Shown here: one piece after another, positions 1 to 62,052 of the stretch
Numbering within the stretch: position 1 is the first letter of the stretch
Layout: every line of letters begins with the position of its first letter
From: Girardia tigrina
Lineage: Eukaryota
Direction of reading: 5' to 3'
Length of the DNA stretch: 62,052 bases
NCBI GenBank assembly: GCA_001938485.1
Contig: MQRK01182049.1
Coordinates: 24,808 to 86,859, forward strand
Program-made: the position numbers and the translations under genes
The notes under the pieces: generated by a model
What the model saw: only the letters and a program-made list of their open reading frames with translations
Told to the model about the DNA's origin: nothing
Databases searched by the model: none

Positions 1-1127
1 AAATAGTTGGTCGAAAATCTCCCCCAGTACGATTCCCGATAAACATCCAAAAACTGCTCCGAGTAGTCCGCTCATTAGGACAATCATCAGTTGATAAATC
101 GGTATACCCAATGACCCAGCGAGAGATTCTTTAAACATTTCATCGAATATTCCACAGAAAACGCCTCCAAATATCGCTCCATGAGTACCACTAATTACCC
201 CACCAAAAATACCCGCACAAAAACTACAAAACACATTTCCACCGTCTCTATTTATAATTCCATTTATCACTCCGCTGATCATTCCGCCAAATATTCCGCT
301 CCCTATCCCCCATAACACAGCGTTCGACAAATTACTCAATAAATTCACAAAAAATTGGTTCAAGACTTTTCTATAAATGTATGCAAATATCATAGGTGTC
401 ACATAGACAAATATCTTCCAGGGGAAAATCGAAAACAAAGATGTATACTGTTGCGCAAAACCTCCAGAAGTAATGAGTCCGAAATATTCACTAAAATTTG
501 AGAGAGCGCTATTTCCGCAAATACCACTCACTATTCCGCCTAGTATTCCACAGATCATACTTTTCGTCATTCCACCGTGTATACCCACAAATCCACCAAA
601 CATAGCACCTCCTACAATCCCGATTTCACTCAAATTAAACAGTCCACGCGACAGTGCCCCTTCCAATCGATGTAACACCAGGCCCACAAATCCGTAAACG
701 ATTAGCATTAATATTAAGTCTGTGTATCCGTACAGTTTTCCACCATATATTACATCGAAAATCCCCCTCACAACTCCACACACTGATCCAGCCGAAACTC
801 CCAACAGTGATCCCCATAGACCCCCTACAACGAACCCAAGCATTGCCCCAAAAAAGCTGTATATGACTACTCCGTAAACCAAATTCAAAAATCCGGACGG
901 CAGAAACTCCAACCACATTTTATGTTCTTGATTCAATAATACAAACACTTCACTATTTTCAATTGACTTGAAATTCTTTCGTTTTTGAAACAAATTCCCG
1001 ATGTCCCACTTTATAGATCCTATTGGTTCCATTTGATCTAAAACATATTTGTTTCCCAAGGACGATTTGTATGGAAAATGTGATCTTCCTTTGTCGCTAT
1101 TATTACCGTAACCAGAGAAGCTCGAGC
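1..1127 (-). CDS. Long exon, incomplete at the window edge, of a TRAF-like protein: N-terminal half of a MATH domain followed by about 300 aa of glycine-zipper multi-transmembrane repeats
   Basis: I translated it manually and found no stop codon from 1127 to position 1. Acceptor ttattaaccacAG ends at 1128 (phase 1). It reads ...GSIKWDIGNLFQKRKNFKSIENSEVFVLLNQEHKMWLEFLPSG (MATH beta1-beta3-like), then FLNLVYGVVIYSFFGAMLGFVVGGLWGSLLGVSAGSVCG...GIVGGAMFGGFVGIHGG...GIGSGIFGGMISGVING...GIFGGVISGTHGAIFGGVFCGIF. It is probably missing from the ORF track because it runs off the window. Confidence 0.85.
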
Positions 1128-1174
1128 CTGTGGTTAATAAATATGTTTTAATGTAATTAATTTTTTTATAGTAC

Positions 1175-1385
1175 TTTTTGTGCTTGAAATATTTTTCATT
1201 TGATTCGTAATGTTTTTCAGTTCTTTTTTTAATTCTTCGATTTCTTTTCCGTGTTTGCGACAATCGCTCTTTAATATAGGCACATCTGTTTCGTATAATT
1301 GTCGCGTTTCTGTCAGAGATTTATTCGTTTCGATGATTTTGCCATCGAATTCTTTTAAATTTGATTCCAGCTGATCTATTCTCTT
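1175..1385 (-). CDS. Internal coiled-coil exon of the same gene
   Basis: Acceptor tttcAG (ends 1386) and donor GTAC (1174). The 47-nt intron 1174-1128 joins in frame (A|GC = Ser). Reads KRIDQLESNLKEFDGKIIETNKSLTETRQLYETDVPILKSDCRKHGKEIEELKKELKNITNQMKNISSTK with a heptad pattern. Upstream exons not identified. Confidence 0.8.
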
Positions 1386-1449
1386 CTGAAATTAGAGATA
1401 CATTTATTCCAAGAGACTAATACCGTAAAAGATTTTAATGAATAAAAAA

Positions 1450-1658
1450 GATATATACATAGAGAAGCTGGCCTACTCATTCGACTCAAGGAACTACTAG
1501 AGCTACCGACGCGAAAAAACTTTAGTAATTTAGAAGAGACGAGAAACAATTTTCCGCAGTATTTAGAGTCAATATCGAAGATCAAGCTCATAGGAGAGTT
1601 TCAAAAGTTCACAAGTCGCCTCTAGAGTATACTTGCAGCTGATGGAGACTATGTTTAG
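1450..1658 (+). mobile_element. Degenerate Tc1/mariner transposase C-terminal remnant
   Basis: Ends ...SRL*SILAADGDYV*, typical of Tc1/mariner C-termini; otherwise broken. Confidence 0.35.
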
Positions 1659-1701
1659 ACTTTGTTATCCTTTGCTAACACCTTTAGTATAACTGCACAT
1701 G

Positions 1702-2032
1702 TAAGGTGACCAGATTTTTAGATGGACAAAGTGGGACAACTCCGAAGGAGGGGACATTCAACAAAATTTTCATACAGAATAAAAATAATATAGTAATATT
1801 TTTTTTATTTTTAACACAAGTACAATTTATAATTATAAAAAAATATGTAATATTTTATTCCTTGATATATTTTAAATCTGAGAATATGCTAGTCGTCGTA
1901 GCCCGTAGAATTCTTAGAACGCAAAACAATGATTTTCATAAATATAAAATTTAACTTAATTATAAAAGTCAGGACTTTTGAAAAACGTCGCGGGACGCAG
2001 GACAAATTGTGAAAAAGCTTCTGGTCACCTTA
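1702..2032. mobile_element. Non-autonomous hAT (Blackjack-like) MITE
   Basis: Perfect 13-bp TIRs TAAGGTGACCAGA...TCTGGTCACCTTA, flanked by a perfect 8-bp TSD TGCACATG (1694-1701 and 2033-2040); subterminal GGGAC motifs. Confidence 0.9.
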
Positions 2033-4441
2033 TGCACATGTGATTTTCCTAAATTAATATTTTAAATTGTATTTTTTTAAGGTTTGGACAAGATTTCATC
2101 GACATAGAAAATTAATTTTTTCGCCGATTTCTATATTTAGTTTTAATTTTAAATTTAACATATTGTGTTCTATATTGCAGACATCTTTAAAATTTGTGTT
2201 GTGTATTCTTTATTATTATGACATACATATTAGTTTTTCAATATGCTTTTTATACGAACACTGAATCACCTGAACAAAAAAATATGTAAAAATATGACTA
2301 GTGAGGATATTTGAAAGAAAAATAGGACAATTATTCCTATTTTGATGAAGAATTAAAGTGCAACTTCAACGAAAGACGTGATAAGAATTATGGATCAAAA
2401 TATCATTTCAATTAACAGTGTTGTCCCTTACTATTTTGATTCTATTTGGAGTAAGGAAGAAGACTCATCATTGAAATAAAAGGAATAGAAAATTATTTAA
2501 CGTTTAATTTGTATTTTTAAAGAATGAAAGCGATTTATTTACGGTTACTTATCATGCGTTAGTTTTTACCCACGGTTATCTGAAAAATGACACGAATAAA
2601 TTGGTTTCGTACTGTTTTTTTCGATTGAACTTCTTATGCCAATAGATGAGTCTAATGTAATATTTTTTTCCATTTAACTTGTATTAGTTAAAATGAAACG
2701 CATAAATAAGAAACAAACTAAGCATACGAAACAAAGAAAAGTATATGGATTATTTTGTTTTAAAAGTATAACCCCGCCCTAATTTATTAACCCTTTCAGA
2801 ACCTGCTTATTTTGAGTAAGAATTAACGATTTGTCAAAATAATTTTTCGATTTTTCATTTGATTGAGCATGTAGAAAAGGGTTGAAGAACTAAGAAATCC
2901 TACTCAACCTGAGCTTATTTCTTTATTAAAATCAAGAAAATTATAACACCTAAAATAATTAATTTATTAATTATTATTTGAACTTATGAATGTCTGTAAG
3001 TGAGATGAAGAAGCATGTTATAACACAGAAGAGTAAAATAAAGTCACAAGAGCAACTAAAAGGACACATTAAAAATGTACGGTGGAAAACGTACTTGCAT
3101 CAAAGAGAACAACCACAAAGGAGAAAAAATGAATGTTGGTCGATAACCGAAAAGGAGTCACTCACACTAGAACAGAAATGTTGATCGCCGGAAAACCTAA
3201 CAGATAAATGGATATCCAGCTATCCTTTTTCTCAATCCACTAACAGTGTTACTACAGGCAAGGCTCAACAAAATTACGAAACTAGGTATCATGATAGATC
3301 ATTCTCTAGAGGTTAGCCAAAGCCTGCACGTCCACTGAAAGCTCTCACTCCAACATCTGTAGTATGTGAGGATCGAAATACTCATATTTTATGGGTTCTA
3401 AACTCTTATAATCAGCGATTGGATACCGGTGTATCAGGGTAAATTAAGCTGCTTTCCGCAAGTCGGATACATTTATCACTCGTGTGCATTTCATTTTCAT
3501 TTCGCTGATCAATATTTAAATATTTTAATTTTAACACGTTCCATGTCTCAAACAAAAAGCAAAATGGAGCCACAAATTCAATAGCTTTTTTCGAAAATAT
3601 TGTTTTTATGTTGTCAGAAGAAAACAAAACTAAACAATAAAAAATAAAAAGTAATCCAGAAGTAGGTATTTTTACGCTACTACACATGAAGCTCAAGAGC
3701 GTAGAGTGTTTTTAATCCTGCACATTCATTATTCTGAGCCGTATGGGTTTCAGCGAACATGTAACGTGTTAAAAATATTTACAATTAGATTTTGTAGATA
3801 TTTTGAATTAAATTTTAAAATTAAATTAATTCAAATAAATTAAATATTAAATAAAACGTTTTTAATCAAAAATATTAAAATTCAATATGATATTTGACGT
3901 ATTAAAATTAGGTATTAATGTTCAGTGTTTGTATAAGGATATTTGAAGTTAAATATTATTAAAATTAAATATGATTTTTGAAGGAATTGTAGTTTAAGTT
4001 AACCAAGTTTAAAAATTTAATAACTTAAAATTATGATCGAAATAGTTAGTTTTTATTGTAAATTTACTAGAATATTTTAGGATAAATAAGATTATTTATA
4101 TAATAGAATTTAGCGAAATGATTACTAGTCAAAGAAAATAGGCGTAAATTTGTTAAATATACAAAGATATAAATTGTGCTATTTATGAATTGAAATATTG
4201 ATAAAACTGAAAACTTGAATGGCATCATAATAAATCATCATTGGTCATTAAAATCGCATTTTTTCCGTTAAGAGTTAAAAAAATAAGTTGTTTAATGTTC
4301 ATTTCATTATTCTTATTCCTCATTTGGATTGTAATTCAAACAAATTTTAACTTCCTATTTGTTAGGGGTTCTTTTTGGTGAACTATAAATTTTTGATATT
4401 TTTAAATTGAAAATCGTATTTATATTTGAGATAAATTAAAA

Positions 4442-4713
4442 ATAATGTTCTACTAATTAAAATGAAATAACTTATTATAAAATAAAATTTAAGTTTATAG
4501 ATAATATTTTTACTAATTAAAATGAAATAAGGTTTCATAAAAAATTATGGTTTATAGGTAATATTTTTACTAATTAAACTGAAATAACATTTTATAAAAA
4601 TTATAGTTCACAGATAGTATTTTACTAATTAAAATGAAATAAATTTTTATAAAAAAATATAATGTAATGATAATATTTTACTAATTAAATTGGAACAACT
4701 TTTTATAAAATTT
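4442..4713. repeat. AT-rich minisatellite, about 5 copies of a ~57-bp unit
   Basis: Recurrent core TAATATTTTTACTAATTAAAATGAAATAA. A separate 2-copy ~93-bp duplication follows at about 4803-4955. Confidence 0.8.
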
Positions 4714-5659
4714 TGGATTTAAAAAAATCACAATTAGAATAACAGCTTAGGAGTTAAAGAATATTGTAAAGAAGATTTTGATATATCTTGTAACACTATT
4801 TACAAATCATAATGCTTATTGAATTAAATTGTCAACGGAAAAGATTTATTAAAAAATAATTTATTAAATATTTTTAAAATCAAGTTCTAAAATAAAAATC
4901 ATTATGCTTATTGAATTTAACTGTCAACGGAAAGTCTTATTAAAAAATAATTAATACTTGAATGATTTAAAATTAAAGAAAAAAAATTTAGGAATTGAAT
5001 TTTTACAGAAACATGTCCATTAAAATATATATAGATCTAAATTTATGTTTCAATTAATAAATATTGTAAAACATAATAAAACAAAAACAAAATATGATTT
5101 ATGCAACATTGAATAAAATAACACACGCACACACTCACCCACCCACCCNNNNNNNNNNNNNNNNNNNNNNNNNNNNNNNNNNNNNNNNNNNNNNNNNNNN
5201 NNNNNNNNNNNTATATATATATATATATATATATATACATCGATATTATTATTTATATTTAGAATTTTAAAATCTGATTTATGTAATTGAAATATTGTTC
5301 CTCATAAATTTGTTTGAATAATGAAAGTTGTACTAGAAATAAAGTTTTGTGTTAATGACGTCTTTTGATAAAGAACCCAATACTTTTATTAGATTATTAA
5401 GTATGAAATTTGTAGGCATGATTACAATAAATTTAAATAGTTATATTTTTCTTTGACTTAACCTTGTTGTTACTCAGCTTTTATTTAATTTCTACATATT
5501 TTGGCTATTGATCCCATCCATAAAAATTACTTTAAATAATTGATAACTTATTTTAATAATCAGTATTTAAAAAATGGAAAAGTTAGAGATTCAAACGTGG
5601 AGTCTCAGCATCTGAAACCATGCGAAACATCCAAAGTCTATTCGAATACAATGCTAATA

Positions 5660-5900
5660 CGTACCGGAGAGTCTCAAATCGGTTCTGGAAATTCGTGAAA
5701 GGTAAATTTAACCTCAATAATGAATCTTAGAGTCGCCCAGAAACGCAGATAGACAATGAAAAACTGAAGATAACCGTGGCGTCGGTTCTACTACAAAATT
5801 TTTATGATTTATCGCTAACATTTTCTGTTATAAAGCAAACAATATAGAATTACTAGACTCGAAATTGGTACAGTGTAAAATTTGAATAGGTGGATGTAGT
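5660..5900 (+). mobile_element. Mariner transposase N-terminal (HTH) remnant
   Basis: Reads NRFWKFVKGKFNLNNES*SRPETQIDNEKLKITV, matching the mariner WFxKFRxGxFxLxDxxRxGRP motif. A similar copy lies at about 27260-27620. Confidence 0.6.
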
Positions 5901-6265
5901 GCTCACTAAATCTTATCAGCAACAGCAACCAATTAAGAGTTTTTCTAGGTTACATTTAGTTTAATTTTTGATTTTACAATTATTTAAAATGTCTTAACTG
6001 GATTTGCGATCCTTGAAATTTTTGAACTGGAAAAATCCAGATTTACATTAAAAAATAATAAAAAGAAAAGTAATTTTGTTTTTCCGGGCTACGACATTAA
6101 TTGGCAGTTTTTTTATTTGAAATAAAGTTTCGATATTTAGTGTTGTTTTAATAATCAACATATTTTGGAATTTTGAATCGATACACCATTATTATAACGT
6201 AATATGACTACTATGAACGAATTTTAACGAATTTCTGTTCCATTGAAATTTAAAGATAATATCGA

Positions 6266-6757
6266 TTATCTTCTCATATCAGAAAATCCTCCGATAATTT
6301 CATGCAAAAATCGCCGACTGAATTTCGATCCTAGAACCCCCAAATTTAAGTGGGACAAGCGATATTTGATTAATTCAGTCTCGAAATTGCTGACATGAGA
6401 CTTTATGAAATGCACGTTTTTGAATTTGGATTCGAGTACCGATGTTATAAATGCCCTCAAAGAAAATCGATTCGTGTGTCCGACGAATATTCGAATTAGC
6501 ACAATCCCAACAATTCTCATTGGACTGAATACGATTTTGGGCGGCGAAACCGGTGGCGGTAAAATCTGTGACATGATATACGCAGCCAGTCTGAGGCCTG
6601 GAGACAGTCTCGTTGCGTTCATGCCGAGAATGAATTCTCTCGGCAGTGTCCCCATCGATACGCACTTCGTTTGTACAAGATCAGTGACCCTGGTCACCTC
6701 AGTGGATTCCACATGAGTTGTGTTGGGATCGTTGTTGAGTTCATAAAATTTTTGAAG
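6266..6757 (-). other. GC-richer coding-like island of unknown identity
   Basis: An open stretch of about 160 codons on the minus strand, with overlapping ORFs on both strands, inside much more AT-rich flanks. No recognisable domain, and strand and frame are uncertain. Confidence 0.3.
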
Positions 6758-7554
6758 TTACAATCTTATCGAATTAATAATTAAACAATTACATTCCGTA
6801 AAATATTGTTATAGATATGTTAAAATAAGATTTTCAGAAATTTAATGTAAAAAATTAATTCATGTAAGAAATAAAATAAATTTTACGGTAGGTTTATTAA
6901 AAGATTTATTATAAAGTAAAAAAGTTAATTTCAAATTTGATGAAAATATTTAAGTGAAATAAAATCAAAAGTAATATAAAGTTTAATATTTTATTTGAGA
7001 AATGAAAGTAAACTAAAATATTTTTTTGTAACTTTCTTTTATTTTACACGATTAAATAGAAGTAAATTAAAATGTCACTATAATTTTATTTTTGGAAATT
7101 TTAATTGGAATCAAAATATAATTGTAAAACAATTAAATCGATTTAAATGAAACTGCAGTTTTAATTTTATTTTGGAAAACATAATTATTAATGGAAATAT
7201 AATTTTATTTTTTATGTAAAAAATGGGTAATTTAAGAAATGTTAAATTAAACAAAATTGCGATTTTAAATTCTATTTTCAAATATTATTAAATCCAAAGT
7301 AATTTTTAAATTTATTATGAAAACGAAGTGAAAAATGCTATTGTATAGAATTGGGAAATTTAATTGAGAAACAGGTAAATTTAAAGGTACAATAAAATTG
7401 AAATTTAATAAAAGACGAAACAAAATTTTTGTGACAAAATTTTAATTCACTTTATATTTTTTTATTAAAAAAAAGTATAGAATTTAATTCGAAAAAATAT
7501 AATAACCATATTTATATCAATTCTTATTTATAATGGTCTGTGTAAAAAGAAAGT

Positions 7555-7652
7555 GCAAAAGTTCCTCGGAAATATTTGTTTAAAAAAACTAAAATTGTGG
7601 TAGAAATAAAGTTTTGTGTTCATGACAAAGTTTTTTGATCAAGAACCCAATA
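7555..7652 (+). repeat. Dispersed repeat ending TTGATCAAGAACCCAA(T/C)A, possibly the 3' end of an LTR
   Basis: Related copies at about 5296-5382, 38397-38487, 51376-51501, 33850-33968 and, inverted, 55170-55350. Confidence 0.55.
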
Positions 7653-7689
7653 AGTTGAATTAAAAGCACAAACAAAAGTGTTATGATGC

Positions 7690-8285
7690 TTCCTTAATGC
7701 TCTCACGTTATAAATGTGATCATTTTTGAATTGATTCTTCACTTGTGATGAAAAGTCTATCCAATATGATAATCGAAAACTTTCAGTAAACTGAGTGGAT
7801 ACGCATGAAGCACCGAAACACATTCCAAAGCAGAATGTTTGATGGTCTGCCGCAGGTGTAATCCATTATAAATTTCTGAAACCTGGTTCGTCGATCACAG
7901 CAGATGTTTGCTGCAACCAATTGGAAGATATGATGCAAAAACTCAAAGAAAACCATCCGCATTTTATAAACAGATCGACTCTCATCCTGCTCTATGACAA
8001 TGCAAAACCACATTCTGCATTTAAGACCGTGACAGAAGTACAGGAACTTGAGTTGGAACTTCTGAATCATCCTCCATACTCAACAGACGTAGCCCCAACT
8101 CACTACCATTTCTTTCTCAATTGAAAAACTATTCGATAGGAAAAAATTTAATTCTGAAGATTCCCTAAAAACCCTTCCAGGAATTTATAGATTCTCGCCA
8201 ATTAAATTTTTATTCAAATAGCCTCAACAAGCTGCCGCTGAAATGGAAGAGTGTCGATAATACGTATGCATACTTTGATGAATGA
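7690..8285 (+). mobile_element. Decayed mariner (DD34D) transposase, catalytic half
   Basis: LILLYDNAKPH and LNHPPYSTDVAPTHYHFF motifs, ending in CVDNTYAYFDE*; contains frameshifts. Confidence 0.9.
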
Positions 8286-9945
8286 CATAAATATTTGTAT
8301 TGGTAAATTATCAATAAATTTTGGCTTTAGTTCTACAAATTTCATGCTTGAAGACAGTAATAATAATTTAATTTGACGATATTTATATTTTAAAAATTAG
8401 TTTTGAACTATTAGACGTTTAATTCTAATTCATCAAAACCCTTTTTTAATTTCAAATCAATGAAGTTATTAAACATAAAATTTAAAAGCTCAAAATTATT
8501 ATTTCCAAAAATTATATGTAATTTATTTCAATTATTTGACGAAAATTAATTTCAAAATTTAATTTATTATTTTTATTTAAATTTATTATTTAAAAATTTA
8601 AACGTCTTTTAATTTTTAAATAATTTAAATTTTGCCAGCGAAATGAAAGTTACCTAAATCCTCATAATTGATTATTACTCATTGAGAACATTCAAATTCA
8701 AATGAATTCTCAGGGGAGATAATTCGTCGATTAGCGATACGCAAGTAACACATTAATTTTGTCGAATTAATAAATCAATTAGTGCGATAATACACGATAA
8801 AACACAGCAATACAATTAATGCAACATATTAACGTCAGAAAATACATTCTCGTCCATCCGTTGACACGAGCGCAACAATTTGAAAATTGATTAATTGATT
8901 TAAGTGATTTATTTAAACAAACGATTAATTGATGAATTATTTTTATTTTCGTTTGTCGTATCAATTAATTCATATTCGATGTAATGTTTTACGGAAAACG
9001 ACAAAATATATTTATTACTAAATTGATTTTTGTTTAAAAATTATATTTATTTTTTGAATAATTAATTATTTATTTTCAAATATTAAAGTTGTGTTCTTAC
9101 TTATTAAATTGGACATAATATTTGATAATATTTTTTTTAGTTTAATGGTTTACTATGCACAAACCTTAGAGTCGAGACAACGAAAAATCGAGTAAACTAA
9201 TTATTTTAATAATTAAGGACAATGTGAAAGCCATCACAGCCGTTGTTTGTTTTTTTTGTGATCCATCTGCTGCAGTATCAAAGTGGTTCCTAAAAGCAAT
9301 TGGAAATGAAGGATTTCTTCAACCTGGGCCCTCAATGTAAGTGGTAGAAAAGTAGCTGAGGATGTCATTGTAACTATCCTCATTAGGAAGTTCTAGCATA
9401 AGTGTTCTGTAGATATCGAAAACATCATTTGTTTCTCACTCTCATGAATACATGGCACTTTTCAGAAAAATATACTTATAATTATCAGTATTATGGGAGC
9501 AAAAATTGATATTGAATATATATAAATTGCCCAATTACTCAATTGTCCCATTAGCCAATTGTTCATTACCCAATTGTCCGGTCATACGTTTTTACATATT
9601 TGTCACATTCAATGAATGTTGCACGAAAATTATTTGATTATGGACATTGGATTTTAGATTTTATTTAGTCAAAATATTTTGAATGCTTCATTCGCTAATT
9701 CTTTCTCAATTGTGCATAAGCCCAACTAAATGTATTGTTAGACAAATGTCACAGATAACCACGGAAAGATTTAAAAATACAAATTTATCTGCAATGGATT
9801 GAGCAAGATTTGAACGACTTTCACAAAAGTTATATCTATCTTAATAATATCTTACTAACATATTAGTTTACATAACTTTTTTAAATTGTATGAACTTTAA
9901 ACAAAAAATTGACAAAAAAACTTTAAAACTAATATATTGAATATA

Positions 9946-10560
9946 TTAGGTTGGTCGAAAAATAATGGCAGTTTTTGAGCTTTATACTTTGTCCATCTAC
10001 TTTGATATGTATATAAGTTTAAATGCATTAGTGTTAGATATTATTTGAAATCTAATGTCTAGCTGTATATTCCTATAGCCATTATTAACATATTGTTGTT
10101 ATTTTTTAGAATATTTACGGTGCTAAATTAATAATGGAAAAAATTAAAATTCGAGCAATTTTCTTGTACGAATTTAAACTGGGTCGTAAAGCAGCAGAAA
10201 CGGTTCGCAATATTAATAAAGCGTTTGGCAAGGAAACAGCTTCTAAGTGCACAGTGCAACGATGGTTCCGAAAATTTTCTGATGGAGATGAAAACCTTGA
10301 AGATGAAGAAGGTCGTGTTCGTCCAGTTGCTGTGAACAACGACAACTTGATGACAATGGTGGAAACAGATCCCTGTACAACAATCAGAGAACTTGCAGAT
10401 GGATTGGGCATTAGTCATTCAACAGTCCTGGATCATTTAAAACAACTTGGAAAAATCAAGAAACTTGATAAATGAGTTCCACATGATTTGAATGAAAATC
10501 AAAAGAACCGACGCTATGAAATTTGTTCTGCCAATCATCTTCGCAATAAAAACGATTTTT
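9946..10560 (+). mobile_element. 5' part of a mariner element: TIR plus transposase N-terminus with a premature stop
   Basis: TA|TTAGGTTGGTCGAAAAATAATGGC TIR. ORF 10134-10475 (IRAIFLYEFKLG...TVQRWFRKF...LKQLGKIKKLDK) stops at the W of WVPHDL. An inverted mariner C-terminal fragment follows at about 10600-10780. Confidence 0.9.
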
Positions 10561-11399
10561 TACTAAAATATTTATTATCAAAAATGACATGGATGCACAA
10601 ATATTTTTCACGATATGCTGTCCATTATTTTCAATCACTTTCTTCCACCTTTCCGGTAACTTAATTATTCCTGATTCATAAAAAAAGTCGTCTAGGAACG
10701 ATTTGATGTCATCATCACTGGCGAATGTTTTTTCTATTTAAGGAATTCTGCAGTGGAATTCACGGTGGGTGCGGCATGATTATTCGAAAAATATTAATAA
10801 ATCTTTTTAAAATACTTAATTTTTAAAAATATTAATTAAAAAATAATAATTTGAATCATTTCTAAATAAAAACACAAAACTATAGAAATGTCATCAAATT
10901 ATTAAAATGACTTTAATTTAAATTTTATTAAATTTATTTAAATTTAATTAAATGCTTTTATTTTCTTAAAAAAATTAGACTCAATTTAAATTATTAATTT
11001 AAAAAATAAACTTATTATTTTAATTATGTTCGAATAGTCCATCACTTTAAATTTAATAAAAAATACCAATTTCCATCCGAGTGGGAGAATCACCATTCTA
11101 AGTTTAACATACTTAAATCAACATACAGCATCAATACATTTACACATTCAAACAATTTAAAATATTCCTAAAAAAATGTAAATATAATAAATATTAGTTC
11201 TAACATTTATGGGATATATAATACATATATTTTGAACCAATAAACATTCAATAGATATATTAATTGCAAATATATTCAAAATCACTACTAAGATATTTTT
11301 CAAAACAAAATTTTTGAAAGCTTCTATTAAATATTGAATCTATTGGTTCTGATAATAATAATAATGGTCTTCTAACGCTATTTGTATTCTATGATTGGT

Positions 11400-12032
11400 T
11401 CTCTTCTGTTCTAATACAGATTTCTGACTTCTTTCTTCTATCGGTCAGTATTTTGGATTCGACAATACTGGTTTAGTTGAGTAACTGTTTCTTCCATTCT
11501 CTCTGATATTGATAATAGATCTAGAAAGTTGTTAATGACTGAAAACAAATTTATGTTGCAAAATATTACCTTCACAATGTCCGATTGGATTATTATATTC
11601 CGATCCGGGTTACATTCTGGGAATCAAAACCGTACAATCCTCTAATGTGCTAATTATTAATCCCGGATCTGATAGAAATCATATTCACACGGGTACATCG
11701 CCGTTATGTCCTTGTAAGACAACATGTTGCTGTGGGACAACTCTAACATGATATATGATTGCATCCCTACAACAACTTTCGCAAATGAGGTAGCTTTCAT
11801 CTGGACTCAGATCCATCTTCGAAGAATACGACATGCTAAGATGTCCGCTGTACTGAAACATTAAAAAGCAATTCGTTCACACAATAATCTATTCTTCGGT
11901 AGTAATAACAAATCTTAAATGGTACATTATAGCTGGCCCTTTCTATATCATATTGATATACAAAATTATCTAGACAATATGCAAACAACATTCTTCCTCT
12001 ACGATTCACAATCAAATCTGAGCACCCTTAAC
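11400..12032 (-). pseudogene. DTL: Unprocessed DTL/Cdt2 (denticleless) WD40 pseudogene fragment
   Basis: Exon from 12032: GCSDLIVNRRGRMLFAYCLDNFVYQYDI. Exon 11852-11570: YSGHLSMSYSSKMDLSPDESYLICESCCRDAIIYHV...VVLQGHNGDVPV*I*FLSDPGLIISTLEDCTVLI. Both are colinear with DTL as I recall it (GYSSLILDSTGSTLFANCTDDNIY...GHQNSTFYVKSSLSPDDQFLVSGSSD...VLLGHSQEV). There are in-frame stops and an apparently mutated donor (AT instead of GT). Confidence 0.75.
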
Positions 12033-12779
12033 CTATATATAATAATATATAAGCATAATAATATATAAACAGTAAAAAAGATTTTCACGCAAATTTCTCA
12101 AAACGATCACACGTAAATTGAAGGAGAATTAAGAAATTATTTTTACAAATAAAATTATTTACTTTGACTTTATAATTTGGTTTTTGAAATCGAGATTTTG
12201 GACAAAAGAAATATTTTTAAGGTATACCAGTTCAAGCATTTTCGAGTATTCAGTAGAAAAAAATTGCTTGAACAGTTCTGTAATTTGGCAAATATGATCG
12301 CCAATCAGATGACGAATATCCGACTTGAAGTAAGGGAGTCAATGAACAAAAAGACTCGCTCTGAGATACAACACTTGTTCTTCTTTATTCTTATTTTTAT
12401 TTTACTTTCATATGTAGCTTATCCTTTAAAGTTATCTCTGCTTCATCTTTTATTTAATTATTATCTTGCATCAAATTAAAAGAAAGATGATTCTAGATCC
12501 TTGTCATTTTTATTATCTGTCGCATCTAATCTAGTAAGCATCTCTTTCATAATTTTTATAATATTTTACGTGATGTAATGTCCAAAATACCATGATTCTT
12601 GTCTATTTTTCATAATCATCGGGGTTGTTTAAATAAAATACAACATCTGCCTATTGAATTCTAAGTTTGCCTATGTTAATTTTTAATTCATCAGGGAGTT
12701 TATTACCAGGAAAGGATGTTCTAATTGCTCTAAAAAATTTCAAAACAATATAAGTGTTTTTACATTCAGGTTAATGAAG

Positions 12780-12850
12780 TGATTAATCAGACACCTTAAG
12801 ATAACAGTTGATCCGTCGAAATATATGTTGTCTATAAATATATAATGTCT
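12780..12850 (+). mobile_element. Degenerate Penelope-like pLTR with a broken hammerhead
   Basis: GTTGATCCGTCGAAATATAT..TGTCTATAAATATAT matches the pLTR at 34875-34965, but the CUGANGA core is mutated. Confidence 0.6.
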
Positions 12851-14749
12851 ATATATAATATATTTAACTATTTAAAATATAAATAAAAAGTATAAATTTT
12901 AATAATAAAATAAAATAATATTCAACATAAAAACATTCGATTAATATTTCATCTTTATTTTATAAAATAATTTTATGCTCTTGAAACTGTTTTTATTTTT
13001 TAAATATATTAATAAAGCAAAATAATTACCTTGGTGAGTGAATTAAAACAAAAAATGTTTTTCTAAAGAAGAAAGCCTAAGTAATGCAAACTATTTCATT
13101 TGAACATAAAATGATACCACTAGCAGCGACAATAATAATAATTTGTTCTTAAGCAAGAGTCATCCTTCAAGTGTAAAAGTAAGAAAACCGTAAGTTGTGA
13201 AAATAATTCCTCCAACTTTAATTAAATAAACCGAGTGTAAAAGAGCTTCTTCAACGAAAAGTATTCATCAGAGCAAATATTTCCCTGCAATACCAAATTT
13301 AATTAAAAATCACTGCCAATATATTTTTTTCAAAAATAAAATTATTTATTTATTTTTTAGATTTTCTGTTTCTATATGTTACAAATCAATTTTATAAAAA
13401 ATATTATTAAATGAGATTTGTTTTTTTAAACAAATTGGCTGCACACGTTTGTCGAAGAACGTAAATTGTCACATATAGTATGTGAATTTTGGTGTAAAGA
13501 AATCGAAGGTTGTATTATCAGTGGACACCCTCAAAACAAATGGAAATTTACTCAGATTACAAATATTTAAAAATTGCACCTTATTGATCAGTGTTTGGAA
13601 TTTGAAATAATTGTTATTATACATTTTGTATTGTTATTTATATTATTGGGATCTCATCCGCCTCCCTCCTTCATTGAAAAGACAAAAATTTGAATTTAAT
13701 GTCAAAGATGAGATTTAATCCCAAAAAGTATGAAAATCTGTGATATGTTATTCAATTTTTTATGTTTTCATGAATTTATATATAGATATATTGTATGAAA
13801 AAAATTAAAGACAAATGTAAAAAAATAAATAAAAGAAAAAAAAAAGTTTAAAAAAATGATAAATTATTTAAAAGAAGTGAGTTTGAACTCAGTGTGAAAA
13901 AAATATGAGTTATAGTTTTTATTACCTGAATTAACAGTTGATGATTGTTGATATCGATTATTATGATTTGGATTTTCTTGTAAATTGATTGTGGTACAAA
14001 AATTAAAGATTCAGAGAGATTGGGCTAAATATGTGTTTGCTGAATTTTTCTTAACGATTGGAGAGACGAGTTATCAGATTAGGATAAATTTTATGAAAAT
14101 AATATGTCTGAACAAACCGTCAGTGTCAAATGGTTTTGTCAACTTCTGTCCGAATCGGTTTTTGATATAATCAAAAACGTTTCAATAAGATTCAATATAC
14201 GTTAATCGAGAAATTGCTAAATGCCTTTTTCAAACTGACAATTTGTGAATTACAATGGGCCCAGCCCTCTGACCACGGAATCAAACCATGCGCACCTACT
14301 CCCTCCGTCCTATTTTCTAGGAAACCTGAGAGTCGGTCGGAACAATCAGCATCCCACTATCTATGACTTGCTAATCATTTTAATTGACCCACTTATTTTC
14401 TCAAGATATTTAAAAAAATTATAAAAATAATTTTTAGCTATAAAAATAAAAAAACGAAAAAAATATTTCTTTTATGTATTATTACTTTCCAAAAAATTGA
14501 TAATATTAATCGATTCAGTCTTTTGCGAAATTAGTTGCTAATCAACATTGCAAACATTCAAATTGCAATTTTTATGTGTTAAAATTTTTATATATTATTT
14601 GAAACGAAAAGACAAGTCGTGTTAATTATTAGTGCTATTATTTTAATATTTTTAGTGAATTTTATTTGTTAAAAATAAAGCAAGCGTGGGAGAAGTTTAA
14701 TAAACCCGGAAAATATATTGTGGAAATTATATATTCATTTTTGTAAATT

Positions 14750-15230
14750 TTATCGATGCAAAACCGAAGAAAAAAAGAAGAGATTGTTTTTAGCTAAGTG
14801 GACAGAAAAGTATTGATGCATTTAAAGTGGGAATCACGAGGGTTTAGTAGAAACAATCACTGTACAAACCTATAATGCTGAACGGGACTTTTCTTCAAAA
14901 CATAATGCGGTGAGTAACATGTCAGACGATGACAAATTAGAATATGTCAAGAAACATGTATTGAATTTTGGAATACAAAAAGATTTTTTTCGGAGCTTTG
15001 CAACACGACTTAATTATTCAATAGCTGCGATTTTTGCTGCAGCTCTCACGATTGGACGACATGACAAACCATACTACTCATCCCTTCCAACAAAGCCTTC
15101 CAAAGTCTCAACAAATTAGATTTAGTCTTTTATCTGCTTTTGGTTTTAGTTATAAATGTGAGAAAATATTTTCACAAATGAAGTCTATTTTAAATAGAAT
15201 CAGGATTAATATGACTATGGAATGTAAAAA
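14750..15230 (+). mobile_element. Internally deleted, decayed hAT (Charlie/SPIN, GTF2IRD2-like) transposase
   Basis: N-terminal F*AKWTEKY...YNAERDFSSKH and C-terminal LLSAFGFSYKCEKIFSQMK (consensus FGSTYxCEQxFSxMK). Confidence 0.6.
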
Positions 15231-15249
15231 ATAATGGCAATTGATATTC

Positions 15250-15460
15250 ATTATTAAAAAGGCCTTATTAATAAGATCCATGGATCCAAAAATTAATATT
15301 CAAGCTTCACACTCAACTTCTTTGTTAAACATTTTCAAATAGAGCCTTTATTACATAATTGATTGCATAATCATCTTTCTCATATATAAGCTGCAAAAAG
15401 CCAATGTTAATTTAGTCTGAAGATGGTGGGTAATCCGCCGAAATTAATTACGAAAATAAA
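15250..15460 (+). mobile_element. Penelope-like 3' end: GIY-YIG C-terminus plus pLTR
   Basis: ALLIRSMDPKINIQ...LLNIF, parallel to CEALLIRSCDPKINVQ at about 37825, followed by a hammerhead motif. Confidence 0.65.
15411..15455 (+). ncRNA. Minimal type I hammerhead ribozyme (family B)
   Basis: tttagt-CUGAAGA-U-GGUGG-guaau-CCGCC-GAAA-UUAA-UU-acgaaa: conserved core, 5-bp stem II and palindromic AUUAAU stem III. Confidence 0.75.
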
Positions 15461-15630
15461 TTGTGAAAAATGGCGTTCACTTTTTAATAATTAATATGAC
15501 TGTTGAACATTCTGATGACTGCATTCAAGTAAAAACGACTGCATATGAACATGACTTGTCCTAATTAACTAAAGAGGTACAGCGTGTGGAAAGCCATTAA
15601 TTATAAAGTGTACTGACGGTATATTACATA

Positions 15631-17147
15631 CAGTCTGAGTCATATAATTATCACTTTTTTAAATAAAGCCCTATCTTTTCTATTATTTAAGATATATCTC
15701 TGTAATTTAGTATATATATATTACTCATGTTATATAACAANNNNNNNNNNNNNNNNNNNNNNNNNNNNNNNNNNNNNNNNNNNNNNNNNNNNNNNNNNNN
15801 NNNNNNNNNNNNNNNNNNNNNNNNNNNNNNNNNNNNNNNNNNNNNNNNNNNNNNNNNNNNNNNNNNNNNNNNNNNNNNNNNNNNNNNNNNNNNNNNNNNN
15901 NNNNNNNNNNNNNNNNNNNNNNNNNNNNNNNNNNNNNNNNNNNNNNNNNNNNNNNNNNNNNNNNNNNNNNNNNNNNNNNNNNNNNNNNNNNNNNNNNNNN
16001 NNNNNNNNNNNNNNNNNNNNNNNNNNNNNNNNNNNNNNNNNNNNNNNNNNNNNNNNNNNNNNNNNNNNNNNNNNNNNNNNNNNNNNNNNNNNNNNNNNNN
16101 NNNNNNNNNNNNNNNNNNNNNNNNNNNNNNNNNNNNNNNNNNNNNNNNNNNNNNNNNNNNNNNNNNNNNNNNNNNNNNNNNNNNNNNNNNNNNNNNNNNN
16201 NNNNNNNNNNNNNNNNNNNNNNNNNNNNNNNNNNNNNNNNNNNNNNNNNNNNNNNNNNNNNNNNNNNNNNNNNNNNNNNNNNNNNNNNNNNNNNNNNNNN
16301 NNNNNNNNNNNNNNNNNNNNNNNNNNNNNNNNNNNNNNNNNNNNNNNNNNNNNNNNNNNNNNNNNNNNNNNNNNNNNNNNNNNNNNNNNNNNNNNNNNNN
16401 NNNNNNNNNNNNNNNNNNNNNNNNNNNNNNNNNNNNNNNNNNNNNNNNNNNNNNNNNNNNNNNNNNNNNNNNNNNNNNNNNNNNNNNNNNNNNNNNNNNN
16501 NNNNNNNNNNNNNNNNNNNNNNNNNNNNNNNNNNNNNNNNNNNNNNNNNNNNNNNNNNNNNNNNNNNNNNNNNNNNNNNNNNNNNNNNNNNNNNNNNNNN
16601 NNNNNNNNNNNNNNNNNNNNNNNNNNNNNNCACCACTTACCCTTCCGGAATTATGCTTTAATGATGTCTTATCACTTTTCCTAGCGTATTTTGAAATTTT
16701 GCTTGCAGATCGATCTAATTTGCGAGAGATTTCAACATAAGAAAGTCCAAGATCAATCATTGCATCGATTTTTCCTCTTTCATAATCTGATAGATCTTCA
16801 CCTTTACCCATTACAATCTATTACTTATATTTATANGAATTATAAGCCAAATATAAATAATATTACTTACAGTTTCATAAATTTGCCAAATAATTGAAAA
16901 TTAAAACAATAGTGGTAATTTAAACCTGCTTTATAGAAAAAGTGATAATTATCTGACTCAGCCTAAAATGGAGAAAATAATGATTTTGTGTTTTTTTTCA
17001 ATTATAGCTATCATATTAATTTCTTTTATTTAAAATATTGTTATATAACATGAGTAATATATATATACTAAATTACAGAGATATATCTTAAATAATAGAA
17101 AAGATAGGGCTTTATTTAAAAAAGTGATAATTATATGACTCAGACTG
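15631..17147 (-). mobile_element. Tc3-like (Tc1/mariner superfamily) transposon, probably young; interior lies in an assembly gap
   Basis: Near-identical TIRs of at least 110 bp (CAGTCTGAGTCATATAATTATCAC...) with a TA TSD at both ends. Transposase starts at 16811 (MGKGEDLSDYERGKIDAMIDLGLSYVEISRKLDRS), resembling the Tc3A HTH. An internal repeat of the terminal motif lies at about 16938-16962. Confidence 0.92.
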
Positions 17148-17999
17148 TATGTAGTAAATTAATTGATTTCATGTTTTTTTACCATTAATTAAATTTACTT
17201 TTATTTTGTTTGTTTAATTAGTAAATATATTTGTTTTTGTTTCTTTATTTTTTTTATTATTATCTACTTCATTTTTTTCAATAAATGAATTTATTCAATT
17301 TCGGCTATTTTTTCTATTTTTCAAATTTCTCCCTGACCCACCTAGGGCTGTAAAAGTCATATTTTTCCAGACTGTTACCCGCAACTTAAAACGGCGACCG
17401 ACTCCTTATTGATGAAAAAAGGCAAATTTCACAATTTTGTATAAAATATTTTGTAACTTGTAAAAAACAAAAGTTTGTTTCATATTATATAAATGAAGAT
17501 ATATTTTCAAAATTAATTTTCTTATATAAGTTAAATATAAATTTGCAATATTTTAAAATTAAATCCCAGAATTTTTAATTATTCATCAGAACATAAATTA
17601 CAAAATTTGGCAAAAATTTGTTTTATTTTAACTTGTAAATAAAAATTTAATTTAAAATTGTATCATGTTAATTAATTAAATAACTTTTTTAAGAATAAAT
17701 GAGTTAAAAAATTTGTTTCGTACAATGAATTCGGAAACCGATGATTGTAATAAGAATAAATGTTTTACAAATTAAGTTCCAGATGCTTTTACCACACTAT
17801 TTGTTTGACTGATTAAAAATTAGATTTAAATTTGTTAAATAATAATTTGATTTTGTACTTTAGATTCGATAAACGTTGGCTCCAATTATATATTCTGAAT
17901 GAAAAGAGGAAATCGTGGTGTAATTTCCTTTTCCATTAACGTTATAGAATAATTAGATAAAGAGATTAGTAATGTTTATTAGTAACACAATAGACACCA

Positions 18000-19910
18000 G
18001 ATTGTTAAAGAATATAATTAATTGTCAGATCATTTGACGACAATAAGTGTTATTCTGACCAAGTCCAAATCAGTGTTGCCGAAATTGTCACGTGAAATTT
18101 GTTGTACAAGTGCTGATTTCCCTATTTCCCATTTCGTCGTGTCGCCGAGCCCAGATTTTTGCATCCGGTGGTGGGTGGGGACAGGTTGAAACAAGTGTTG
18201 GAACTGGAGAGCCCTGTTTCGGCAATTATGTATGCGATTTCTTCCAGTTCTTGCAGATTGGGGGTGCAGGGGGCTGCGAGAATAACCTTGGGAATCTGGG
18301 GAGCGATTGAATGAAGAATTTCTTCAAAATCGATGAGTTGTTATCCTGTGTAATCCCTGGTTGGATCAACTCCATGCCGCGGATGACTCGTTAAAAAGAA
18401 ATTGTGATGGCTTCAGTATGCCGATTTGCTGTGTCTTAAAGTAGTTTTCAAAGACAACATCAAATTTGGGCTCGTGAGCCATCCTGATTTATCATCGAAG
18501 TTGATCATAAGGTTTTGCATGCTGGATTATGGTTGCGAGATGTGGTGCAAGCATCTGGAGTTGTTCTCCTGGGATTGCACTGAGCAGATATTGGAACAGA
18601 CTGTTCTGCTACTTGAGATGCATCGCATTGAACCTGAAATCGATTAAATTAAGCCATACTTTAGATGAGCCGGTCGGGTCGACGAAAAAGGTTGGTGGTG
18701 CAACGTTTAAAGCGTAAGTGTCTGCAAAACTAGTTTGATTACAGTCTGTGTTAATGTTACTACTCCCTGGCAGAACGATACGGCAATCCAAAATTGCGTT
18801 GGTGGTGATACCATATTGATGCCACGATAAACTCTCGCGTAATGGATTGAAGCCGTTTGTTAAATAGAGTCGGGAACCAGCCACGTCCTGAAGAGTGGAA
18901 GTGAGATGTCCAACTGTGGACATGGTATCAATAATAAACACTTCATGTTGCAGATTGGGTCACCCCTCACAATAATAGGGCTCGCCAATGTGTGTTATTA
19001 AGTTGACTGGAACTAAGCATGTAGCTCCATTTTCGGTTGGAAATCCTTGAAAGACTTTATCGTAATCATCCTCGCCACTGAACAATCTAGTCACTGTGTA
19101 GTTTGGTAGGACAAGAGTGTCACTTTTACGAGAAATGTGTTCTAAAAAGATGTTAATATCCTCGTCATCAAACCCGTATGTTGGGTCAGGCGGCTTTTCT
19201 GCTATCCCCTCAGTTTTGGAGACAGCAGTACCGACCAGTCAAGCCTTTCTTCGCTTGTCAGAACTCTTATTATAGTTTTTTTTGTTTTTTGGAGCATTGA
19301 ATCTGCAGGAGAATTTTGATACCTCTGAGACTGCATCATCCTCGCTATCTTCCAAGATAGTTTTATCAGTCGGTGGGATCATTGGAGCAATGTATTGTGT
19401 TGCATCCAATGTACACAGTATTTTTTGGTGACATAATGACTGATTTATTTGCCTTATGTATATTAATCTGAGTCATCTCAGGTTTTGCGTAGTTGTTTTC
19501 TGAAATTGTGACCTTGCTATTGTTTGTAGCAATGTGATTGATCATTATAGCATCCGATGCTGTTTTAGGGTTGTATTTTTTTGCTACGGGTTTGAATTTA
19601 GGTGCACTCTCAGAGTTACCAGCCATCTCCCCGGATAGAAATAAACCTTTGACTATGTCATAGTTAGATAGTTGTAGATCATGTGACTTAATAATGTCTT
19701 TAATGCGTTGTTTCAATGATGTATCAGCTTTCTCTAACCTAAGCGGTGATTTAAGATTGTTCAGTAATCGAAGAATGGCAATGACCTTACTCTTTGCGAC
19801 AGAATTTTCCTTCTTTCTTAGGGTTTCATGCATGTCATTCCTTAACTCTTCTAACAACATACTAACCGCTATACCATACTCTTTGCAATATCGGTGACAT
19901 CTATCGCTAA
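18000..19910 (-). mobile_element. Decayed Gypsy-type polyprotein relic: unknown N-terminal region + Ulp1/SENP (C48) protease + DUF7041-type Gag
   Basis: Reading across stops and frameshifts: GFDDEDINIFLEHI...LVPVNL/NNTHWRALL...VFIIDTM...QYGITTNAILDC (C48 motifs). Then in frame APPTFFVDPTGSSKVWLNLIDFRF...LFQYLLSAIP...KPYDQLR...IGILKPSQFL...ILKKFFIQSLP...LQELEEIA, which fits the DUF7041 Gag pattern PPFW..W...E.QF...PY..LK...LGDRKPSQLL...WL..LP. Confidence 0.75.
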
Positions 19911-20079
19911 TAAGAAGTTAATAAGAAGTGGTTTCTTATCGACAACTAATTTCATCTTCCCTGTCTAAGAACCAAAAATGTACGATATAAATGGTGTAAA
20001 TCATACGAAAAGTGCGATGTGTTTCTTTGGAAGAAATTTGAATAAATAATGTTGATATTACACAATAATTTTTTTCATT

Positions 20080-20320
20080 AAACTATGTTATTTGTTCAGA
20101 TGAATCTACTTTTGAAATATATCCTCCACGAGTTCAATATATAAGAAAAGGAACAGGTCATATAATTGAAAAACAAAGCAACGTCAACCATTCCTTAGCA
20201 AATAATGGCCTGGGGCTGCTTTTTAAAAGATGGAACATGAGCCGTAGAAATAGTTAAAGGAACCATAAATTCAGAAAAGTACATATATATTCTTCCAAAT
20301 AATCTGTTATCCCCAATGAA
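20080..20320 (+). mobile_element. Tc1 (DD34E) transposase fragment
   Basis: VICSDESTFEI ... IMAWGCF ... VKGTINSEKYIYIL, with a frameshift. Confidence 0.75.
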
Positions 20321-21553
20321 CTTGTATTAAATACAAGTCAATTGAATGAGCTAACATTATTCTTAAAAATAATAATATTCTTATTGAAATGAATTTTTAT
20401 TTATTTTTGGATTAATCGGTTGATTTAAAATATATACAAAATTTTATCCATTTAACATATATAAGCAATAAAGAAGCTAATTATCAGTGATCTGAATACG
20501 GTAAAACTGTTGAAATATATTATAACTAAAATATATTTTGAAATAAGCGTATATTTTGTTTATTTAAAAGAACATGGTATGGATTCAGTTAAACGTTGCC
20601 ATTCCTTGGGTGATCACGGAAAGGCAATAAACATGGCACTGTATCAAGAGGATATATGTCCAACATGCACTCCATATGTGGCCATGAATATGTTAAAGTA
20701 GAACGGAATATACCTGTCAAATTGCTATAGTAGACATATAGTTCAGGCAAAAAAGTAATCTTAATTCAAAATTTTTACTAAAAAATCCTAATATCGCTGT
20801 TGAAACCTAAATAAAATACCTTAATAAATCACAAAAGAAGAGCGACTTTCTGTCGGGAGAACTCTTTGTTTCTTTTGAGATCAGGAAATTCGAACACAAT
20901 TATCAAATCATTAAAAAAGTATCAAAAAAATTTAAATTATTCCAAAGAATAAATGAAATTTTCGAGACATAGAGTCACATTTGTAATGGTCAAATGAATT
21001 TATGCATGCCTCAGAGGAGATAAATAATTAACTATTATTTATTGTTAGATAAAATGAGATTGAGTTTGGGGGGAAGTGGAAATATCTTTGTATGGACTTA
21101 ATGGAACCATCTACTTATTGATACATATATCCTTTTAAAAGGGATGATATATTACAAAAATAATGTCTCCTTTACCTTTGATCCCATTATTGAGAACATG
21201 GAAACTATACATCTTACCAACTATTATACAATAAGCTTACTTCGTTAGAATCTTAAATATCCCTTAAAATGTTTATATTATCGTTTTCTATTTTTTGTTT
21301 GCGAAAAAAAGGAAGTATATCAAAGCGACAGAAGAAAAAACGTAATGTTATAATATTTGGGTTACCAAAGACGAAGTAAATCTAGATATACAAATATTTG
21401 ATGATGTAACATGTTATGATATACAATTAGTCATATAAAAATTTTAGGTATCTTGGTTGAAGACGTTGTTGGTGCTTCTCTAAACAATGATTATCTGTCC
21501 TGTTGACATCAAACTTATTATTAATATGCCTCAATCCATGTGAAAATGTTTTA

Positions 21554-21945
21554 ATAAAAATAAGATTCATCCATTAAAAAATATATTTAGAGACAAAATA
21601 TTTCAACGGATCAATCATCATCAAGTCGCTGATTAATAATTTCTTTCATCTGTATATAAATGAAAAATAATCATTATGTAATCAATTGTATGAAATCACG
21701 ATAATCAAATAATTTCAATAAGTTGGTTGAGACTGTGATTGACGTGTGAATCATTACTGATAAGGTCACGTTGCCTTAAAATAAATGACCAATGAGCTGT
21801 CTCAACCAGCTTATTTAGAATTCTTGTTTAGCGTGATTTCAATCGATTACAAATTAATTATTTATTTGACCTATACATGGTGGCTGATCAATCAAAATAT
21901 ATTGTCTCTAAAAATATTTTTTTAATGGATGAATTTAGTTTTTAT
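21554..21945. mobile_element. Fold-back made of two inverted Penelope-like 3' ends
   Basis: Arm pairs TTCATCCATTAAAAA..TATTTAGAGACAA / TTGTCTCTAAAAATA..TTTTAATGGATGAA, GAAATCACG/CGTGATTTC and GGTTGAGAC/GTCTCAACC. Homologous to 34274-34500; both hammerheads are degenerate. Confidence 0.8.
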
Positions 21946-22100
21946 AAAAATTATAGTAATAAATAAATATTAATTTAAAAAAATTAATAATTACTTTAGA
22001 GAAATCTACTTACGAAAAGAAAACAATTAAAGTTATAAAGTAATTAAAACTCAATAAAACAAGAATATTTATTGATCAAAACATCATGGCTATCACATTT

Positions 22101-22520
22101 TTACGACTGATTTGAGGCAGTTTTATTTTTGGGAGATGATGGAGCAGATCGATGTCCATATTCTCCAGAATGTTCTGGATTTGAGTTATCAGATAATATT
22201 AAGTTGGGATTAATATTCGCCCATGACTGATTCGATTTTGAGACTGTTGTGACCTTTGGTAACAGGCCAGGAATGTATGATACCCTTGACGAAGCAGTTT
22301 CATTTGGAACTGAATTAGTATGGGATAATTTACCAGTCAAAGCCGGGGAAATGTTTAGTTGATTCATCAAAGTATGGAATATTTCAGAACGTAAAAATCG
22401 TTGATATGAATCTTTTTCCATTAGAGCTTGAATCTTTTTCTGAGACTGATCAAATGTCTGTCGGGTGGCATGAATAATATCTGAGGCTGTTTGTATTCTT
22501 GTCACTGAATCAAGATTAAT
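22101..22520 (-). CDS. RGS-domain protein, last exon
   Basis: Acceptor ttcttcAG (ends 22521). Reads INLDSVTRIQT...TFDQSQKKIQALMEKDSYQRFLRSEIF (RGS C-terminal signature) to TAA at 22103-22101. AATAAA lies about 30 nt downstream. Confidence 0.93.
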   Translation of the reverse strand: MNLDSVTRIQTASDIIHATRQTFDQSQKKIQALMEKDSYQRFLRSEIFHTLMNQLNISPALTGKLSHTNSVPNETASSRVSYIPGLLPKVTTVSKSNQSWANINPNLILSDNSNPEHSGEYGHRSAPSSPKNKTASNQS

Positions 22521-22564
22521 CTGAAGAAAATGTTTTACAAAGATCTATTAATTCTCAATATAAC

Positions 22565-22731
22565 CTCTTTCGGAGATTGTTCGGCAACAAAGTCCTCAAA
22601 AATTTGAGTGGCTTTTTCTTGCATTTTTTTAGGACATTTAATCGACCTGTAAGCCTGACATTCAGACCAAAACTCCAAATTTTCATCACTAAATTCTGAC
22701 CGTAAAAACTCTAAAAAGAGTGTTATACCAT
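22565..22731 (-). CDS. RGS-domain protein, internal exon
   Basis: GITLFLEFLRSEFSDENLEFWSECQAY...ATQIFEDFVAEQSPKE, flanked by 50-nt (22781-22732) and 44-nt (22564-22521) GT-AG introns in consistent phase. Confidence 0.93.
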
Positions 22732-22781
22732 CTGTAATAGGGAGACTGAATTTTAAAACTTTTAAATCTTGTAAATATTAC

Positions 22782-23002
22782 GTTGATCATAAAGAATATT
22801 TTCGAATGACTGACTCCATGATAACACTTGTTCTCTAGTAGGACACCCATTAGTACTTTTCCAAACATTATCAAGATTAACCATGAAGTTAGGGCTGACA
22901 AGACTTGATCTGTTTGTGGATTGATTGCTTGAGGCAGGCGACAAACTATTCTCCCCCTGTTGTTTACGAAAGAAGTTAAGTTTCTCACGCATATCCACAC
23001 CA
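22782..23002 (-). CDS. RGS-domain protein, upstream exon (R4-like N-terminal helix)
   Basis: Acceptor ttcatttAG (ends 23003). Reads GVDMREKLNFFRK...PTREQVLSWSQSFENILYDQ, compared with RGS4 KDMKHRLGFLLQK and W..S.E.L. The true start may lie in an unidentified upstream exon. Confidence 0.85.
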
Positions 23003-23249
23003 CTAAATGAAAGGGTATCAATAAAAAAGGAAAAAAAATATTATTATAATATTTGATTTTGATGACAACACATTTACTCATAGTCAAATATTTAAAGGCA
23101 AACTTTATTCTCAGTCAAAGTTTTCTAGGACGTATAATTTATCACGTAAGAAATTCAACTTTCTATTAATTATATAAGACAACAATATGAAAATCAATAC
23201 ATGAAGAATCAATACATGATACATTTGTTTTCTGACCCATCAGAACTGG

Positions 23250-24555
23250 TTCAATTATTTCAGAAGTCTCAATAAAGTACTCATGAGCGTTGAAAGAAGC
23301 TGGTTACAGAGATTCTATTTTCAAGATAACATTCTCATTTATGTAAGTATTGTGAATTTATCGTCTGTAATAACTCAGACAAAATACATAGTCAGTGGTG
23401 ACGTTCAAGCATCCGTAGAATACCCACTAAAAAGTGAGCCATGAAATCCGAAAGGTATATATTGCCTAGGAATGTCATAAAGAATATTGGAACTTGCTGC
23501 TTTTCTACGTAGCTTCCATCATTCTCAACTCACATATTCTTTCGACCATCTGTCGGAAAAGTCACTTTTACACCAGACCTTTGTTTTTTTCCTAAAGATC
23601 AAGGTTGTCGCTTGCATTAATTTCTCTTTGTCGGTTAAATGTTTTTCTTTTAGATGCTTCCTTAGGTTGCAGAACATTAAGATATCGCTTTTGGCAATAT
23701 CCGAGCTTTAGGTAGGATGAGAAGGCTTCACAAATTCCCTTGACTGAAGTGTAACCTAGGCTACAGTGGATTTGTGTACGCGCACGTTATAATGGAATAA
23801 GAATAGTGTCTGGTCAAAGACCTTTCACCTTTTCTTATGCACCTCTTTAATAATATATGTATGTTATTGACCATTGATATTTGTTGTTTTGTTAGAGACA
23901 TCTGTATGAATAACATCATGTGAACCCAAAAGTCGATTGTAATCTCCTTTCGCTGCTGAGAGAATTCAGTCAATAATTTACTAGAGCACACTTCGCCTGT
24001 GAATTTTCATTTTTTGAAGATTTTATTTCTACACGAATGAAGAATGGAAGGGAACCGATCACCAATTTCAGCATAAATGTTAAGGTTATCTTGACATCAC
24101 ATGTCCACATTGAGCAAGTAAGGTACTAAATACGAGAATAACTTGTTTTCTCCCATGGAACGAGTCATTTTTGCATTATTCCATAGCTTTTTTTAAAAGT
24201 TGTTTCTTTGTCTTTTTTCTTTCATTTCCCAAGATATTCTTCAATATTTCTTCTTCAATTTTTGGGGGTCTTTCGCTTCTTTTCTCATTGTATGCATTCG
24301 TTCTGCCTCACTTAAATTCTTTAATTCCCTTGTAGGTTTTATATAAAGAAGAGACTATAGGAATTGCTTAATTGCTGAATAGCTTAATCATGTTGAATTT
24401 TCCTCTAAAGCATAAAATAATGAATAAAATTTTAATAACAGGAATGAGGTTAAATTGTTTCAAGTTATGAGGGATAATTAACAAATACCGAAATATTCAA
24501 GATATTTTGTGAATAGTGTTTGTAGTACATTGTTGATTGTAATGCGCACTGTCCC
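23250..24555 (-). pseudogene. Decayed coding relic, possibly a DNA-transposon transposase, upstream of or within an intron of the RGS gene
   Basis: Coding-like composition with runs of 50-100 codons broken by stops and frameshifts, and a possible GT-AG intron at about 24489-24405. No family motif confidently recognised. Confidence 0.3.
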
Positions 24556-25118
24556 TAATAATCAATATTAACAAACTATCTAAAATAATTTAATAAATTG
24601 AAACTATAGAAAATGTTTTGATAATAGATAATTTATTTAAATATTGATTATTTGCGCAATTAGTAAAACAAACAAACAGAAATTAATAACAGATTTCTTT
24701 GGAAATTAATCTTCAAGAGTCTTACAAAAAAACAAAAAGTTTATTAATCTTTATTATTTATATTTTTAGAAAGTCTTAAAATAAATTAAATATTTAATAA
24801 AATAAAAATGTTCCTGGATTAAATAACCTATTCTAAATTACCGGGGATCCCAGAAATAAATATTAAGTTTTAAAAAATAAATAATGATGATTAATACATC
24901 TAAAATGAGTTTTCCCATTGGAAACATAATTAATTTTAAAATAAAATTTTCTAATAGAATAATTTAGAATTAATGTAAGTATAAAAAGACGAAAATAAAT
25001 ATAAATATTCAACATTTACGAAAAATTAAAACTTAAAGTTTTTTACAAAAATAAAAAAATAATTTAGAAATCGCAAATTAAAATCTATATATAAATCTAT
25101 GTACAAGAATCAAAAGAA

Positions 25119-25156
25119 AACGACGCGTTTCGCAATAATAATCATATCATCAGATC
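25119..25156 (-). ncRNA. Minimal hammerhead ribozyme (family C), copy 1
   Basis: gau-CUGAUGA-U-AUGAU-uauu-AUUGC-GAAA-CGCG-UC-guu: palindromic ACGCGU stem III and GUC cleavage triplet; the closing pair of stem II is mismatched. Confidence 0.65.
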
Positions 25157-25726
25157 AATCCACACCATGTGTTAAGCGAACACATTATATGGGACAATAC
25201 AATAATTAAAAATATTTTACCAATTATTCGTGGGATTAAAATGAATTTATTTCATTTTTCTTAGAAATAAAGCAAAAATACATTGAACACGATTAATTCC
25301 ATTCTCGCAAACCAACCATTAGAAGGTTTCAATTGTCGATTGATAATACAGTATATTTACTCAATCGCTATGTACTATACGAGTTAAGCCATATGATAAA
25401 GATAAAAATTGACAGCCAAATAAAAGCTAATCATTAATTTGCAACTTCTCACATTGCCACTCAATTTTGGCCTTCACATCAAACCCAAAACAGTTTGAAA
25501 TCTCATCGGTGCAATTTGACTGAAATGCCTGACCAAATGACAATCTTAGTGAACAGTGTGTTCTCTCAAATGTATCAGGTTTCAGACTGGTGACATGCAG
25601 TGGCACATTCCGTCAGCGCAAGATATTCGCACACCGAGAAAATTAATTTGGTTTTGAATTTTTTCGTTCTTTTCAAATCGTTTAAAAAATCGAAAAGTAA
25701 AAAATCTTTATACAAGGGATACAAAA

Positions 25727-25764
25727 GACGACGCGTTTCGAGATACTAATCCCATCATCAGGTG
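25727..25764 (-). ncRNA. Minimal hammerhead ribozyme (family C), copy 2
   Basis: cac-CUGAUGA-U-GGGAU-uagu-AUCUC-GAAA-CGCG-UC-guc. It lies within a diverged ~110-bp direct repeat of 25090-25200. Confidence 0.8.
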
Positions 25765-27259
25765 AATCAACACCATCTACTTAACTAACAAATTATACGG
25801 AACTTTACAACAATCTTTCTTTTTTTATCCCTTGTAAATAATTTAGAGTTAATTAGATTTTTATTGATTTTTATATTCAAAGTAAATCAAATATTAATAT
25901 TATTTTAATATATTTTGTCCATTAGCGAGGATAAAAATGATCTAGAATCGAGACAAAAATTATTGTTTTCTTTATAAATTAAAGTTGAATTAATTTAATT
26001 TTAATAATAAAAGTCATGCTGATTAATCCTGTGGAATTATTTTTAATTTTAAATTATTTTTCTTTCTTTTTCTTTTTCTTTTTATAATTATATTTATTTT
26101 TTAAATAAAAAAATTATATTATACTAGGTTGTCAAGTATAAATTTTGTAGGAATGATTACTGTATTGTTTCATCTGACGTTACGTTTTTTTATTTTATGT
26201 AACCGTTACTTTTATTTTTTTTTTGATTTTGTCAGTCTTAATTGTATCAACGAATGTATGTTTGCTTATTTATTTATTTTCACCCTGCACTGTAAACTGC
26301 TAACATTTTTTATTTATTAAAATTATTTTTTACATAGTATTTTGCACTGAATTTAGGGATTCCGATAGAAAATACTTGATCGTTACTGGTCGTGAAACTT
26401 TAAAAAAATCTTATTGAATGTGGAAAACGGAATAATGGACAAAATCTAATGCATTTTCGAAAAATCAATAATGAAATCAGTAATTTTAAATTTAATGTCA
26501 TAACAATTACCTGCGGTTCGTGTATATTTGTTATTGCTTTATTAAAAATTGTGTTAACCAACATTGTTTTATTATTTTCTTTTTTGACAAATTGTTTTTG
26601 TTAATATATTTTTTATAACTAGGTTTATCAAAATAACAATTCTTCATTTTGATCAACTTAGTTTGTAATACTGTAATAATTTTCAACAGTAAAAGCAGCG
26701 ACTACAGTAAATTAATTAACTAACTATAAAAGTCGTTGTTTTTACAATTACAATAAATTCAAAAAGTTTTAATTTGACAATGATTTCCCATTTTGTTGCT
26801 CAATTTTTTGTTTCATTGTTGTATATCTTGGCTACTGAGCACACCAATTCAAAATTATTGATAAATAATCGTTTTAATAATTTTTTTAATAATCAGGTTC
26901 GGAAATTAAATTATTTATTATTTGCTATTATTATTTATATATAAATTTCGAATCCTTCATATCTTATCTTATACAAGACAATTAAGACATTTATTTCAAT
27001 GACAGTCACTGACATTTTTTATTGCTGATAATTTTTGCTGGAATTTGCTTTGCTTATATGAGAAAATTAACTTAAAATGAAATGATCTCTTCGGAAAACA
27101 AAATATAATATCAGTGGGCCTAGCACAATTGGATCGATTGTTCAGATTATCCATTGTATGAGTATGCTACCACCGCCAAATTCTTGGGAAGAGTCGGGAA
27201 TCGAGCGGAAGAGTCAGTATTTTAAAAAATTGATTAGGTAGAAATTCAAACTATTTGAA

Positions 27260-27620
27260 CCAAATTGTTTCACGAAATTTGTGAAAGGTTATTTTAACCT
27301 CAATAATGATTTTTTTGGTCGCCCAAGAACGCAGATAGACAATGACAAACTTAAGTTGACCATTAAGTAGAATCCATCACCCAGTGCTCATAATTTATTG
27401 ATAAGGTTTGCTGTTAAAAATCAAAAAATATTGAATCACTTGCCTGAAATTGGTAAATTAAAAATGTTGGATAAGTGAATTTTTCATCAGTTGAATAAAA
27501 AGCTGAAACGAAAGCGTCTCTTGTGAAGGAAGCTAGATTAGACATGATTATCACAAACGTTCAGCAAGCTGTGTGGACAAGGTGAAGCACCAAAACACAC
27601 TGCAAAGCACAATATTCGAA
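27260..27620 (+). mobile_element. Mariner transposase remnant
   Basis: CFTKFVKGYFNLNND...GRPRTQIDNDKLK and WVDKGEAPKHTAK-like segments; same family as 5660-5900. Confidence 0.6.
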
Positions 27621-30299
27621 AAATCTTTAGACTTTTTTCACTTATTATATGAGAAAATGAATGCGAATTTGCTTCTCAACATCGATAGCTTAGTTTACTA
27701 GTATAGTTTTGTCTACCCAAGGTTTTTGTTGAGGTACGTAGAAAATGATAATTTTAATTAAGACCCAGCAAATGACTTTATAATTATTCTTTGCCAATAA
27801 TTTTTGACTTTTGAAGATTCCGTAACTTAGGTTTCCTAAAATGTTAAAAGATTATTATTCAAAACATTATTGTTTTTTACTTTCTGTAGTCAATAGAAAA
27901 ACAAAAGTTTCAAAATTTTGTCTTACCGCACATCTGACTTGATTATCACAGACTCAAAAAATGTAAAATATAGTAACAGAAAAGTACTTAAAAATATTGT
28001 TTTGAATGATTCATCCTTTTTCTTTCTTATTTTGTTTCTTAGACATTTTGCCGTAGTTGGACAACCTTACACCCTTGTGTACTATTTGCAGTCGCTCATC
28101 ACAAAACCTGCTTTGCTCCATACGCTCGATTGTATTTAATCATCTACCCTTTGTCTCTTTCTCTTTGTCTTTCTCCTAATACTATTCCTTCAAACTTAAC
28201 CTTATCTAGGTCTTGTTTTCTTATCTAATACCCGAAAACGTTCAGCTAAATTCTCTTATCGATCTCTTCTATTGATTCCGTCTTTCATCTAGTATTTCTG
28301 CCACTCTCCTCCAGAAAAAATCTTTTGTACTCTTTTCTGTCATGTGATATTTAACATTCTCCTGTAGAATTTCATTTCAAATGATTTAATTTTGTAATTT
28401 CTCTTCCTATTTAGTTTCCAACTCTGGCATCTATAACAAAATTATGCCCAGAAAATTGCTAAAATTTTCCCATCGCCAATAAATAATGTGGATGATATTT
28501 GAAGGGTTTGCGTGTGCCAATAAAATGAGCCGGTCTCTATCTACTAATCCAAGCCATCCGTCAATCGATCATGTAACACCGAAATGTTCACCAGAGAGAA
28601 ATATCAGTCAACGAAATGCCTTCAGAAACTCCAATAAATATCAATTATATCGCTGCATGATTAACAATATTAGTGAACATCAGATGCACAATCTCCGCAT
28701 CACAGCAGAACAATAGAACCTTTCCCAATCAACACAATTGTTATTTGTATAAAATTGTGAAACACGAGCAAATAAATTCAATTGATTGTTCGACATTACC
28801 AAACATTTTATGATGTTTGTTTTATATGAATACACAAAATAATGCTTATATCAACATGAATTCTCACATAACATTTTGTGTTGGTTTCACACAAACAATG
28901 ATGCCCGAAAACAATAAAGTGAACGCACTTCGCCACCACTAAACCATCTTCATTCTTAGATAATTTATAAGTTCCATAAAACAACAAGTGATGATTCTCA
29001 TCTTCCTCCTTGTCTCTATCAGAAACTCGATCTCGGCAATTCATCAATGATCACCGAAGTGTACCGCTATTCAAAAAAAACATTTAGAGAATAAAATTTT
29101 ACTTTAATGTATTCACCTTAAAACAAATCGAAATTAAGTCTAAAACAATTATCAAAATTACTTAATTACTGTGTTTAAACAATCTGTTCTTAAGAAAATA
29201 AATTTTCAATCTTACATGTATAGTAGACATTTTCACTTGACAATGAAAAAAATATTCTGGATTTTGATTTATTTAGCCTATAGAACTGACCAATAGGATT
29301 GCAGTATTTCAAAATATCAAAGTTTAACTAGTATGTATAATCTACGTACACAGTTCTATTTAGAAATCATTTACTGTTACATTAAATAATACGATTTTGA
29401 CATACATGATGAATACCTCCGCCAGTCATAAACAAATTGTTTCAAAATCAATCGCAAATATTCATTAGATTAAGAAAATCAAATATAGATAAAATTCAGT
29501 ATTTCTCAGTCACTTGTAAAGAACAGATTGTCGACATCAGAGAAAATCGAAAATAAAACTCAATTTCCGGAACAAAAAATATTTTGTGATAATTATAACT
29601 TGTTTGACTCGACCCCAAAGATATACACATCACAATTGAGAGACTTTGGAAACAGAATTACTTATTTATTTTAATATAAATTTCTATATTATTTCCAAAT
29701 AGTCTAAAATAAATACCAAAAGCAACTTATACGTAGAACATTGGGTTTTTTTAAAAACACTCCTCATGTCCTTAAAATATGATGATGTTTCCCAGAGACT
29801 TTTTATCCGTTAGTGAAATTACATTTTGTCAGATCCGTTTGTTTTTCTAAGAGAAATTATATTAATAATCCTTCTTAACATACTTCAGATCACTTCATAT
29901 AAAGTTCTCTGTCATCCTATTGTTTTATTTGCAGAGTGATGTTCTGTCTCTCAAACAGACTTCAGAACATCCTATTTTGAGTCATTTTCAAATTCCCTTT
30001 GAAAAGAAATAAATTAAAATTGAAAAAAGGATTTACAATCTATTTGTTTATTATTGTCTTACAATGTCGTTTGATGAGGAGAAGCAGTTTATGTTTACGG
30101 ATACGTTATACCTGGTAAGTGTTAAGGACATGATTTTGATAAAATTTCTGATGACATTTGTAGTGACCTACCCGAATATATATTAATATTATTATAATAT
30201 ATCTTAATAAAATAATTATTAATAATGATTATTGGATTTAATAATTAGCAATGGTCATTTAATATTGTCATTTCTGTACATATGAGGCATTTATCGTTC

Positions 30300-30565
30300 G
30301 AATAAATTTATTCAAAACAAAACGGATTTAATACCGAAGAAGTGTGATCTTGTTCCTACCGAAATATCAAAATCCAGTTCCAATGGCAGTTTAGATTTCA
30401 AATCTACAAAAACAGGTAGTCGTACAATTTCATTCGGATTTATTTGTGTCGATAAATCACTCTCCATCCCTTTCAATATCTCAGTTCAAATCAGACAATT
30501 AAATTTCAATCAACTTTCCGCTCCATCTAAACATTTAATAAATCCTTTATTTACCCAATACTTTT
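30300..30565 (-). pseudogene. Possible dynein heavy chain C-terminal pseudo-exon
   Basis: GFIKCLDGAE...PNEIVRLPVFVDLKSKLPLELDFDISVGTRSHFF resembles the dynein heavy chain end (VTLPVYLN...FTVDFEI); in-frame stops. Confidence 0.3.
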
Positions 30566-32213
30566 AAAGTAACATAATTCTTTTATTAGTTGTTCTTCTT
30601 TTCGGGTCTTGTGTATAGTCAATTATTAATTTAAATTTATTATATAATCATAATTTATTTATTTCTAATTTATTCTTATTTGATAAAAGCTGGTTCATAA
30701 AGATATGCAATTATATCTATTTGTTAACCCGAGTTTACAACAACGTTTGGATATGCCAATGTTACTTTAGGACCTTGAATGGCTCTTATTTTCTTAACTC
30801 TTGCATTAAAATTATTTATTAAATACAAAATATAACCGATGTGATCAGTTTACATTCGTACCATACGAAGTTGAAACCCTAATGATTGAGAATGAACAAA
30901 TAAGAATTATTTTTATATTTGAAATGGAAAATCGAAGCCTATTTATTTTAAAAATTAAAATCAATCTCTAGGAGAATAGTAAGTGGCTGACAATAGTCGA
31001 TAATATAAATGCAAAGTGGTCTTCACAAAACCGGGTTTCGCTATCTTATCTGAGGATGAATGTTTAAATTATTGAGTTCGAGAAAATCATTAATGAACAT
31101 TTTGTTATCAAAAATTGAACGAAATCTAGGTAGCTGGAAGATTCAAATTAATGAATCAATTAATTATTAACATTTGTCTATATATTGATTTCTTAAGATG
31201 ACTTAAAAATCAATTATTGAATATTAACATGTTCTAAAACATTTGTGTTAGATCTTATTCTTAAAATTTTCCTGTTAGTCTTTAATATTTGTATATTAAA
31301 TGATTTTCTTTTAGCTAAAAAATTAAAAAATTTGATCAAATTGCAGTTTGTTTAACTGCATCAATTGTAAATACAAAAATTGAAAAAATGTATATTTTTT
31401 TGAGTTTTGAGTATTTTTGATGGATAATTTTAAATTTCAACGACAACGATCAACTAAATCTGTTTACTTGTGAGATCGAGCAATAAAAAATTTAAAATGG
31501 TTAACTAGTAGAATTCCAGTTTTGATTGTAAAATGCTTCTGTGCACGAGTGTACCTTCAGATAATAACCACTTCTTGGGTGTTCCAATTAAAAAACATAG
31601 TCTATACGTTTTTTACTGGGTAAATTAGGTAGAAAAGTGGTTACGGTAAAATTATCTTATCTATTACTACGTGGGACTCGAGTGATCCTAAAAAATGAAA
31701 CAAATATACAAAGATAAATAATGATGAAATTAATTTAATTAATTAAGTCACTGACTTGAAGTAAATTGTGTAACAAAAAGTTTCGACCAAGTTATTAATA
31801 AACGCGATTTCATGTAATCGATTTTAAGTAATCATCATTTAAGCAAAACGTTTTATTAATTATGTGAAGATTTTGGAAGTCTCGTTTAAATTTTTGAATT
31901 AAAGATAAAAAAACCTTTAAAATCAATATTAAATTATAAAAGTAAAAAATAGAAATTTAATGTAAAATTTTTGAAGACGATTAAGTTTCAATATTAATAA
32001 TATTAAAAATAAATGTCTTTGATAAAATTTTAAATAATGAAACTTGTAATTAAAAAGATTTAAAAAACGAATTAAATATAAGATCTGAAAAAATAGTTTA
32101 ACGGAATTTCTTAAACTTTAAAAGTAAATATAATATGCAAAAAAAACTAAATATCATAATAAATATTAAATTTTAATGAAGTTTAATAAAATGTTAATCC
32201 AAAAAATACAATA

Positions 32214-32265
<52 letters not shown>

Positions 32266-32492
32266 NNNNNNNNNNNNNNNNNNNNNNNNNNNNNNNNNNN
32301 NNNNNNNNNNNNNNNNNNNNNNNNNNNNNNNNNNNNNNNNNNNNNNNNNNNNNNNNNNNNNNNNNNNNNNNNNNNNNNNNNNNNNNNNNAATATTTACTT
32401 TAATTTCCTATTTTTCTAGCAATACTTTTATTCTCATACTAAAAATTACCAAGTAAAGAAGTCATTTCAAAATTTGCAATTTTATTTACAAT

Positions 32493-33551
32493 TTACAAGC
32501 GAACTTTTTGCACTTTCATTTCTGCAAATTTATTGATAACAGTATCAAAATTCAGTTCAGCAGCAAGCTCCCTCATAATGGAGAGAATTGCCAAGTCTGT
32601 AAGCCTTGATTGGCTCATTGTAGATCGGAGATAGTTCTTAATGAGCTTTAATTTGGAAAACGCAGCTGGCAACGTTAATAGCCCGGGTAAGAAAGATGCG
32701 CAGCAAAATCACAATATTATGGACGGAGTCTCTCAGGTGATATCTCTGTATGAAGCTCATAAGTTCTAAAGGTCCGTCGATTCTGTTATTTTCTGAAGCT
32801 CTGACAAAATACTGCAGTCTTCTTCTTTCGGTTAAGAAGTTCTCTTTCTCCATCTCGTCTTCTATTTCACCAAGTTGGCAATCGTAATTATCATCAAAGA
32901 GATTCGATGGTGCAATAACAGCATATCTGTTTGCAAGATCATGAACTTGTTGAAATGATGAATATATTTCGTCTATCAACCTGTCTAAGACAGACAGAAT
33001 TTCCCATCTCAACTCAGCATCAAATATCATCGCTACATCAGTCGATCCCTCGCCATCCATTCTTTTCTTTTTGCGATTACGACGCTCCATAGTTATCCAT
33101 ACTTACTTTCAAAGCAGAGCATTTTGGATTCGTCCATTGCACTGTCCACCATCTTTTCTCTATTCTTAAAAATGTAATCTCTCAGTGATATGAGCTTGGC
33201 AGAACTTTGATGCAGATTGAGCCCTTTTGTTTGAAGATACTTCTNNNNNNNNNNNNNNNNNNNNNNNNNNNNNNNNNNNNNNNNNNNNNNNNNNNNNNNN
33301 NNNNNNNNNNNNNNNNNNNNNNNNNNNNNNNNNNCATCTGATCTTGTCATTAAATTTTCTCCTTCTTTGGTGAGCTTCTCCAGAGCAGTCACGACTTGTG
33401 ATAATTTTTTCACCAACACATTTACAGCATCAGCTCGAGTGCTCCATCTGGTTTCCACAGCCCATTTGATACTTAGACCAGTCTCATGAATCAGGACATC
33501 CCAGCGATGCGTAGATGAGGAAAAAAGAGAACAACGGGTCCAATGTGCCAA
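32493..33551 (-). mobile_element. hAT (Tip100/ZMYM-type) transposase, C-terminal part, frameshifted
   Basis: FSSSTHRWDVL, ETRWSTRADAV, KYLQTKGLNL and LRIFLT..INVASC/FSKLKLIKNYLRSTMSQSRLTDLAILSI (hATC dimerisation domain). Confidence 0.9.
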
Positions 33552-33561
33552 AACATGTAAC

Positions 33562-33594
<33 letters not shown>

Positions 33595-33686
33595 NNNNNN
33601 NNNNNNNNNNNNNNNNNNNNNNNNNNNNNNNNNNNNNNNNNNNNNNNNNNNNNNNNNNNNNNNNNNNNNNNNNNNNNNNNNNNNNN

Positions 33687-33718
<32 letters not shown>

Positions 33719-34310
33719 CATTTAATACAGAATTAATATATATAAATATTAGAAAATAGTTTTAAATTAAAAAATTAATTACAATACAAAATTTCGATAA
33801 TAATTAATTTATACATATTTATGTTTACAATTATTTTGATATTATTGATTAGTGCAAGAAAAATTAAAAATCGTTCCTCAGAAATTTACTCAGGCAAAGA
33901 TTGTTTAAATAATTTGTCTAGAGATATTAATCTCTTTGTTTTAATTGGTGATTATCACGAACCTAATAAACATTTTAATAATAATTGAATAAATCTCAAT
34001 AAATGTTCAAGAATCTTTTAATTATCTATTAGATTTGATTTTTATTTGTTTCTTTTGTTATTAATGTATAATAGAAATAAATTTATTTATATAAAAGTTT
34101 TAATAAAATAATTTTTAATTATTTTCTAACTTAATAAAAACGAATAATTGTTATACAAGATTGTTTCAATTTACCAGATTTTATTAAAATTAAACTTAAA
34201 AAAATATTTTTTCAAAATATTCGATAAATATATAAATATTTCTTTTCGAAAATTAATTTTGTTTATACATTTAATAAAAGCAACACTTATCCATTAAAAA
34301 TATATTTAAA

Positions 34311-34349
34311 GATAATATATTTCGACGGATCAACCGTCATCTTCAGGTC
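34311..34349 (-). ncRNA. Minimal hammerhead ribozyme (family A)
   Basis: gac-CUGAAGA-U-GACGG-uugau-CCGUC-GAAA-UAUA-UU-auc. Confidence 0.75.
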
Positions 34350-34892
34350 ACTGATTAATAATCAATTCAGACATATAAATACTAAAATGAAGACTATATT
34401 ATCTATTTCATGAAATCATGCTAATCAAAAATTTACAATAAGCTGGTTGAGACTGCGATTGAACATTTTAGGGCAATGTGACCTAATTAACAATTCTTCA
34501 CACGACACTCTCCCAATAACTATCAAAATACTTACACAGAATTTTGAAATTATCAATATTAACATCACATTTACATTTTTTCCTATGTTCTGCAATATTA
34601 CTCTTACTCTCTTTTCGACCATGTTCCTGAATTCGTTTACAGAGATGACGGGCAGTCTCACCAATGTATGTGACACCGCACCCATCACATTTATATTCAT
34701 AAACAATATCAGAACAAAGTGTTAAAGGTGTAATAGATTTATTACTGAACATATTTTAAATTTTATTTGATCGTGATATAATTTTTAAATTTAATTCATT
34801 GTTAGTTGCTTTAATCAATGCATTTGCCTTATTCTAAAGCATTTAAAAACTTTTAAAATGAAAATATACCTGTAAATTGATTATTAATTAGT

Positions 34893-34931
34893 GGCCTGAA
34901 GATGACGGTTGGTCCGTCGAAATATATTGTC
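34893..34931 (+). ncRNA. Minimal hammerhead ribozyme (family A)
   Basis: ggc-CUGAAGA-U-GACGG-uuggu-CCGUC-GAAA-UAUA-UU-guc. Confidence 0.8.
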
Positions 34932-37109
34932 TATAAATATATTTTTTAATGGATGAGGGTTGTTTTTAATAGAAAATTGTCATTCGGATTTCACTTTTTT
35001 ATTAAATTCTTTTTTGTACATGTTTTGGAAATTATTTTCCATCATTAGCAATTAAATTTGTTAGAATGTTTCACACGATTTTTTTACACCCATCGTGTAA
35101 ATCAAAAATATGAAAGCACTTATTTTATGAACAAGTAGATGATTTCTAAGTAGAACAGTTGACTTACAAACTTTGATATATAGAAATACTGCAATTGGGT
35201 AGTTCTATAAGCCATATGTATATAAGCTATATTTATTCCGGAAAACAGTAAATGCCAATCTTTCACAGGGTATGAAGAAGGCTCGTGAAAAGGCAAGTTG
35301 CACTTGCTGGTACCGTCTTCAAGGGCTAATGTGTTATTTAAACCAGTAAAAAACCTTAAAACGTACATTTTTTAAAATTTACGATTGAAAATCCCAATAT
35401 TATTTCTTTCAACTTTAAACATAATCTTCCAAAAAAACGGATTTAATCCACTGCTTCATTAGGTTAAACAAAAAATTGAATTTATATGTAAATAATAAAT
35501 AGGAATAAAAAATAAATAATTCTTTCACTTTTGATTATTAATTACTGGAACATGATGAACAACGATTGACAATATGATCTCTCATTATGTGAATCAAAAT
35601 TTGTTAAAGAATAAGGAACTCCTAAAGTAAGATTGTTAAGACTCGTTTCTTGTATTGTGATGTAAATGTGGATCTTCAATTTTGAGTCGCCCTTCCGAGA
35701 CAGTAGTAAGTATTATCGTCTGTAATAATCGCCAACCACTGATTATAGACCCTTGCATTCCGAAGGTAAACAGTATGAATAAATTCGAAAACTTCCCACT
35801 TAATGGTAGCTCTACCTTAGGTAGTAGTGGATTGCAAGCCATCCAATTACTATCTCGGTTTTTCTCCAAGCAACTTGCCATTCATCCCTTTAGCTTCCCA
35901 TTGATAACACAGCGACATCAACCATTTCAAAGGAGGAGTTTCCTATTTTTCATAAATATTAAATTTATTGTAATAATTTTATTTTCATTTTAATTATACT
36001 TTCTTTTTAAAAATATTTTTAGCTTCACAATTTTGAAAATCATATTTGCCTCTTCTTTGCTCGTGTAACAAATGTTATTTATCGTACATGTTTGCTATTT
36101 TTGTAGTATCATCTGCCTGTTATTTGTGATCGTAATTATTCTATTTATTTATACAACTGTAAATAATTATAATGGAACAGAATTAATATTCGTTGCCCTA
36201 ACAACCGTATCAAATCTCAGAATATCTCTCCTCTCACATCTCTCACATCCTCCGTATTCCTATTTCGTTTACAGTTGCGAGAACATAGTTCTTGTGCATT
36301 TTGAGATGCTTCCTCTGATTGTCTTCGGTTTGCTGTTGTGAAACTCGTGGGTGATATTTTCTTTTACCTAATTATTAATGAATTGCTTTTAAATATTACT
36401 TTAGGCACTTAAAGAAATCTCAAATCTGTGGGAAATAGAGAAAAAAATTAAATGGGAAAAGTTTTATATTTTTTTCTTTCTAATCGATTTTATTATCTTT
36501 TTTTGCTTTGTCGACAATTGTTTTCAAAGTAAAATACAATAGAAGTAGTAAGAATGAAAACAGAATCTTTTAGTTTGCTTTTTTGAGAAAGTTGTAGAGA
36601 AAGTTATGTATATTTATTTTGTTTTTCCCGTACAAACAATAGATACAGCTTGAAAACAATAGTGAACAAAAGAGAGCTTTAGATGTCAATACTGTCCCGT
36701 TGGTCGAGGTCGAAATTAGCCCAGTCAGAATGGTAATTATGTCGGTTGATAAGGCAATTGTCCATTGTATCAAATAAATGTAGAGGAAGATTTTTTAAAA
36801 GTTTATGAATTTCGTAACCTCTTTCATTAACTAAACAAGCAGGAAGATCATACATCTTTATACTAGGGAACCCCAGGTATCTAAAGCTTTTTCATAATTT
36901 CCCCCTGAGAGAAAACAAGTTTATTGTGCTTTTAGGTGCGAAAGCCATTATTTAAAGATAGAGCTATTTAAATCTGCAATAATAGCTGAAAGTTTCCAGC
37001 CGATCCTGATTGGTTGAAATAATATACATCTTGATCGAACTTAAGCAGAATTAATTAAAGAAAAATGTTTTTTTAAAAGTAAATTAAATAAAGTAATTAA
37101 TTGAAAATT

Positions 37110-37560
37110 TTAGTAAAAAATCATTTTCACAATGAATGCGTTTACTCGTTTTCTCTATCTGAACATCATTCATACCTTTAAGTATATCTGCTTTAACAAC
37201 ATTTACTTTGGCACCGGTATCCAAAAGACATTCAACATTCATATTCTTTGTATTAAATTCAATGCTTGGTCTTCCATTCAATTTGTCATATTGAGCTTTG
37301 ATATTTTCAACATTTCTTCCTGTTTCAACTTTTGCTATTTTGTCTTTATCTCCTTATCAAAACAGTATGTTTCAAATTCTTCTTTCCAAAAATCTAATTC
37401 ACAAACTTCGAGAGGAGTATCTTCCAACACTCAATCACACATACGTTCATACATACCATTACATACACAATCACATACACACACATTTTTACTTTTTAGT
37501 GAAGCACACTGATCACTTCTCCTTGTGATCGTGCATCCTCGTTTCCATGGTCATTGTCGT
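37110..37560 (-). mobile_element. Gypsy LTR retrotransposon gag/aspartic protease fragment
   Basis: NGRPSIEF...VECLLDTGAKVNVV retropepsin motif. Confidence 0.8.
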
Positions 37561-37569
37561 ATACTTGTC

Positions 37570-38040
37570 TATTATCTGTAAACATTCTTTGCCTCGAGTT
37601 CGAGTTGTGTTCGGACATTGTTTATCAATACACATGTAATGGGTGCAATGCCACATACATCGGAGAGACTGCCCGTCATCTCTGCAAACGAGTCCAAGAA
37701 CACAGTCAAAAAGGGGGAAAGAGTAGTATTGCTGAGCATAAATAAACGTGTAAATGTAATATGAGCATAAATGATTTTAAGATTTTGTGCAAGCATTTTA
37801 AAAATTATTGGGAGAGAGTGTCATGTGAAGCATTGTTGATAAGATCATGTGATCCAAAAATCAATGTTCAAACAGCACNCTCAACTAATTTGTTAAGAGT
37901 TTNCGATTAGACTTACGTAAGTGATTACACAATCATTCATTTCTTATATAAAAGCAATAAAAAAGAACATAATCAGTGATCTGATGATGACGGTTAAACC
38001 GTCGAAATATATTATCCTAAAATATATATTTAAATGGCGT
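37570..38040 (+). mobile_element. Penelope-like 3' fragment: GIY-YIG plus pLTR
   Basis: CSDIVYQYTCNGCNATYIGETARHLCKRVQEH...CEALLIRSCDPKINVQ, then a pLTR with a hammerhead. Confidence 0.9.
37978..38016 (+). ncRNA. Minimal hammerhead ribozyme (family A)
   Basis: gau-CUGAUGA-U-GACGG-uuaaa-CCGUC-GAAA-UAUA-UU-auc. Stem I gau/auc covaries with ggc/guc in the 34893 copy. Confidence 0.8.
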
Positions 38041-39169
38041 TTATTTGTTTATAAAAATTTATAAATTTTAGAAAATAACAATAAATTTAAATATTCTAAA
38101 TTACTTTTTTTGTATTTAAAGCATATAAATATTAACTGGGTTTTAAGTTAAATATTGAATTAAAAACCATTAAATTGATAGAAATCGTTGTAAATTAGCT
38201 AAAATACGTTTAAAAAAGTACAATAAAAATTAAATTGTGTAGATTTTATAATGTATTTTAAAGAAATTTTAATAAAATATTAAAAATTTCATGTAATCAA
38301 AAAAATAATAAATTTTATTTTAAATTAAGATTTTTAATAAGTTATCAGTATTATAATCCAGTATTTTTATGTATAACCAAAAAGAAAATAAAAGAAAAGT
38401 TCAAGAAAAATTGTTTAAATAATTGTTATTATTATAGAAATAAAAATTTGGTGTTGATGAATTCAATTCTTGATCAAGAATCCAATAGAATGTTAACAAA
38501 TTGTAAATGTTTTCGTTTTCTATTAACTCCATATATTAACATAATTATAAATTTATTTTATAATACATGTTTTTAAAAATTATTTTACAATCTATTTGTA
38601 ATGTTATATTCTCCTAATATTTTTTTAAAATAAAATAGCAATTATTTTCCAATCATTTTCTGTCAATTAGATCACATTTCCGCGGACAATGTAAATTATT
38701 CATACATATCTCCCACAAATTCCATTCAGAAAGATCATACATGAACACATTTGTTCGGTAAAGTAATATTACTTTGGGATTATTAACAAAATATATAAAT
38801 TTGGACATTAATAAACCTAATTAATGTAATATAAGGGAAAGAGTAATTATAAAAACACTCAGGAAGATCAATTTTTTTAACTCTTAAGGTTTTAATTTAT
38901 TATACTAGACAAAGAAAAGGGAAACCTGATGTAATTTATTAAAATATATTAAATTTATATTTTTCAGTTTAAAATAAATTGGATCGTATTGGTTCCATTT
39001 AATGAAATGAGGGCCGAATATCTTTCTCCTTTTTCTCTTCTCACCATAGATCCTTCCATGCGGATATTTGCTCTCTTTCATTTTTTTACTATTACAGTCG
39101 GTGTCATCATCGCTCTCACTGCGGTTTTCTTTCAAACATATTTTCATTTTAATAAATTATTTTCCTAAT

Positions 39170-40521
39170 CATTGACGACATTCAAATTGTTAGCGAGGCT
39201 GATGAGTACAAACTTCACGGCATTCATTTCGGTAGTTGTGTCTACGTGTCCACCACAACTAAGATATTTTACTGATAAAGATATTGCGGTTAACCTAACT
39301 GACACGCGATTATGTAATGCAGTAGATAAGTCACCTGAGAACATTGACTTTTTGTTGGGTTAATTCTTCTAATACAAATCGAACAGCAGCATTTGCCATC
39401 GCCAAAGTACATTTTCTCTTTGACAGTCTTTACTATCAATTCCACTGGCTTCAAAGCTCGACAAAAGATTTTAAGTGTGTTATTTTCAGATTCCCTAAAG
39501 GTGATTTCTGAATTCAAACAAACTAAAGTTTTTTCACGGAGCTTTTCGAAAAAAACACAAATTTTTAATAAATTATACAGTGTTTTTGATTACCACGTTT
39601 TACTTAACTTGCTTTGGGTTCTGTCTGTCTTTCTGTTTGTTTGTGATGTTTCACATTTCACACGCTTTTTTAGACCACTTCCACTCATCCGATCGTTTTG
39701 AAATTGTTTATGTAGGCTTCTTCTGCCTGACATTTTGAGATTTTAGCATCTCTGCATCTCACAAATGCTCTAATAAATTCAAATTAATTAATTTTAATTT
39801 TATATGGACTAAATTAAAATATAAAATTTATAAATTATAAAATTAAATCTTGGTATACTATTTATAATAATAAGTAGTATAATAATACTAAGTAGTATAA
39901 TAATACTACTAAAAAATAAGAAAATAATAATAAATAAAAAAGTTTTAACAAACCACGTTTTCATATGGACTAAAAAGAGGAAAATAATTTTTTTCTAGAC
40001 ATGTGAGAAATTTTATACCTAACCAAAAACGTGGGGCATAGAAATAATCGATTGTTACTAAAAAGCAGNNNNNNNNNNNNNNNNNNNNNNNNNNNNNNNN
40101 NNNNNNNNNNNNNNNNNNTAATAGCAGTAATTCAGAAATCCGCCCCACGTTTTTGGTTAGGTATAAAATTTCTCACATGTCTAGAAAAAATTATTTTCCT
40201 CTTTTTAGTCCATATGAAAACGTGGTTTTTAAAACTTATTTATTTATTATTATTAATTATAAAACTAAATCATAAAAAAAGTAAAATCTTTTTTTTAAAT
40301 TAAAATCATTTTTTCATAAACTAAAATGAATTTTTATTAAAATAAAATTCTAAAATTTTTGTCTTATTTATTTTAATTTTAATTTTTTTTATTTTTTATT
40401 TTATTTTTTTTATTTTAATTTACTTTGATATCGAATAATTTATATTTTTGAAAATAGTTATTCAAATTTTGAATCTCGGGATCCCGACCTCATTTTCCTG
40501 TGAAATCGCCGGGAACCCCTA
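39170..40521 (-). mobile_element. Older, interrupted copy of the hAT element at 53165-54399
   Basis: 39170-39545 is the reverse complement of about 53450-53820, and 40430-40521 matches its left terminus (CGGGATCCCGACCTCATTTTCC). Unrelated sequence is inserted between the two parts. Confidence 0.85.
39928..40252. mobile_element. Palindromic MITE-like element with near-perfect inverted arms of about 100-120 bp
   Basis: AACCACGTTTTCATATGGACTAAAAAGAGG...CGTGGGGC and its reverse complement surround a small gap. A local misassembly cannot be excluded. Confidence 0.7.
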
Positions 40522-40994
40522 ATTGTGAATGACCGTTGGTTCATGTATTTTTTTCTTTTTGATGGATGTGTCAGTCTTTCTTTTTGGTCTCATCGGTCTC
40601 TCTTATTCACTGTTTGTGAGGATAATGTCTTATTACAGAAATAAATAAAAATACTAATTAAAGTCATTAAATAATGTGTCTCATTCGTATTTTGAAAAAT
40701 AAATTTAAAATTTATGTTGCATAAAAATAATAATAAAAAGAATGGCGATTAATTCTGAATGTAGCTCAATTTTTATTGTACAATTATTTTTACCTTTTTC
40801 GTTACTCAAAATTGAAATAATCAAATCAATCAATCGAGTCAAGGTTGACTTTAAAATATTTACGAATTGTTGTCAAATTATTTTTATTCTTTTCAATATG
40901 GATTTCAAAGAAATAAAAATCTTGTTTATCATGTTTATGTCGATTTATTAAATCTATTTGAACAACTTATAGAAAAACGAATCACTGTTGATCA

Positions 40995-42300
40995 TGGCCT
41001 TTTTTAACATATTGACTCGGGGGAACTAACCCCCCCAGTGACAAAAAATGCCCTCCAGTCCAAGGCAAAAGTGATAGACTGGGGGCACTTTTTTTAAAAT
41101 AGATTTTTAAAACTACTTTTCTATTTTTTGTGATCATAACCTGATGCTTTTGCAACAACATAAAACTTAAACTTCGCTGTTCTAGTAGAAGACTGAACCA
41201 CAAATACACAACAGAAGAATCCATTATCAGCACTTCTCAGAATACTGTAGAATCGTACAATCAAGGTTAAGTGAATGTAAAATGATAAGTAGAAAATAAT
41301 AGGGACTGTTTGGATGTATTTATGTTTGCACCTGGTGAAGGGAAGCGTAAAACACATTATGTGAAATGTAGAGCATGTGAAAAGTTTGTGAATGTATCTT
41401 GCAAGTTTGCTCACAATTGCACTGTTTACTTGGCTTATGACTGCCATGCAGATGCAACTGTAAAAGTGAAGGCTGTCACAGATCACCTTGACTGATTCTT
41501 CCAAAAGGCAGCACTCTGACATGTATATTGAGAATTGCAGTGGAAAATTCAGTCATCTCATCACCATTGGCTGATATGTTAGCAAAAGTACCGTGCGGAA
41601 GTTGTGGAGTTTCTTATCTCACTCGCCGTCGACATTTATAATGACAGTCTGATAAGTCCTCTTTCTGCCAACAGCTTACCCTCAAGGTATTTAACTCAAG
41701 TACATAGGTCAAAAATTATTAACAGTCTTTTCGAAAATGAAGTTATATTGGAGGGGGTTGTTGTGTGTAATAACGTCCGCAATACAGCTGACTTGATCAA
41801 GTTTGACGTGTTTGTTAGCGACCAGATGACGGCACCTAAATCGTACAATCAATTACACGATAAAAATGATGTTCAATGCTACTGATCGTTTCCGGAGAAG
41901 TTCCGATGGAACTCCCTCGTGAGCTACAGATTTTTGCTGCTTACGCAGCGCAAGTTGATAGTTGTGTCAATCTGCAAATGGGGGATTTAAGTCTCTACGA
42001 GAAAAGTAATAGAAGAGCATGAAGTAAAGAACGTATTCAAAGCTTCAACGAAGATTCGGCACTACATGCCCAGGTAACACAGACTCATTTTAAAAGCTGT
42101 TAACACGAATATGCCAACTACAAGAAATCAGGATTCAGTGAGACTCGAAATTATATAATCAGTACAGAATTATCTTGTAGAGCGGTTTGATGTGGAGCAA
42201 GAAGTAGTCCAAGACATTTTAACTCTTTTGCAAACAGCAGAACTCAAAATATTTATTATTTCAGGAGTCAAAATAACATGACATTTGTTTTCAGAAGAAA
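40995..42300 (+). mobile_element. Decayed hAT element (C17orf113/ZNF862-like transposase)
   Basis: GC-rich subterminal CCCCCAGT motifs at about 41020-41090. N-terminal zinc-finger-like VKCRACEK...DHL, then LAVDIYNDSL...SLPSR; many stops. Confidence 0.5.
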
Positions 42301-42919
42301 TCCAGCGCTTTGTTTTAGTTTTGATTACTTTGGATTATTGTTGTGTGACTTGAATAATTCGTATGAATAAAATTTCGTGACGAAAATTTAATTGAAGTCG
42401 TTCTTATTTTTGTGAATTGAAATTTGCGGGAAATAATTTTAATTAAAATTTTTGATTGTAAATGTATTTTGTATGAACGTGACTTGACGAATTTCTGAAA
42501 GAATTTTGAATGAAATAAATTTTTGTGGAAAAAGACTTGTAAGAAAATTCAAAATCGTAATGAGTCAACGGATAATTTATTGATGAATTGAAACCATAAT
42601 AATTCTGATTCATTTTGCACTAATAATTTATATCAGAATGTAAAAGAGGCGTTTATTAATCATAAACGAATTATTAAAAATTCAACTTTTCTAAATTTTT
42701 AATCCATTGTTGATTGAATTCTCGAACGTAATCATCATTTCACCTATGAGTTCAAGTACATTTTTCAAATTGTCGATACTGTCCAAGACATCAGGTTCTC
42801 TCTTAGTCTCACTAATTCTTATTTGAAACATCTTTTTCCGATGACGCCAGGACCTTGTTCGACAGTCTTTATGTTTACATTTTATTTCAATTTAAACGCC
42901 AAGCACGATGAGAATATGA

Positions 42920-43715
42920 TTTTTTTGTAATTTATCCGTGACCCAGTGATGCCTCACAGGAGGCGGAGCGCCGATACCACGTAAATGCGGGCCTCCCATC
43001 TCTTTCGAATGGTATTGAGCCTCTAGGCTCTTTAGAGGGTCCACCCAAACTAAAGAATCACTAGCAGCGGATAGTTTCGGTCTCCGAGATCTTTTCGGCT
43101 TCCCTGTGAGAAACGACCACCCATGGGTTGTATAGCTGTATACTGCATACCTTTGGCTGTATTCGTGGACTTCGTACAGCCGCGAAAGGGACATCTGAAC
43201 TCCCCCCTGGCAGTTAGATCTGCAATCCTAAAAGTCAGATGTGTTTCTTCAGTACCTATCGCTTCTTCCACCGCCGTCGAGATAGTCGGGGGGTCCGTCA
43301 CGGATTGAATCTGGTTGCCTGAAATGTTNNNNNNNNNNNNNNNNNNNNNNNNNNNNNNNNNNNNNNNNNNNNNNNNNNTGGTTTGCGCTGGTGTCATTGT
43401 CTGTTCTCCAATTTCTTCTGTCTCCTCCAATTTATGATCCCGGTAGAGGTGCCTGGTCAGCCACCCCTTCGTTTTGTACGACTTTTTGCATAGTGTACAT
43501 GGGAAAGGCAATTGCTGTTGTTGTATCTCATTGAGCTGATCAGGATTAGCGGAAGTGGACACCGCGTGGTCCCTTTTCATGTGTCTGTTCAGCTCCTTCT
43601 TTTCGGCAAACTCCTTGTAGCATCTTTCTATTGGACATTGGTGACGTTTGTCTCTCTCGTTGATCAGCTTCGGTACAGTTGTTCTTGTCCTATTGAGTCT
43701 TCCTGATCGAATTAG
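42920..43715 (-). mobile_element. Internally deleted non-LTR retrotransposon derivative (RLE/R2-NeSL-CRE-like): three C2H2 fingers joined to a structured 3' end and A-tail
   Basis: CPIERCYKEFAEKKELNRHMKRDH, CTLCKKSYKTKGWLTRHLYRDH and CPFRGCTKSTNTAKG/..HSYTTH (frameshifted). Then a hairpin-rich GC segment ending GGATAAATTAC-A7 at 42926-42920. No RT present. Confidence 0.6.
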
Positions 43716-44559
43716 GGAGTTTATGTAAAATGCACTGAATTCGTCACCACTACTAATTCCAGAATTCACAGATTCATTAAAAAAATCATTGAAAAGAAAT
43801 ATCAATTTCAAACGTCCATATGAAATCGGTATTTAAACAACACGCATAAATTGTGAAATTTATTAAAAAAATAATTGGAAACATTTAATTAATTTTGAAT
43901 ATATTTTAGCATATGCTTTGCTGATAATAAATTTTAATAAAGTAATAAATTATAATAATATACAAAATAATCAGAAGGAGATCTAATGTTTGTAAGCTAT
44001 AGATAAATAGTAAAAACAGTCGACTTAATTTACGATTTAAGAAGTCAAATAATTATAAAATATATAATATTTTATTAAAACTCCAGATATAAATCAAAGT
44101 CATTTCGAGTAAACAATTTAATATAATCTTGGTACAGTCTCAATGATGTCAGTCACACAAATCTCCTAAGACAAAGGTCTCACAGTGGTAAATTATATAT
44201 AATTTATCATTGTCAGTAGTAAATCAGAAAACAAACCAGAGTCATCATGATAGATGAGCATCTCTAATTACATACTTACGAGATAAAATATTATTATTTA
44301 TATTTCAAATATAATTTTTTAAAATACTTACATACTCCTTTTCTTTTTCCTCATATCTAACTTCGAATTTAAAGGATCAGATTGCGGATCGGTATCCTGG
44401 TTCGAGGAAGGATTGATTGAGCTATTTACTGAAACAATGGGCTGTTCTGATTTTCTACCCGGTCTCTATACAAAAAGATAATTCAAATAAGTAATTTTTT
44501 ACAAATAGTGATATTAAACTAATATCTGAAAGCATCGATCTCTATTTTTTGACAAAAGT

Positions 44560-44822
44560 TTAGGTCATCCAAACATGTTAAATATCTCACACTTAAAATT
44601 CAGTTTTGAAACTATCACGAGCAAAGAAAACTATTTTGGAGTTCTCACAAGCCAGTTGTTCTTTTCCAACGAAGGAAAAGCCCTTTGAAAATGTGTTTCT
44701 TAACTCAAAAAAAACTAAAGTCAAAGTTTATTGATAAATCACCAATATAAATATTTATGTTATTCGTCATTTGAGTAGCAGCTTGTTGAGGCCATTTCAA
44801 TAAAAGGTTTATGGGCGAGAAT
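44560..44822 (-). mobile_element. Mariner remnants
   Basis: DSRP..FY.NGLNKLLLK*, matching the C-terminus at about 8190-8250, plus N-terminal FSKGFSFVGKEQ pieces. Confidence 0.45.
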
Positions 44823-47569
44823 CTGTGTTTTTAGAATCGCAAATGTATACAAATGTGTACATGCCGGACAAAAATGATCAAAACACACCTTTTAAATGAT
44901 ATATTTATAAAATTATTGTTTTAAATAAATAAAATGTGTTTTAAAGGATACCTTTACGAAGACAAACTAACTAATATCGAAGAATGAATTTTTTGTTAAA
45001 TAAAAATTCATTTAATTTTAATTTAGGACAAAATATACAAAATAAAAATAATTTCTTTAATTATTTATTTTTATTTTAAAATTCTCTTTGTAAAAGGATT
45101 TCCAATTTGGTTTTTTTTAATATAATTACTAAATTTATTTAACAAAATTTGAAATTTTATAAAAAATAAAGTATTCCCAAAATAATATTAATGTCTTTAA
45201 TGGGACACAACAAAGGCGGTGGTTAAAGGATCATTAATTGCTTTTAATTGAATTCATTAGCCGAAATGCTACACATGTTTCCTTCATGCTACAAAAGAAA
45301 TCCTCATTTCCTATCATAATCTCATTAATACGACTCATTTCCAGCCGGCGATCCTCTTCCTCCATGCTTCTTGGGAATAAGCTTTATAATATATTTTTAA
45401 AACTTTGACTCCATAAAGTACTTTTAGTCATCACAATGAAACTTTTGACTTTCATCTTAGTTGACGTTTTTAGTATCCATTCTTATTAATAATCACATAG
45501 GGATACCTTGAGTTTGCGTCCTATAGGTGCTTAGAAAGAGTGCAAAGTTCAAGGAGAAAAGAATTTTGAAATAACAACATATCAAATGACAATAATTTAA
45601 AAATAGAAGAAGAATAACTACTTAGCTGCAATAGGAATGCCATGGATGGACATCTATACCCTTATTACATGGGGAAATAATCCATCAAGTGGTAATGCGG
45701 GTGCCTTTAACTATACGTTTAGTTAAGAGTCCAAAAATGGAAGACCGGATTCAAATTTGAGAGATTTACTGCAAATGTTCTATTTTTATAAAATGCAACA
45801 CGGATCATATTTGTGCTAATTTAGAATATTTAAATTAAATAATGAAGAAAAATAATTAGGATCAAATTTTACCAATTGAAGAGACTCTATAGTTTTAATG
45901 GACCAGCTAAAATTTCTATAGAATGATTATTAACGTACAAGTAAATCCCGTTTTCATCATTATTAAACAACGATTTTTCTTCTGCAAAATGGTCACAATC
46001 TGACTATTTTTTAACCACGAAAATCGATTTGTCAGTGCCCATAATGAATAAATAAATTAAATAAATATATAAATATATAAAATAAATAACAAAGAACAAA
46101 GTGCCAATATCTATTACGCTGCGCCTATAGCCGTCATTATGTTGTTTGAGTCCGGATCGCACGGCGCGCTAATAGCCGACATAATCGTTTAAGGGATTGA
46201 AGGGAAAATAATCGAATTCGATTAAATTAGATGATATTTGTCATTTAGTTCGACAGTTCTTATAGAATCAAGGAAGACAAACGGTTTGGATAAGTGAGAG
46301 TGAAGAAAAACATTTTTTATTATACTCAGTATTTAATTGATAAGTTCCGAAGTAATTGAATGTTATGAAAAATTATATTTGACTTCCGTTACGTCCAGTG
46401 AAATTAAAGTACAATAGTTTACAGAAATGAAATTTATTGATGCAGTCAAGATATGACTCTCTATTGGCGCCATTTCAGGTTTTTGTCAAGTAATGGTCTA
46501 CCTTGCTTAATATCGATGTCTGATGAGGTGAAAGGTTTTCAATGCAACGAAAGAAGGACATGCCGATGAACTGAAATACGGAAATTTTAAAAGAAGATTG
46601 TAAATATGAATGTCCTTGTAGAACTACAAACTACTATATAATCAACCAGCTCAAAATACGTAAGATGAAGGTAAATATTGTCGGCTCGAGTGATATATGC
46701 GATGAGAAAAAAATAAGAGTTTCCCAAAATTTAGAATACAATATTATTATTATAATTAATAATAATAAAAATAAAATTAATCATAGTTATTATTATTATA
46801 GTTATGATAAAATTTTTAAATAATGTATACATAAATGAAATTGTTAAAATAATAAAAATACTTAAAGTAATAATAATAATAATAATAATCACAATAAAAA
46901 TGATTAATGTTATTTTGTTAAATATTTATTACATATAATTTTAAAAAGAAATTTCCCACAAAACCTTAGTTTTACCGAATTTAATATCAATTATTATTGA
47001 TGAATTATTTATTATTGTTTATTCAGTTTTCGAAAAATTTTTAATGCTTCAATTTTTTCATTATTATATTTTATAATCTCATTTTTCTTTTGTAATCTAT
47101 TGTCCGGTCGTTTCATCGTACGGTCATTTCTTCACATTATTAAGAACACCAACATGGGTCTTCACACATTTATTTTTATCACAATGTGAACTGTCTTTGG
47201 GACAATTCTCAGCAAAACTTTCATAATTTGACATCTCACTAAATTGATAATTTTGTGTCTTGTTAATAAACCATTATTTGAACAAATTTTTATTATAAAT
47301 AATTTTCAGATTTTATTTTTAAAGTTCAAATTTTATAATCTTGGTGATAACTTTATCTAAATATTAATTTAATTTTAAAAATGATTTTATTTAAAAAAAC
47401 ATTAATTTAATCAATTTAAAAATTAGTTAAAAGTTATTTACTTTATTTAAATTTTTGATATTAAAATTTGAAACGATTTAATATTTTTTAAGTTTTTCAA
47501 TATCTTATGCTGTTATTTAAAATATAAATTATACTCGAATAATTATTTATCGGGAACATCAAAAATATC

Positions 47570-47672
47570 AATTTTCCATCTGGGTGGGAGAAACACATTT
47601 CCAAATACTAAACTCAACATACAAAATTCAACAAACCAATTTCAACATACCAAATTTAAAATATTCCTCACA
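47570..47672 (-). repeat. Dispersed repeat beginning TGTGAGGAATATTT, possibly the 5' end of a solo LTR
   Basis: Related copies at about 11070-11170, 49893-49978 and 60680-60755 share TTCCATCTGGGTGGGAGAAACACATTTCC...AAAATATTCCTCACA. Confidence 0.6.
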
Positions 47673-50600
47673 CACATATTTAATGATGGCATTAATAATT
47701 ATTTTGGGCAAAAACAAGAAAAAGAAATAGAATGTCTTCTAATTTTATTATTTTTTAAAATATATTTTATGCACATTTATTTAAACTTCATTTCTTGCGT
47801 TTAAACAATATAATATATTGTGAAGACCTAACTGATTATTTAAGTTAAATAAAATATTAAAAAAATATTACGGTTTTTAACGAAAAAAACAGGAATTAAA
47901 AATAAACAAGAAACTATAACAATTATCACTTGTTTAACCTGGCTCTATTTGTTTTCCTCTTTCCTCTCTCGGGATATCCATTCCTCCACACCTCTACCTA
48001 AATGCTAACCTACTCCAGACGACTCTCGTTAATCGTCAAAGAAAAGAGTTAAATGTAAAAAATAAACATTTACTTCATTTTACAGAAACATAACCAAACT
48101 CACATTATTGTAAATACAAAAGAATTCATACTTACTAGTGTCTGGCTTTTATTCAAATATTTGTACAAATTGACGCAAATTTATGATTATGTTCACTTTT
48201 TGCTGTTTTTTCAAGAATTTTTTCTCAGGTAAATTTGAATAATTTTATTTTCACTTATGTTTTGTTTATTATTTCATGAGATCAAGACCATTTGAGTATG
48301 TGACAAAGGGTAATAAGAATGGTGACCTTGACCCATTTGTATTGGTTACATTTACCGGCCAGAAACATAAAAATGTATTCTTCCTCCACTTATTATTTAT
48401 AAGTTTTTAATTTAAAATTTGAACACAAATTAAACAATTATGTAAAATATAAAAAATACATAAAGTTTATAAGATTAAAAAGTAAAAAATATTTTTTTTA
48501 AAAACCTAGAAAACTGTATAATAATTAAAATAAACAAAAAATCGTAAGTTAAAAAGTTTAAATTAATTAAAACTAATATATTTTCCAAAACAAAATATTT
48601 AGTAAAAATTTTAAAAAAAGAAATAAGGAAGTTAAACTGATTTGAAAAAAATAACAATAATTCGGTTAAAAATTTACAATGTGAAACGAAATTACTTGAA
48701 AAGAAATTAAAGTTAAAGTTGACTTAAATATTTTTTTAACAAAAGAAGTAAATTTCAGAGATGAATTTAGTAGTGAAAGTTTAATAAATTTAAATTTAAG
48801 TAGAAATTTACTTAAAACAAAATTTAATGAACGGATTTCCGTGAAATGATTAAATGAACGAGAAGAAATTTGTTTAAATTCGCGAGTAATTTTCATTAAT
48901 AAATTATCGCGTGGAATTATGATTTCTAATTCTGAATCAGCCATCACCGAAAATAATGTTAATGCAACTAAAATTATTATTATTAGTATTACTATTATTT
49001 TTATTAAAAAATAAAATTTAGAGTTTTAAAATATCGATATTTATTTCTTAGGTAAAATTAAAATAATTAAAATAGGTATAAATTAAATAAAATTTTATGA
49101 GAATTTAAACAAAATTAAATAAATATAAAAGCGTATTTATCAACAGTGATTAGCAAATGTGTTTTCTTAATTTAATATGGGTAATTAACGTTCAAAAGTC
49201 GTAAATTGATAAATATATTATAAATTTAATTAATTAATTTCATTTTTTTTAATTATAATATTTTTGTTTGTTACTATAGCATGCAAAAATAGAATAATAA
49301 TCCTCAATTGAATCGTTTGACTTTTTTAATGCCTTAATCGTCTCTAGCTGATGATATTTTCCCATCCGCATATGAGAATTACAACAGAAAGCGACCGCAA
49401 CCGGATTATGTTACAAGGGATTATCGGAGAACCTGCCGTCGCAATTTTGGTAACAAATTTAATGAAAAATATATTTAAAGAATATTGCCCATATAATCTT
49501 AAAATAGTATCTAAAAATAATAGATAAAAATATAAGTATTAAGAACACCAATTTGATTTTTTATATTTTTATTTAAACAACAATTTTGATTGTCCTCAAA
49601 ACAATCTTTGTCAAAACTTTCGTACATTTGCATTCAAAGCGAAAATTGATTAATGGTTTAATTCTCATTACTTTTTTAGAAAATGGGGAAATAAATATTT
49701 AAATAAAATATTCACTCAAAACTTATTGGATAATAATTAAAATGATAATCAATTATTTAAAAAATATTAATTTGATTTATTTATTAAATATTATAAAACT
49801 TAATTAACTTATTTTAAATTTTAAAATTATATGAAATTAGAAATAAATTTAAACATTACATATTTTCAGACAATAAGAATTAAAATATTAATCATCCATC
49901 TGGGTAGGAGAGACACATTTCCAAATCAACATACACATTCAAACACAAAACATGAAACATTCAAAATATTCCTCACAATAAGTATTTAAAAAAACACTTA
50001 ATAAAGATAGCACGAATTATAAGAATTAAGAATGAAATTATAAGAATGACAAGAATTAAGAAATACTGTTAGGAGATTTGGTTTGTTCATAAAAATTTTG
50101 AATTTAAAATCTGATAAAATTAATAATTAAATAATTACAATTCGTAAAATAAAGTTATATATGTTATATATATGTTAAAATAAGATTTTGATAAAATAAC
50201 GTTTTAAAATAAAATTACAATTACAAATTTTAAATTTCCCTTTTCTAAAATAAAATAGAATTATATTTTCAATAATAATTTCTTTTTTAGTTCAATTAAA
50301 CAACTTTTAAATTAATGTTTTTGTTACAGTTAAGTTTTCGTTTACAGCAAACAATAAAAATAAATATTAAAAATCAACAATATATTCTTAATGTAAAAAA
50401 CAAAACAAAAACGAAGATATTATTATTATAATAATTAAATAATTTTATTTATAAAATTCTAACTAATTGTTATTAATTAATTATTATAAACCAAAATTTA
50501 TAAAACAAAAGAAACATTTTAAAAATATAAAAAAAATAATTTGGCAATATTTTTTCTCTAAAAAAATCAATAAAAAGTCTAATTTTAAACCAAAACAAAA

Positions 50601-51001
50601 ACTTTCCTAAAAATTAACAAAGATATTTTGATTAAAAGTTAAAAATTAATTAATTTAATTTATTAATACTTTTTGTCGAAAATTGAAATCGATTTTCTTT
50701 TATTTTTAGAAATTCAGATTATTTTTAAAAAAAGAAACGATTATTTTTTTTCTTTCTATTTTGAAAAGTGAAAATTTTTATTCTAGAAAAAAATTTATTT
50801 CAGTAAAACAAATTAACATATGTTTATTTATTTATCCACGTGTTCTTTATTGTATGTTTTATATATATTGTGATGGTGTTTTAATTCTCTCGCACTTCTC
50901 CACTTGGATCCCTGGCGGAAGAACACTCACATGTATTAATAGTAAAACTAAAAGTTATTTTGCTTTAATTAATAATCAAATTTGGAACAAGATATTATTG
51001 A

Positions 51002-51219
51002 CCCCTTACAGCCCAGTGGGTCATATATGATCCCAAGTAATTTTTCATAATTTTATTACCCTAAATGCTTACCCTGCCATATATGGACCAAACTGTTGTT
51101 TTGGATATTCTGCATGAAAACATCATTTTTAAAAAATGAAAAAATACGTATCTCTTTATTTCTCCTTTCCTATATTGTATATTTTTTTATTAAAATAAAA
51201 GTAATCATGCAGTAAGGGG
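51002..51219. mobile_element. piggyBac-type MITE
   Basis: TIRs CCCCTTACAGC / GCAGTAAGGGG, flanked by TTGA and TTAA (TTAA target site, one side mutated). Confidence 0.75.
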
Positions 51220-53164
51220 TTAATTGAAGAAATACAGTATGGAATACTTTGATACATTTGAAAATAATTGATGTTCTAACTTTTTCTTTTCCTTTTTAAA
51301 TATAAAAGATATAAATAATAATAAAATAAGATGAAGAAAAGAAAACGGAGAAAAGGAAGACGAGAAAACGGAAGAAAAGTTCCTCTACTAAAAATTGTTT
51401 AAATAATTGTTATTTGTGTTATAAATAACAATTTTGCGTTAATGAAAAAAATAAATAAAAATTTGATCTTAATGAATTATAATCTTGATCAAGAATCAAC
51501 ATAATAATAATAATAATAATAATATTTTCAATTATATAATTTTATAATAAAATTATTTTAATAAAATGACGTTTAAACTTTATATTTTACTTTAGGAAAA
51601 TTAATCTTTGAGAACAAACATTTGATCTGAGGATTAAACTTATTATGGTCAAAAATAAACTAAATATTTTTTTAACATAAGAATCTTAATGTTGTTTTAT
51701 TTTTATCTGTTAAATTTTGAAAATTTAAATCGATTAAAAGAATTTTTAATCGATATTTGAGTAATAAAAATATATAAAACATAATCCACTGGAATTTTAA
51801 ATATTTTAAAATTCTATAAATTATAAATAACTTAAAATAAATAATAACTTTTACAAAAAAATAAAAAGTATGTTCTGAATTAAATTTCCAAAGCAATTAT
51901 AATTGTGTTCAAATCACTTTTATCAATAAGCAGCAGTAATGGGTGTAACGTCACATTCATTTGAAAGACTTGGCATGATCTCTGTAATAGAATCCAGGAA
52001 CATGGCCTTCATTAAGGGAGAAGTAATACATCGATTAATTCACAATTATTTAAAAAATAATGGAAGAAAGGTACAGTTGTAAAGTTTTATATATAAGATC
52101 TTTGGAACCTAAAATTTAAGTCGAAAATGCTCTATCTACATTCTTTTGAAAGTTTTAATATTATGTATCAATACATTGATTAATTACATCTTTGAATGTC
52201 ATGTTAAAACAACTTCATGTTTACAAGTTCTTTGTTCGAAGGATGATAATTAAACCGTTAAAATTGATAAACAAATAACTAATAAATTTTAATTTTAAGT
52301 GATTCAATGATTTAATTTTGAATAATACACAATTGCATATTTTATAAGTTCGACCAATCAGAGTAAGCCTTGGGTCAGACATTAAACTATTTCATCCCTT
52401 TTTAATCATTTTATTATTTTGTTGTCGATTGACAATTGTCGCACTTTTCGAATGTCAGGAGCGATATTTCACGTGAAGCTGAATTTGAAATTTCTTATTT
52501 TAAACGACTTTTAGTGATATTTTTGCGAACGATATTTTTATTGCTAAAACAAAATCGATTTTTTTGTGATGTTGTTGCTAAACGAAATTGAATCTCGAGA
52601 TTATGACTGCTTTGAAATTAAAATTTTTTTGCAAAACGATCGCGTGAATTGTTACTAAAAGAAATTGAATCTTAAGATTGTGATTTCGAGGCAATCTGGA
52701 TATCGGATGAAGCAATTCCTAAAAATTGTTATTTGAAAATATTTCTATTGAATATTCATTTACTTAAAGCAGGGACCCTCCTCAAATTCGGTAGTGTTTC
52801 TTCCTTAAGGTGCTCATTCTGTTAATTTTAAAAAGACTTAAAATAACTCAAGAGAATTACTTTAAAAAAAACAAAGAAAACCGAATTTATGTAAAAATTA
52901 AACAAAAACAATTAAAGAGAATGAGTAAACATTTCTAAAATCAGCCAATATTGACAAAGTCATATTAATTTCTTGTTATATTTTATTACAGTAATTTTAA
53001 TAAATATTTAATGTACTTTTAGGTGTTGATTGTAAACTTTTATTATTTTAAATAAAATAATTTTCTTTAATATTCAGCCATTTCACCATTTCGGTAGGGG
53101 TATCCTCTGAAGGGGCAGCAAAAAATAGTTGACGTTGACCATAAAAGTCTCATGCTCTCTACAC

Positions 53165-54399
53165 TAGGGTTTCCAATCCCGGGAAAATGAGGTCGGGATC
53201 CCGGGATTCAAAATTTATATAACTTTTTCAAAAATTAAAATTATTCGATATCAAAGTTAATTAAAATAAAATTAATAATAAGACAAAAATTTATTGTAAA
53301 AATATTTCGTAAAAGTTCGATAAAAATTAGAGGCTTCTACAATTTATCAAGGAGGAACATGGAATAGAGCTATCTCTTTTAAAGGATATTAAAACCAGAT
53401 GGAATTCATTGATCGCTATGCTTGAAAAATTCCTTCTTGGAAAAATCTCCTTGAAAAAAGCTCTTGTCTGTTTGAATTCAGACATCATCTTCAGTGAATC
53501 CGAAAATAACACACTTGAAATCATTTGTCGAGCTTTGAAGCCAGTTAAATTGATAGTAAAGACCCTGCCAAAGAAAAAATATACTTTGGCGATGGCAAAT
53601 GCTGCTGCTCGATTTGCATCAGATGAATTAGCCCAACAAAAGTCAATGTTCTCAGGTGTCTTATCTACTGCATTGCAGAATCGCGTGTCAGTTAGGTTAA
53701 CGGCAATATCTTCAGCAGTAAAATATCTTAGTTGTGGTGGACCCGTAGACACAACTACCGAAATGAATGCCGTGAAGTTTGTACTCATCAGCCTCGCTAA
53801 CAAATTGAATGACGTCAATGTTTGGGAAAATAGACATGATCTTTTATCTGAAGAAAAGAAGTCAAGTGATATTAACGAACGTTTGAAGAAAGCCTTGTAG
53901 AAATATGACAGTGGGTTAAATGAAAAGGAAGGAAGAGGAAATACAGGATCAATAGAATGAAAATTGGAAGAGAATTCGATTTTTACCTCGTCGACTGGAA
54001 ATTTTGTACAAAGTTCTTTTATGCGTACCTCCAACAAGTGTCGAGGAGGAAAGAGCATTTTCTGCGAGTGAACTGTTTTTGAAAAAACTAAGATCCAGAC
54101 TCTCCGATGAAGCTCTATGTAAGTTGACCTTGTTACGACATTATTTCCAAAATAGTCAGTGATTCTAGTGTATAATGTCTTAAATAAATAAATATTTTAT
54201 GACTTTTAATTGTAATTATGTTTCCTGTTTTAGATTTCCAATAAAATATCAAAATTTTAATTAAAAATAATAATAAATGTTTATAATAATAATTAAAATT
54301 TGAACTAGGTTAAAAATTAAATTTAAAATATTATGAAATTTCGGGATCCCGGGATTAGGGTCTGGATTGGTCCCGAAATCCCGGGATTTGGAATCCCTA
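53165..54399 (+). mobile_element. Internally deleted hAT (Ac-like) transposon with both ends
   Basis: TIRs TAGGGTTTCCAA / TTGGAATCCCTA, subterminal CCCGGGAT repeats and an 8-bp TSD CTCTACAC/CTCCACAC. Transposase motifs DIKTRWNSLIAMLEKFL and PPTSVEEERAFS. Confidence 0.92.
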
Positions 54400-54826
54400 C
54401 TCCACACACACACGAAATGGCAACCACAATCATCACACACAACACATACACACTGACAGCTGAAACAAATATAATAAAAACAACATACACACACAACTTT
54501 AACGATAAAATATTAATCTCTCTGTTTTATTTTAAATATACTGAATAATATTAATTGATTTTTCGGAACGTTTAATTTAATTTACTTTATTTAAAATTTC
54601 TTTAGAGTTTTATTTAATTATTTGAAATTATTTAATAATTTATTTTTTCTTCTTGTCGGTCAAATAAATAATTTTCCGTTCAAATGCCTCTAATTACTTT
54701 GGAAAGAGTTGTGTCATCTTGAATAAATATTTTTGCCCCCGAAATTGAAAGGTAAAATTTGTTGTGTGAAATGGATATAACGTCTCATAAACATTTTTAT
54801 TTAATGAAACCTAAATAATTGCAACA

Positions 54827-54995
54827 TTAAGCCAAGATCTGCTGGACAATAACAGAACGTGTTCCGCCCGGTGCCCAGTTTGCTCCGTATACCACACCAT
54901 TTATGTCGTGCTCTCCCTCGCCGCACCGACAGACCAAACCAATGTCTCTCCAATGCCGCATCCACGCAAAAACATTAACATGATTCGAAATTCCT
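54827..54995 (-). CDS. Possible terminal exon of an unidentified gene
   Basis: Isolated GC-rich open stretch GISNHVNVFAWMRHWRDIGLVCRCGEGEHDINGVVYGANWAPGGTRSVIVQQILA*, with AATAAA about 25 nt downstream. A + frame is also open. Confidence 0.35.
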
Positions 54996-56828
54996 TTGTT
55001 CGTAAAAATGAACATAACTCAAAGTAATTTAAATTCAAATTTCTATTTTAAGTTATTTATTTATTTAAGTTAGTTTTTTTTTCATGTAATTATTTATTTT
55101 TTAATTATATTTTAATTATATCAATATATACACATATCAAAATATATAGCAAGACGAAAAAACAAAAATGTTAAGTTCGTGATTGTGTTCTGGTGAAAAC
55201 TCAGATCAAGACATTTTTGAAACTTTTATTTAATAACAACAATTTAACATAATATTTAAACAAGTTTTGTTTAAGTAAATTTCTGAGGAACATTTTTTTC
55301 ATTATTCTTGAACGAACCAATAATATCAAAATTATTGTAAATATAAATATTTAATTTATTTGAATGTAAATCCTTTTATATTTGAAATCTTGTGTTTGTA
55401 TTTTTTTTAAACTTAAAAACAAGTTAATGACTTAAATAAGTTATTTAAATCTCTTTTTAAATTTATTTTTTAATATTTTTAATTTAAAATAATTTAACAT
55501 TTAATTATATATTTTAAATATTGTATTAATTTGTAAAACGTTGACTAGTTAAATTTTAATACAAAAATTTAGAAGAGTTTATAAAAAATCCTGCCAAAAG
55601 CAAAAAAAGATGTCAACGATTTTCATTCGAAAGAAATCAATCTAATAATTGCCGATTTGAACTTGTCTTTGCAGGGGAGGAATTTCAAATATAAATAACA
55701 ATATTATTCAAAATTATAATTCAAAATGGAATTTAAATGCCGAACAGAAGGTCTTCCACATCCTTTAGGAAGGCTGCATAGTTAGAAAACGTTGTATTAT
55801 AAATAATTGTCACTAGAAATAATAATTTTCATCATCGACCCAATTGTAATACGAAAAGAGAAATTAAATTAAATTCATTCTTTTTGTTTTAATTATAATT
55901 AAATTAGGATTTTTTCAAAGAGAGAATTATTACAATAGTCAGAGTTAAATTTTTTCTAATCTTCTTCTTCTTTTTTCCTCGTAAATTATTATAACCCAGT
56001 GGAATATATATTGTTTTTCGAATTACGTCTTTTAATTAATTAATTTTTCATAAATTTTTTATTCGTGGTCATTGGAATTCTTTTGTTTACAAGAAAAAAG
56101 AGAAGGAGAAGCGAGGAAACCTTTTGTTTTCTGAAAACTAAATTATTCATTTTATGTATTTAATTTTGAAATTTTAGGGTTTCACTGTTTTCATTCAATG
56201 ACAAAAAATAAAATAAATTCATTTTTTTATTAAATATAAAAAAATATTTTCCAGATTAATTAAAACAAGAAAACAATATTTTTTTAACATTTATTTTACT
56301 ATTATTTTTTTTTCTCATTGGGAAAATTTATCGCTGTGAGGTGTAAACAAATTCGTGACATACCTCAATTTATATGTTCCATCAGTAAATATTTATGATT
56401 TTATTGTTTGAACAAATAAGCAAATGATAAAAATAAAACAATCCTTCATCTTGAAAAAACAAGGGGCTCTCGGAGTCGAGAATAAATATTTACCTGCAAA
56501 CAGTCAAATAAATCTGACATGAAGAAAAATTAAATAAAATATTATATTTTTTATTATTAAAACAATTTTGTGTTAGGAATATTTGAGTATGTTCAGTTCA
56601 TAAATAAATAAATAACAATTAAAAATAAGAAAATTAATTAACCAAAAATAAATATTTAATTAAATGAGGACACAGTCGTATGGTCGAAGTCAAATATTTA
56701 ACAAATATTTAAATATTTATTTATTAAAAACGCTTAAGAGTCCAAGAATAAGACACTTTCAAAAAGAGAAGAATATATAAAAAAACACAAATTCACCAAA
56801 TAAATACCCGGAATTAAGGTCTAATATA

Positions 56829-57200
56829 CACCGCCCTACCAAAAGTCACCGACCACCGGTGTGTTCGCAGTAATGAGAGATTATGAGAATTTTTAAACGA
56901 ATGATATATTTACAAAAAATAGAATGTATAATATTAATGAATTTTTAATTCTTTGTACAGTGTCCTTTGCATTTTATAACCTCTTTCACTCTATCTGGCA
57001 TCGAGTTGACGACACTTGCTAGGAAGTCCAGAGGAATTCTAGAAGTCCAACTCCTCCCAAAGCGAATCCGTCGAAGATGCCCTCTACCGTCTTCTCTTGC
57101 TGTCCTAGCAGAATACCTTCAGGAAGAGTGGCGCAATATTCCTCTGGACTTCCTAGCAAGTGTCGTCAACTCGATGCCAGATAGAGTCATAAGTCATAAA
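56829..57200 (+). mobile_element. Internally deleted Tc1 remnant
   Basis: TA|CACCGCCCTACCAAAAGT terminus and the C-terminal LQEEWRNIPLDFLASVVNSMPDRV motif. Confidence 0.75.
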
Positions 57201-57339
57201 TTTTGAAGTTACATATTAAACGTGTCAACTTTCATGTATAATGAAGAGAAATAAAAATTATCCAGGTGTCAAGTATCAATCCGCATTATCGATTAAGCAC
57301 AATTAAATAATTGGTGATGTAAATTGTACCGTCAGAAAT

Positions 57340-57427
57340 CAGGGATCAACTGTGCTGCCAGTGGGCATACTTCTACGTAGTATCCCTGAGAAACTAGAGA
57401 TCTCGGTCTCTAGGCTAAAGTGCCCAT
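57340..57427 (+). ncRNA. HDV-like self-cleaving ribozyme fold
   Basis: P1 CAGGGAU/AUCCCUG; P2 GUGGGCAU/GUGCCCAU; P3 ACU/AGU; L3 UCUACGU; P1.1 CU/AG; P4 CUAGAGA/UCUCUAG; J4/2 GCUAAA with the catalytic C at 57415. The elements are in the correct nested double-pseudoknot order. Confidence 0.85.
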
Positions 57428-57727
57428 AGCAAGCCGATATCTGCGCCGACAGAATATTGTAGGAACTTCGGGCTTGCAATCCGATTAACTAGGCTTCGCT
57501 ACCGTTCTGAGTGTCATGGCTGTAGTGGAGTAGTGACCCTACAGTCGAGTGGTCGATTGCATCGCAATGATCCAAGGTTCCGACTTTGGTGAGGGATGTT
57601 GTGAAGCCGGTCCGCCGGTGGAACTAAGGCATGGATCCCAGCATTGGGGGAGTGCCCGTTGAAGCCATAAGCGTCTCAGCCCTCCTAAAAAGCCTCAGGC
57701 TTAATATCTGTATAGGATGAGAGGTTC
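57340..57727 (+). mobile_element. 388-bp non-coding retroposed element flanked by a perfect 12-bp TSD
   Basis: ACCGTCAGAAAT at 57328-57339 and 57728-57739. The interior is GC-rich and helix-rich, with no TIRs and no ORF. Confidence 0.85.
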
Positions 57728-59611
57728 ACCGTCAGAAATGTTTTGAGAGCTTTCTTACATATTTCTAATAACTTTAAATCTGTAGAAATTATAAGAATGT
57801 TTGCGAAAGGACGGAAACTTCTAGGAAAACTAAGAAGCATAACAAGGTTAATTATGAAAAAAATACTTCCAAATAAATCCTACAATTTTATTTTTTTATG
57901 TTTAGAGGTTTTTGTAATTGTTTTTATTAAAATAAATGGCTTTAGGAATTTATTGAATTTTATTAAATATTTTTATTGGGTATTTTTCGGGTAAGAAATA
58001 GACGTTGATAACCGTTCGTTGATAACTTGCATAGATCCTCGAGGTCTAATGGGGTACTCTCAAATCCTCAAATACGTAAAATTTGTTTCCTTACAATATT
58101 TTTTCTTATTTGTTTGAAAAATATTTATTTTGTTAAAATTAAATTATCTTCTAAAAGTCGACTAATCATATTTACGACTTAATTAAATAATAATTCGTTT
58201 TAATTAAATCATCATTTAAATTGTTTGTTTTTATTCACAAAAAATTACCATTTTTAAAAATTTTCTAATGGGAAATAAAACTTTAATTTAATTGTATAAA
58301 AAATTTCAATTTGTTTTAATTATCGTTACTTTTTTGTTTAAATTCAATCCCATCGAGAAATAAGTTGCGATTGTTTGTTTAAATTCTCACAAATAATTTA
58401 AATACAGAAAATAATTCTTATATAAAAAAGAATTTCCCTGGTTGTATTTTTTTAAAAAAAATAATTTAAAAAAATAATTAAAACAAATTGGAAAATTACA
58501 TTATTTTTCAAAAATTCAAACAAATATATATTTTTATTAATTATATCAATTTATATTAATATAAAATTAATTATTAAAACTTATTAATTATTTAAATTCA
58601 TTTTAACTAATCATTATTATTGTTATTATTATTTATATTATTGTTATTAGTATTTTTATTAGTATTTATATATTTTATATTTAAAATGGAAATGAAAAAT
58701 TTATAACATCAATTATTGGAAAATGTCTCAAAGGATTCCAGAAAATATTTTATTCCATTAACAATATCTTGTTCCGAATTTAATTATTGTTAATGATAAA
58801 AACACACAAAATACTCAAAAAGTCATAATTAAGTAAAACAAAATATTTTTTTAAAATTCTTACGAATATATTTGAGTTATCGTTGGCAATTCGGAATCTA
58901 TTTTGTTGGAGATGAATCTTTATGTTCCTTGATCTCGGAATCGTCTCTTCCTGTTTTGAGGATCAATAAGGTTTTAGTGTATTCGAATCTTGAAACTTTT
59001 ACTCTCATTTTCTAATCATCAAGGCAGTAAAAAAGCTGTAAACTGTTTTGATGTTAACTTATGTTTCATGACTTTTTCGACATTTTTATCAATTTGTCAA
59101 ATGTACTTGTAGAAATAAGATCGTTCTGCAAGTACTCAACTGCATTAGTTATTTTTGTGAATTTTTTGCAAATTTGTCTTCCTAATCTCCCATTTCCAAA
59201 ATCTTCTCAAACTGCTTCCTTGTGTATGCGTACATAAATGCTTGAATTACAATATTTCTTTGTTCAGCATTAATTTGAATAATATATTTCCGCATTTCTG
59301 TCCGGAATTCTTTAATTTCCATCTCCATGGTTAAATTCTTCGGTTAAGAAAACAAATTGAGTCTTTAAAGTTATATTTAATAAAAATAATTCAATTAAAT
59401 TAATAAGTATAAACAATAACATAATTGGAAAAAGTGTTGTTGTAATGACTCACATTGTTAAAGCCTGGTCATTGGTTCATACTCACAATCACACATATAC
59501 AGGTAACAACATGCATTCACTCCTCACACTGTTGACATCATAAAATCAGATTCTCAAAACACACACATAACTATACATAACTATTCCTACTCACAATTAT
59601 AATTATTATTA

Positions 59612-59859
59612 ACCGATATTTCCAAATACTATCCAGGATACAATTAAATAGTATCCTCAAAGAATATGTTTAAAAAGGTGATTTTTAGAAAATAGGGATA
59701 TTATTTGGATTTAATTTTATTGAATTATGTAAGTTAAAATTATAAAAATATCGTATTTTTATTATCATAAATATGATTATTTTTATTATTATTACTATAG
59801 TATTAAATAGTATCCATATGAATATTTTAAGATTATGGATATTATTTGGAAATATCCGT
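59612..59859. mobile_element. MITE with ~24-bp TIRs
   Basis: ACCGATATTTCCAAATACTATCCA / TGGATATTATTTGGAAATATCCGT, flanked by TA; internal direct repeat ATTAAATAGTATCC. Confidence 0.6.
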
Positions 59860-60809
59860 TACTTGTATCATTATTTGTTCGAAATTTAAATTTTGTTATT
59901 ATTATTCATTATCATTTGTTTATCCTTGTATCATTTGTTTATTACAAATATTTAAATTAATCTAAAAAATGTAATAAAATTTTGTTTTAATCAAATATTT
60001 TATTAAATGTAAAAATGTAATAATGAAATTTTAAAATACCATTAAAGTAAAAGCAAGTAACATGTAAAAAAATATTTTTATAAAAATTATCAAGGCTTCA
60101 CACACAACTCTTAATGTATTAAATACACAATACAAGTTTATGAAGGAAATAAACATAACATCCTAATCTCGAGTGTTGAATGATTGAATTAACTCACTCT
60201 AGTTAGTTAACCAATCAAAAAAGCTTTGAGCCCGTGATGATTTTATTTTGAAATCAGAGTTTTCATGATTACCAAAATTTTCTCGATTTGCCGAATTCCG
60301 AATTTTTTATTGAAATCATTATCTTTTTGTGACAAAAATTTCAACTAATTGTCACGATTTATCAAACGTTTTTGAATTTTGATTGAAATTAATTATTTAT
60401 GATTTTTCACAATTTTCAATTTTGAGACGCAGTTTGCTACAAGATTTGAAATTCACATAACGTTATTTTGACATATGTGTAAAACACCTGATTTCTCACC
60501 CGTCCAAAATTATGACACAACAATTAAAAAAAAACAACTTTTTTAAAATAATTTTTTCACTTTTCATAAATATTTTTTCATAATTTTGTCTCTGGTTCAG
60601 TTGATAAATGTGAGCATAATAGTACTTCAAACATCTTCTACACTAGTATCCCTTAATTTCTTTTTTTCATCTTTTTTATTGTGAGGAATATTTTAAAAAT
60701 TTTAATATTTTAACTTGGTAAGTGAAAATGTGTTTCTGTCACAGATAGAAAACTTGTATTTCGGATGTTTGTAATGAATATTTGTGTGATCATTATTTAT
60801 ATTTTAAAT

Positions 60810-61190
60810 TAGGGGTGTGCCGGAATCCGGTTCAAATCCGGCCATAATTTGGCAGCTTTTATTCCGGATTTTGTAAGGGTATGCAGATGTACAAATAAGC
60901 AAAAAAACTACTAAATTCAAGGTATTGAAAAATGAATGAATCCAGTCAGAATTATGCCAGTACCTATCTGAACCCGTGGTCTCACGGACAAAAGATCCAC
61001 TGATATGGTAGAAATATAATAAAGAGAGATTTCCTAGTTTAACAAAAGTAGCTCGAGTGTACCTGGGACCACCTCCGACTAGTGTACCATCTAAACGATT
61101 ATTTAGTGTGACAATTTATCAGTGATCACAGTAATAGAGTCCTTCTAGAAAATGCTTTAAGACTAATTTTTATGAAGTACGATTTAATAA
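60810..61190 (+). mobile_element. hAT remnant: terminus plus dimerisation domain
   Basis: TAGGGGTGTGCCGGAATCCGG terminus, then DPLIW*KYNKERFPSLTKVARVYLGPPPTSVPSKRLFS. Confidence 0.85.
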
Positions 61191-61751
61191 AAAATTCATA
61201 AATGTTTGTATTTATATGTTTCTTTGTTCAAATTTAACCTTTAATTCAAGAGCCTTTTAAAGGATTGTAAGATTCTATAATTATTCAGAAATATTAATAA
61301 TATATTTTTAAGCTTATTTAAATATTTTTTTAAAATATATTCTATATGAATGTTTTTTAATGCCATAAAATTAAATTTGTTAATTTACTTTAAAAAGTAT
61401 CAATTAAATAAAAAATAATAAATAAATTATTTATAAATTAATTTATAAAAATTCAATTAGATTTTAACTAATTCTTAAGTTTCCTAAATAAAAATATAAT
61501 GATAACTTATGTATATAAAATTAAAACAAATTATTATTTTTTCAAATATTTTTGATTTACAAAAAAAGAAAATAATTTCTATTTTTTTTATTTGTCCTAA
61601 AATTTTTGTGAAAAAACATTTTCTCTTTAGTTGAAATAAAAATTTTTTTATCTTCTTAAACAATTAAAAAAATAAATAAATTATTCAAATTTTATTATTA
61701 GAATAATTAAAAGATAATAAAAAATATTGAACACTATTTTTCAATATTTAT

Positions 61752-61796
61752 TTTAGTAATTAATTTCGGCAGGTTAATCGTCATCTTCAGATTAAA
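61752..61796 (-). ncRNA. Minimal hammerhead ribozyme (family B), partly degenerate
   Basis: uuuaau-CUGAAGA-U-GACGAUUAACCUGCC-GAAA-UUAA-UU-acuaaa; homologous to 15411-15455. Confidence 0.55.
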
Positions 61797-61940
61797 TTTT
61801 TTTTTCAGATTAAACATTTTTTTTGGGGGGGTGGAGTCTGAGAATCTAGGTACAAGAGTGAAATGAATGTTTAATATATCTTTCTTAGTTTTTTTTAATC
61901 AACATATGCGAAAGCTTGGGATATTTTTTTAGAGTAAGTA

Positions 61941-62052
61941 TTAGGTTGTTCGATATGAAACGGGTCAAAATTAAAGTAAAATGTAAATCGATTTTTTTTA
62001 AATAATAACATTTTATTTTTAATCAAAATATCCCCCCATGTTGTCAACACAC
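61941..62052 (-). mobile_element. 3' end of a mariner element running off the window
   Basis: TA|TTAGGTTGTTCGATATGAAACGG TIR; the minus strand reads CVDNMGGYFD*. Confidence 0.75.

What the first reader, a model, noticed from the sequence alone, without database searches (positions are those of the whole stretch)
1..1385. TRAF-like protein whose MATH domain breaks off into about 300 aa of glycine-zipper membrane repeats
Seen: an intact spliced reading frame, absent from the ORF track, with a coiled coil, then GSIKWDIGNLFQKRK...I.NSEVF...HKMWLEFLPSG, then at least 300 aa of hydrophobic GxxxG/GxxGG tracts with no stop codon. Established: TRAF adaptors have a coiled coil followed by MATH, whose first strands read GxxIWKI...SPxFY..GYKMCLRxYxNG, and they are soluble. 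Glycine zippers mediate helix packing in oligomeric and pore-forming membrane proteins, and similar repeats occur C-terminal to some bacterial NACHT proteins. Inference: the MATH fold is truncated, or split by an insertion, at the loop after strand 3. The result would be a trimerising TRAF-derived membrane protein, a candidate innate-immune or cell-death effector with an architecture I do not recognise.
Basis: partly seen in the sequence, partly recalled or inferred. Interest (0 to 1): 0.78.

Follow-up and report, generated by a model that had tools for sequence, protein, structure and literature searches.

The report
TRAF-derived glycine-zipper membrane protein gene
A probable flatworm gene from the TRAF signalling-adaptor family keeps only its coiled coil and the first three strands of its binding domain, then runs into about 300 residues of glycine-studded membrane-type helices with no detectable relatives. 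It is spliced, expressed and conserved, but its function is unknown.

Summary
On the minus strand there is a three-exon gene:
- A tiny first exon with the ATG at 8857-8855.
- A 70-residue coiled-coil exon at 1385-1175.
- After a 47-nt GT-AG intron, an exon from 1127 to 1 that runs into a 2,707-N block.

Contigs from four runs in four studies show the 47-nt splice. They cover the MATH-to-glycine junction without a break.

Residues 32-78 of the last exon are homologous to strands 1-3 of MATH in this genome's own divergent TRAF-like paralogues (hhalign 94.9%, E 4e-8). Pfam alone sees nothing there. The following 297 residues are 19% Gly and 41% I/L/V/F. Glycines recur every 4 residues (z about 5).

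This glycine-rich part has no hit in Pfam, NCBIfam, PDB sequences or 1.84 billion representative proteins, and it is single-copy in the genome. Differences between runs give dN/dS of about 0.3. All six changes at glycine codons are silent.

There are no RING or TRAF zinc-finger exons. A trimer model of the coiled coil passes its controls.

Still open: whether MATH resumes inside the N block, the membrane topology, and any immune or cell-death role.

My reading is a lineage-specific, functional chimeric membrane protein derived from a TRAF-like gene.

The parts
8846..8901 (-). Exon 1: about 44 nt of 5' UTR plus ATG (8857-8855) and three further codons (Met-Asp-Glu-Asn). Donor GT at 8845-8844.
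   Evidence: The 55 nt just upstream of the exon-2-like part of the decayed processed copy L002 match here (82%, E 6e-9). Reading the sequence shows the ATG, the in-frame join to 1385 and a TAA 12 codons upstream. The join itself was not seen in reads, because only 1-6000 was laid.
1386..8845 (-). Intron 1 (7,460 nt, GT..AG). It holds a mariner-like transposase fragment and repeats.
   Evidence: Inferred from L002, which joins the two exons directly. The X1 contig (depth 910) stops at 1383, while only a depth-8 contig continues into 1386-1766.
1175..1385 (-). Exon 2: 70-residue helical coiled-coil region in two heptad stretches separated by a proline. It sits where the TRAF-N coiled coil would be.
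   Evidence: An open frame of 85 codons in DNA of about 27% G+C. Only weak Pfam hits, to assorted coiled-coil families. The three-copy model gives an in-register parallel bundle: score 0.80, best control 0.01, partner pLDDT 89, runs agree in at least 97% of contacts.
1128..1174 (-). Intron 2, 47 nt, GT..AG.
   Evidence: Skipped exactly in contigs of X1, X6 and X8. The X5 loose end at 1127 reads 1175-1188.
1030..1127 (-). Exon 3, first part: Ser/Gly/Asn/Lys-rich linker of about 32 residues.
   Evidence: Translation. No family hit.
892..1029 (-). Exon 3, MATH stub: strands 1-3 of a TRAF-type MATH domain, ending at the Pro-Ser-Gly loop.
   Evidence: hhalign to alignment A1 (prob 94.9%, E 4e-8, 45 columns). 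BLASTP to L011 (45% identity, E 7e-6). hmmsearch E 3.5e-7, profile positions 34-81 only. The paralogues used are true MATH domains (PF22486, E 4e-9 to 1e-5).
1..891 (-). Exon 3, glycine-zipper region: 297 visible residues in about 9-10 hydrophobic segments. It continues into the N block left of the window.
   Evidence: 19% Gly, 41% I/L/V/F, 7% charged. Glycine period of 4. No relatives found. 15 silent and 16 replacement differences between runs, an in-frame 6-nt insertion near 630, and six of six changes at Gly codons silent.

Best explanation
**Shown**
- This is a real, spliced, expressed and selectively constrained gene.
- Its product starts Met-Asp-Glu-Asn. It continues with a 70-residue coiled coil, a short linker and the first three beta-strands of a MATH domain. 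That MATH stub belongs to a divergent, lineage-specific branch of this genome's greatly expanded TRAF-like family.
- Right at the loop after strand 3 the sequence changes. At least 297 residues follow that are built from (GxxxG)n hydrophobic segments with no detectable relatives.

**Inferred**
- An ancestral single-exon coiled-coil+MATH gene lost the rest of its MATH domain to a 3' replacement by an orphan reading frame.
- The product is a multi-pass integral membrane protein with a cytosolic N-terminus. There is no signal peptide, and the head is rich in Lys and Arg.
- The coiled coil brings several chains together, probably three as in TRAFs, so that their glycine-zipper helices pack into one oligomeric membrane assembly.
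- The three-strand stub cannot fold as a MATH sandwich. It probably serves as a linker, not a receptor-binding module.

**Not known**
What the assembly does: channel, pore, scaffold or organelle anchor.
For: - **Gene model and splicing:**
- **MATH homology limited to strands 1-3:**
- **No MATH remainder:** none in any frame of the window, nor in the 7.3 kb beyond the N block.
- **Composition:** hydrophobic, glycine-periodic, with charges confined to short loops.
- **Purifying selection:** dN/dS about 0.31 and binomial p 0.0013. Replacements are conservative (L/I, V/I, M/L, Y/F). All six changes at Gly codons of the zipper region are silent. Under neutrality that has a chance of about (1/3)^6 = 0.0014, my own arithmetic.
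- **Indel:** the 6-nt indel in X6 and X8 is in frame and lies in a loop.
- **Not an assembly chimera:** independent contigs from four studies carry the same head-to-zipper junction.
- **Coiled-coil self-association:** model score 0.80, best control 0.01. The mark was reached by 21 of 30 proteins solved as pairs and by 0 of 23 solved as single chains. The calibration used two copies, not three.
- **Family context:** TRAF/MATH expansion in planarians is documented (PMC6109357). This genome has at least 150 zf-TRAF matches.
Against: - The 3' end of the reading frame is hidden in the N block. Contigs run 148-406 nt past the window edge. That is just enough for the missing 96 or so MATH residues if the 3' UTR is very short.
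- Membrane insertion rests on composition alone. No topology predictor was available, and the single-sequence AlphaFold2 model is uninformative (pLDDT 40).
- The exon 1 to exon 2 join is inferred from a decayed processed copy, not seen in reads.
- The runs are only guessed to be RNA.
- The protein libraries searched evidently lack this species' own transcripts. Absence of relatives among other flatworms is therefore untested.
- Coiled coils often score well in any oligomeric state.
Confidence: 0.6

Rival explanations
1. Split MATH. The glycine-zipper region is an insertion of 300 or more residues into the loop between strands 3 and 4. The remaining five strands, encoded inside the N block, complete a functional MATH domain held at a membrane.
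For: The break lies exactly in a surface loop. The window ends at what looks like the end of a hydrophobic segment. The X6 and X8 contigs reach 370 and 406 nt past the edge, enough for about 96 residues plus a stop.
Against: It needs two in-frame junctions instead of one, and a 3' UTR under about 115 nt. The X1 and X5 contigs end after 198 and 148 nt. No MATH remainder was found anywhere readable.
Confidence: 0.2
2. The glycine-rich tract is not a membrane domain. It would be a hydrophobic low-complexity region that self-assembles, in an amyloid-like or granule or structural way, nucleated by the coiled coil.
For: Runs of GxxxG also occur in amyloid-forming peptides (general knowledge). Several segments are only weakly hydrophobic, with a Kyte-Doolittle mean of 0.8-1.3. 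The structure model has no confidence.
Against: 41% I/L/V/F with only 7% charged residues, segment lengths of 17-30 residues, and charges clustered between segments all fit helical membrane hairpins. There is no DNA-level tandem repeat or recent expansion.
Confidence: 0.1
3. A non-functional chimeric locus. A TRAF-like pseudogene would be fused by rearrangement to unrelated sequence and merely transcribed.
For: The fusion is single-copy with no parent gene.
Against: At least 450 codons are open in DNA of about 27% G+C. Silent changes are in excess (p 0.0013), glycine codons change only silently, and the indel is in frame. Contig depths in three runs are 107-910.
Confidence: 0.05

Closest known systems
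This genome's divergent single-exon coiled-coil+MATH (TRAF-like, RING-less) paralogues: L011/L012, L006/L013 and L007-L010
   Same: A helical region directly upstream of MATH, with no RING or zinc fingers. Strands 1-3 align at 40-45% identity, sharing the Trp of strand 1, the Ser-Glu-Val-Phe of strand 2 and the Lys-x-Trp-Leu-Glu of strand 3.
   Different: The paralogues finish the MATH fold in about 96 more residues within the same exon and are about 180-190 residues long. Here the sequence switches to a glycine-zipper hydrophobic region of at least 297 residues. The coiled coil is also on a separate exon.
Canonical TRAF adaptors, of which TRAF1 is the RING-less type
   Same: The order coiled coil then TRAF-C/MATH. 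The coiled coil is predicted to form a parallel in-register bundle.
   Different: No complete MATH, no Pfam MATH hit, no RING or zf-TRAF. TRAFs are soluble, whereas this product is predicted to be membrane-embedded.
Glycine-zipper membrane proteins and toxins: Pfam Gly-zipper_Omp, Gly-zipper_YMGG, Gly-zipper_OmpA and Rick_17kDa_Anti, and the glycine-zipper ends of bacterial T7SS LXG toxins such as EsxX (PMC12744356)
   Same: Repeated GxxxG on hydrophobic helices. The longest run here has nine glycines at strict 4-residue spacing, at residues 93-125 of exon 3.
   Different: No sequence similarity to any of these families (no Pfam or NCBIfam hit at E up to 10). It is far longer, about 10 segments instead of 2. 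It is eukaryotic, intron-containing and fused to a TRAF-like head.

Membership tests
TRAF / MATH-domain proteins | A complete MATH (TRAF-C) eight-stranded beta-sandwich recognised by PF00917, PF22486 or PF21355 | tested here: not met
   No Pfam hit at E up to 10 on exon 3 or on the 78-residue head. The lineage profile matches only positions 34-81 of 185. The part hidden in the N block could not be read.
TRAF / MATH-domain proteins | Descent from a MATH-encoding gene, shown by significant homology to bona fide MATH domains | tested here: met
   hhalign prob 94.9%, E 4e-8 to paralogues that themselves hit PF22486. BLASTP E 7e-6.
TRAF / MATH-domain proteins | A coiled coil (TRAF-N) directly N-terminal of MATH that self-associates | tested here: inconclusive
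   Heptad-patterned 70-residue exon. The three-copy model scores 0.80 against a best control of 0.01. This is a model only, other stoichiometries were not tried, and there is no significant sequence homology to TRAF-N.
TRAF / MATH-domain proteins | N-terminal RING and TRAF-type zinc fingers (absent in TRAF1) | tested here: not met
   tblastn of five full TRAF reading frames from this genome against the whole window gave nothing. The start codon lies four residues before the coiled coil.
Curated glycine-zipper families (PF13488, PF13441, PF13436, PF05433 and NCBIfam equivalents) | A profile match to the family model | tested here: not met
   No hit at E up to 10 in Pfam. NCBIfam gives only chance-level rows.
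Glycine-zipper membrane helices (a motif class, not a family) | (G/A/S)xxxGxxxG runs on hydrophobic segments of transmembrane length | tested here: met
   16 overlapping GxxxGxxxG strings. Spacings 4, 8 and 12 are enriched at z 5.1-5.5. Hydrophobic segments are shown.
Glycine-zipper membrane helices (a motif class, not a family) | Actual membrane insertion | not testable with these tools
   No topology predictor or experiment was available. The AlphaFold2 single-sequence model has pLDDT 40.
Any known transporter or channel family | End-to-end or domain-level profile or sequence match | tested here: not met
   Pfam, NCBIfam, PDB sequences, the word search and the exhaustive phmmer run all gave nothing. 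The exhaustive run returned only four low-complexity repeat proteins.

The most novel reading that the evidence does not exclude
A TRAF-family gene has been turned into an oligomeric, probably trimeric, glycine-zipper pore or channel. A coiled coil inherited from an immune adaptor would assemble an orphan membrane-permeabilising domain. That would give planarians a lineage-specific executioner or ion-conducting effector of innate immunity or cell death, unrelated to gasdermins, MLKL or NINJ1.
Probability: 0.12. Interest if true: 0.8.

Novelty: new variant of a known kind. Interest (0 to 1): 0.5.

Why it matters
Planarians carry one of the largest TRAF/MATH expansions known, and almost none of these genes has a function assigned. 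This member shows that the family has produced more than adaptor duplicates. It has produced a conserved, well-expressed chimera in which the receptor-binding domain is replaced by an orphan multi-pass glycine-zipper region.

If the product is an oligomeric membrane assembly, it offers three things:
- A tractable example of how a new membrane protein is born from a soluble signalling scaffold.
- A candidate for a new class of channel or pore.
- A direct RNAi target for asking what the expanded family does in regeneration or immunity.

If it proves to be only a structural oddity, it remains a clean case of domain loss and gain under selection.

Tried and rejected
**Steps that gave nothing**
- *Leftward extension:* 2,707 N lie directly left of the window. 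The letters of run contigs beyond the edge were not retrieved.
- *Pfam on exon 3 and on the head:* no MATH and nothing else.
- *Word search of 5.8 billion proteins:* none.
- *Exhaustive phmmer on 1.84 billion representatives:* four hits at E 2e-6 to 4e-4. All are translated simple repeats of the 'ILSGIYSD' type, so I rejected them as composition artefacts.
- *ESM Atlas, twice:* scores of 0.80 or no usable hit, which is noise.
- *NCBIfam and PDB sequences:* nothing meaningful.
- *Own-genome searches with exon 3 and with the zipper alone:* only the locus itself.
- *AlphaFold2 without an alignment:* pLDDT 40, so no fold search was run.
- *DNA tandem or direct repeats in the zipper region:* none of note, so a recent microsatellite-type origin is rejected.
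- *Internal protein repeats:* only weak, z 3-4.5.

**Ideas considered and dropped**
- *Spliced-leader trans-splicing supplying the AUG at 1385.* Flatworm leaders end in AUG (PMC12582326). I set this aside once L002 revealed a conventional first exon with its own ATG. It is not excluded as a minor form.
- *Assembly chimera.* Rejected, because four independent assemblies carry the junction.

The joined, spliced protein was never submitted to any tool.

Full report
**Sequence and gene model**

One frame is open for 375 codons from 1125 to base 1. A second frame is open over 1391-1137. The two are joined in phase by removing 1174-1128, which has GT and AG at its ends.

The window is G000:C182049:24808-86859. 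The 2,707 bases to its left are all N, so the frame runs into a gap or mask. I did not fill it.

The genome is 1.43 Gb in 255,254 contigs and the window has about 27% G+C. Other agents' notes call it a freshwater planarian. I did not test that myself.

**Transcripts**

I laid the contigs of four public runs from four studies on 1-6000.
- X1 (contig depth 910), X6 (140) and X8 (107) each hold one contig that covers 1-1126/1128, skips exactly 47 nt and continues in the coiled-coil exon.
- The X5 contig ending at 1127 has a 14-letter loose end that reads 1175-1188.
- No other joint lies inside 1-1126. The MATH-like head and the glycine-rich tract are therefore one exon in mature RNA.
- Because four independent assemblies agree, an assembly chimera is excluded.

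The runs are only guessed to be RNA. However, the assembly holds no processed copy spanning this junction, so a spliced RNA is the simple reading. The contigs run 148, 198, 370 and 406 nt beyond the window edge. The reading frame plus 3' UTR therefore ends within about 400 nt.

**The 5' end**

The coiled-coil exon has no in-frame ATG before its last ten codons. In unspliced RNA a stop lies three codons upstream of 1385.

Contig C251308 (L002) holds a copy that is 81% identical and full of stops. It aligns from exactly 1385 onward and not with the sequence upstream of 1385. Its 55 nt immediately upstream instead match window 8901-8847 on the minus strand (82%, E 6e-9).

Reading the sequence there gives:
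- ATG at 8857-8855, followed by three codons.
- GT at 8845-8844.
- An in-frame TAA twelve codons upstream of the ATG.

Joined to 1385, the frame reads Met-Asp-Glu-Asn-Lys-Arg-Ile-Asp and onward. L002 is thus a decayed processed copy that preserves the exon 1 to exon 2 junction. In X1 the depth-910 contig stops at 1383 and only a depth-8 contig continues into the intron, which fits this model. The junction itself was not seen in reads.

Full TRAF reading frames from this genome (RING + zf-TRAF + coiled coil + MATH, intronless, 300-470 residues) find nothing else in the window. The gene therefore has no RING or zinc fingers.

**The MATH claim**

Pfam finds no MATH in exon 3 or in its first 78 residues. 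A search of the genome with those 78 residues picked up weak matches (E 0.3-2) to single-exon open frames of 180-191 residues. These frames are true, divergent MATH domains preceded by helical regions (PF22486, E 4e-9 to 1e-5).

Three tests used those paralogues plus two canonical ones (alignment A1):
- The A1 profile matches residues 32-78 at hhalign probability 94.9%, E 4e-8, over 45 columns.
- BLASTP against L011 gives 45% identity, E 7e-6.
- An HMM of A1, run over all six-frame pieces of the window and of the 7.3 kb beyond the N block, hits only this segment. The match covers profile positions 34-81 of 185, at E 3.5e-7.

The aligned part spans strand 1 (the Trp), strand 2 (Ser-Glu-Val-Phe) and strand 3 (Lys-Met-Trp-Leu-Glu). 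It ends at the Pro-Ser-Gly loop, where the paralogues have Pro-Asn-Gly or Cys-Gly-Gly.

**The glycine-rich region**

Composition and pattern:
- The 297 visible residues are 19% Gly, 41% Ile/Leu/Val/Phe and 7% charged.
- They form about 9-10 hydrophobic segments, with the charges between them.
- Glycine pairs are enriched at spacings 4, 8 and 12 (25, 24 and 25 observed against about 10.5 expected, z 5.1-5.5). They are depleted at 2, 6 and 10.
- One run has nine glycines at strict 4-residue spacing.

There is no tandem or direct DNA repeat of note. Internal protein similarity is weak.

Searches for relatives all came back empty:
- Pfam, NCBIfam and PDB sequences.
- The word search.
- The ESM Atlas.
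- The exhaustive phmmer run over 1.84 billion representatives, which gave only four simple-repeat artefacts.

The region is single-copy in the genome. One caution applies. These libraries did not return even this gene's own product from the run assemblies, so they say little about other flatworms.

**Selection**

The contigs differ from the window at 31 listed sites in exon 3. Of these, 15 are silent and 16 are replacements, over 253 silent and 872 replacement sites. That gives dN/dS of about 0.31, with a binomial p of 0.0013 for the silent excess.
- Replacements are conservative.
- All six changes at glycine codons of the zipper region are silent.
- One replacement creates a further glycine.
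- X6 and X8 share a 6-nt in-frame insertion near 630, in a loop.
- No change is listed for the 138 nt of the MATH stub.

The gene is therefore under purifying selection, and the glycines in particular are maintained.

**Oligomerisation**

Three copies of the 70-residue exon were modelled.
- The score is 0.80 against a best control of 0.01.
- Partner pLDDT is 89, and the runs agree in at least 97% of contacts.
- The contacts are in register at heptad positions.
- The mark was reached by 21 of 30 proteins solved as pairs and by 0 of 23 solved as single chains. The calibration used two copies, so the counts hold only roughly here.

This supports self-association but does not fix a trimer. Coiled coils can pass from general likeness to solved structures.

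**Interpretation**

The best-supported reading is a lineage-specific chimera. A RING-less coiled-coil+MATH gene of the expanded family lost MATH strands 4-8. TRAF/MATH expansion in planarians is documented in PMC6109357 and PMC7586133, and this genome has at least 150 zf-TRAF matches. The gene now ends in an orphan, multi-pass glycine-zipper region. The product is probably an oligomeric integral membrane protein with a cytosolic coiled coil.

The main rival is a MATH domain split by an insertion and completed inside the N block. Length alone cannot exclude it, but it requires a very short 3' UTR and a second in-frame junction.

A non-membrane self-assembling tract and a transcribed pseudogene are both less likely, for the reasons given under the rival explanations.

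A role in immunity or cell death is conjecture. Glycine-zipper ends of bacterial toxins depolarise membranes (PMC12744356), but there is no homology to them here.

**Limits**
- The N block was not filled.
- The joined spliced protein was not submitted to any tool. Exons were searched separately by reference.
- Only one read-laying run was available, so exon 1 was not covered by reads.

Noticed in passing
L002 (G000:C251308, about 8970-9181; locus coordinates about 1446-1660): A decayed processed copy of this gene's mRNA, 81-82% identical with several stops. It preserves the exon 1 to exon 2 junction but breaks off inside exon 2, so it does not show whether the parent already carried the glycine-zipper exon.
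   Followed up: partly
window 7843-8121 (+) and 10110-10472 (+): Mariner-type transposase fragments. The first lies inside the 7.5-kb intron 1 and matches a transposase frame in L017 (tblastn E 7e-12). The second has the N-terminal helix-turn-helix look of a mariner transposase, judged by eye only.
   Followed up: partly
L007, L008, L009, L010 (four short contigs) and the pairs L011/L012 and L006/L013: Identical or nearly identical 180-191-residue coiled-coil+MATH open frames on separate short contigs. They are either very recent duplicates or redundant or haplotype contigs in the assembly.
   Followed up: no
L022-L025 and L017: Canonical TRAF genes of this genome are single uninterrupted open frames of 300-470 residues (RING, zf-TRAF, coiled coil, MATH). 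At least 150 zf-TRAF matches exceed the Pfam cut-off, out of 610 first-look candidates.
   Followed up: partly
window 4200-6000: Very high summed contig depth and many discordant joints in all three larger runs. This indicates expressed repeat families inside intron 1.
   Followed up: no
window 22104-22544 (-): An open frame of 147 residues whose sequence looks like part of an RGS domain by eye. It was not tested with any profile.
   Followed up: no
window 1386-1628 (-): The X6 contig runs unspliced from exon 2 up to 1628. This is either an intron-retaining or pre-mRNA form, or an alternative start. In that form the first in-frame ATG is ten codons before the end of exon 2, so the product would lack the coiled coil.
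   Followed up: no
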